The position numbers and the translations under genes were made by a program. The notes below the pieces were generated by a model. The model was not told the DNA's origin, did not search any database, and saw nothing but the letters and a program-made list of their open reading frames with translations. From Actinomycetota bacterium (GTDB lineage Bacteria > Actinomycetota > CALGFH01): a stretch of DNA of 41,237 nucleotides. Shown piece after piece: positions 1 to 41,237 of this stretch. Positions within the stretch are counted from its first letter, which is position 1, and each line of letters opens with the position of its first letter. The stretch covers positions 1 to 41,237 of the forward strand of contig DASUPQ010000468.1 of assembly GCA_036280995.1 (NCBI GenBank), read 5' to 3'.

Positions 1-90
1 GACCCGGCCGCGGTCGGCGCAGCCGTGACCGGGGACGAGGCGCTGGCCGCCGGCCTGCTGCGGGCGGCGGCCACCCTCGGCTGCGACTGA
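1..90 (+). CDS. 3' end of an unidentified CDS that runs off the window's left edge
   Basis: Frame 1 is open from the window edge to TGA at 88-90 (...LRAAATLGCD*) with GC-rich third positions. It is too short to assign a family. Confidence 0.3.
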   Translation, partial: DPAAVGAAVTGDEALAAGLLRAAATLGCD

Positions 91-159
91 ACCGAACCGG
101 CGCCGGCCTTGCCGCGAACGCGATGTAGGGACGTCTCGCGCGCAAGGGGAGCAGGCTCG

Positions 160-530
160 GTGGACGGCCAGCCGCCGCGGTTCGGGGAGTGGGAACGGGA
201 CCTGCGCGCCCGCCTGCTGGACGGGGACGAGCTCGCCCTGGCCGAGGCCTGCGACCAGTTCTCGCCCGTGGTCTACGGCCTCGCCGTCCGGGTCACCGGC
301 GACCCCGCGGCCGCCGAGGACGTCGCCCAGGAGGTGTTCCTCCACCTCTGGGAGCGGCCCTGGGCCTTCGACCCCGACCGGGGACGGCTGCGGGCCTGGC
401 TGGCCACCATGGCCCACCACCGCGCCGTCGACCACCTGCGCCGCGCCGGCGTCCGCGGCCGCGCCGCCACCCGGGCGGCCGCCGAGCTGCCGCCCGCCTC
501 CGGTCGGAGGGCATGGAGGGCGGGTGGTGA
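160..530 (+). pseudogene. ECF (sigma-70 family) sigma factor fragment with only the sigma-2 domain; probable gene remnant
   Basis: GTG at 160 follows AAGGGGAG. The translation ...LLDGDELALAEACDQFSPVVYGLAVRVTGDPAAAEDVAQEVFLHLWERPWAFDPDRGRLRAWLATMAHHRAVDHLRR matches ECF region 2. No region-4 HTH occurs in any forward frame downstream. The frame has no stop until 1156-1158, about 600 nt antisense into metG, and that tail is Gly/Ala/Pro/Arg shadow sequence. Confidence 0.5.
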
Positions 531-549
531 CGCGTCCGGCGCCGCCGGC

Positions 550-2145
550 TCAGCGCCGCAGCGGCGGCGCCGGCGGGCCGGGGACCAGCGGCGGCCGCCC
601 GTCCAGCTCCCAGCGGACGGGGTCGGGAGCGCGGCCGAGCAGCGCCCGGATCCGCCCGGCGGTGGTGGGGACGAACGGCCAGGCGGCCACGCCCAGGGCG
701 TCCAGCAGGGGGAGGAGGCGGGTGAGCTCGCGATGGGCGTCGGGGTCGGGGAGCCGCCAGGGCTCGGTGGCGGCCAGGCGGCGGTTGACCGTGCGGCCGA
801 CGGCGTGGACGGCCTGGAGGGCGCGGCGCAGCTCGGCCCGGTCGATGGCGGCGCCGACCTCGGCCAGGGCGGCGGCGGCCTCGGCCCGCTCGGGGGTGGC
901 GGCGGCCAGGGCGGCCGGGTCGGGCTTGCCACCGAAGCGGCGCCACAGCAGGGTCGCCACCCGGTGGGGCGGGCCGGCGATCGCCCCGAGCAGGCCGCTG
1001 GCGGTCAGCTCGTCGACTTTGTCCCAGGCCAGCTCGACGTCGGCCGTCTCCGGGCCAAGGGCGCACAGGGCGTGGCGCAACGGGTCGAGCCCCACCCGGT
1101 CGATCCCGTCGTCGATCGTGGGGGCATGCCCCCGGCTGGCCGACAGCTTGGCTCCTGACAGGAGGAGATGGTGGTTGGCGACCACCTCGTCGGGCGGGCG
1201 CAGGCCCTGGCCGGCGCCGAGCAGGATGGCCGGCCACCAGACGGTGTGGAACCAGATGTTGTCCTTGCCGACGAAGTAGCGGTGGCGGGACTCGGGCCCC
1301 TGCCACCAGCGCCGCCAGGCGTCGGGGTCGCCGCGCCGGCCGGCCCACTCCACCGAGGCCGACAGGTAGCCGATGACGGCGTCGAACCAGACGTACAGGC
1401 GGCGGTCGCCCCAGCCGGGCAGGGGAACGGGCACGCCCCAGTCCAGGTCGCGGGTGATCGCCCTCGGCCGCAGGCCGGCCGCCAGCCAGCCGCGGGCCTC
1501 GGCGCCAACGAACGGCCGCCAGCTCGCCTCGTGGCCGTCGAGGTAGCGCTCGACCGCCGGCTGGAGCAGGTCCAGGCGGAGGAAGAGCTGGCGCAGGGGC
1601 CGCAGCTCGGCCGGCCCGCCGCAGCGCCGGCAGCGCGGCGCGCCCAGCTCCTCGGGGTCGAGGGTACGGCCGCAGGTGTCGCACTGGTCGCCGCGGGCGC
1701 CGGGGGCGCCACAGCCGGGGCAGGTCCCCTCCACATAGCGGTCGGGCAGGGAGCGGCCCTCGCGGCCGCAGAAGGCGGCCGGCTGGGTCGCCTCGGCGAC
1801 CAGCCCGCGCTCGTGGAGGCGCGCGAACAGCTCCTGGGTGACGGCGTGGTGCCCGCGGGTCGCCGTCCTGGTGTAGTGGTCGAAGGAGATGCCGGCGCGC
1901 GCGAAGGCGGCCGCGATGCGCTCGTGCTCGCGGTTGGCAAGGGCCGCCGGCGACAGCCCGGCCCGCTCGGCCGCGACCGTGATCGGGGTGCCGTGCTGGT
2001 CGGACCCGGAGACCAGCAGGACGCGGTCGCCGGCCAGGCGGTGGTAGCGGGCGGCGACGTCGGCGGGCAGGTAGGCCCCGGCGAGGTGGCCGAGGTGGCG
2101 CGGCCCGGACGCGTACGGCCAGGCGACGCCGATCAGGACGTCCAT
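550..2145 (-). CDS. metG: Methionine--tRNA ligase (MetRS)
   Basis: 531 aa. It has the HIGH-type motif (PRHLGHLAG), a Cys-knuckle segment (CPGCGAPGARGDQCDTCG...PRCRRCG), and a KMSKS-type motif (GAKLSASRGH). Similarity to MetRS is end to end. Confidence 0.95.
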   Translation of the reverse strand: MDVLIGVAWPYASGPRHLGHLAGAYLPADVAARYHRLAGDRVLLVSGSDQHGTPITVAAERAGLSPAALANREHERIAAAFARAGISFDHYTRTATRGHHAVTQELFARLHERGLVAEATQPAAFCGREGRSLPDRYVEGTCPGCGAPGARGDQCDTCGRTLDPEELGAPRCRRCGGPAELRPLRQLFLRLDLLQPAVERYLDGHEASWRPFVGAEARGWLAAGLRPRAITRDLDWGVPVPLPGWGDRRLYVWFDAVIGYLSASVEWAGRRGDPDAWRRWWQGPESRHRYFVGKDNIWFHTVWWPAILLGAGQGLRPPDEVVANHHLLLSGAKLSASRGHAPTIDDGIDRVGLDPLRHALCALGPETADVELAWDKVDELTASGLLGAIAGPPHRVATLLWRRFGGKPDPAALAAATPERAEAAAALAEVGAAIDRAELRRALQAVHAVGRTVNRRLAATEPWRLPDPDAHRELTRLLPLLDALGVAAWPFVPTTAGRIRALLGRAPDPVRWELDGRPPLVPGPPAPPLRR

Positions 2146-2219
2146 CAGTAGGTCCTCTCGCTGGCACCGGCCGACGACAACGGCATGGAGTCGGCCGTCG
2201 GCCGACGATCAATTGGATT

Positions 2220-2242
2220 CCGACCGGCGAATCGCCGGTCGG
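2220..2242 (-). terminator. Hairpin immediately downstream of the marR stop (candidate terminator or attenuator ahead of metG)
   Basis: CCGACCGGCG-aat-CGCCGGTCGG forms a perfect 10-bp stem with a 3-nt loop, 1 nt after the marR stop codon. A less GC-rich tail (aatccaattgat on the minus strand) follows. Confidence 0.45.
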
Positions 2243-2243
2243 G

Positions 2244-2729
2244 TCAGTCGAGCAGGGCTCGGCGCAGGAGGTCGCGCAGCTGGCGCTGCTCGTCGACCGG
2301 GAGCTTGCCCAGGCCCGGTGGTGGCTCGGACAACCGGTCGAGCAGGCGCATTCGCAGGGCGGTGCCCTCCTCGGTGAGCATCAGGGTCTTGACCCGCCGG
2401 TCGCCCGGCGCCGACCCGCGCTCGACCAGGCCCCGGTCGCCCAGCCGGTCGACGATCCCGGTGATGTTCGAGGGATCGCAGTGGAGGCCGTCGGCCAGCT
2501 CCCGCATGGGGATCGGGTGCCCGGGGCGCAGCACCTTGAGGGCGTGCGCCTGGGGGAAGGAGAGACCGAGGTCGGTGACGGTGGCGAGGAACCGCGCCCG
2601 CATCCGCGACATCGACAGCTCGAGCAGCAGCTCCCAGATCTCCCTTGCCACTGGCGAACTCCGAGAGGGTTCCCCAGACCCCTCCGGAGCCACGGGGGAT
2701 GCGTCGACGTCAGTCCTCGCCGTCATCAC
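2244..2729 (-). CDS. MarR family transcriptional regulator
   Basis: 161 aa. The winged-HTH core reads PIPMRELADGLHCDPSNITGIVDRLGDRGLVERGSAPGDRRVKTLMLTEEG. The start is GTG 2729 or ATG 2726. Confidence 0.85.
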   Translation of the reverse strand: MMTARTDVDASPVAPEGSGEPSRSSPVAREIWELLLELSMSRMRARFLATVTDLGLSFPQAHALKVLRPGHPIPMRELADGLHCDPSNITGIVDRLGDRGLVERGSAPGDRRVKTLMLTEEGTALRMRLLDRLSEPPPGLGKLPVDEQRQLRDLLRRALLD

Positions 2730-2741
2730 CCGCTCCGATAC

Positions 2742-2754
2742 TTGAGGCCCTCAA
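2742..2754. promoter_or_regulatory. 13-bp palindrome TTGAGG-c-CCTCAA upstream of marR (candidate MarR auto-operator)
   Basis: Perfect inverted repeat 13 nt upstream of the marR start codon. MarR proteins typically bind short palindromes that overlap their own promoter. Confidence 0.35.
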
Positions 2755-2953
2755 TGGTATGACCAGGATTCCACACGCCGTTGCCGGTGACAAGAACCAC
2801 GGGCCCGGACCAGGACAAATGCCACGCATTCCGGCGAGACGCTCCAGGGCAACCCGCGCGAAATCGTTGCCCCATAAGGAGATCGCCACACCTTCACCAG
2901 TCGCGAGCCGATGATGCCGTTGTGTCGCAACGGATTGACGAGAATCGAGCTTG

Positions 2954-2982
2954 TTGACCTTTGCTATTCCCGTCTTTACGAT
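2954..2982 (+). promoter_or_regulatory. Sigma-70 (HrdB-like) promoter for the HU gene
   Basis: TTGACC (2954-2959), a 17-nt spacer, then TACGAT (2977-2982). It lies about 80 nt upstream of the HU start in a less GC-rich intergenic region. Confidence 0.5.
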
Positions 2983-3059
2983 GCTCGGCCGAAGGGGGAC
3001 GGGCCAATGGGGTCCGGTCCCGACCGGGGGAATTCCCCTTACTGGGCAAGGAGGCGCCC

Positions 3060-3575
3060 TTGAACCGCAAGGAACTCGTCGACTCGATCCAGAAGCACAC
3101 GTCTGTGGCGCGTGCCGATGTCGACAAGGTGCTCGGCAGCCTGATCCAGCACACCCAGGTCGCCGTCAAGAAGGGCGAGCGCGTGGCGCTGGTCGGCTTC
3201 GGGACCTTCGAGCGGCAGGACCGCAAGGCCCGCACCGCCCGCAACCCGCGCAGCGGGGCGCCGGTGAAGGTGAAGGCCACCAAGGTCCCGCGGTTCCGGG
3301 CCGGGCAGGGCTTCAAGGACGTCGTTGCCGGCAAGGCGGCCGCGCCCAAGCTCACCCCGGTGAAGTCCACCGCCAAGGCGACCACCGCCAAGGCCAGCTC
3401 GTCCAGGTCCACCGCGTCGCGGGCCAGCACCGCCAAGGCCTCGACCGCGAAGGCCTCGACGGCCAAGGCCAGCACCAGGGCGGCCGCGTCGCGCACCAGG
3501 GCCGCCAAGAGCTCGGTGAAGAGCACCGCCAAGGCCGGCTCGCGCGGCAAGGCCAAGAGCGGCAGGAAGAAGTAG
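3060..3575 (+). CDS. hup: HU-family nucleoid protein with a long Ala/Lys/Ser/Thr-rich C-terminal tail (HupS/Hlp type)
   Basis: TTG at 3060 lies 6 nt after AAGGAGG. The HU fold reads NRKELVDSIQKHT...VALVGFGTFERQDRKARTARNPRSGAPVKVKATKVPRFRAGQGFKDVV. An approximately 80-aa AKAST/AKS-rich tail follows. Confidence 0.9.
   Translation: MNRKELVDSIQKHTSVARADVDKVLGSLIQHTQVAVKKGERVALVGFGTFERQDRKARTARNPRSGAPVKVKATKVPRFRAGQGFKDVVAGKAAAPKLTPVKSTAKATTAKASSSRSTASRASTAKASTAKASTAKASTRAAASRTRAAKSSVKSTAKAGSRGKAKSGRKK
3423..3476 (+). repeat. In-frame tandem 15-nt repeats encoding (ASTAK)x3-AST within the HU tail
   Basis: The sequence is gccagcaccgccaag / gcctcgaccgcgaag / gcctcgacggccaag / gccagcacc. It lies inside a wider low-complexity tail (about 3336-3572). 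Confidence 0.85.
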
Positions 3576-3590
3576 CACCGCCGACGACGT

Positions 3591-3616
3591 CGAGGCCCCG
3601 CTCCGGCGGGGCCTCG
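3591..3616. terminator. Bidirectional terminator-like hairpin between convergent hup and the OB-fold gene
   Basis: CGAGGCCCCGC-tccg-GCGGGGCCTCG forms a perfect 11-bp stem with a 4-nt loop. It is centred in the 63-nt gap between two convergent stops. Confidence 0.6.
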
Positions 3617-3638
3617 GTCGTTCCCTGGGGAGAGTCGC

Positions 3639-3857
3639 TCAGGCGGGGTCGGGCAGGGTGAGGATGTTGACGTAGGTGACCCGGGCGTCGTCGCCCTCGC
3701 CCTCGACCCGGAACTTGACCCGCTGGCCGAGGGTGAGCTTGCGCAGCCCCGAGCCACGGAACGCCTCCGCGGGCACGTCGTACTCGACGCGGGCGTCGGT
3801 GAGCACGACCGCCGCCTGGGTCTCGGGGTCGAAGCTCTTCACGGTGCCCTGCAGCAT
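3639..3857 (-). CDS. Small cold-shock-domain-like (OB-fold) protein that lacks canonical RNP motifs
   Basis: ATG at 3857 is preceded by GGAGGAGG. The translation is MLQGTVKSFDPETQAAVVLTDARVEYDVPAEAFRGSGLRKLTLGQRVKFRVEGEGDDARV. It has the CspA-like GTVK-F opening and overall length, but no KGFGFI/VFVH motifs. Confidence 0.45.
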   Translation of the reverse strand: MLQGTVKSFDPETQAAVVLTDARVEYDVPAEAFRGSGLRKLTLGQRVKFRVEGEGDDARVTYVNILTLPDPA

Positions 3858-3925
3858 CACGCCTCCTCCGGTCGATCCGGTCGCGCGGGGAGCATATCCC
3901 TGATCCATCGGGGGCTACCGCTTCA

Positions 3926-4549
3926 CTAGGTGAGCCCCCGAACCCCAAGATCCCGGAGCCGGCGGGCGGTCACCGAGGCCGGGTCGAGGCGGCCGGCGAC
4001 CAGGCGGAGGTCGTCGGCGGTGTCGACGTCAAGGGCCAGCCCCGGCTCGTCGACCCGGACGGCCCCGGGCACGGCCAGGTGGCGGGCGGCCGACGCCGGG
4101 CCGAAGCTGGGCGCGAACGACGCCGGGTCGCGCCAGGCGAGCACGTTGGTGCCGCCGCCGTCGTGGCTCGGGACCACCGCCACCGGCGCCGTCGCCGCCG
4201 CCAGCACCCGCTCCAGCCCGGCCGCCGAGGCCAGCGGCAGGTCGGCCGCCACCACCAGCAGCCCCGACCCGTTGGCGGTGGCGGCCGCCGCGGCCAGGGC
4301 GCCGTTCAGGTCGCCGGCCCCCGCCGGCTCCTCGACCACCCGGCAGCCCATGGCATCGGCCCGCCGCCACACCTCACGGTCGGGGGAGACCACCACCGGC
4401 CGCTCCAGCCCCCGGACCGACTGGAGGGCCGCGACCACGTCCTCGAACATGGCGATGGCCAGCAGCCGCCGCTGCAACGGCCCGACCTCGGGCGCGAGGC
4501 GGCCCTTGGCCTCGGCCAGGGCCTTCACGGGAATCAGCGGAACAGGCAT
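3926..4549 (-). CDS. cofC: 2-phospho-L-lactate/phosphoenolpyruvate guanylyltransferase (F420 biosynthesis, CofC/FbiD)
   Basis: 207 aa. The N-terminus reads IPVKALAEAKGRL, followed by ...DLNGALAAA...LLVVAADLPL...PSHDGGGTNVLA, which is typical of CofC. Confidence 0.8.
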   Translation of the reverse strand: MPVPLIPVKALAEAKGRLAPEVGPLQRRLLAIAMFEDVVAALQSVRGLERPVVVSPDREVWRRADAMGCRVVEEPAGAGDLNGALAAAAATANGSGLLVVAADLPLASAAGLERVLAAATAPVAVVPSHDGGGTNVLAWRDPASFAPSFGPASAARHLAVPGAVRVDEPGLALDVDTADDLRLVAGRLDPASVTARRLRDLGVRGLT

Positions 4550-4562
4550 CGCCGGGCAACGG

Positions 4563-4568
4563 TACTAT
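4563..4568 (+). promoter_or_regulatory. -10-like hexamer TACTAT 9 nt upstream of the plsC ATG (near-leaderless transcript candidate)
   Basis: TACTAT sits in the 28-nt cofC/plsC divergent gap. No SD lies between it and ATG 4578. Confidence 0.3.
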
Positions 4569-4577
4569 GCGCCGAGC

Positions 4578-5279
4578 ATGGCCGGCCTCCGGTATCCCGT
4601 CTACACCCTGGCCAAGGTCGTCGTGCCGCCGGTGATCCGCTTCTGGGTCCGGCTCGACTGCCAGGGTCTGCTCAACATCCCCCGCGAAGGCCCGGTGATC
4701 ATCGCCGCCAACCACATCTCCTACTTCGACCCGCTGTGCCTTGGGACCTTCGTCGACACGGCCGGGCGCCAGGTCCGCTTCCTGGCCAAGTCGGAGCTGT
4801 ACCGCAACCCGCTGCTGGGGGCGGTCCTGCGCGGGGCCGGGCAGATCCCGGTGTACCGCGAGACCCGCGACGCCCACCTGGCCCTGACCGACGCCGTGGC
4901 GGCCATGCGGGAGGGGGCGGCGGTGGCCATCTACCCGGAGGGCACCACCACCCGCAACGCCGACTTCTCCCCGATGGCGGCCAAGAACGGGGTCGCGCGC
5001 CTGGCCGCCCTCACCGGGGCGCCGGTCGTGCCGGTCGGCCAGTGGGGCGCCCACCTGCTGTTCACCCGGGGCAGGCTGGGCCCGTTCCGGCGGGGCGTCC
5101 GGGTGGTCGAGAAGGCCGGGCCGCCGATCGACCTCGGCCTCGAGCCCGACGCCTCCCTGGCCGAGATCAACCTGGCCAAGGACAAGGTGATGGAGGCCAT
5201 CACCGGCCTGGTCGCCGAGGCCCGGGAGGGCTGGAGCCCGCCCGCCTGGTACCGGCCCAAGGCGGCCGGCCCGACATGA
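4578..5279 (+). CDS. plsC: 1-acyl-sn-glycerol-3-phosphate acyltransferase family (PlsC-like)
   Basis: It has the HX4D motif (NHISYFD), FLAKSEL, and the YPEGT motif. The upstream part of track ORF 3930..5279 is antisense to cofC and was not counted. Confidence 0.85.
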   Translation: MAGLRYPVYTLAKVVVPPVIRFWVRLDCQGLLNIPREGPVIIAANHISYFDPLCLGTFVDTAGRQVRFLAKSELYRNPLLGAVLRGAGQIPVYRETRDAHLALTDAVAAMREGAAVAIYPEGTTTRNADFSPMAAKNGVARLAALTGAPVVPVGQWGAHLLFTRGRLGPFRRGVRVVEKAGPPIDLGLEPDASLAEINLAKDKVMEAITGLVAEAREGWSPPAWYRPKAAGPT

Positions 5280-5749
5280 CCGAGCGGTTCCAGCCCGGCG
5301 GCGTGACCCACGCGCTGGTCAGCGGGCTGGTCGAGCTGGCCCTGGCCTCGGCCCTGCTGGCCGGCTCGCTGGCGGTGTCGGAGTCGAGCCCGGGGGCGGC
5401 CACCTCCCTGTCGGTGGCCAGCCTGGTCTGGGCCGTCCTGGCCGTCGTCAGCCTGGTCGTGGCCTGGCTGCGGGCGCGGGTGCTGGCCGCCGAGCTGGAC
5501 GACGAGGCGGTGACCCTGCACGGGCTGGGCGGGGCCCGCCGCTACCGCTACGACGAGTTGTCGGCCGTGGAGGTGTCGGGCCGGCGGACCCGGCTGGTGG
5601 CTCGCGACGGCGGGGTCCGGGTGGTCCGCGGGGTCCGCGGCCCCGCCCAGGGCAACCGCTTCCGGGCCCGGGTCCTGGCCCGCGCCAAGGCGGCGGTGGG
5701 AGTTGATAGCCTGCCCGCCGACCAGAGGGAAGGGGACAGCGATGGCTGA
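5276..5749 (+). CDS. Hypothetical membrane protein with two predicted TM helices and a PH-like C-terminal region
   Basis: The ATG overlaps the plsC stop (ATGA). Two hydrophobic helices are present (ALVSGLVELALASALLAGSLAV and VASLVWAVLAVVSLVVAWL). The C-terminal segment DDEAVTLHGLGG.RRYRYDELSAVEV resembles bacterial PH (YdbS/T-like) domains. Confidence 0.5.
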   Translation: MTERFQPGGVTHALVSGLVELALASALLAGSLAVSESSPGAATSLSVASLVWAVLAVVSLVVAWLRARVLAAELDDEAVTLHGLGGARRYRYDELSAVEVSGRRTRLVARDGGVRVVRGVRGPAQGNRFRARVLARAKAAVGVDSLPADQREGDSDG

Positions 5750-6917
5750 CGGCTTCGCCACCCGATCGATCCACGCCGGCCGCCTGCCCCTGCCCGCCGA
5801 GCCGCCGCTGGCCACCCCGATCTGGCAGACCTCGACCTTCGTCTTCGACGACGCCGAGCACTACGCGCACACCCTCCGCCAGCCGCGGGAGGGCTACGTC
5901 TACACCCGCTACGAGAACCCGACCACGGCCGCCCTGGAGGCGACCGTGGCCGACCTGGAGGGCGCGGCCGAGGGCCTGGCCACCGCCTCGGGCATGGGCG
6001 CCATCGCCACCGTGCTGCTGTCGCTGGCCGGGACCGGCGACCACGTGGTCGCCCAGCGCGACCTCTACGGCGGGACCCACTCGCTGCTGGCCCACACCGC
6101 CCCCCGCTTCGGCATCGAGGTCAGCTTCGTCGACGCCGGCGACCCGGGGGCCGTCCGGGCCGCCCTGCGCCCCACCACCCGGGCCATCTACGCCGAGACG
6201 GTCGCCAACCCGACCATGGCCGTGGCCGACCTGCCCGCCCTGGCCGAGGCCGCCGCGCAGGGCGGGCTGCCCCTGGTGGTCGACAACACCGTGGCCACGC
6301 CGTACCTGTGCCGGCCGCTTGAGCACGGGGCGGCCGTGGTCGTCCACTCGGCCACCAAGTACCTGGGCGGCCACAGCGACGTGGTCGGCGGGCTCGCCCT
6401 GTTCGCCGGGCCGGAGCGGCACGACGCCGCCTGGCGGACCATGATCGAGCTCGGCGCCTCGCCCGACCCGTTCGCCGCCTGGCTGACCTTGCGCGGGGTC
6501 AAGACCCTGGCCCTGCGCATGCGCGCCCACGGCGCCAACGCCCGGCTGCTGGCCGAGCTCCTGGACGCCCATCCCAAGGTGACCCGCGTCTACTGGCCCG
6601 GCCTGCCCGGCCACGCCACCGCCGCCCTGGCCGCCAAGCTCCTGGACGGCGACCCGGGGATGCTCAGCTTCGACCTGGCCGGCGGCCGGGACGCCGGCCG
6701 GCGCTTCATCGAGGCGACCCAGGTGGCCAAGCTGGCCGCCTCCCTCGGCTCGGTGGAGACGCTGGTGTCCCATCCGGCGTCCACGACCCACCGCCAGTTC
6801 GCCCCCGACGCCCTGGCCGCGGCCGGCATCGGCGAGGGCATGGTGCGCGTCTCGGTCGGCCTGGAGGACGGGGCCGACCTGGCCGAGGACTTCACCCGAG
6901 CCCTGGAGGTGGCATAG
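5742..6917 (+). CDS. Cys/Met-metabolism PLP-dependent enzyme (cystathionine gamma-synthase / O-acylhomoserine sulfhydrylase / Met gamma-lyase family)
   Basis: The sequence reads ATRSIHAG...YTRYENPT...ASGMGAI...HSATKYLGGHSDVVGG, which includes the PLP-lysine motif. The ATG overlaps the upstream gene by 8 nt. Substrate specificity cannot be decided by eye. Confidence 0.85.
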   Translation: MADGFATRSIHAGRLPLPAEPPLATPIWQTSTFVFDDAEHYAHTLRQPREGYVYTRYENPTTAALEATVADLEGAAEGLATASGMGAIATVLLSLAGTGDHVVAQRDLYGGTHSLLAHTAPRFGIEVSFVDAGDPGAVRAALRPTTRAIYAETVANPTMAVADLPALAEAAAQGGLPLVVDNTVATPYLCRPLEHGAAVVVHSATKYLGGHSDVVGGLALFAGPERHDAAWRTMIELGASPDPFAAWLTLRGVKTLALRMRAHGANARLLAELLDAHPKVTRVYWPGLPGHATAALAAKLLDGDPGMLSFDLAGGRDAGRRFIEATQVAKLAASLGSVETLVSHPASTTHRQFAPDALAAAGIGEGMVRVSVGLEDGADLAEDFTRALEVA

Positions 6918-6920
6918 CCA

Positions 6921-7973
6921 ATGGCACGGACCCGCCTGGCCGTCCTGTACGGCGGCCGCTCGGCCGAGCACCAGGTGTCGGTGGTCTCGGCCCGCTCGGT
7001 CATGGAGGCACTCGACCCCGAGCGCTTCGAGGTCGTCCCGATCGCCATCACCCGCGGGGGCGCCTGGATGCTGCCCGAGCGGTCGCCCCTTGAGCTGCCC
7101 GCCGCCGACGGCGCCCTGCCCGAGGTGGAGGCGGCCGGGAAGGAGCTGGCCGTCCGGCCCCAGCAGGGCGTCAGCGGGGTCGACGTGGTCTTCCCGATCC
7201 TGCACGGCCCCTTCGGCGAGGACGGGACCGTCCAGGGCCTGCTCGAGCTGGCCGACCTGCCGTACGTGGGCAGCGGGGTGCTCGCCTCGGCCCTGGCCAT
7301 GGACAAGGCCATGGCCAAGGTGGTGCTGGCCCAGGCCGGGCTGCCCCAGGCGCCGTACCTGGTCGTGCCCGAGCGGGACTGGCGGGCCGACCCGGGCAGG
7401 GTGGCGGCCGAGGTGGCCGGGCGCCTGGCCTACCCGGTGTTCACCAAGCCGGCCCGGCTCGGCTCCTCGATCGGCATCTCCAAGGTCAAGACCCCGGACG
7501 GCCTGGCCGCGGGCCTGGCCGCCGCCTTCGCCCACGACCCCAAGGCCCTGGTCGAGCAGGGCGTCGCCGCCCGCGAGCTGGAGTGCGGGGTGCTGGGCAA
7601 CGACGCCCCCGAGGCCAGCGTGGTCGGCGAGGTCATCCCCGGCCACGAGTTCTACGACTTCGAGGCCAAGTACCTGGACGAGTCGTTGAAGCTGGAGATC
7701 CCCGCCCAGGTTTCCGACGCCGTCCGGGCCCGGGTGCGCGAGCTGTCGCTGCGCGCGTTCCAGGCGCTGGACTGCGAGGGCTTCGCCCGGGTCGACTTCT
7801 TCTACGAGGAGGCGACCGGCCGGGTCCTGCTCAACGAGGTCAACACCATCCCCGGGTTCACGCCCAAGAGCATGTTCCCGATGCTCTGGGCCGCCTCCGG
7901 CCTCGCCTACCCCGACCTGGTCGCCCGCCTGGTCGACCTGGCCGTCGAGCGTCACGCCGACCGCAGGCGCTGA
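6921..7973 (+). CDS. ddl: D-alanine--D-alanine ligase
   Basis: 350 aa. The sequence reads LAVLYGGRSAEHQVSVVSA...FPILHGPFGEDGTVQGLLELADLPYVGSGVLASALAMDK...LNEVNTIPGFT. Confidence 0.95.
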   Translation: MARTRLAVLYGGRSAEHQVSVVSARSVMEALDPERFEVVPIAITRGGAWMLPERSPLELPAADGALPEVEAAGKELAVRPQQGVSGVDVVFPILHGPFGEDGTVQGLLELADLPYVGSGVLASALAMDKAMAKVVLAQAGLPQAPYLVVPERDWRADPGRVAAEVAGRLAYPVFTKPARLGSSIGISKVKTPDGLAAGLAAAFAHDPKALVEQGVAARELECGVLGNDAPEASVVGEVIPGHEFYDFEAKYLDESLKLEIPAQVSDAVRARVRELSLRAFQALDCEGFARVDFFYEEATGRVLLNEVNTIPGFTPKSMFPMLWAASGLAYPDLVARLVDLAVERHADRRR

Positions 7974-8024
7974 CCGCCAGGGCGTAGGCTTCCCGGGAGC
8001 GGCGCGCACGGGAGGCGGGTGCCG

Positions 8025-8921
8025 ATGTTCGAGCGTTTCACGGACCGGGCCAGGCGGGTGGTCGTGCTCGCCCAGGAGGAGGCCCGGCTCCTCAACCACA
8101 GCCACATCGGCACCGAGCACATCATGCTCGGGCTGATCAACGAGAAGAAAGGGGTCGCGGCCATCGCCCTGACCGAGCTCGGCATCTCGCTGGAGGCGGC
8201 CAGGACGGAGGTTATCGAGGTCATCGGCCGCGGCGACGAGGAACCGGCGGCCCACATCCCGTTCACGCCCCGGGCCAAGAAGGTCCTGGAGCTGTCGCTG
8301 CGCGAGGCCATGGCGCTCGGCCACAACTACATCGGCACCGAGCACATCCTGCTCGGCCTCATCCGCGAGGGCGAGGGCGTGGCCGCCCAGGTGCTGGTCA
8401 AGCTGGGCGCCGACCTGGACCGGGTCCGCCAGCAGGTGGTGCAGCTCCTGGCCGGCCACTCCGGCCCGGCCGAGCCGGTCGCGGCCGGGTATCCCCGGGT
8501 GGCCCAGGAGGCGGTCACGTCGATGGTCGCGGGCGGGCCGGGCGCCTTCCAGACGGAGCCGGCCGAGCTGGTCCGGGTGGTGCCGCTGGCCCGCGAGGTG
8601 TTCCGGGGCTTCGGCGTCCGGCTGGTGCTGATCTCGCTGGAGGTCTGGTCGGGCTGGATGGACCTGCGCTACGTCCTGCTGCCCGAGGAGCAGCCGGGCG
8701 CGCAGCACCTGGTCGACTTCGACTGGCAGGTCAGCGACGACGCCGGCACCGACTACCAGCTGATGGGCATGGCCACCGGCGGCGGCCGCCTGCTCCACAT
8801 CTTCCAGCTCGGCTTCCGGCCTGCCCCCCCGGAGGCGGCCCGGGTCATCACCCTGCGGGTCGGCGACCCCGAGCAGACCGACAGCCCCCTGGTGGTCGTC
8901 GAGATCGAGCTGGCCGCCTAG
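8025..8921 (+). CDS. Clp R (ClpC/ClpB N-terminal repeat) domain protein with an unassigned C-terminal domain and no AAA+ module
   Basis: Two Clp_N repeats are present: [38 protein letters not shown] and [45 protein letters not shown]. An approximately 150-aa beta-rich-looking tail follows. A GTG start at 8019 is an alternative. Confidence 0.8.
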
Positions 8922-10135
8922 GCCGGGCGGGCTTCGGCCAGCAGCTTGGCGATGCGGGTGACCCCCTCGACCAGGTCGTCGTCGCCGAGGGCGTAGGACA
9001 GGCGGGCGTAGCCGGGGGCGCCGAAGGCCTCGCCGGGCACGATCGCCACCTTGGCCTCCTCCAGGATCAGGTCGGCCAGCTCCATGCTGGTGACCGGGTG
9101 CTGGCCGCGCAGCTCCCGGCCCAGCACCGCCTCGACCGACGGGAAGGCGTAGAAGGCGCCCTCCGGCTCGACGCAGGTCACGCCGGGGATGGCCCGGAGC
9201 AGCTCCAGCATCTTGCGGCGCCGCCGGTCGAAGGCGGTGCGCATCTCGTTCACTGCCACCAGGTCCCCGGAGACGGCGGCCAGGGCGGCCGCCTGGGAGA
9301 CGTTGGCCACGTTCGAGGTGGCGTGGCTCTGGAGGTTGATGGCCGCCTTGACCACGTCAGGGGGGCCGATCAGCCAGCCGACCCGCCAGCCGGTCATGGC
9401 GTAGGTCTTGGCCACCCCGTTGACGACCACGCAGCGGTCGGCCAGCTCCGGCACCACCACCGGCATGGACGAGAACTCGGCCCGCCCGTACACCAGGTGC
9501 TCGTAGATCTCGTCGGTCAGCACCCACAGGCCGCGGCCGGACGCCCAGCGGCCGATGGCCTCGACCTCGTCGGGCGGGTAGACGGCGCCCGTCGGGTTGG
9601 AGGGGGAGACGAACACCAGCAGCTTGGTCCGGTCGGTGGCGGCCGCCTCGAGCTGGGAGACCGAGACCCGGAAGCCGGTCGACTGGTCGGTCTCCACGAT
9701 CACCGGCTCGGCCCCGGTCAGCGAGATCGCCTCGGGGTAGGTGACCCAGAACGGCGACGGCAGCAGGACCTCGTCGCCCGGGTCGAGCAGGGTGGTGAAG
9801 GCCTGGAAGAGGGCGTGCTTGCCGCCGTTGGTGACCATCACCTGGCTCGGCTCGACCCGCAGGCCCGAGTCGCGGGCCGTCTTGGCCGCGATCGCCGCCC
9901 GCAGCTCGGGCAGGCCCGCCCCCGGGGTGTAGTGGTGGAACCTGGGCTCGTGGCAGGCGGCCGCGGCCGCCTCGACGATGTGGTGGGGGGTGGGGAAGTC
10001 GGGCTCGCCGGCGCCGAACCCGATCACGTCCTCCCCGGCCGCCTTGAGCGCCTTGGCCTTGGCGTCGATGGCCAGGGTGGCCGACTCGGCGATGGCGGCG
10101 ACACGGCGGGAGATCCTCGGCTCTTGGGCTGGCAC
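8918..10135 (-). CDS. aspC: Aspartate/aromatic aminotransferase (class I PLP)
   Basis: GTG at 10135 lies 9 nt after GGAGG. The sequence reads [12 protein letters not shown]...SPSNPTG...[16 protein letters not shown], which includes the PLP Lys. The longer track ORF (to 10543) is a Pro/Arg-rich shadow extension. Confidence 0.9.
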
Positions 10136-10188
10136 AGGGGCTGCCTCCGTCAGGCGCTGCGGTTGTGGAGCGAGGATAGAGTGGCCGC

Positions 10189-11313
10189 ATGACCGACCAG
10201 AAATCCACCCCGATCCTTCCGGGCGAACTGCGCCCGCGGGACGGCCGCTTCGGCAGCGGCCCCTCCAAGGTCCGCCAGGAGGCGGTGGCCGCCCTGGCCG
10301 CGGCCGCCCCCGGCTTCCTCGGCACCAGCCACCGCCAGGCCCCGGTCCGCCAGGTCGTCGGCCGCATCCGGGCCGGGCTGGCCGAGCTGTTCGACCTGCC
10401 GGCCGGCTACGAGGTCGCCCTCGGCAACGGCGGGTCGACCCTCTTCTGGGACCTGGCCACCTTCTCCCTGATCGAGCGGCGCAGCCAGCACCTGGTGTTC
10501 GGCGAGTTCTCGGCCAAGTTCGCCGCCGCCGCCACCGCCGCACCCCACCTGGACGAGCCCCAGGTGATCGTCAGCCCGTTCGGCAGCCACCCCTCCCCGC
10601 GTCCCGAGCCTCTGGTCGACCTGTACGCCCTGACCCACAACGAGACCTCCACCGGGGTGGCCATGCCGATCCGGCGGCCGTCCGGCGCCGGCGGCCTGGT
10701 CTGCGTCGACGCCACCTCGGCCGCGGGCGGGCTGGCCGTCGACCCGCGCGAGTTCGACGTCTACTACTTCGCCCCGCAGAAGTCGTTCGCCGCCGACGGC
10801 GGCCTCTGGCTGGCCTGCCTGTCGCCGGCGGCCGTCGAGCGGGCCGGGCGGGTCGCCGCCTCCGGCCGCCACATCCCGGCCATGCTCGACCTCGGGGTGG
10901 CCCTGGAGCAGTCACGGCTCGACCAGACCCTCAACACCCCTGCCCTGGCCACCCTGTTCCTGCTCGCCAACCAGCTCGACTGGCTGCTGGAGCAGGGCGG
11001 CCTGGCCTGGGCGACCAAGCGCTGCGACGAGTCGGCCGGGATCGTCTACGGCTGGGCCGAGGCCAGCGGGTACGCGACCCCGTTCGTGGCCGACCCGGCC
11101 ATGCGCAGCCACACCGTGGCCACCGTCGACCTCGACCCGTCGGTCGAGGCGGCGGCGGTGTCGCGGGCGCTGCGGGCCAACGAGATCCTCGACACCGAGT
11201 CGTATCGCAAGCTGGGGCGCAACCAGCTGCGCATCGCCATGTTCCCGGCGATCGAGCCGGGAGACCTGGACCGGCTGACCCGGGCGGTCGACTGGCTGGT
11301 GGAACGCCTCTAG
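10189..11313 (+). CDS. serC: Phosphoserine aminotransferase (actinobacterial type)
   Basis: 374 aa. The sequence reads [15 protein letters not shown]...[10 protein letters not shown]...[12 protein letters not shown]...HNETSTGV...[10 protein letters not shown]. Confidence 0.9.
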
Positions 11314-11549
11314 AGGTGGACCACCGGGCAGGTGAGGGTGCGGGTGATGCCGTCCACCGCCTGGACCCTCGCCACCACGAGCTTGCCCAGGTCGTCGACG
11401 TTGCGGGCCTCGGCGCGGACGATCACGTCGTAGGGGCCGGTGACGTCCTCGGCCTGCTGGACGCCCTTGATCTCGGCGATCTCCTTGGCGACCTGGGCGG
11501 CCTTGCCGACCTCGGTCTGGATGAGGATGTATGCCGTCACCACAAGCAA
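11310..11549 (-). CDS. Stand-alone Lrp/AsnC ligand-binding (RAM) domain protein
   Basis: 79 aa. The sequence reads VTAYILIQTEVGKAAQVAKEIAEIKGVQQAEDVTGPYDVIVRAEARNVDDLGKLV. No HTH is present. Confidence 0.75.
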   Translation of the reverse strand: MLVVTAYILIQTEVGKAAQVAKEIAEIKGVQQAEDVTGPYDVIVRAEARNVDDLGKLVVARVQAVDGITRTLTCPVVHL

Positions 11550-11736
11550 CGACCTCCTTGATCATGCCGCCGCAACGGCGCGCCCACGGCTGCACCGGGG
11601 TCGAAAGGTCTGCGCATGGTACACGGGGGTCCTGGGTGTGCCAAGGGCGGGACAGGGGCCGGTCAGGAAGCGACCGGCCAGGCGTTTCACGAAAGCGCAA
11701 GGCTCGGTATGCTTGCCTTCCCCGACCGGGAGCGAG

Positions 11737-12396
11737 ATGGCGGCACGGCAGCGGCGATTCCTCGACCGGCTGGAGGCCGGCGGGCTGCTGGCCGAGGTCG
11801 TGGCCGGTCTCGTCAGCCCCCCCGTGCTGGTCCTCGGCATCCCCCGGGGCGGCGTGGTCGTGGCCGCCCGGGTCGCGGCCCGGCTCGGCGCTCCCCTTGA
11901 CGTGGTCGTGCCCCGCAAGGTCGGCGCCCCCGGCAACCCCGAGCTGGCCGTCGGCGCCGTCGCCGACGGGGTGCAGGCGATCGACGAGCCGGCCGTGCGC
12001 CGCCTCGGCCTCGACATGGCCGAGGTCCGGGCCGAGGCCGCCCGCCAGACGGCCGAGGTGGCCAGGCGGACCGCCGCCTACCGCCAGGGCCTGCCCCCGC
12101 TCGTCCTGGCCGGCCGGACCGCGGTGCTGGTCGACGACGGGGTGGCGACCGGCTGGACCTGCGCGGCCGCCGCCTCCTACACCCGCCGGGCCGGCGCCGC
12201 CCGGGTCGTGGTCGCCGTGCCCGTCGGCCCGGTCGGCCTGGCCGAGCGGTTGCGGCCGGTGGTCGACGAGGTGGTCGTGCTGGTCACCCCGGACCCGTAC
12301 CTCAACGTCGGCCAGGCCTACGAGCGGTTCCCCCAGGTGGACGACGACGAGGTCCTGCGCTGTCTCCAGGAAGGGCGAGCCCATTCGCCACGCTAG
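11737..12396 (+). CDS. Phosphoribosyltransferase family protein
   Basis: The sequence has VLGIPRGGVVVA and the PRPP-binding acidic motif AVLVDDGVATGWT. The ATG at 11737 is in frame within track ORF 11440..12396. Confidence 0.8.
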   Translation: MAARQRRFLDRLEAGGLLAEVVAGLVSPPVLVLGIPRGGVVVAARVAARLGAPLDVVVPRKVGAPGNPELAVGAVADGVQAIDEPAVRRLGLDMAEVRAEAARQTAEVARRTAAYRQGLPPLVLAGRTAVLVDDGVATGWTCAAAASYTRRAGAARVVVAVPVGPVGLAERLRPVVDEVVVLVTPDPYLNVGQAYERFPQVDDDEVLRCLQEGRAHSPR

Positions 12397-12412
12397 ACTG
12401 GGGAACTCTCGT

Positions 12413-12426
12413 CTCCAACGTTGGAG
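12413..12426. promoter_or_regulatory. Perfect 14-bp palindrome CTCCAACGTTGGAG overlapping the pckA ribosome-binding site
   Basis: Seen directly in the sequence. It lies 17 nt after the PRTase stop and ends 7 nt before the pckA ATG. The right arm supplies the GGAG of the SD. Confidence 0.35.
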
Positions 12427-12433
12427 GGCCTAG

Positions 12434-13981
12434 ATGCCGAGCTCGCCACCGTCCGACCTGGGCCTTGCCGCCAAGTCGATCGCCTACCACCCGACCGAGG
12501 CCGAGCTTCGGTCCTACACCGACGCCATGCCCCAGGCCCGACAGACCGAGTACGGCAACGTCAACGTCCAGACCAAGGTGGTGTCCCGCTCCAAGGGGTC
12601 GACCTACGTGGTCACCGACCGGCCCGGCGAGCACAGCGACCAGACCATCGACCGGGAGGAGGGCGCCCGGCTGGCCGCCCTCCAGGACGAGTACATCCGC
12701 GGCCAGGACATGGTGGTGGTGGACGGCTTCGTCGGCCACGCCGGCCCCTACCGCACCCCGGCCCGGCTGATCATCGAGAAGGCCAACGCCAACATCGCCG
12801 GCATGCAGCGGTTCCTCTACTACGACCCGGTCGAGGGCGACACCGGCCACGAGCCCGAGATCACCATGATCTACACCCCCAACCTGGCCGCCCCCGGCTA
12901 CCCGAACGACCGGGTGATCGCCGTCGACCTGGAGGCCGGCGTCACCCGGGTGCTCAACTCCGACTACTTCGGGGAGTCGAAGAAGGGCGGCCTGCGGATG
13001 TGGAACCGCAAGGTCTACGAGGGCGGCGGGCTGGCCATGCACGCCGGCTGCAAGGTCATCCCGACCTCCCACGGCGAGAGGACCATGCTGATCGTCGGCC
13101 TGTCGGGGACGGGCAAGACGACCACCACCTTCACCAAGCAGAACGGCTCCCAGGCGGTCCAGGACGACTTCATCGGGCTGTTCGCGGGGGGGAAGGTCGT
13201 CTCCACCGAGGACGGCTGCTTCGCCAAGACGTTCGCCCTGTCGGCCGAGGACGAGCCGGCCATCCACGGGGCGGTGACCAAGCCCGACGCGTATCTGGAG
13301 AATGTCTCCCAGCATGGCGACAAGATCGACTTCTTCGACACCTCCTATACCCAGAACGGCCGGGCCGTGTTCAACATGCGCTCGATCGACAACTACCCGG
13401 CCGACCGGGTCCCGCCGGCGTCGTTCCTGCTGATCCTCAACCGCAACGAGAACATCATCCCGGGGGTGGCCCGGCTCAACATCGAGCAGGCGGCCGGCTA
13501 CTTCATGCTCGGCGAGACCCAGGGCACCTCGGCCGGCGGCAGGGACGAGGAGGGCAAGTCGCTGCGGGTGCCGGGGACCAACCCGTTCTTCCCGCTCCGC
13601 CACGAGCAGCAGGGCAACCGGCTGGCCGAGCTGCTGGAGACCCACCCGCTGGAGGTATTCCTGCTCAACACCGGGCGGGTCGGCGGCCCCGAGGACGACG
13701 ACCGCTCCAAGAAGGTGCGGATCCCGCACTCCTCGGCCATCGTGCGGGCCATCGCCGAGGGCTCCATCACCTGGGACGAGGACCCCGACTTCGGCTACCA
13801 GGTCGCCTCCGAGGTGCCCGGCATCGACGACCCCGAGCTGCTCCAGCCCCGCCGGCTGTACGAGCGCCAGGGCCGCTCCGACGAGTACCGCCGCCAGGTC
13901 GAGCGCCTCAAGGCCGAGCGGGCCGACTACCTGAGCGAGTTCCCGGGCCTGGACGAGGCCATCGTCAAGGCGGTCTCCTGA
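12434..13981 (+). CDS. pckA: Phosphoenolpyruvate carboxykinase (ATP)
   Basis: 515 aa. It has the kinase-1a P-loop GLSGTGKTT, plus ...DDFIGLF...NGRAVFN...LLNTGRVGG. The architecture is typical of ATP-type PEPCK. Confidence 0.95.
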   Translation: MPSSPPSDLGLAAKSIAYHPTEAELRSYTDAMPQARQTEYGNVNVQTKVVSRSKGSTYVVTDRPGEHSDQTIDREEGARLAALQDEYIRGQDMVVVDGFVGHAGPYRTPARLIIEKANANIAGMQRFLYYDPVEGDTGHEPEITMIYTPNLAAPGYPNDRVIAVDLEAGVTRVLNSDYFGESKKGGLRMWNRKVYEGGGLAMHAGCKVIPTSHGERTMLIVGLSGTGKTTTTFTKQNGSQAVQDDFIGLFAGGKVVSTEDGCFAKTFALSAEDEPAIHGAVTKPDAYLENVSQHGDKIDFFDTSYTQNGRAVFNMRSIDNYPADRVPPASFLLILNRNENIIPGVARLNIEQAAGYFMLGETQGTSAGGRDEEGKSLRVPGTNPFFPLRHEQQGNRLAELLETHPLEVFLLNTGRVGGPEDDDRSKKVRIPHSSAIVRAIAEGSITWDEDPDFGYQVASEVPGIDDPELLQPRRLYERQGRSDEYRRQVERLKAERADYLSEFPGLDEAIVKAVS

Positions 13982-14955
13982 CCGAGGACCTGAGGCGCAT
14001 CGGTGAGTTCGGGCTGATCGCCCGGCTCACCGGGGAGCTGGAGCTCGGGCCCGGGGTTGAGGTCGGGGCCGGCGACGACGCGGCCGTGCTCGAGCCCATG
14101 CCCGGGCACAAGCTGGTGGTCACCACCGACGTGCTGGTCGAGGGGCTCGACTTCACCGCCGCCCTGTCCGAGCCCGAGGACTGGGGCTGGAAGGCGGTCG
14201 CCGTCAACTGCTCCGACCTGGCCGCGATGGGTGCCGAGCCCCGCTGGCTGGTGATCGCGCTGACCGTGCCCGACCCCACCCCGGTGCCGACCCTTGAGCG
14301 GGTCTACGCCGGCGTCGGCGAGGCCTGCCGGGCGTTCGGGGCGGCGCTGGTCGGGGGCGACGTCTCCGCCGGCCCGGCCCTGTCGCTGGCCGTGACGGCG
14401 CTCGGCGAGGCCGAGCGGCCGGTGCTCCGGTCGGGGGCCCGGCCCGGCGACCGCCTGGCCGTGACCGGCCCGCTCGGGGCCGCCGCGGCCGGGCTGGCCC
14501 TGCTCCGGTCGGAGGACCCGGCGGCCAAGGAGCTGCTCGACCGGTTCCCGGGCCTGGCCGCCGCCCACCGCCGGCCCCGTCCGGCCCTGGCCATGGGCCT
14601 GGCCCTGGCCCGGGCGGGGGCGTCGGCCATGATCGACGTGTCCGACGGCCTGGCCGGCGACGCCGTCCACCTGGCCGAGTCGTCCGGGGTCGGGGTCGAG
14701 GTCCACGACGCCGCCGTCCCCCTCGCCCCCGGGGTCGCCGAGACGGCCGCCCTGCTGGGCCGGGACCCGCTGGAGCTGGCCCTCGGCGGGGGAGAGGACT
14801 TCGTCCTCGCCGCCGCCCTCCCCCGCACCGCCGACCTGGGCGGCGTGCTCGACTGCGGCCGCTTCACCCCCGACCAATCGACGCGGGTCCGGGTCACCCC
14901 GGCCGGCGTGATGCCATTGGCCGGCCTGGCCTACGACCACTTCCGCCAGGGCTAG
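13978..14955 (+). CDS. thiL: Thiamine-monophosphate kinase
   Basis: The sequence reads IGEFGLIARL...GAGDDAAVL...VVTTDVLVEGLDF...GWKAVAVNCSDLAAMGAEP...GGDVS. No in-frame ATG, GTG or TTG precedes the conserved GEF/GDDAAV motifs. The start is therefore assigned to CTG at 13978, which overlaps the pckA TGA (CTGA), and remains uncertain. Confidence 0.85.
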   Translation: MTEDLRRIGEFGLIARLTGELELGPGVEVGAGDDAAVLEPMPGHKLVVTTDVLVEGLDFTAALSEPEDWGWKAVAVNCSDLAAMGAEPRWLVIALTVPDPTPVPTLERVYAGVGEACRAFGAALVGGDVSAGPALSLAVTALGEAERPVLRSGARPGDRLAVTGPLGAAAAGLALLRSEDPAAKELLDRFPGLAAAHRRPRPALAMGLALARAGASAMIDVSDGLAGDAVHLAESSGVGVEVHDAAVPLAPGVAETAALLGRDPLELALGGGEDFVLAAALPRTADLGGVLDCGRFTPDQSTRVRVTPAGVMPLAGLAYDHFRQG

Positions 14956-16304
14956 CCGGCGGCGAGGACCTCGTCGGCGGCGCGCTCGCCCGACTGCACG
15001 GCCCCCTCCATGTAGGAGTTCCAGGCGGTGGCGGTCTCGGTGCCGGCCCAGTGGAGGCGGCCGACGGGCTCGCGCAGGGCCTGGCCGTAGGAGGTCCAGA
15101 CCCCGGGCGGGAAGTAGCCGGCGTAGCAGCCGCCGCTGTACTCCTCGTCGGCCCAGGACCGCTCCAGCAGCTCCCGCGGCCGGCCGGCCCGCTCGCCGAA
15201 GAAGCCGACGAGGGAGGCCAGGATGGTGGCCCGCCGGTCGCCGTGGCTTCGGCGGGCCCAGGCGCGGGCCTGGTCGCCCTCGATGAAGCCGACCAGGACC
15301 CCGGGCGACCCGCCCTCGGGGCAGTTGTCGTAGACGACCGCGACCGGGCCGCTGTCGCTGACGGCGAACCCGGACAGTCCATCCTGGCGCCAGAAGGGCT
15401 CGTCGTAGATGGCGTGGATCTTGACCACGCTGCCCATCGGCACCCGCTGGGTGAGCTGGCTGCGCCAGCCGGGCATGGCCGGCCGGTAGCCGATCCGCCC
15501 GGCGATCGCCGGCGGCACGGCCAGGATCGCCCGCCCGGCGGTCACCGTCCGGTCGCCGGCCTCGACCACCACCCCGGCCTCGCCGTGGCGGACCAGCCGG
15601 GCCGGGGCGCCGAGCACGACCCGCTCGCCCAGCGGCTCGGCCAGCCGGATCGAGATGGCCTGGGCGCCCTGGTGGAAGCGGCGCTCCTGGGCGCCCCCGG
15701 CGGTGGCGAGCAGCATGGCCATGCTCCCCGCCGAGCGGATGACGAACAGGGTGTGCAGCAGCGACAGCTCGCGGGCCTCGGCGGCCAGCGTCCCCCGGAC
15801 GATCTCCCGGAGCCAGTTCCGGACACGCTCGGACTCCACCCTGGCCTGGAGCCAGGTCTCGACCGTCTGGGAGTCCCAGGACAGCGCGTCCGTGGCCGTC
15901 CAGGGGGCCTCCGGCGGGACCGTGGCCGCCATGGCGTCGAGCTCGCGGATGGCCTGCCCCAGGGCGACCGCGCTCATCGGGTCGCCCTCGTCGAGCGGGT
16001 CGCCCTCGTAGCGGTGGGCCTGGCCGTCGCGGACCACGGTGTTGAGCCCCCGCTCCCAGGTCGGGTAGGTGGTGACGCCGACCCGCTCGGCCAGGGTGGC
16101 GATGCGGTCGTGGGTCGGCCCGACCCACTGGCCGCCGTGGTCGATCGGGGTGCCGTCGGCGGCGGGCAGGGTCAGGGTCCGCCCGCCGACCCGGTCGCGC
16201 GCCTCCAGCACCACCACCTCGGCGCCGGCGTCCACCAGCCGGGTCGCGGCGGCCAGGCCGGCCAGGCCGGCACCGACCACGACGACGTCTGCTGCGGGGG
16301 CCAC
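14952..16304 (-). CDS. FAD-dependent amine oxidase (monoamine/putrescine oxidase-like)
   Basis: GTG at 16304 follows GGAGAGAGAG. The dinucleotide-binding motif is DVVVVGAGLAGLAAATRLVDAGAEVVVLEARDRVGGR, and the C-terminus reads HWAGTETA. The track ORF extension to 16583 was rejected. Confidence 0.8.
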   Translation of the reverse strand: MAPAADVVVVGAGLAGLAAATRLVDAGAEVVVLEARDRVGGRTLTLPAADGTPIDHGGQWVGPTHDRIATLAERVGVTTYPTWERGLNTVVRDGQAHRYEGDPLDEGDPMSAVALGQAIRELDAMAATVPPEAPWTATDALSWDSQTVETWLQARVESERVRNWLREIVRGTLAAEARELSLLHTLFVIRSAGSMAMLLATAGGAQERRFHQGAQAISIRLAEPLGERVVLGAPARLVRHGEAGVVVEAGDRTVTAGRAILAVPPAIAGRIGYRPAMPGWRSQLTQRVPMGSVVKIHAIYDEPFWRQDGLSGFAVSDSGPVAVVYDNCPEGGSPGVLVGFIEGDQARAWARRSHGDRRATILASLVGFFGERAGRPRELLERSWADEEYSGGCYAGYFPPGVWTSYGQALREPVGRLHWAGTETATAWNSYMEGAVQSGERAADEVLAAG

Positions 16305-16521
16305 TGCTCTCTCTCCTCGCTCGGATGGCGTCCTGGGGGCCTGCGATGCCAGGGATGCTGCGGCGGTCGGGCGAGTCACGGCCCCTCGCGAGCGCCGAGC
16401 GGGATGCGGGCGAATGCTACGAAGGTGCGACGGGAAAACACCAGCGCCGTGTCCGCTTCGCGACGATCTGGTGCCGCCCCGCCCACCGAATGGGTACATT
16501 CCTTTCGAGAAAGGGGACGGC

Positions 16522-18024
16522 ATGGCGATCATCGAGGACCGCACGACCCGCGTCCGCACCTTCGACTCGACCAGCCCGGCCACCGGGGAGGTGGTGGGGA
16601 GCTTCCCGATGGACGGGCCCGAGCAGGTCGGGGCTGCCGTGGGCCGGGCCCGGGAGGCCCAGCGGGGCTGGGAGGAGCTGGGCTTCGACGGCCGCCGGCG
16701 GGCCCTGCTGGCCTACAAGGCGCTGCTGGTCCGCCGCACCGACGAGCTGGTCGCCCTGGTCCACCGGGAGAACGGCAAGCCGCACGCCGACGCCCTGATC
16801 GAGGTGCTGATGATCGTCGAGCACCTCGACTGGGCGGCCGGCAACGCCGCCCGGGTGCTGGGGCCGCGCCGGGTCCGGAGCACCCTGGTGCTGGCCAACC
16901 ACGCCGCCTCGGTCGAGTACCAGCCGCTGGGGGTGGTGGGCGTCATCGGGCCCTGGAACTTCCCGGTGTTCACCCCCCTGGGGTCGGTCGTCTACGCCCT
17001 GGCCGCCGGCAACGCCGTTGTCCTCAAGCCGAGCGAGCTGACCCCGGCGGTGGGCTGCTTCCTGGCCGACACCTTCGCCGAGGCCGTTCCCGGCCAGCCG
17101 GTGTTCCAGGTGGTGACGGGGGACGGGGCCACCGGCCACGCCCTCTGCCTGGCCGGGGTGGACAAGGTCGCCCTCACCGGGTCGCCGGCCACCGGCCGCA
17201 AGGTGATGGCCGCCTGCGCCGAGCGCCTCACCCCGGTGGTGCTGGAGCTCGGCGGCAAGGACGCCATGGTGGTGGACGCCGACGCCGACCTGGACGCCGC
17301 CGCCGACCAGGCGGTCTGGGGCGGCATGGCCAACGCCGGCCAGACCTGCCTGGCCACCGAGCGCGTCTACGTGGTCGACGCCGTCTACGAGCCGTTCCTG
17401 GAGCGGCTGGTCGAGCGGGCCTCGCGGGTCCGGCCCGGGAGCGGCCCCGACGCCGACTTCGGCCCTATCACCCTGCCCCGGCAGCTGGAGGTCATCCGGC
17501 GGCACCTCGACGACGCCTTCGCCCGCGGGGCCAGGGCCCTGGTCGGCGGCCCGGACGCGGTCCGCCCGCCCTACGTCGACCCGGTGGTGCTGGTCGACGT
17601 GCCCGCCGACGCCCTGGTCATGCGGGAGGAGACCTTCGGCCCGGTCCTGCCCGTGACCAGGGCCCGCGACGCCGGCCACGCCGTCGCCCTGGCCAACGCC
17701 AACCCCTACGGCCTCGGCGCGGCCGTGTTCGCCGGCCGCGGCGCCGGCCGCATCGCCCGGGCCCTGCGGGCGGGCAGCGTCAGCATCAACTCGGTGCTGA
17801 CCTTCGCCGGCATGCCGTCGCTGCCCATGGGCGGGGTGGGGGAGTCCGGCTTCGGCCGCGTCCACGGCCCCGACGGCCTGCGCGAGCTCTCCCGGGCCAA
17901 GGCCGTCAGCCGCCAGCGGCTCCCGCTGCCGTTCGGCATGCAGAGCTTCGACCGCCCCGGCTTCGTGCTCCCCGCCGTCAAGGCGGCCATGAAGCTCCGC
18001 CACGGCCGCGCCCCCCGTCCGTAA
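16522..18024 (+). CDS. NAD(P)-dependent aldehyde dehydrogenase
   Basis: 500 aa. It has [21 protein letters not shown] and the catalytic-Cys region [12 protein letters not shown], plus EETFGPVL. Confidence 0.9.
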
Positions 18025-18034
18025 CCAGGGGTCG

Positions 18035-18484
18035 TCAGCCGAGCTTGCGGTGATCCCAGCTCGACACCCGGGTCGGGTGGAAGCGGATCCCGACCCGCTT
18101 GGCCGCCTGGGGGGCGAGGGCGGCGCGCAGGTCCGGACCGGGGGTGCCGCCGTGGCGGACGGCCAGGGCGACGCCGATGTCGAGGACCAGCTCGGGGTCG
18201 CGGACCAGCTCGGCGTCGCACTCCATGCTCACCCCGCGCAGCTCCTGGTAGGTCGTGCCGGTCTCGGTCAGCAGGGTGGCCCGGGGGTCGCGCTCCAGGT
18301 TGCGGGCCTTCTGGGAGGCGGCGTAGGTCCAGCAGTCGAGGCGCCCGCCCGCCGGCACGTACCACAGGGCGACCAGGTGGGGCCGCCCCCCGGGGCCGAT
18401 GGTGGCGCAGGTCACCGTGCGCTGGGCGTCCAGGAAGGCGGCCAGCTCGGCCTCGCTCATGCGGATCTGGCGGCGGCGGTCCAT
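18035..18484 (-). CDS. Pyridoxamine 5'-phosphate oxidase family / PPOX-class F420-dependent oxidoreductase
   Basis: 149 aa. The sequence reads [34 protein letters not shown]...[16 protein letters not shown], the split-barrel PPOX signature. Confidence 0.75.
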
Positions 18485-18540
18485 GCCGGAAGTCTACGGC
18501 CGCGACGCTGGTAGCCTGGCCCGATCGTTCCAGGGAGGAG

Positions 18541-19425
18541 GTGACGGCGGTGCCGGTGCCCGCGCGCGTGCTCACCATCGCCGGTTCCGACTCCGGCGGC
18601 GGGGCCGGGATCCAGGCGGACCTCAAGACGTTCCTGGCCCACGGCGTCCACGGCATGTCGGCCGTCACCGCCGTGACCGTGCAGAACTCCATCGGGGTGC
18701 AGGGCTTCTACGAGCTGGAGCCCCGGGCCGTGTTCGAGCAGATCGAGTCGGTGGCCACCGACATCGGGGTCGACGCGGCCAAGACCGGGATGCTGGCCTC
18801 GGCTCCGATCATCGAGGCCGTTGCCGGGGCCGTCGAGCGCTTCGGCCTGCCCAACCTGGTGGTCGACCCGGTGGCGGCGTCCAAGCACGGCGACCCGCTG
18901 CTGCGTCCCGACGCCGTCCAGGCCCTGCGCGAGCGGCTGGCCCCACTGGCCACCGTCATCACCCCCAACCTTGGCGAGGTGAAGGTCCTGACCGGGGTCG
19001 AGGTGCGCGACCGGGGCGACCTGCTCGCCGCCGCCCGGGCGGTGCACGAGCTGGGGCCGCGCTGGGTGCTGGTCAAGGGCGGGCACCTGCCTGGCGGTCA
19101 CGCCGTAGATCTGTTATTCGACGGCGGCCACGCGGTCGAGCTGACCGCCCCCCGCCTGGCCACCCCGCACACCCACGGGACCGGCTGCACCCTGGCCTCG
19201 GCCATCGCCGCCAACCTGGCCTCCGGCCTGGACGTGGCCACCGCCGTCCAGGAGGCCAAGCGCTACCTGTCGGGGGCGATCGCCGGCGGCTTCCCGCTCG
19301 GCAAGGGCATCGGCCCCACCGACCACGCCTGGCGGTTCCGGGCCGCCGGCCTGCTCCGCCCCGGCGGCCCCAGCCACCCCACGCCCGTGCCCTGGCCGTA
19401 CGGGCCCAACCCCTACGAGGGCTGA
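18541..19425 (+). CDS. thiD: Hydroxymethylpyrimidine/phosphomethylpyrimidine kinase
   Basis: GTG follows GGGAGGAG. The sequence reads [22 protein letters not shown]...TPNLGE...[12 protein letters not shown]. An approximately 35-aa Pro-rich C-terminal extension is present. Confidence 0.9.
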
Positions 19426-19429
19426 CTCC

Positions 19430-19873
19430 ATGGCTTCACGCAAGGCGACGCTGGTGGCCAGGGCCCTGGTCGTCCACGACGGCAAGGTGCTGGCCGCCCA
19501 CCACCGCCACGCCAGCGGCGACGACTTCTGGTGCCTGCCCGGCGGCAAGGCCAAGCCTGACGAGCGGGTCGAGGACGCGGCCCGGCGCGAGCTGCTGGAG
19601 GAGACCGGCCTGCCCATCGGCCTGGCCGGCGTTCTCTGGCTCCAGGACCTGGTCGACGAGGACGAGTTCGTGGTCGTGTTCGCCGGCTGGCTGGCCGCCG
19701 GCCACGACGGCGTCCTCGACATCGAGCCCAACCCGTCCGGGGACCGGAACCTGGCCGAGGTCGCCTGGAAGACCCCCGAGGAGCTGCTGGCCGGCGACTT
19801 CCGCCCCGAGGGCCTGCTCAAGCTGCTCGACCTCGGCAACCTCCCCGAGCTGTCCCGGCCCGAGGTCTCCTAG
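19430..19873 (+). CDS. NUDIX hydrolase
   Basis: The Nudix box is GGKAKPDERVEDAARRELLEETGL. The gene starts 4 nt after the thiD stop. Confidence 0.85.
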   Translation: MASRKATLVARALVVHDGKVLAAHHRHASGDDFWCLPGGKAKPDERVEDAARRELLEETGLPIGLAGVLWLQDLVDEDEFVVVFAGWLAAGHDGVLDIEPNPSGDRNLAEVAWKTPEELLAGDFRPEGLLKLLDLGNLPELSRPEVS

Positions 19874-19914
19874 GGCGAGAACCGCAGGCCCTGCCGTTCG
19901 ACGACGGTCGCCGG

Positions 19915-20562
19915 CTAGCCACCCTCGCCGACGGCCGGCTCGCGGCGCAGCAGCTCGGCCAGGGTGTCGTTGACCTCGGCGGGGGAGAGGCCGCCGGCGA
20001 CCAGCCGCTCCGGCTCCAGCGGGCGCAGGCGCTGGCAGAAGGCGATCGCCTCCTCGACCGGCCCGGGGTCCAAGGGCCGCTCGTCGATCAGCTCGAACAG
20101 GGCGTCCTCGGCGTCGGCGTAGCGCCCCAGCGCCTCCAGCACCCTGGCTGTGGCCAGGCGCTGGGCCGCCGACAGTTCCAGCTCCCCGGCCCGGTCCAGC
20201 AGCTCGCCGGCCAGCCGCTGGTCGAGCAGCCGCTCGGACCGCGCGGCCAGGCAGCCGGCCAGGGCGAGGGCCCGCCGGTAGCGCAGCGCCGCCTCCCCGG
20301 GCTGGCCGGCCCCCTGGTACAGGTCGGCCTCGGCCTTGAGCAGCTCGAGGGCCAGCGCCACCCGCCGCAGGTCCGGGTTCGACCCGGAGGTGAGCAGGTC
20401 CACCAGCTGCCCGTCGTCGAGCACGGCCACGACCCGGCTCCCGACCCCGATCAGCGGCTTGTACGCCTCGTCGAACATGCCCAGCGCCTCGTCCCCCCGC
20501 CCGGCCTTGGCCAGCCCCATAATGGCGGCGAGCATCCGCCCGACCTGCTCGATCTGGCGCAT
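19915..20562 (-). CDS. Hypothetical all-helical (TPR-like) protein
   Basis: 215 aa with coding-like codon bias. It contains repeated amphipathic helix pairs (ALALELLKAEADLYQGAGQPGEAALRYRRALAL...). I recognise no enzymatic motif. Confidence 0.4.
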   Translation of the reverse strand: MRQIEQVGRMLAAIMGLAKAGRGDEALGMFDEAYKPLIGVGSRVVAVLDDGQLVDLLTSGSNPDLRRVALALELLKAEADLYQGAGQPGEAALRYRRALALAGCLAARSERLLDQRLAGELLDRAGELELSAAQRLATARVLEALGRYADAEDALFELIDERPLDPGPVEEAIAFCQRLRPLEPERLVAGGLSPAEVNDTLAELLRREPAVGEGG

Positions 20563-20651
20563 CAGGTAGTCGCGCTGGTACAGGGGTACCCCTCCTCGCC
20601 GGGACGGCCGGGCATCGCCAGTATGGCGGTCAGCGACACTGAGAGGAGCCC

Positions 20652-21758
20652 ATGAGCGACCACGAACGGCCGGAGGTTCCCCCGGCGCTGCGGCGGCTGG
20701 CCGCCTGGAGCTGGCGGCTGCTGGTCGTGCTGGCCGCCGCCGGGCTCGTGCTCTACCTGTTCATCCTGCTCAAGGTCATCGTCGTGCCGGTGATCGTGGC
20801 CCTGTTCCTGGCCACCCTGCTGGTCCCCCTGGTGGACTGGCTCCAGGCCCGCGGCTGGAAGCACCTGCCGGCGGTGCTGGCCGTCTTCGGCGGGGCCGTG
20901 CTGCTGATCGCGGCCATCATCGCCGGGTTCGTCCCGCTGATCGGCAACGAGCTGGAGACGCTGCGCCAGCGGGCCGATGAGGGCGTGGCCGAGGTCCAGC
21001 GCTACATCGCCTCACGCCCGTTCGGGCTCAGCGAGGCCGACCTCAACCGCTATCTGGACCAGGCCCGCGAGCGCTTCACCGAGAACTCGAGCGGCCTGAC
21101 CCGGGGCGCGGTCGCGGGCGTGACCGTGGTCGGGGAGGTCGTCACCGGGCTGATCCTGTGTCTGTTCCTGACCTTCTTCTTCGTCAAGGACTCCGAGCGC
21201 TTCACCCGCTGGATCCTCGACTTCGCCGGCCGCCACCGCGAGGCCCACCTGCGCGAGATCGGCACCCGCTCGGCCATCGCGGTCAGCGGGTATCTGCGCG
21301 GCCAGGCCACCGTGGGCCTGGTCGACGGCCTGTTCATCGGGATCGGGCTGGCGGTGCTGGGCGTCCCCTTGGTCGTCCCGCTGGCCTTCTTGACCTTTGT
21401 GGCCGCGTTCCTGCCGCTGGTCGGCGCGTTCGTCGCCGGCGCCCTGGCCGCTCTGGTCGCCCTGGTCACCAAGGGCCTGACGACCGCCCTGCTGGTGGTC
21501 GGCCTGACGGTGCTGGTGCAGCAGCTGGAGGGCCACCTGCTGGCCCCGCTGCTGCTGGGCCGGGCGGTGTCTCTGCACCCGGTGGTGATCATCCTCGCCC
21601 TGGCCGCCGGGGCCATCCTCGGCGGCATCATCGGGGCGTTCCTGGCCGTGCCGATCGCCGCCGTGGTCACCGCCGTCGGCACCTACCTGCGCGGCGAACC
21701 GGCCGGCGAGCCCGCGGACGCGGGCGAGCCGGAACCCGAGACCAGCGGCCGGACGTGA
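20652..21758 (+). CDS. AI-2E family transporter (PerM/UPF0118)
   Basis: 368 aa with about 8 hydrophobic segments. The conserved tail reads LLVVGLTVLVQQLEGHLLAPLLLGRAVSLHPVVIILALAAGAILGGIIGAFLAVP. The ATG follows GAGAGGAG. Confidence 0.85.
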   Translation: MSDHERPEVPPALRRLAAWSWRLLVVLAAAGLVLYLFILLKVIVVPVIVALFLATLLVPLVDWLQARGWKHLPAVLAVFGGAVLLIAAIIAGFVPLIGNELETLRQRADEGVAEVQRYIASRPFGLSEADLNRYLDQARERFTENSSGLTRGAVAGVTVVGEVVTGLILCLFLTFFFVKDSERFTRWILDFAGRHREAHLREIGTRSAIAVSGYLRGQATVGLVDGLFIGIGLAVLGVPLVVPLAFLTFVAAFLPLVGAFVAGALAALVALVTKGLTTALLVVGLTVLVQQLEGHLLAPLLLGRAVSLHPVVIILALAAGAILGGIIGAFLAVPIAAVVTAVGTYLRGEPAGEPADAGEPEPETSGRT

Positions 21759-21776
21759 GGCCTGGCGAGCCCCATC

Positions 21777-22943
21777 TCAGGTGACCCCGGAGGGTCGGAG
21801 CGTCTCGGGGGTTCGCAGGATCAGGGCCAGCGCGACCGCCGTGGGCACCGCGGCCAGAACGAACGCCCAGCCGAACCCGACCACCGGGACCGCCCAGCCC
21901 GCCAGGAGCGGCCCCACGGTGAACCCGAGGTCGCCGCAGAACCGGAACACGCCCACGGCGGTCCCTGACACCTGGGCCGGCGCGACGTCGGACAGCATCG
22001 CGCCCGGCGGCACTCCGGCCGCGCCCGACATCACGCCGAGCACCGCCAGCACCACACCGAGCAGCAGTGGGGTCGGGGCCAGACCGATCGCGGCGGTGGC
22101 CACGGCCAGCCCGGCGAGCGCCGGCACCAGCACGGGCTTGCGGCCGCGCTGGTCGGCGACGCTGCCGGCCGGGTAGAGGACCACGAGCTCGGCCGTCAGC
22201 GCGATCGCGAACAGCACCCCGATCCCCACCGTCGACAGCCCGAGCACGTCACTGGCGAACAGTGGGACGAGGGTGTCGAACACCACCGCCACCATCCACA
22301 GGTAGGCGAAGTTCGTCACCACCACCGGGACCAGCCCGGGAGTCCGCAGCAGCCGGGCCAGGCCGCCGCCCTCGGCGGAGGTCGGCCGGGGGATGCCCTC
22401 GGCCGGCGCCGGGCCGGGCCGGGCGGCGGAGTCGAGGACCAGCCACAGGACGGCGGCCATGGCCACCACCACAGCGTTGACGAGCAACGGCCCGGCCAGG
22501 CCGAGGCGGTGGGCGACCACGCCACTGGCGGCCCCGCCGGCCACGAAGCCGGTGTTGAACGCGCCGTAGAAGATCCCCAGGGTGCGGGCCATCTGCTGGG
22601 TCGGGACGACCCGTAGCACGCGGGTGTACAAGGCGGCCAGGGCGATGGCCGAGCCGACCCCGGCGGCCGCCCAGGCGGCCACCGCCATCGCGAAGCTGGA
22701 GGCGATCCCGGTCAGCGCGGAGCCGGCCGCGATCACCGCCAGCCCACCCGCCGCCGTGGCCCGCTCGCCAAGGCGGTCGACGATCCGACCCGCGGCCAGG
22801 TCGAAGACCAGACGGGCCAGGCCGTAGGCCGACACCAGCAGGCCCACGGCGCCGTAGCCGACGCCGAAGGACCGGGCGAACAACGGCAGGATCGGCAGGA
22901 CCAGCCCCGCCCCCGCCATCACGATGAAGACGACCAGGACCAC
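21777..22943 (-). CDS. MFS transporter
   Basis: 388 aa with about 12 hydrophobic segments. MFS loop motifs are present (GRIVDRLGER and DQRGRKP). Confidence 0.8.
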   Translation of the reverse strand: MVLVVFIVMAGAGLVLPILPLFARSFGVGYGAVGLLVSAYGLARLVFDLAAGRIVDRLGERATAAGGLAVIAAGSALTGIASSFAMAVAAWAAAGVGSAIALAALYTRVLRVVPTQQMARTLGIFYGAFNTGFVAGGAASGVVAHRLGLAGPLLVNAVVVAMAAVLWLVLDSAARPGPAPAEGIPRPTSAEGGGLARLLRTPGLVPVVVTNFAYLWMVAVVFDTLVPLFASDVLGLSTVGIGVLFAIALTAELVVLYPAGSVADQRGRKPVLVPALAGLAVATAAIGLAPTPLLLGVVLAVLGVMSGAAGVPPGAMLSDVAPAQVSGTAVGVFRFCGDLGFTVGPLLAGWAVPVVGFGWAFVLAAVPTAVALALILRTPETLRPSGVT

Positions 22944-23008
22944 GGCGATGACACGGCGGTCCGACAGGATCGTCCCGATCCCGGCCTGTGGCTCCTGGTC
23001 CGGGCCCG

Positions 23009-23200
23009 CTAGACCGCCCGGCGGACCTTGTTGGCCTTGATGCAGGAGGTGCAGACGTTGCGGCGGCGCGGCGTCCGACCTTCCAGGATGCGGATGCGCT
23101 GGATGTTGGGGTTCCAGCGCCGCGGGCTCCGCTTGTGGGAGAAGCTCACCTTCATGCCGAAGCCCGGGTGCTTGCCGCAGATGTCGCAGACGGCGGCCAT
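23009..23200 (-). CDS. rpmB: 50S ribosomal protein L28
   Basis: 63 aa: [59 protein letters not shown]. The ATG follows GAGGAAGG. Confidence 0.9.
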
Positions 23201-23285
23201 CGTCGAAGGACCTTCCTCAAGAGTGGGGTTGCGCGAGTTCACGAGCGCCGGGAGAGGGTAGCACGGGCTCGTCCGAGGCCGCACC

Positions 23286-23291
23286 TATACT
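23286..23291 (+). promoter_or_regulatory. -10 hexamer TATACT placed 6 nt before the recG GTG (leaderless-mRNA candidate)
   Basis: TATACT is followed by gggccg and then GTG (23298). No SD is present and I see no convincing -35 element. Confidence 0.35.
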
Positions 23292-23297
23292 GGGCCG

Positions 23298-26200
23298 GTG
23301 GCCGAGACCCGAGCTCCCGACCCGCTCGGCACCCCGCTGGCCAAGGCCCCCGGGGTGTCGGCGCCGCTGGCCAGGACCCTGGAGGAGTCGTTCGGCTACC
23401 GCACCGTCCGTGACCTGCTGGAGCACTACCCGCGGCGCTACCTGACCAGGGGCGAGCTCACCGACCTGGCCCACGCCAAGAAGGGCGCCGAGGTCACCCT
23501 CGTCGGCACCGTCCGCAACCTGGCCAAGAAGCAGCCCCGGCGCAACCTCCGCATCCTCGAGGTCCGGGTGGTCGACGACAGCGGCGCCTGGGTCTGCACC
23601 TGGTTCAACCAGCCCTGGCACGCCCAGAAGCTGACCGTGGGCACGGTCGCCGCCTTCTCGGGCAAGCTCGCCTGGAAGGCCGGCCGCCTCGGCATGGCCA
23701 ACCCCGGCTACGAGGTCCTGCGCGAGGGCGACGACCCCGAGGGGTTCGCCAACGAGGTCATCCCCGTCTACCCGGCCAGCAAGGAGGTCTCCTCGGGCCG
23801 GATCCGCCGGGCCGTCGGCGCCCTCCTCGACCGCTACGGCGACGTCCCCGACTTCGTGCCCGAGCCGCTGCGCCGGGCCCACGGCCTGCCCGGCCGGGCC
23901 GGCGCCCTTGAGGCCATCCACCGCCCCGGCGACCGCAAGGAGGCGACCCGGGCCCGCGACCGCCTGGTCTACGACGAGCTGTTCGTCCTCCAGGTCGGCC
24001 TGGCCCTGCGCCGCCGCGCCCAGGAGGCCGGCCAGCACGGCCAGCCCCTCCAGACCGACGGCGACCTCACCAAGCGCCTCCTGGCCAGCCTCCCCTACCA
24101 GCTCACCGGCGCCCAGTCCCGGGTCATGGCCGAGATCGGCGCCGACCTGTCCCGTCCCAAGCCGATGCACCGTCTCCTCCAGGGGGAGGTCGGCAGCGGC
24201 AAGGCCCAACCCATCCACTCGCTGGTGCTCACGCCGAGCGGATTCAAGCGGATGGGTGCCATCGAGGTCGGTGACGAGGTTGTCAACCCGACGGGGGAGA
24301 TCACCGTCGTGACCGGCGTGTTCCCCCAAGGCCTCCGTGACACCTGGCGGGTGGTGTTCTCGGACGGCACCAGCGCCGAGTGCGACGACGAGCATCTGTG
24401 GCTGGTCAAGACGTCCTGCGGTTGGCACCGGGGCGACACGCCGCATGTCAGGACGACCCGCGAGCTGCGACGCGATCTCACCAAGAGGAACGGCTCCTCC
24501 AAGTGGTACATCCCGGTGGCGGCCGCCGCCGAGCTGGAGTGCGGCGAGGAGCGTCCGATGGACCCCTACCTCCTCGGGCTGCTCCTCGGCGACGGCTCCT
24601 TCCGGGCGAATCTGATGATCTCGACGGCTGACCAGGAGATCGTGGAGGCCGTTGCCGAGGCGCTACCGCCGGACTGCTACCTCAAGCGCGAGCCGTCCAG
24701 GCCGTACGACTACCTCATCCGACGTCGGTTCCGGACGAACCAGTACGACCCACATCCGGTGGCTGCCGCCCTGAAGCGGCTCGGCCTGCGTGGCGCGCGC
24801 TCTCGCGACAAGCACGTCCCTCGGGCCTATCTGATCGCTCCGAGCAAGGTGCGCCACGCGGTGCTGCAGGGGCTGCTCGACACCGACGGCACGCTCAACG
24901 CAGAGCAGGGCAGCAACGTCACCTTCCTCTCGGCGTCCCGGCAGCTCGCTGCCGACGTTCAGTGGCTGGTCGCGTCCCTCGGGGGCGTCGCTCGGCTCCG
25001 TCCGGTCAAGAAGGTAGGCGAGGTCCACTTCCTCGTCAGTGTCCGGCTCCCGAACGAGTACCCCCCGTTCCGGCTGCGCCGGAAGGCCGAGCTGCTGCGG
25101 CCGCCGACGAAGTACCATCGGTTCCGGCGGGCGATCCGCAGGATCGAGCACGTCGGCCTCAGGCCCGTCCAGTGCATCTCGGTCGCGCATCCGAACCAGC
25201 TCTACGTCACCGATCATTTCGCGGTCACCCATAACACGGTGGTGTCCCTCTGGGCCCTGCTGTGCGCGGTGCAGTCGGGGATGCAGGGAGCGATCATGGC
25301 CCCGACCGAGGTGCTGGCCGACCAGCACGGCATCAACCTCCGGGGGCTGCTGGAGCCGCTGGGGGAGGGCGGGGGGCTGTTCGGGGGGCCGCGGGTCGAG
25401 GTGCTGACGGCGGCCACCACCGGGGCGGCCCGGCAGCGGATCCTGGACGGGGTGGCCGCCGGCGAGGTCGACCTGCTGGTCGGCACCCACGCGCTGCTGT
25501 CGGAGGGGGTGGAGTTCCGGCGGCTGGGCGCGGTCGTGGTCGACGAGCAGCACCGCTTCGGCGTCCACCAGCGGGTGCGGCTGCGCGAGAAGGGCGACAG
25601 CCCGCACGTGCTGATCATGACCGCGACCCCGATCCCGCGGACGCTGGCCCTGACCCTGTACGGCGACCTGGACGTGTCCACCCTTGACGAGCTGCCGCCG
25701 GGCCGGACCCCGATCGCCACCCACGTGGTCGCCGACGCCACCCTGCGGGAGCGGGCCTATACGCGGGTCCGGGAGGAGGTGGCCGCCGGCCACCAGGCGT
25801 ACGTGGTCTGCGCCCTCAAGGACGAGTCGGACAAGGTCGAGGTCCGCTCGGCCAAGGCCGAGGCCGAGCGGCTCCGGGCCGAGGTCTTCCCTGATCTACA
25901 ACTCGGGCTGGTCTACGGCGACATGCCGGCCCGCGAGAAGGAGGCGACCATGGACCGCTTCCGGGCCGGCGAGGTCGACGTGCTCGTCTCCACCACCGTG
26001 ATCGAGGTCGGCGTCGACGTGCCCAACGCCACCGTGATGCTGATCGAGGACGCCGACCGCTTCGGCCTGTCCCAGCTCCACCAGCTCCGGGGGCGGGTCG
26101 GGCGGGGCCGGGCCCCCGGGCTGTGCATCCTGTTCGCCGACCCCCTGACCGACGAGGGCCGGGCCCGCATGGACGCCATCGCCCGCACCAACGACGGCTT

Positions 26201-26450
26201 CGAGCTGGCCAACGAGGACCTGCGCATCCGCGGCGAGGGCACCGTGTTCGACGCCCGCCAGTCGGGCCTCTCCGACCTCAAGCTGGCCCGCCTGGTCGAG
26301 GACTTCGACTGGGTCCGGCGGGCCCGGGCCGACGCCTTCGCGCTGGTCGAGGCCGACCCGGAGCTGGCCGGCCCCGACCACCGGCGGCTGCGCCAGGAGG
26401 TGCTGGCCCGCCTCGGCGACGGCCGCGCCGAGTGGCTGGCCCGCGGGTAG
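23298..26450 (+). CDS. recG: ATP-dependent DNA helicase RecG, interrupted in frame by an intein
   Basis: 1050 aa in total. The N-terminal wedge region is followed by LLQGEVGSGK, a 344-aa insert, then TVVSLWALLCAVQSGMQGAIMAPTEVLADQH, DEQHRFG (Walker B), TATPIPRTL and HQLRGRVGRG. Removing the insert restores GSGKT and gives a typical ~706-aa RecG. Confidence 0.95.
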   Translation: MAETRAPDPLGTPLAKAPGVSAPLARTLEESFGYRTVRDLLEHYPRRYLTRGELTDLAHAKKGAEVTLVGTVRNLAKKQPRRNLRILEVRVVDDSGAWVCTWFNQPWHAQKLTVGTVAAFSGKLAWKAGRLGMANPGYEVLREGDDPEGFANEVIPVYPASKEVSSGRIRRAVGALLDRYGDVPDFVPEPLRRAHGLPGRAGALEAIHRPGDRKEATRARDRLVYDELFVLQVGLALRRRAQEAGQHGQPLQTDGDLTKRLLASLPYQLTGAQSRVMAEIGADLSRPKPMHRLLQGEVGSGKAQPIHSLVLTPSGFKRMGAIEVGDEVVNPTGEITVVTGVFPQGLRDTWRVVFSDGTSAECDDEHLWLVKTSCGWHRGDTPHVRTTRELRRDLTKRNGSSKWYIPVAAAAELECGEERPMDPYLLGLLLGDGSFRANLMISTADQEIVEAVAEALPPDCYLKREPSRPYDYLIRRRFRTNQYDPHPVAAALKRLGLRGARSRDKHVPRAYLIAPSKVRHAVLQGLLDTDGTLNAEQGSNVTFLSASRQLAADVQWLVASLGGVARLRPVKKVGEVHFLVSVRLPNEYPPFRLRRKAELLRPPTKYHRFRRAIRRIEHVGLRPVQCISVAHPNQLYVTDHFAVTHNTVVSLWALLCAVQSGMQGAIMAPTEVLADQHGINLRGLLEPLGEGGGLFGGPRVEVLTAATTGAARQRILDGVAAGEVDLLVGTHALLSEGVEFRRLGAVVVDEQHRFGVHQRVRLREKGDSPHVLIMTATPIPRTLALTLYGDLDVSTLDELPPGRTPIATHVVADATLRERAYTRVREEVAAGHQAYVVCALKDESDKVEVRSAKAEAERLRAEVFPDLQLGLVYGDMPAREKEATMDRFRAGEVDVLVSTTVIEVGVDVPNATVMLIEDADRFGLSQLHQLRGRVGRGRAPGLCILFADPLTDEGRARMDAIARTNDGFELANEDLRIRGEGTVFDARQSGLSDLKLARLVEDFDWVRRARADAFALVEADPELAGPDHRRLRQEVLARLGDGRAEWLARG
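24204..25235 (+). mobile_element. Intein (344 aa) with a LAGLIDADG homing-endonuclease domain; Ala1 start and class-3-like WCT signature
   Basis: Block A is AQPIHSLVLTPSGFKRMGAIEVGDEVV. Block B is DGTSAECDDEHLW, with His at 24393-24395 and Trp at 24399-24401. The LAGLIDADG motifs are PYLLGLLLGDGSF and VLQGLLDTDGTL. Block F is VQCISV, with Cys at 25173-25175. Block G is FAVTHN followed by T, with the Thr before His-Asn at 25227-25229. The +1 residue is the Walker A Thr. Confidence 0.9.
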
Positions 26451-26482
26451 CACAAACCCCCCATACGCACTACGCTCCCGCC

Positions 26483-27313
26483 ATGTCGAGCGACGACCGT
26501 GGCTGGTCGGACGAGGACCAGCTCGTCCAGTACCTGGCCGAGTTCGGCTTCAACCGCAACGAGGCCCGGATCTACCTGGCCGCCCTCGGCCGTCCGCCGC
26601 TGCGGGTCGCCGAGCTGGCCGAGCTGGGCGACGTCAACCGGCCCAAGGCCTACGACGCCCTGCGCCAGCTGGTCGACAAGGGGCTGTTCTCGGAGGTCAG
26701 CGGGTCGGGGCACGGCCAGGTGGCCCGCTTCCAGGCCGCCGACCCGATGCTGGTCGTGCAGCGCCTGCGCCACCAGAGCGCGCTCGAGCAGGCCGACCGG
26801 GTCCAGGACACCGCGCTGCTGGTCGCCGACCTGTTCGCCCGCTACTACGAGGCCCCCCAGGGCGACGACCCGTTCGAGTACGTGGAGCTGATCCGCAACT
26901 CCGACGCCGCCTGGGCCCGCCGCGACGCCATCACCGCCGGCGCCGAGAAAGAGGTCGTCCAGGCCCGCCGGATGACCCCGCCGGGGACCGGGCCGCGGGC
27001 CGGCGACGAGGTCGGCGTCCGCGAGGGGGTCAGCTACCGGGCCCTGTACGAGACCGGGTTCCTCGACTTCCCGCAGTTCGTGGCCCGGCTGGCCGAGCGC
27101 GAGCAGCGCGGCGAGCAGATCCGCTTCGTCGACAAGGTGCCGGTCGGCCTGACCGCCGTCGACCGCCGCAAGTGCCTGCTCAGCCTCAACCCGACCGGGC
27201 TGGTCAGCGGGCAGGGGAGCTGGGTCGTGCTGGAGCAGCCGGCCCTGGCCCACCTGCTCACCGACGCCTTCGACCTGCTGTGGGACTCGGCCACGCCAGG
27301 TCCCCTCCAGTAG
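26483..27313 (+). CDS. TrmB-like transcriptional regulator (wHTH plus C-terminal effector-like domain), paralog 1
   Basis: 276 aa. The N-terminal region LVQYLAEFGFNRNEARIYLAALGRPPLRVAELAELGDVNRPKAYDALRQLVDKGLF is the TrmB HTH signature. Confidence 0.7.
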   Translation: MSSDDRGWSDEDQLVQYLAEFGFNRNEARIYLAALGRPPLRVAELAELGDVNRPKAYDALRQLVDKGLFSEVSGSGHGQVARFQAADPMLVVQRLRHQSALEQADRVQDTALLVADLFARYYEAPQGDDPFEYVELIRNSDAAWARRDAITAGAEKEVVQARRMTPPGTGPRAGDEVGVREGVSYRALYETGFLDFPQFVARLAEREQRGEQIRFVDKVPVGLTAVDRRKCLLSLNPTGLVSGQGSWVVLEQPALAHLLTDAFDLLWDSATPGPLQ

Positions 27314-27326
27314 CTGGGCAACCTTC

Positions 27327-27355
27327 TTGACTTCGCCCTGAACCGTGCCTACTGT
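27327..27355 (+). promoter_or_regulatory. Near-consensus promoter in the gap between the two TrmB-like genes
   Basis: TTGACT (27327-27332), a 17-nt spacer, then TACTGT (27350-27355). The -10 overlaps the TTG at 27355 that opens the track ORF. Confidence 0.45.
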
Positions 27356-28320
27356 TGCGGCTCGCTCCTGTTGTCCCCTCTGGGAAGGACAGATCGCTGA
27401 CCCAGTCCGATGACTCGGATCTGATCGACCGGCTCGTCCGACATGGCCTCGGCCAGGGCGAGGCCCGCTGCTACGTCGGCATGCTGGCCCAGCGGGCGTT
27501 CAAGGTCAGCGAGGTCGCCGCCGAGGCCGGCCTGCCAAGGTCGCGGGCGTACGAGCTGATCCGTTCGCTGGTCCGCTTCGGGCTCTGCACCGAGGTGGCC
27601 GGAGGCAGCGGGGTCGCCCGCTTCCGGGCCGTCCCGCCCAACGAGGCCATCGGCCGGCTGGAGGCGTCCAAGGCCGAGCAGGCCCGCCGGCGCGACCGGG
27701 CCCTCACCGGCCTGGCCGAGGCGCTCACCCTCCGCACCGGCCCGACACCCGGGGCCGGCGAGGAGCCGCTGGAGATGCTGCGCCGCCGCGAGCAGCTCCT
27801 CGGCGTCATGGCCACGGAGGTCTGCCGGGCCCGCCAGGAGGTGCTGACGATCGTCAACACCTCCTGGGAGCCGGCCGACTGCCCGGGGATGCGCGACCGC
27901 CTGGCCGCCGGGGTCCGCTTCCGCACCATCTTCGACCGCGACTCCCTGGAGCACGACCCGCACCGGGAGTGGGTGGCCGCCTTCGCCGACGACGACGGGT
28001 TCGAGGTCCGGGTCGTCGACCGCGTCGAGACCCTGTACCTGCTCGTCGACCGGTACGTCGTGCTCCTCAACCTGACCGTCCCGGGCTCCGGGTCGCCCGG
28101 CAGCCATGCCGAGAGCCTGCTGATGCGCCACGCCGGCCTCGGCGAGATCCTCCACGACGCCTTCGAGCGCACCTGGGTGCAGGGCGCCCCTTTTGAGCAG
28201 GCCCTCGAGGCGGACGGCGCACCCGCCCTCGTGGGCGCAACGGCCAGCGCGCGCGGCCACGCCCCGATCCGGTGGCGCGGTTCGCACGCCAGCAACGGCC
28301 GCTCGGCCTCGTCTGGCTGA
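27355..28320 (+). CDS. TrmB-like transcriptional regulator, paralog 2 (true start possibly CTG 27397)
   Basis: The sequence LIDRLVRHGLGQGEARCYVGMLAQRAFKVSEVAAEAGLPRSRAYELIRSLVRFGL has the same architecture as paralog 1. GGGAAGGA lies 7 nt upstream of the in-frame CTG at 27397. No in-frame ATG or GTG precedes the HTH. Confidence 0.65.
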   Translation: MRLAPVVPSGKDRSLTQSDDSDLIDRLVRHGLGQGEARCYVGMLAQRAFKVSEVAAEAGLPRSRAYELIRSLVRFGLCTEVAGGSGVARFRAVPPNEAIGRLEASKAEQARRRDRALTGLAEALTLRTGPTPGAGEEPLEMLRRREQLLGVMATEVCRARQEVLTIVNTSWEPADCPGMRDRLAAGVRFRTIFDRDSLEHDPHREWVAAFADDDGFEVRVVDRVETLYLLVDRYVVLLNLTVPGSGSPGSHAESLLMRHAGLGEILHDAFERTWVQGAPFEQALEADGAPALVGATASARGHAPIRWRGSHASNGRSASSG

Positions 28321-28404
28321 GCCGGCCCGACCGGTTGGACGGCGGGGGAACGGCCTTGGCCCCCCCGGGCTAAGTACCCCGCCGCCAGCCACTCAGGGGG
28401 GAGC

Positions 28405-28965
28405 GTGCGGGTCGTCGGAGGCCGCCTCGGCGGCCGCCGCCTGCGGGCCGTCCCGGGGCGGGACACGCGGCCGACCAGCGACCGGGTCAGGGAGGCGCTG
28501 TTCGGGGTCCTCGGCGACCGGGTCGAGGGGGCGCGGGTGCTCGACCTGTTCGCCGGGACCGGGGCGCTGGCCATCGAGGCGCTGTCGCGCGGGGCCGCCT
28601 CGGCGGTGCTGGTCGAGCAGGCCGCCCCGGCGGTGACGGTGATCCGGGCCAACCTGGACGCCCTCGGCCTGGGCGGCGTGGCCACGGTGCGCCGCACCCG
28701 GGCCGAGACCTACCTCCGGACCCAGCGGGACGGCCCCTTCGACCTGGTCCTGCTCGACCCGCCCTATGCGGCCCCGGTCGGCCTGGTCGCCGGCCTGCTC
28801 GGCCGCCTGGCCCGCACCGCCCTGGCCCCGGAGGCGGTGGTCGTGGTCGAGGCCGCCGCCCGCGCCGAGGCCCCGCCCTGGCCGCCGGGCCTGACGCCCG
28901 AACGCCCCCGCCGCTACGGCGACACCGCGTTGCACCTCGCCATCCTTGATGCTCCGGGGGGCTAG
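28405..28965 (+). CDS. rsmD: 16S rRNA (guanine966-N2)-methyltransferase
   Basis: 186 aa. The sequence reads MRVVGGRLGGRRL...TRPTSDRVREALFGVL...VLDLFAGTGALAIEALSRGA...DPPY. Confidence 0.9.
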   Translation: MRVVGGRLGGRRLRAVPGRDTRPTSDRVREALFGVLGDRVEGARVLDLFAGTGALAIEALSRGAASAVLVEQAAPAVTVIRANLDALGLGGVATVRRTRAETYLRTQRDGPFDLVLLDPPYAAPVGLVAGLLGRLARTALAPEAVVVVEAAARAEAPPWPPGLTPERPRRYGDTALHLAILDAPGG

Positions 28966-29037
28966 GCTTGAGCCCCCCGGGCCCCCAGTTGGGTACCCTT
29001 GACCTGAGCCCGACCCCCAGCCAGGAGACCCCGACCC

Positions 29038-29523
<486 letters not shown>

Positions 29524-29562
29524 CGCGCTCCGACCGTCCGCCTTCTGCTACCCTGATACGCT

Positions 29563-29586
29563 GCGGTGAGTCCCACCGTCGTTTTT
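29563..29586 (+). terminator. Candidate intrinsic terminator after coaD
   Basis: GCGGTG-agtcc-CACCGT forms a 6-bp stem that includes one G-U pair. It is followed by cgTTTTTgtgtg. A run of five T is conspicuous in DNA this GC-rich, but the stem is weak. Confidence 0.4.
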
Positions 29587-29635
29587 GTGTGCCCCTCACA
29601 CGCCCCAGGCGCCATCACCTCGGATTGTCATGTTC

Positions 29636-30199
29636 ATGAGCAAGCACGTCACAGCACCGGCGCTCGCGGTCGACGTCCGCGAGCTGCTCCAGAAGCCCGG
29701 GGCGCACCGCCACGTGGTGGTGGGCGCCCCCCTCGACGACCTGGCGACCCCGGTCGCCTCGGTCCCGCCCGACCGGCCCGTCACCGTCGACGCCGAGGTC
29801 GAGAGCGTGGTCGAGGGGCTGCTGGTCACCGGCAAGGTCAGCGCCACCGCGGTGGTCCGCTGCGTCCGCTGCCTGCGCGACCTTGACCATGAGGTGGAGG
29901 TCGAGGTGCGCGAGCTGTTCGCCCTCGAGCCCGGCGAGGACGAGGACGAGGGCTACGCCGTGCTGCCCGACGACCGCCTGCCCCTCGACACCATGGCCAG
30001 GGACGCGCTCGTGCTCGCCTTCCCGGCCTTCCCGCTGTGCCGCCCCGACTGCGCCGGCCTCTGCCCCGTCTGCGGCGCCGACCGCAACAGCACCGACTGC
30101 GGGCACGGCGGGGCCGACGACATCGATCCCCGCTGGGCCGGCCTGGCCGACCTGCGCACAAGCATCCAGGAGGAAGACGATGCCCGTCCCCAAGCGTAA
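29636..30199 (+). CDS. yceD: YceD/DUF177 family protein (large-subunit rRNA accumulation protein)
   Basis: It has the C-terminal Cys cluster [23 protein letters not shown] and sits in the conserved position upstream of rpmF. The start is ATG 29636 or 29630. Confidence 0.85.
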
Positions 30200-30356
30200 G
30201 ACCCCGCGGGCCAAGACCCGGCACCGCCGGTCCCATTGGAAGTCGGTGGCCCCGACCTACGCGTCGTGCCCCCAGTGCCGGCAGGCCAAGCTGCCGCACA
30301 CCGTCTGCCAGAACTGCGGGTACTACGGTGGGCGTCAGGTCGTTGAGGTCGAGTAA
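30180..30356 (+). CDS. rpmF: 50S ribosomal protein L32
   Basis: 58 aa: [21 protein letters not shown]...[20 protein letters not shown]. It overlaps the yceD 3' end by 20 nt. Confidence 0.9.
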
Positions 30357-31155
30357 GCGACAGCCGATCGAGAAGGCCCTCGGCGTCCGCTTCGGCGGCG
30401 AGGAGCTCTACGTCTGGGCCTTCACCCACCGCTCCTTCGCCTACGAGAACGGCGGCCTGCCCACCAACGAGCGGCTCGAGTTCCTCGGCGACGCCGTCCT
30501 CGGCCTGGTCGTCACCGACATCATCTACCGCGCCTTCCCCGAGCTGCCCGAGGGCCAGCTGGCCAAGCTGCGGGCGGCCACGGTGAACATGAACGTGCTG
30601 GCCGAGGTGGCCCGCGAGCTCGGCGTCGGCGACGCCGTCCGTCTGGGCCGGGGCGAGGAGCTCTCGGGCGGGCGGGACAAGTCCTCCATCCTGGCCGACA
30701 CCCTCGAGGCCGTGCTCGGGGCCATCTACCTCGACAAGGGCCTGTCCCGGGCGGCCGCCCTGGTGCGGCGGCTGTTCGAGCACCGGGTGATGGAGGCGGC
30801 CGGGCGCGGGGCCGCCCTCGACTACAAGACCTCCCTGCAGGAGCTGGCCGCGTCCAGCCTCGGCGGGATGCCCTCCTACGCCATCGAGGAGGAGGGCCCC
30901 GACCACGCCAAGCGGTTCACGGCCACCGTCTCGGTCGCCGGCACGGCCTACGGCAGCGGCAAGGGCCGCTCCAAGAAGGAGGCCGAGCAGCAGGCGGCCC
31001 GTGAGGCGTTCGAGTCCCTGGCCGCCGACCGCATGGTCAGCGGCACCGGCGACGCCGGGACCGATCCACCGAGGCACCCCTCCGGGGTTCCCCGGATCCC
31101 TCCGGTCGACGTGGTCCCCGCCGAATCTCCTGCGCCCCCGCCAGCGGGCGAGTAG
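30343..31155 (+). CDS. rnc: Ribonuclease III
   Basis: The signature is [15 protein letters not shown], followed by [17 protein letters not shown] and the dsRBD region ([10 protein letters not shown]...[19 protein letters not shown]). An approximately 45-aa Pro-rich tail follows. The start is assigned to TTG 30343 and is uncertain. Confidence 0.9.
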
Positions 31156-32003
31156 TGCCCGAGCTCCCCGAGCTGGACGTCCTGGCCGAGAACCTGGCGG
31201 CCCGGCTGGCCAAGGCCAGGGTGGCCGCGGTCCGGGTCGTCTCGGTGGCCGCCCTCAAGACCTTCGACCCCCCGATCGACGCCCTGGTCGGCCTGGCCGT
31301 CACCGGGGCCGGCCGCCGGGCCAAGTACGTCTGGCTCGAGCTGGGCGAGCTGCGCCTGGTCATGCACCTGTCGCTCGGCGGCCGCCTGGTCCTGGGGCCC
31401 AAGCCGGCCCCGCGCAAGACCGCCGTGCTCACCGTCGACCTCGACGACGGCCGGGTCCTGTCCATGACCGAGGGCGGCACCCAGCGCCGGGCCGCCGTCT
31501 GGCTGGTCGACGACGTCGAGAAGGTCCCGCCCCTGGCCGGCCTCGGCCCCGAGCCGCTCGACCCCGGCTTCACCACCGAGCGCCTGGCCGCCATCCTGGC
31601 CGAGGGCGGCCACACCCTCAAGGGCATGCTCACCGACCAGCGGGCCATGGCCGGGGTCGGCAACGCCTGGAGCGACGACGTGCTCCACCGGGCCCGCATG
31701 TCGCCCTTCGCCCGCCCCGAGCGCCTCGACCCGTCCGAGGTCGAGCGCCTCCACACCGCCCTGGTCGGCGTCCTCACCGAGGCCCGCGCCACCCTGGCCT
31801 CCCAGGTCGGCGACGAGGTCGTGATCCCCAAGGCCTCCGAGCGCCTGTTCGCCGTCCACGGCCGCGCCGGCGCCGCCTGCTACGTCTGCGGCGACACCAT
31901 CCGCTCGGTCTGGATGGGCGAACGCGAGACCTCCTACTGCCCGACCTGCCAGACGGGCGGCCGGGTCCTGGCCGACCGCCGCCGGTCCCGCTTCCTCCGC
32001 TAG
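31155..32003 (+). CDS. Fpg/Nei family DNA glycosylase, paralog 1
   Basis: GTG overlaps the rnc stop (taGTG). The N-terminus is MPELPE. RRAKYVWL retains the Lys. The H2TH is LTDQRAMAGVGNAWSDDVLHRARM, and the zinc finger is CYVCG...YCPTCQ. Confidence 0.8.
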   Translation: MPELPELDVLAENLAARLAKARVAAVRVVSVAALKTFDPPIDALVGLAVTGAGRRAKYVWLELGELRLVMHLSLGGRLVLGPKPAPRKTAVLTVDLDDGRVLSMTEGGTQRRAAVWLVDDVEKVPPLAGLGPEPLDPGFTTERLAAILAEGGHTLKGMLTDQRAMAGVGNAWSDDVLHRARMSPFARPERLDPSEVERLHTALVGVLTEARATLASQVGDEVVIPKASERLFAVHGRAGAACYVCGDTIRSVWMGERETSYCPTCQTGGRVLADRRRSRFLR

Positions 32004-32058
32004 AATGCCAGCGTCCGGCCCGGGGACGCTCGGGCGAGGCGGCCCGCCGGAGGAGCCT

Positions 32059-32904
32059 GTGCCCGAGTTGCCGGAGGTCGAGACCCTCCGCCAGGACCTC
32101 GACAAGGAGGTCGGCGGCCGGAAGGTCAAGGCGGTCGAGGTCAGGGCGGCCAAGGTGGTGCGCCGCCACCGCAACCGCCGGGAGTTCGCCGACCGGCTCG
32201 TTGGCCGCAAGCTCGGCGCCGCCGCCCGCATCGGGGACCTGCTCCTGCTGGGCCTGGACGGCGGCCCGGAGACGGCCGCGCTGGTGATCGACCTCGGCCC
32301 CGGCGGGCGGCTGCTCAAGCAGCGCAGCGCCGCCCCGGTCGAGCGCCAGACCGACGCCGTGCTCAGCTTCTCGGTCGGCGGCGACCTGCGCGTCCTCGGC
32401 CTCGGGGAGGACGGCGAGCTGTTCCTGGCCGGCAACGACGACCTGGAGGAGCTGGCCGACCGGTGGCGCGGCGCCATCGACCCGCTGGCCGACGCCCTGG
32501 CCTGGCAGGCCCTCGGCGCCCGGCTCGGGGCCAGGCAGGAGCGGCTGCGCACCCTGCTCACCGACCCGGCGTTCGTGACCGGCATCGGCCCGGTCTACGC
32601 CGACGAGATCCTCTGGGCCGGCGGGCTGCGCTGGGACCGGGACTCCTCCAGCCTGACCGCCCAGGAGGTGCGCCGGCTCCACCGGGCGATCCAGGAGGTG
32701 GTCCAGGAGGCCGTGCGCCTGCGCGGGGTCTCGGTGGGGGAGACCCCCTGGCTCGACCTCCACGGCGGCAAGGGCGAGTTCGAGCCCCAGCTCAGCGTCT
32801 ACCAGCGGGAGGGCCAGCCGTGCCGCCGCTGCCGCACCCCCCTGGTCCACGAACGCATCGAAGGCGGGCAGACCACGTACTATTGCCCCAAATGCCAGAG
32901 CTGA
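32059..32904 (+). CDS. mutM: Formamidopyrimidine-DNA glycosylase-like protein, paralog 2
   Basis: GTG at 32059 follows GGAGGAG. The N-terminus is PELPEVETLR. The H2TH is LLTDPAFVTGIGPVYADEILW, and the zinc finger is CRRCRTPL...YYCPKCQ. The position that aligns with the RRxKYLLL Lys reads RIGDLLLL. Confidence 0.85.
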   Translation: MPELPEVETLRQDLDKEVGGRKVKAVEVRAAKVVRRHRNRREFADRLVGRKLGAAARIGDLLLLGLDGGPETAALVIDLGPGGRLLKQRSAAPVERQTDAVLSFSVGGDLRVLGLGEDGELFLAGNDDLEELADRWRGAIDPLADALAWQALGARLGARQERLRTLLTDPAFVTGIGPVYADEILWAGGLRWDRDSSSLTAQEVRRLHRAIQEVVQEAVRLRGVSVGETPWLDLHGGKGEFEPQLSVYQREGQPCRRCRTPLVHERIEGGQTTYYCPKCQS

Positions 32905-33692
32905 AGCCCCGCTCGACCGCTCCCGCCGCCGTGGCCGCGCTGCTCGCGATGGTCCTGGCGCTGGCCGGCTGCGGCGGGCCCGACCCGGCCCCGCCGCCCC
33001 CGCTCGACCCCGCCGCCGGCCCCCCGGCGCCGACGACCACGGCCGCCCCCGCCGCCGGCGAGGTCCAGCTGGGCAACGCCCCCGCCTACGTCGCCCTGGC
33101 CGTCAAGGACGTGACCGTCAAATCGAAGCCCGGCAAGGGCGACATCGTGGCCGTGTTCCCGCAGGCCCTGCCCTGGGGGAGCCCGACCCCGTTCCTGATC
33201 GACCACGCCCGGCGCACCGCCACCGGGGAGACGTGGCTCAAGGTGCTGCTGCCCCGGCGGCCCAACGGCTCCAGCGGCTGGGTCCAGCGCGAACAGGTCC
33301 GGATCAAGCCGGTGGCCCACGAGGTCGTGGTCGACCTCTCCTCGCGCACCGCCAGCCTCCTCCGCGGCCGCAAGAAGCTGCGCAGCTTCCGGGTCGGGGT
33401 CGGGACCGCGGGCACGCCCACCCCGACCGGGCGGTTCTACGTGACCGTGAAGCTCAAGCCGCCGCAGATCTCGGCGGCCGCCTACGGGGCCTGGGCCCTG
33501 GGGCTGTCCGGCTACTCCGAGGTCCACCAGAGCTTCGGCACCGGCGACGGCCAGATCGCCCTCCACGGGACCTACAAGCCGTGGCTGCTGGGCCGGCCGG
33601 TGTCCAACGGCTGCGTGCGCATGGACAACGAGACCATCACCCTGCTGGCCGAGACGCTGCCCCTTGGCACCCCGGTCACCATCCAGGCATGA
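32892..33692 (+). CDS. L,D-transpeptidase (YkuD domain) lipoprotein
   Basis: The signal peptide has lipobox LALAGC, followed by a Pro-rich linker. The catalytic motif is IALHGT...SNGCVRM. The gene overlaps the paralog 2 3' end by 13 nt. Confidence 0.85.
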   Translation: MPELKPRSTAPAAVAALLAMVLALAGCGGPDPAPPPPLDPAAGPPAPTTTAAPAAGEVQLGNAPAYVALAVKDVTVKSKPGKGDIVAVFPQALPWGSPTPFLIDHARRTATGETWLKVLLPRRPNGSSGWVQREQVRIKPVAHEVVVDLSSRTASLLRGRKKLRSFRVGVGTAGTPTPTGRFYVTVKLKPPQISAAAYGAWALGLSGYSEVHQSFGTGDGQIALHGTYKPWLLGRPVSNGCVRMDNETITLLAETLPLGTPVTIQA

Positions 33693-33964
33693 GCGCGCTC
33701 CGGCTCAAGGCCGTCATCCGGGGCGAGGTCCAGGGCGTGGGCTTCCGCTGGGCCGTGCAGCGCCAGGCCGGGCAGCTCGGGCTCACCGGCTACGCCGAGA
33801 ACCTGCCCGACGGGTCGGTCCGGGTCGAGGCCGAGGGCGATCCCGACCGGCTCGACCAGCTCGAGTCGTTCCTGCGCGAGGGCCCGCGCTGGGCCGAGGT
33901 CGAGTCGCTCGACAGCCAGCGGATCCCGGCCACCGGCGAGTTCCACTACTTCGAGGCGCGGTAA
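33689..33964 (+). CDS. acyP: Acylphosphatase
   Basis: 91 aa. The sequence reads VIRGEVQGVGFRWAVQRQAGQLGLTGYAENLPDGSVRVEAEG. The ATG overlaps the upstream stop (ATGA). Confidence 0.9.
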   Translation: MSALRLKAVIRGEVQGVGFRWAVQRQAGQLGLTGYAENLPDGSVRVEAEGDPDRLDQLESFLREGPRWAEVESLDSQRIPATGEFHYFEAR

Positions 33965-33995
33965 CCGGACGGCGGTTTCGTCGCGATGGACTCGC

Positions 33996-34024
33996 TTGGC
34001 GCCTCCATACGGACGTGTTATAGT
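33996..34024 (+). promoter_or_regulatory. Sigma-70-type promoter in the acyP-smc intergenic region
   Basis: TTGGCG (33996-34001), a 17-nt spacer, then TATAGT (34019-34024). It lies in a locally less GC-rich stretch. Confidence 0.45.
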
Positions 34025-34030
34025 CCGCTT

Positions 34031-34252
34031 GTGAAATCAGTCCTCTGGGACCGCCCGGACGCGGTAACTGCTCGGCCCGGCTGCATCGGGCAGGGTCACG
34101 CACACGTTTTGGGCCTTCCTCTCCCAGGGTACAAACCGTAAGTAGTCGTCGGCCGTTCCGCACGGCGCTGGACGACCCTTGTGGCCTGCCAGTCCAGCGG
34201 ACAAGAGCGCAGCGGTAACCCCGAAGCCGCTGCAGTGGGAGGAGCTTCCCGG
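34031..34252 (+). other. About 220-nt hairpin-rich leader or unassigned RNA element
   Basis: Several nested or consecutive stems are visible. They are CTGC..CCCG-gctgcat-CGGG-CAG (about 34068-34093), GTCGTC-g-GCCGT-tccgc-ACGGC-gctg-GACGAC (34146-34176), CTTGT...ACAAG (34178-34204), and GCAGCGG-taaccccgaa-CCGCTGC (34209-34233) abutting the SD. I recognise no Rfam family. Confidence 0.3.
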
Positions 34253-34438
34253 ATGTCGAAGGCGCTCATGGGCTACGTAGGTCAGCCGCCCGCGTACATG
34301 ATCCTGCGGGAGCTGAATGCCCTCAAAGCGCGTGTCGCCGAGCTCGAGCGGCACCTCGCGGTAGCGGAGCAGGAGCTCGCCCTTCGCGAGGTCGAGGACT
34401 TCCGCCCCTCGACCACCAAGGAAGCGGCCCTGGCCTAG
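34253..34438 (+). CDS. Small (61 aa) predicted coiled-coil protein
   Basis: The ATG lies 8 nt after GGGAGGAG. The translation is MSKALMGYVGQPPAYMILRELNALKARVAELERHLAVAEQELALREVEDFRPSTTKEAALA, with a heptad-like Leu/Val pattern. A strong hairpin follows. Several A/T-ending codons (gta, aat, aaa, ctt, gaa) are atypical for this genome. Confidence 0.5.
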   Translation: MSKALMGYVGQPPAYMILRELNALKARVAELERHLAVAEQELALREVEDFRPSTTKEAALA

Positions 34439-34456
34439 CCAGGGTTTCGTCTATTT

Positions 34457-34480
34457 CGGGGCCTCCCGCGGGAGGCCCCG
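34457..34480 (+). terminator. Perfect 24-nt palindrome (GC hairpin) after the small ORF
   Basis: CGGGGCCTCCCG/CGGGAGGCCCCG begins 18 nt after the TAG. It has no U-tract, which is common in actinobacterial terminators. Confidence 0.5.
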
Positions 34481-34528
34481 AACGTTCGCCCCATCGGCGC
34501 CGACATCCCCGGGATCGTCCGATCCCCG

Positions 34529-34537
34529 TGCTAGCAT
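34529..34537 (+). promoter_or_regulatory. Extended -10 element (TGcTAGCAT) 11 nt upstream of the smc ATG
   Basis: It matches the TGnTAnnnT pattern. No SD lies before ATG 34549, which is consistent with a very short or absent leader. Confidence 0.3.
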
Positions 34538-34548
34538 CAGCCGGCCTG

Positions 34549-37500
34549 ATGTTCCTCAAGTCGCTGACCCTGCGCGGGTTCAAGTCGTTCGCCGAGAAGA
34601 CCACCCTGGACTTCGAGCCGGGGATCACGGTCATCGTCGGCCCCAACGGTTCCGGCAAGTCCAACGTGGTCGACGCCGTCGCCTGGGTGCTGGGCGAGCA
34701 GGGCCCCAAGTCGCTGCGCGGCGGCAAGATGGAGGACGTCATCTTCGCCGGCACGGGCAGCCGCGGCGCCCTCGGCCGGGCCGAGGTCGCCCTCACCATC
34801 GACAACTCGGCCGGGCTGCTGCCCATCGAGTACAGCGAGGTGACCGTCACCCGGCTGCTGTACCGCTCCGGCGAGAGCGAGTACGCCATCAACGGCACCA
34901 CCTGCCGGCTGCTCGACATCCAGGAGCTGCTGTCCGACACCGGCGTCGGCCGCGAGCTGCACACCGTGCTCGGGCAGAACCGCCTCGAGGACGTGCTCCA
35001 GGGCCGGCCCGAGGACCGCCGGGCGGCCATCGAGGAGGCGGCCGGGGTGTACAAGCACCGCCGCCGCAAGGAGAAGGCGCTGCGCAAGCTGGCCGGCATG
35101 GAGCAGCACCTGGTCAGGCTGTCCGACCTCGTCGGGGAGCTGCGCCGCCAGCTCAAGCCGTTGCAGCAGCAGGCCGAGACGGCGGCCAGGGCGGCCGAGG
35201 TCGCCGCCGAGCTGCGCGAGGTCCGCCTCACCCTGCGGGCCAGGGAGCTGGCCGGGGTCCGCCAGCGCTCGGCGTCGCTGGACGCCGAGGAGGCCGCCTT
35301 CGCCGCCCGGCTGGCCGAGCTGGAGCAGCGCCACGACGCCGAGGAGGCGCGCGAGCGCGGCTTCCAGGCCGAGCTGGCCGAGCTGGAGCCCCTGGCCGGC
35401 CGGGCCACCGACGCCGTGCACCGCCTGGCCACCGTGCGCGAGCGCCTCCGGGGCACGGTCGCCCTGGCCGAGGCCCGTGCCCGCCACCTGGCCGAGTCGC
35501 TGGCCACCGAGCACGAGGGCCGCTCCGTGGCCGACCTGGAACGGGAGGCGGCCGAGGTCGCCGCGGAGCTCGGCCGGGTCGAGGACGAGCTGGCCGCGAC
35601 CACCGCCACCGCGACCGAGGCCGCGGCCGTCCGCAACCGCGCCCGGGCCGCCCTGGCCGCCTTCGACCAGGCCGCCGCCCGGGCCGAGCGGGACCGGGCC
35701 ACCGCCCACCGGCGCGAGGTCCGCCTGGCCAGCGAGGTCGCCGGGCTGGAGCGGACGATCGAGCAGATGGAGGCCGAGACGGCCCGGCTGCGCGAGCAGG
35801 CGGGCGCGGTCGAGCGCCGCCGGGCCGAGACGGCCGCCCTCCTGGACCGGTTCCGGGCCGAGCGGGCCGATCTGGAGGCCCAGCAGGCCGGCCGGGACGC
35901 CGACCGGCGGGCGGCCGAGGAGCAGCGCGACCAGCGGGCCGCCGCCGCCCGGTCCCTGGCCGCCGAAGAGCGGCGGGTCGAGGCGGAACGGGCCGCCGCC
36001 CGCGCCCGACGCGAGGCGTTCGAGGCCACCGCCCGGGCGGCCGGCGGCGACGCCCTCGCCTTCCTGGAGGGCGCCGGCCGCGACGGCGTCCTCGGCCCCC
36101 TCGCCCCTGCCCTCTCGGTCGACCCCGGCTACGAGGCCGCGGTCGCCGCCGCCCTGGGCCCCGACGCCGACGCCATCGTGGTCGCCGGCCCCACCGTCGC
36201 CACCGGCGGCGCCCGCCTCCTCCGCGACGCCGGCAGCGGCCGCGCCATCCTCCTCCATCCCTCGGCGAACGGGTCGGCCCCGGACCCCGGAACCAACGGC
36301 TCGCCGTCGCTGCTCGACCGGGTGGCCACCGCCGGGGTGGCCGGAGAGGTGGCCAGGGCGCTGCTGGACGGGGTGCTGGTCGCCGACGACCTGGAGCAGG
36401 CCAGGGAGCTGCTGGAACGGCATCCCGGGGGACGGGTCGTGACCCGGGCCGGGGAGCTGCTGGCGGCGGGGCGGGTCGAGGGCGGGGTGGTGCCCGAGGC
36501 GAACGGGCTGGCCGCGCGGCGGGCCGCCGACGAGGCCGCCAAGGCCGAGGCGGCGACGGCCGCGACCCTGGAGCGGGTCGGGGCCGAGCTGCGCGCGGCC
36601 CAGCAGGAGCTGGAGGCGGCCGAGGGGCGGGCCGCCGACGCGGCCCGGGCCCTGCGCGACGCCCAGGCGGCCGTGCGGCGCCTCGACGACCGGGCCACCC
36701 TCGCCGGCAAGGAGCTGCGCGGCCTGGAACGGGAGGCGGCCGCGGCGGCCGAGCGCCTGCACGAGCTCGACGCCGGCCGCGAACGGGCCGCCGCCCGCCT
36801 GGCCACCGCCCAGACCGACCTGGCCATCGCCCCCCGGCAGGGGGTGCTCGCCGGGACCGGGGCCGAACGCGACGCCGAGCTGCTCGCCGGCGGGCGGCCG
36901 CCCCTGGTCGAGGCCCTCGACCAGGCCGAGCAGGCCGCCACCGCCGCCCGGGTGGCCGGCGCCGCCGTTGGCGAGCGGCGCCGGCTCCTCGACCAGCGCC
37001 TGGCCGAGCTCCGCGCCCTGGCCGCCGCCGAGGTCGAGGCGGCCGAGCAGCGGGCCCGGGCCCGCGGGGCCCGCCTCGACGGCGCCCGCCGGGCCGGGGT
37101 GGCCGCCACCGCCGGGGCCACCGCCCTGGCCCGGCTGGAGCGGTCCCTGGCCGCCGCCGCCGCCGAGCGCGACCGCCTGGCCGGCACCCTCCAGGCGGCC
37201 CGGGAAGGCCTGGCCGCGGCCAGCGCCACCCGCCGCGAGGCCACCGCCGCCCTCGACGAGCACCACGCCGTCACCCGGGCCTCCGACGAGGCCAGGGTCG
37301 AGGCCCGCCTGCGCGCCGAGGAGCTGGGCAAGCGCATCGTCGAGGAGTTCGCCATCGACCCCGACGAGGCCATGGCCGAGTACCTGCCCGGCGAGGCCCG
37401 CCTGGCCGAGCTGCCCGAGCCCGACCCGCGCCGCCAGCCCTCGACCGAGCTGCGCCGGGTCGCCACCGCCCTCGACCGCCGCCTCACCCTGCTGGGCCGG

Positions 37501-38133
37501 GTCAACCCCCTGGCCCTGGAGGAGTTCAAGGCCCTGGAGGAGCGCTACAGCTTCCTCTCCAGCCAGCTCCAGGACCTCAAGGAGAGCCGCCGCGACCTGC
37601 TCAAGGTGGTCAGGGCGGTCGACGAGCGGGTCCGGGAGGTGTTCGGCTCGGCCTTCGAGGACGTGGCCCGCGAATTCGAGCGCACCTTCGGGCTGCTGTT
37701 CCCCGGCGGCGAGGGCCGCCTCGTCCTCACCGACCCCGACGACCTCCTGGCCAGCGGGATCGAGGTCGAGGCCCGGCCCCCCGGCAAGAAGGTCCGCCGC
37801 CTGTCGCTGCTGTCGGGCGGCGAGCGCAGCCTGGTCGCCCTGGCCTTCTACTTCGCCATCTTCCGGGCCCGCCCCAGCCCCTTCTACGTCCTCGACGAGG
37901 TCGAGGCCGCCCTCGACGACGTCAACCTGCACCGCTTCCTCGACCTGCTCGACGACGCCCGCGAGCACGCCCAGCTGCTGGTCGTCAGCCACCAGCGCCG
38001 GACCATGGAGGCGGCCGACGCCCTCTACGGCGTTTCCATGCAGGCCGAGGGTGTCAGCAAGGTCGTGAGCCGGCGGCTCCGCTCTGGCACCCTCGACGGG
38101 AACGACGAGGCCGTCGCCGTCGCAACGAGGTGA
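34549..38133 (+). CDS. smc: Chromosome partition protein SMC
   Basis: 1194 aa. The N-terminal head reads MFLKSLTLRGFKSFAEKTTLDFEPGITVIVGPNGSGKSNVVDA. Long Ala/Glu/Arg coiled coils follow. The hinge reads GVLGPLAPALSVDPGYEAAVAAALG. The signature motif is LSGGERSLVALAFYFAIF, and Walker B is FYVLDEVEAALD. Confidence 0.95.
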   Translation: MFLKSLTLRGFKSFAEKTTLDFEPGITVIVGPNGSGKSNVVDAVAWVLGEQGPKSLRGGKMEDVIFAGTGSRGALGRAEVALTIDNSAGLLPIEYSEVTVTRLLYRSGESEYAINGTTCRLLDIQELLSDTGVGRELHTVLGQNRLEDVLQGRPEDRRAAIEEAAGVYKHRRRKEKALRKLAGMEQHLVRLSDLVGELRRQLKPLQQQAETAARAAEVAAELREVRLTLRARELAGVRQRSASLDAEEAAFAARLAELEQRHDAEEARERGFQAELAELEPLAGRATDAVHRLATVRERLRGTVALAEARARHLAESLATEHEGRSVADLEREAAEVAAELGRVEDELAATTATATEAAAVRNRARAALAAFDQAAARAERDRATAHRREVRLASEVAGLERTIEQMEAETARLREQAGAVERRRAETAALLDRFRAERADLEAQQAGRDADRRAAEEQRDQRAAAARSLAAEERRVEAERAAARARREAFEATARAAGGDALAFLEGAGRDGVLGPLAPALSVDPGYEAAVAAALGPDADAIVVAGPTVATGGARLLRDAGSGRAILLHPSANGSAPDPGTNGSPSLLDRVATAGVAGEVARALLDGVLVADDLEQARELLERHPGGRVVTRAGELLAAGRVEGGVVPEANGLAARRAADEAAKAEAATAATLERVGAELRAAQQELEAAEGRAADAARALRDAQAAVRRLDDRATLAGKELRGLEREAAAAAERLHELDAGRERAAARLATAQTDLAIAPRQGVLAGTGAERDAELLAGGRPPLVEALDQAEQAATAARVAGAAVGERRRLLDQRLAELRALAAAEVEAAEQRARARGARLDGARRAGVAATAGATALARLERSLAAAAAERDRLAGTLQAAREGLAAASATRREATAALDEHHAVTRASDEARVEARLRAEELGKRIVEEFAIDPDEAMAEYLPGEARLAELPEPDPRRQPSTELRRVATALDRRLTLLGRVNPLALEEFKALEERYSFLSSQLQDLKESRRDLLKVVRAVDERVREVFGSAFEDVAREFERTFGLLFPGGEGRLVLTDPDDLLASGIEVEARPPGKKVRRLSLLSGGERSLVALAFYFAIFRARPSPFYVLDEVEAALDDVNLHRFLDLLDDAREHAQLLVVSHQRRTMEAADALYGVSMQAEGVSKVVSRRLRSGTLDGNDEAVAVATR

Positions 38134-38141
38134 GGTAGGGA

Positions 38142-39323
38142 GTGGAAGGGCTGCAGATCCTGCTCGTGGTCGCCGCCACCCTGGTGATCGTGAGCCTGCT
38201 GGCCGTGGTGCCGCTGGTCGCCGGGCGCCGCCGGCGCCAGGACGCCGACGAGGTCCGCCAGGTCGACCTGGACCGTGAGCCGGGCGTCGGCGACGACGCC
38301 GGGCAGCCGCCAAGGCCGGGCCGGGAGGTCGCCGACGTCGACCTCCCCCCCGACGACCGCGGCGTGGCCACCGCGGCCCCGCCGGCCGAGGAGGTCATCG
38401 CCCCCCGGCGGCGCTTCCGCGAGCGCCTCGGCCGCTCCCGGGCCGCCCTCTCCCGCGGCATGGCCGGGCTGCTGGCCAGGGGCGCCGACGACGACGAGGC
38501 CTGGGAGGAGCTGGAGGAGGCGCTGCTCGCGGCCGACGTGGGCGTGGCCACCTCCACCGAGCTGGTCGAGCGGCTGCGGACCCGGGCCCGGGCCGAGCGG
38601 GCCAGCGGCCCCGAGCTGCGCGAGCTGCTCCGGGCCGAGCTCCGCGACGCCGTCGGGTCCGGCGACCGGTCGCTCGCCCTCGACCTGCTCGAGGACCACC
38701 AGCGCCCCGGGATCGTGCTGGTCGTCGGCGTCAACGGCACCGGCAAGACGACCACCGTCGGCAAGCTCGCCCTGGCCCTGGCCGAGGAGGGCAAGCAGCC
38801 GGTGCTGGCCGCCGCCGACACCTTCCGGGCCGCCGCCACCGAGCAGCTGGTCATCTGGGGCGACCGCGTCGGCGCCCCGGTCGTCCGCCACCAGCAGGGC
38901 GCCGACCCGGCCGCGGTCGCCTTCGACGGCCTCGCCTCGGCCCGGGCCCGGGGCGCCGACGTCCTCCTGGTCGACACCGCCGGCCGCCTCCACACCAAGA
39001 CCAACCTCATGGAGGAGCTGCGCAAGCTCCGCCGGGTCCTGGAGCGCGAGGGCGGCCAGATCCGCGAGGTCCTCCTGGTCCTCGACGCCACCACCGGCCA
39101 GAACGGCCTCGCCCAGGCCCGCCAGTTCACCGACGCCGTCGGCGTCACCGGGGTCGTCCTGACCAAGCTCGACGGCACCGCCAAGGGCGGCATCGTCATC
39201 GCCGTCCAGCGCGACCTCGGCATCCCGGTCAAGCTCGTCGGTCTCGGCGAAGGCCCCCACGACCTCGCCCCCTTCGACCCCGACGCCTTCGTGGACGCGC
39301 TGCTGTCCGACGACGGCGCCTAG
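38142..39323 (+). CDS. ftsY: Signal recognition particle receptor FtsY
   Basis: 393 aa. An N-terminal TM/acidic region is followed by the NG domain with GVNGTGKTTTVGKLA, DTAGRL and TKLDGTAKGG. Confidence 0.95.
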   Translation: MEGLQILLVVAATLVIVSLLAVVPLVAGRRRRQDADEVRQVDLDREPGVGDDAGQPPRPGREVADVDLPPDDRGVATAAPPAEEVIAPRRRFRERLGRSRAALSRGMAGLLARGADDDEAWEELEEALLAADVGVATSTELVERLRTRARAERASGPELRELLRAELRDAVGSGDRSLALDLLEDHQRPGIVLVVGVNGTGKTTTVGKLALALAEEGKQPVLAAADTFRAAATEQLVIWGDRVGAPVVRHQQGADPAAVAFDGLASARARGADVLLVDTAGRLHTKTNLMEELRKLRRVLEREGGQIREVLLVLDATTGQNGLAQARQFTDAVGVTGVVLTKLDGTAKGGIVIAVQRDLGIPVKLVGLGEGPHDLAPFDPDAFVDALLSDDGA

Positions 39324-40000
39324 CCCGGCGACCCGGGCGGCGCGGCGCCCTCGTCCGGGAGCAGGGCGGCGGCCAGGCTGGCGGCGAACCAGCGCTCCCA
39401 CTCGTCCAGGGCCCAGCCCCGCTCCAGGACCAGCAGGCGGTAGGTGTCGGGGGCGGTGTGGAGCCAGATGAGGTCGCGGGCGCGCTCCACCGGCAGGCCG
39501 GGGGCGAGGGCGCCGGTCTCGGCCAGGTGGGTGGCCAGGGCGGTGGCGCCCGTGAGCCGCTCGCGGTCGATGGTGGCCGCCAACTCCTGGAGGTCGGGCT
39601 CGCCGGCACGGGCCGCGGCCAGCAGGGCACTGGTCAGGGGACCGGCCCGCTCCAGCATGGCCCGGCCGATGGCGGCGTACCGGGCCAGCTTGCCGCGCGG
39701 GTCGGGGTCGGCGGCCAGCGCCTGGAGGGCGGGCCGGCGAGCGAGCGGCACGGGGTCGACGTCGCCGGCCAGCAGCACGTCGTAGACCCGCTTGACCAGC
39801 CGCGGCTTGGGCCCCAACACCTTGTAGAGCAGGGCGACCGAGACGCCGGCCTCGGCGGCCAGGTCGGCCATGGCCAGCCCGGCGTAGCCGCGCTCCAGCA
39901 GCAGCCGGTGCGCGGTGTCGACGACCCGCTGCTCGGTGCGCCGGGCGGCGGCGGCCCGGCGGGCGTTGTCGTAGGCGCGGGTCTTGACAGGACGCGGCAA
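39320..40000 (-). CDS. TetR/AcrR family transcriptional regulator
   Basis: 226 aa. The HTH region reads TEQRVVDTAHRLLLERGYAGLAMADLAAEAGVSVALLYKVLGPK. It has a TTG start. Confidence 0.85.
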   Translation of the reverse strand: MPRPVKTRAYDNARRAAAARRTEQRVVDTAHRLLLERGYAGLAMADLAAEAGVSVALLYKVLGPKPRLVKRVYDVLLAGDVDPVPLARRPALQALAADPDPRGKLARYAAIGRAMLERAGPLTSALLAAARAGEPDLQELAATIDRERLTGATALATHLAETGALAPGLPVERARDLIWLHTAPDTYRLLVLERGWALDEWERWFAASLAAALLPDEGAAPPGSPG

Positions 40001-40004
40001 TTTA

Positions 40005-40021
40005 GTAGAACCTCATTCTAC
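40005..40021. promoter_or_regulatory. Inverted repeat GTAGAA-n5-TTCTAC in the tetR/snoaL divergent gap (candidate TetR operator)
   Basis: Seen directly in the only AT-rich stretch of this 49-nt gap. A third half-site-like GTAGCA occurs at about 40029. Confidence 0.4.
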
Positions 40022-40049
40022 CGAAAGAGTAGCACGAGGAGACGACAGC

Positions 40050-40571
40050 ATGGACACGCGCACGGCGACCGCCCACGACCTCGTGCGGCGGAGCCTGCGG
40101 CTGATGCAGGCCTGGGACGACGCCGAGGCGGCCGAGCTCATCCACCCCGACGCCGCCAACGACGAGGCGGTCAGTGAGCCGCCGGACGCCCGGGGCCGCG
40201 GGCCGGCCGCGTTCAAGGCGACCTACGACTGGCTTCACGCCACCTTCGAGGAGCTGCGCTGGGACGTGGAGGACCTGGTGGCCGAGGGCGACCTGGTCGT
40301 CGCCCGCACCGTGATGCGCGGCCGGCAGGTGGCGCCGTTCGTGACCTACGGCCCCGACGGCCGGCCGGCCCAGGTGTTCGCCTCCAACGGCCGGTCGTTC
40401 GCCAGCTCCCAGACGCACTGGTACCGCCTGGCCGAGGGCCGCATCGTCGGCCACGCCGCCGACCGCGACGACCTCGGCCAGGCCCGCCAGCTCGGCTGGG
40501 TTCCGCCCACCCCGGCCTTCCTGCTTCGCTCGGCCCTGGCCAGGCGCCGCCTGCGCCGCGCCACCCCCTGA
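40050..40571 (+). CDS. SnoaL-like / NTF2-fold (ester cyclase-like) protein
   Basis: The ATG follows GAGGAG. The pattern ...LIHPDAANDEA...RGPAAFKATYDWLHATFEELRWDVEDLVAEGDLVVARTVMRGR...HWYRLAEGRIVGHAADRDDLG is typical of SnoaL-like polyketide-cyclase-fold proteins. Confidence 0.65.
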   Translation: MDTRTATAHDLVRRSLRLMQAWDDAEAAELIHPDAANDEAVSEPPDARGRGPAAFKATYDWLHATFEELRWDVEDLVAEGDLVVARTVMRGRQVAPFVTYGPDGRPAQVFASNGRSFASSQTHWYRLAEGRIVGHAADRDDLGQARQLGWVPPTPAFLLRSALARRRLRRATP

Positions 40572-40595
40572 CCCCGGCCCACCGGGGTCAGGCGC

Positions 40596-41234
40596 TCACC
40601 CGGCCTGGCGCTCCCCGCCCAGGTGGCCGCGGAGGAACCCGACCGTGTCCGACCAGGCCTCGGCGGCCTGGTCGGGGGCGTGGAGGGGCACGTCGCGGTT
40701 GGCGAAGGAATGCTCGGTGCCCGGCCAGGTGCGGACGCGCACCTCGGTGCCGGCGGCCCGGAGGGCGGCCACGAACCCGTCGAAGAACTCCGGGGGGTCG
40801 AACTCCTCGACCTCGGCGAGCTGCAGCAGGACCGGGCAGCGGATGGCGGCGGCCCGCTCGGGGTCCAGGGCGGCGTAGTACACGGCGGCCGCGTCGTAGG
40901 CCCCGGTGGTGGCCTGGAGCAGGGTGAGGAACCCGCCCATGGAGAAGCCGAGACCGCCGACGGGGCCGCCGCCGGCGCGCTCGCGCAGGTCGGCGGTGGC
41001 GGCGTCCAGCCGGGCCCGGGCCGCGTCGTTGTCCAGGGCCTCCATCAGCGCCTCGGCCTGGCCGGAGTCGGTGGTGGTGCGGCCGTCGTACAGGTCCGGG
41101 GCCAGGGCCGCCAGCCCGGCCGCGGCCAGCTCGTCGCAGCCGGCCCGGACGTGCGGGAGCAGGCCGTACCAGTCGTGGACGACCAGCACCCCGGCCGTCG
41201 CCGGGCCGGACGGTTCGGCAAGGTAGTCGGGCAT
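40596..41234 (-). CDS. Dienelactone hydrolase family protein
   Basis: 212 aa. The sequence reads GVLVVHDWYGL..., with the nucleophile elbow GLGFSMGG and a C-terminal GTEHSF. Confidence 0.85.
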   Translation of the reverse strand: MPDYLAEPSGPATAGVLVVHDWYGLLPHVRAGCDELAAAGLAALAPDLYDGRTTTDSGQAEALMEALDNDAARARLDAATADLRERAGGGPVGGLGFSMGGFLTLLQATTGAYDAAAVYYAALDPERAAAIRCPVLLQLAEVEEFDPPEFFDGFVAALRAAGTEVRVRTWPGTEHSFANRDVPLHAPDQAAEAWSDTVGFLRGHLGGERQAG

Positions 41235-41237
41235 GGT

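Follow-up and report, generated by a model that had tools for sequence, protein, structure and literature searches.

A recG gene whose Walker A motif is interrupted by a long in-frame segment raises the question of whether this segment is an intein, of which splicing class, and whether it is still intact. The gene lies in a stretch of 41,237 nucleotides (GenBank DASUPQ010000468.1, positions 1 to 41,237), called the window here. The host is an uncultured actinomycete with a very high GC content. The alignments and the predicted structure described below indicate that the segment is very probably a class 3 intein with a LAGLIDADG homing endonuclease, located in a chromosomal recG gene between the Lys and the Thr of Walker A.

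The interrupted Walker A motif of RecG

In the ORF listing, the precursor is one unbroken frame of 1050 codons in which the P-loop is split (Table 1). It reads ...HRLLQGEVGSGK / AQPIHSLVLTPSG...DHFAVTHN / TVVSLWALL..., where the slashes mark the two junctions. The insert consists of 1032 nt, corresponding to 344 codons, is in frame and without a stop codon, and separates GSGK from T in the Walker A motif. Its deletion generates HRLLQGEVGSGKTVVSLW and a RecG protein of 706 aa. The spliced recG sequence at the junction is ...GGCAGCGGCAAG/ACGGTGGTG....

The host protein was identified with profile models. The whole protein exceeds the curated cut-offs of three RecG equivalog models from NCBIfam, the best of which is NF008168 (805.6 bits, cut-off 718); for TIGR00643 the score is 677.1 and the cut-off 659.4. 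The match to the RecG model is composed of two stretches, and the insert is skipped between them. RecG_wedge, DEAD, Helicase_C, and RecG_dom3_C were recognized by Pfam. The equivalog scores together with the wedge, the helicase core, and the C-terminal domain characterize the host as a RecG helicase.

All 62 intein-free RecG loci that were fetched have an uninterrupted GSGKT or GAGKT at the insertion point. The first-pass annotation, made from the sequence alone, had described GEVGSGK, a 344-aa insert and TVV, with GSGKT and a normal-length helicase restored upon deletion, and these contiguous loci agree with it. They also led to the rejection of a native RecG domain conserved in relatives, which it had named as one of the findings that would contradict an intein. 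The predicted HINT fold, the C-terminal His-Asn, the precise in-frame insertion, and the absence of the insert from the 62 orthologues are the general features of an intein.

Table 1. Features of the recG locus and of its insert.
Feature	Position	Strand	Description
recG precursor ORF	23298..26450	+	1050 aa + stop codon; N-extein/intein/C-extein; from ORF listing, NCBIfam and Pfam
N-extein	23298..24203	+	302 aa; wedge domain; Walker A end ...GEVGSGK; -1 residue Lys
Class-3-type intein (predicted)	24204..25235	+	344 aa, Ala1 to Asn344
Intein block A (AQPIHSLVLTPSG)	24204..24242	+	Residue 1 is Ala, a non-nucleophile; ungapped match to Bethlehem PLALNTEVPTPSG
Intein block B (GTSAECDDEHLWLV)	24366..24407	+	Cys60 (B6), Asp61 (B7), His64 (B10), Trp66 (B12); aligned to Bethlehem S62/H65/W67, 6bs8, gp41-1
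LAGLIDADG homing-endonuclease domain	24519..25103	+	About aa 106 to 300; Pfam LAGLIDADG_3, E = 1e-9
LAGLIDADG motif 1 (D130)	24561..24599	+	Endonuclease domain
Lys203	24810..24812	+	Endonuclease domain
LAGLIDADG motif 2 (D228)	24852..24896	+	Endonuclease domain
Intein block F (PVQCISVAHPNQLYVT)	25164..25211	+	Cys324 (F4, predicted branch nucleophile), Gln332 (F13), Tyr334 (F15); aligned to Bethlehem C320/H328/F330
Intein block G (HFAVTHN) and Thr+1	25215..25238	+	Thr342 (G5), His343, Asn344, then Walker A Thr
C-extein	25236..26447	+	404 aa; first residue Walker A Thr; remaining helicase core and C-terminal domain

Class 3 residues and the endonuclease domain

The mechanism of class 3 inteins was described by Tori et al. 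2010 (PMC2807308), with the experimentally characterized intein of mycobacteriophage Bethlehem as the prototype. The alignment with this prototype pairs its residues S62/H65/W67/C320/F330/T339/H340/N341 with D61/H64/W66/C324/Y334/T342/H343/N344 of the insert. HMMER also places W66 and C324 on the matching Trp and Cys of the structure of the class 3 intein DnaBi1 from Mycobacterium smegmatis (6bs8). The Trp (B12), Cys (F4), and Thr (G5) triplet of class 3 is thus represented by W66, C324, and T342. The first residue is Ala1, and no Cys, Ser, or Thr nucleophile is available at this position; the boundary is placed here because any other boundary would destroy GSGKT. The +1 residue, directly after Asn344, is the Thr of Walker A. 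Every residue essential in the prototype is present: the B10 His, the B12 Trp, the F4 Cys, the F15 aromatic residue, the G7 Asn, and Thr+1. The insert has Asp at B7 and Gln at F13, where the prototype has Ser/Thr and His; both positions are dispensable in the Bethlehem intein (PMC2807308).

Two other placements of the N-terminus were rejected. A class 1 intein beginning at the Ser of GSGK would take the P-loop with it upon splicing. MAFFT paired Pro1 of the Bethlehem intein with Pro3 of the insert, but the first 14 residues align clearly better without gaps, in a way that also suits the extein junction.

The key residues are conserved across the family. In a 35-sequence family alignment, H64, C324, T342, and H343 are invariant, and W66, N344, and Thr+1 are at least 90% conserved. 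Among 62 trimmed inteins, the F4 Cys and the G5 Thr are found in all, the G6 His column is invariant, and the B12 Trp is found in 56. Residue 1 is Ala in 47 of the 62, and the Gln-Pro following it is nearly invariant.

The first-pass annotation had assigned the insert to class 3 on the basis of Ala1, EHLW (H64, W66), VQCISV (C324), VTHN (T342, H343, N344), and the Walker A Thr as the +1 residue, and had recognized two LAGLIDADG motifs with their acidic residues, LLLGDG (D130) and LLDTDG (D228). All of these were found at the places given, and the B12, F4, and G5 assignments agree with the alignments above. Its proposal to search the insert with Hint, intein-splicing, and LAGLIDADG_3 models was borne out in part. 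In the Pfam scan, only LAGLIDADG_3 and Hom_end matched, while no Hint or intein-splicing model did at E ≤ 1. The assignment of the splicing domain is therefore based on the alignments with PDB, NCBIfam, and family sequences and on the predicted fold.

The AlphaFold2 model of the insert has a pLDDT of 94.3 and a pTM of 0.92. With Foldseek, PI-SceI and TliVMA were retrieved (E = 1e-15 to 1e-17), as were the class 3 mini-inteins 6bs8, 6rix, and 6riy in full-length alignments (target TM-score 0.76 to 0.83). In the model, an endonuclease domain is inserted into an intein fold.

When the family profile is aligned to PI-SceI, D130, K203, and D228 correspond to D218, K301, and D326 of PI-SceI. Each of the two motifs thus retains its catalytic acidic residue, and the conserved Lys is present. 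Against a related metagenome contig (L084), the intein as a whole has an omega of 0.12 and its endonuclease domain one of 0.11; against a second contig (L083), omega is 0.08 for the part of the intein that this contig covers. The endonuclease domain is under purifying selection (omega ~0.11). Both catalytic Asp residues and the Lys are kept, and the freed intein is probably a homing endonuclease active on recG alleles whose P-loop lacks the intein. The low omega of this domain and the patchy distribution with decayed copies (see below) support such cleavage indirectly, and conserved catalytic residues are not in themselves proof of it.

The following splicing route is proposed by analogy with established class 3 chemistry (Tori et al. 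2010, PMC2807308). As residue 1 is Ala, Cys324 (F4) would be the attacking residue; it would attack the Lys(-1)-Ala1 peptide bond to form a thioester-branched intermediate. The N-extein would then be transferred to the side chain of Thr+1, the Walker A Thr. Cyclization of Asn344, assisted by His343, would release the intein, and an O-to-N shift would restore GSGKT, giving an active helicase of 706 aa.

Distribution, composition and alternative readings

The composition of the insert differs from that of its host gene. GC3 is 0.887 in the insert, below the 0.980 and 0.983 of the two exteins; the remaining 13 genes predicted in the window range from 0.94 to 0.99. Of the 344 codons of the insert, 39 end in A or T, compared with 13 of the 706 extein codons (Fisher p = 2e-10). 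The excess of such codons had been noticed by eye in the first-pass annotation, and this stands, although aag, one of the codons given there, does not end in A or T. Compared with the alleles of the Streptomyces group, the intein is 52 to 60% identical, the C-extein 50 to 54%, and the N-extein 40 to 43%. Horizontal acquisition of the intein, suggested earlier from codon usage, is supported by the composition and by the closer similarity of these distant alleles in the intein than in the exteins. The dS values are 0.45 to 0.62 for the intein and 0.18 for the exteins; the higher value of the intein could be due to the extreme codon bias of the exteins instead of a separate history.

The identical recG site is occupied in 17 species-representative genomes from Streptomyces, Kitasatospora, and Spirillospora, found with a 4-row alignment as the query. 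In four of the 17 the endonuclease domain is shortened (249 to 272 aa), and another one measures 291 aa. The full-length alleles have a depressed GC3, while in the three shortest ones, which lack the endonuclease (L016, L017, and L019), GC3 equals that of the exteins. Related elements, 30 to 42% identical, were found in unrelated proteins, including PhoH, SNF2 and other helicases, and RecA, as well as in helicase and terminase genes of phages (618 phage records). Homing activity would account for the scattered occurrence of the allele, for its reduced GC3, and for the decayed copies without an endonuclease that some Streptomyces have. No second intein was detected in the window with tblastn, and the window contained no tRNA and no Rfam match.

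Whether this RecG allele had been catalogued was left open in the first-pass annotation; it had been. In its account of helicase hosts, PMC2807308 includes RecG among those of inteins without an N-terminal nucleophile, mostly at P-loop sites, and the count for Actinobacteria in a 2015 survey contains 12 RecG inteins (PMC4760082). RecG was named as a class 3 host already in 2009. The literature search revealed no dedicated study or biochemistry of a RecG intein, the present sequence included. A RecG intein of the class 3 kind is not new and is already known in actinobacteria. The finding is thus correct but ordinary, the intein type being well described and known in actinobacterial recG.

The alternative that survives best retains splicing and adds a redox switch. 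Oxidative stress would trap Cys324, for example in a disulfide with Cys60, and RecG maturation would be delayed until reducing conditions return. This is modeled on DnaBi1 of M. smegmatis, a class 3 P-loop intein that is reversibly blocked by H2O2 through a disulfide between Cys48 and Cys118 (F4) (PMC6195587). The insert has four more cysteines (60, 72, 113, and 158), and Cys60 (B6) is conserved in all 21 alleles hosted by RecG and, in the family as a whole, in 45 of 62 members. However, Cys60 does not correspond to Cys48 of DnaBi1, a residue outside the splicing blocks, and selfish persistence at a conserved site accounts for the location even if the host gains nothing. The switch is plausible from the DnaBi1 precedent but considered unlikely, and to ascribe any regulatory role to the intein, for example by pausing splicing in response to redox state, is speculation.

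It is even less probable, and very unlikely, that the intein is decayed and does not splice, which would make recG in effect a pseudogene or leave RecG with a permanently split P-loop. Signs of damage are seen in some relatives: the related metagenome contig L084 has two frameshifts, the allele P0006 ends in THK instead of THN and has lost the frame of the C-extein, and the endonuclease is gone from several Streptomyces alleles. Against such decay in the window, the ORF of 1050 codons is intact, all residues essential in the prototype are present, and purifying selection acts on the intein and on each extein, the omega values spanning 0.07 to 0.26 (0.23 to 0.26 for the N-extein against contigs ~90% identical, and 0.07 for the C-extein). 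A lineage-specific domain of RecG, in place of an intein, can be dismissed almost completely as the identity of the 344-aa segment: all close relatives found (P0001, P0002, P0003, P0005, P0007, and P0009, fragments 70 to 91% identical) also have the segment, but the 62 orthologues read through the site without it, its relatives occur in PhoH, SNF2, RecA, and phage proteins, and its motifs and predicted fold are intein-like.

With a class 3 intein as the preferred reading, the correct label of the locus is an intein-containing recG with a mature product of 706 aa, and not a 1050-aa helicase with an extra domain. Beyond correct annotation the significance is small. The allele of the window, divergent and apparently intact, extends a known intein family to a deep-branching lineage of uncultured actinobacteria. 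Viewed along with its Streptomyces counterparts, it exemplifies the homing cycle, in which full-length copies have foreign-looking codon usage and the three endonuclease-less copies match their exteins in GC3. If redox gating were true, it would be a post-translational switch delaying the fork-reversal and branch-migration activity of RecG in oxidative stress, by analogy with DnaBi1. The RecG intein could offer a second case, this time in a repair helicase, for testing whether splicing of class 3 P-loop inteins is redox-conditional.

Comparison with known inteins

The RecG inteins of Streptomyces, Kitasatospora, Spirillospora, and Actinomadura (L003 to L020, P0004, and P0008) have the insertion point identical to that of the insert: GSGK or GAGK, then AQP...THN, then T. 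Their class 3 residues are the same as in the insert, and Cys at B6 and Asp at B7 are found in every allele. They are 52 to 60% identical to the insert (53 to 56% for P0004 and P0008). The lineage of the window is distant from theirs among the actinobacteria, and its RecG exteins share 40 to 54% identity with those of the Streptomyces-group hosts. Several Streptomyces alleles are devoid of the endonuclease, whereas the insert retains this domain.

The Bethlehem prototype, reported under the name of DnaB (MP-Be DnaB), is located in the terminase TerL1-c, GenBank gp11. Two other locations were rejected: gp52 contains a class 1 intein in a phosphoesterase, and the DnaB-like gp62 has no intein. 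The Bethlehem class 3 TerL intein splices and also cleaves DNA (PMC5050341). It shares with the insert the non-nucleophilic residue 1, the B10 His, B12 Trp, F4 Cys, F15 aromatic residue, G5 Thr, C-terminal His-Asn, and Thr+1. The lengths are similar (341 and 344 aa), a LAGLIDADG endonuclease is situated between blocks B and F in both, and both are hosted in ATPase genes. The overall identity is only ~26% (94 identities over 359 columns). Pro1, B7 Ser, and F13 His in the Bethlehem intein contrast with Ala1, B7 Asp, and F13 Gln in the insert, and the host is a phage terminase instead of a chromosomal RecG.

The DnaBi1 intein of M. smegmatis (6bs8) and the DnaB-1 intein of M. chimaera (6rix, 6riy) have the class 3 WCT triplet and an initial Ala, as does the insert. 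They occupy the equivalent P-loop site, and the Ser/Thr of the P-loop is the +1 nucleophile (PMC6195587). Their sequences match the insert with E = 4e-7 to 8e-6. Unlike the insert, they are mini-inteins without an endonuclease and reside in the replicative helicase DnaB. The insert has no evident counterpart of Cys48, the redox partner in DnaBi1.

PI-SceI, the intein of yeast VMA1 (1vde, 1lws), resembles the insert in having two domains, two LAGLIDADG helices, and the catalytic Asp residues and Lys, with a query TM-score of 0.71 to 0.77 at 16 to 17% identity. It is, unlike the insert, a class 1 intein with Cys1 and Asp at F4, and it includes an extra DNA-recognition region.

Intein insertion in the RecG P-loop

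Translation of the recG precursor in the window gives ...HRLLQGEVGSGK, then 344 residues beginning AQPIHSLVLTPSG... and ending ...DHFAVTHN, and then TVVSLWALL.... The whole protein was recognized as RecG by NCBIfam models, among them NF008168 (805.6 bits; curated cut-off 718) and TIGR00643 (677.1 bits; cut-off 659.4), and the NCBIfam RecG match is split into two stretches on either side of the insert. The Pfam domains of the protein are RecG_wedge, DEAD, Helicase_C and RecG_dom3_C, with LAGLIDADG_3 within the insert. In 62 intein-free RecG genes, whose loci were fetched from species-representative genomes, HRLLQG[DE]VG[SA]GKT... reads through the insertion point uninterrupted; thus, removal of the insert restores a normal Walker A motif and a 706-aa RecG. 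The in-frame insertion into the Walker A motif, recognized in the first-pass annotation, was confirmed by these results.

Features of the recG region in the window
Feature	Position	Strand	Remark
MFS transporter	21777..22943	-	Pfam MFS_1; between AI-2E transporter and rpmB
recG precursor ORF	23298..26450	+	single long ORF, 1050 aa
insert in recG	24204..25235	+	1032 nt, in frame, without stop codons
two tandem TrmB-family HTH regulators	26123..27313 and 27355..28320	+	between recG and coaD
coaD	29008..29520		
two adjacent Fpg/Nei-type DNA glycosylase paralogues	~31005..32000 and ~31825..32901	+	each with Fapy_DNA_glyco, H2TH and zinc-finger domains; upstream of smc
smc	34528..38133		
ftsY	38142..39323		

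The neighbourhood is an ordinary chromosomal one, with the AI-2E transporter, MFS transporter and rpmB genes upstream of recG, and two TrmB-family regulators, coaD, yceD, two Fpg/Nei paralogues, smc and ftsY downstream. The nearest DNA is from an "Actinomycetota bacterium" MAG (~90% identity), and in no named genus among those fetched do the RecG exteins reach 50% identity to those of the window. The MFS gene is missing from MAG contig L083 (~90% identical), which is otherwise syntenic and has the AI-2E transporter gene next to rpmB; a 1.2-kb gene has been either gained or lost. Another contig, L084 (JGI 3300043348; aligned to window 23366..25785), has a recG allele 90.7% identical to that of the window. 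It carries deletions of 4 nt at window position 24346 and 2 nt at 25248, and three overlapping ORFs are called in place of the gene. Either the assembly is in error or recG was broken recently there; the codon-level divergence still looks selected.

Class 3 residues and predicted splicing

The residues were assigned using the "DnaB" intein of mycobacteriophage Bethlehem (MP-Be DnaB intein), the experimentally defined class 3 prototype, as reference. This intein lies in gp11 of AY500153 (L002:7260-9971), which is annotated as hypothetical in GenBank and is the terminase named TerL1-c (PMC5050341). The annotated DnaB-like helicase, gp62, contains no intein, and the gp52 "phosphoesterase" of AY500153 contains a separate class 1 intein. 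The phage loci examined were L002:7260-9971 and L001:4578-6296. The published residues S62, H65, W67, C320, T339, H340, N341 and T+1 are all present at those positions of this intein.

Aligned to this prototype, the window intein has D61 (B7), H64 (B10), W66 (B12), C324 (F4), Q332 (F13), Y334 (F15), T342 (G5), H343 (G6) and N344 (G7), followed by Thr+1. No gap is needed to align the first 14 residues (AQPIHSLVLTPSGF in the window and PLALNTEVPTPSGW in Bethlehem), and therefore Ala1 corresponds to Pro1 of Bethlehem. The best HMMER matches among PDB sequences were gp41-1 and the class 3 DnaB inteins of M. smegmatis (6bs8) and M. chimaera (6rix, 6riy); in these matches the Trp and the Cys of block F line up. 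Among 35 aligned homologues, H64, C324, T342 and H343 are invariant, and conservation is 90% or more for W66, N344 and the +1 Thr. In 62 trimmed inteins, F4 Cys, G5 Thr and G6 His are each found in all 62, B12 Trp in 56, and Ala at residue 1 in 47. At the sequence level, the window intein shows all the features that define class 3 (PMC2807308), and the class assignment proposed earlier from Ala1 and the Trp/Cys/Thr set is upheld. It departs from the prototype at B7 (Asp) and F13 (Gln), both dispensable there, and Tyr at F15 is a substitution that still splices at >95% (PMC2807308).

The AlphaFold2 model is confident (pLDDT 94.3, pTM 0.92). Its Foldseek matches include PI-SceI and the VMA intein of Thermococcus, with query TM-scores of 0.61 to 0.77 (E = 1e-15 to 1e-17), and class 3 mini-inteins, with target TM-scores of 0.76 to 0.83 where the alignment is full length.

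The single reading frame, split P-loop, residue set, fold and distribution were observed here, and the chemistry is taken from established work on class 3 inteins. By analogy, Cys324 would attack the Lys(-1)-Ala1 bond, the N-extein would be transferred to Thr+1, Asn344 would cyclize, and an O-to-N shift would yield GSGKT. With the Walker A Thr itself as the +1 nucleophile, RecG ATPase activity should require exact splicing.

Endonuclease and history of the intein

The two LAGLIDADG motifs (DPYLLGLLLGDGS and RHAVLQGLLDTDGTL) and Lys203 align to D218, D326 and K301 of PI-SceI; both acidic residues are retained, as first described. Of 62 family members, 55, 56 and 55 conserve these three positions. 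In comparisons with L083 and L084, metagenome or MAG contigs of ~90% DNA identity, omega against L084 was 0.12 over the full intein and 0.11 over its endonuclease domain; the stretch of the intein that L083 covers gave 0.08, and the exteins gave 0.07 to 0.26. The low omega of the endonuclease domain indicates that the predicted nuclease is under constraint. The dS was 0.45 to 0.62 in the intein and 0.18 in the exteins, a contrast to be treated cautiously because codon bias in the exteins is extreme and restricts their synonymous change.

The excess of A/T-ending codons noticed by eye was borne out: they account for 39 of 344 codons in the intein and 13 of 706 in the exteins (p = 2e-10), with GC3 of 0.887 versus 0.980 and 0.983. 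The 13 other predicted genes in the window have GC3 of 0.94 to 0.99.

The identical site (GSGK or GAGK, then AQP...THN, then T) is occupied by the same intein in 17 species genomes of Streptomyces, Kitasatospora and Spirillospora, and the intein is also found in Actinomadura fragments. Of the 17 alleles, 12 have the full length of 338 to 341 aa and five are shortened across the endonuclease region (249 to 291 aa). GC3 is 0.74 to 0.88 in 11 of the full-length alleles versus 0.92 to 0.99 in their exteins, and 0.91 versus 0.98 to 0.99 in the twelfth (L012). In the three shortest endonuclease-deleted alleles (L016, L017 and L019; 249 to 259 aa), it equals that of their own exteins. This pattern is expected if homing cycles through invasion, fixation and decay, and the alleles grade from recent invaders to old copies that have decayed. 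The window intein is 52 to 60% identical to these alleles, above the N-extein (40 to 43%) and the C-extein (50 to 54%), which favours, but does not prove, intein transfer between distant RecG genes.

Two further RecG-hosted alleles on ENA contigs, P0006 and P0011, have an extra ~57-aa insertion in the endonuclease domain (…AAYEAGAS.EMIAGEVGLSYTAVRHRLIRGG…), which looks HTH-like by eye. P0006 ends in THK rather than THN and has lost its C-extein frame, and therefore may be a decaying allele.

Relationship to known inteins

Distant relatives (30 to 42% identical) were found in PhoH, SNF2 and other helicases, RecA, and 618 phage records, 292 of them from mycobacteriophages; this distribution is consistent with the phage reservoir proposed for class 3 inteins. 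In PhoH-like ATPases from metagenomes (P0012-P0042), members of this intein family that are 35 to 42% identical occupy two sites, Walker A GTGK/T and a second conserved motif, MRGR/T.

No experimental study of any RecG intein was found in the literature search. RecG is among the top 15 bacterial intein hosts, with 12 inteins, all in Actinobacteria (PMC4760082). It had also been listed as one of the helicases that host inteins without an N-terminal nucleophile, mostly in P-loops (PMC2807308). The question raised in the first-pass annotation, whether such an allele is catalogued, is thus answered positively; its description and its reading as a class 3 intein in the RecG P-loop were correct, and the window intein is a new, divergent member of a catalogued kind. 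One precedent for a class 3 intein with an active LAGLIDADG nuclease is the TerL intein of Bethlehem itself (PMC5050341). The redox idea has already appeared in print for DnaBi1 of M. smegmatis, a P-loop intein of class 3 (PMC6195587). DnaBi1 shares the arrangement of the window intein at the splice junction, with the P-loop Ser as its +1 residue (PMC6195587).
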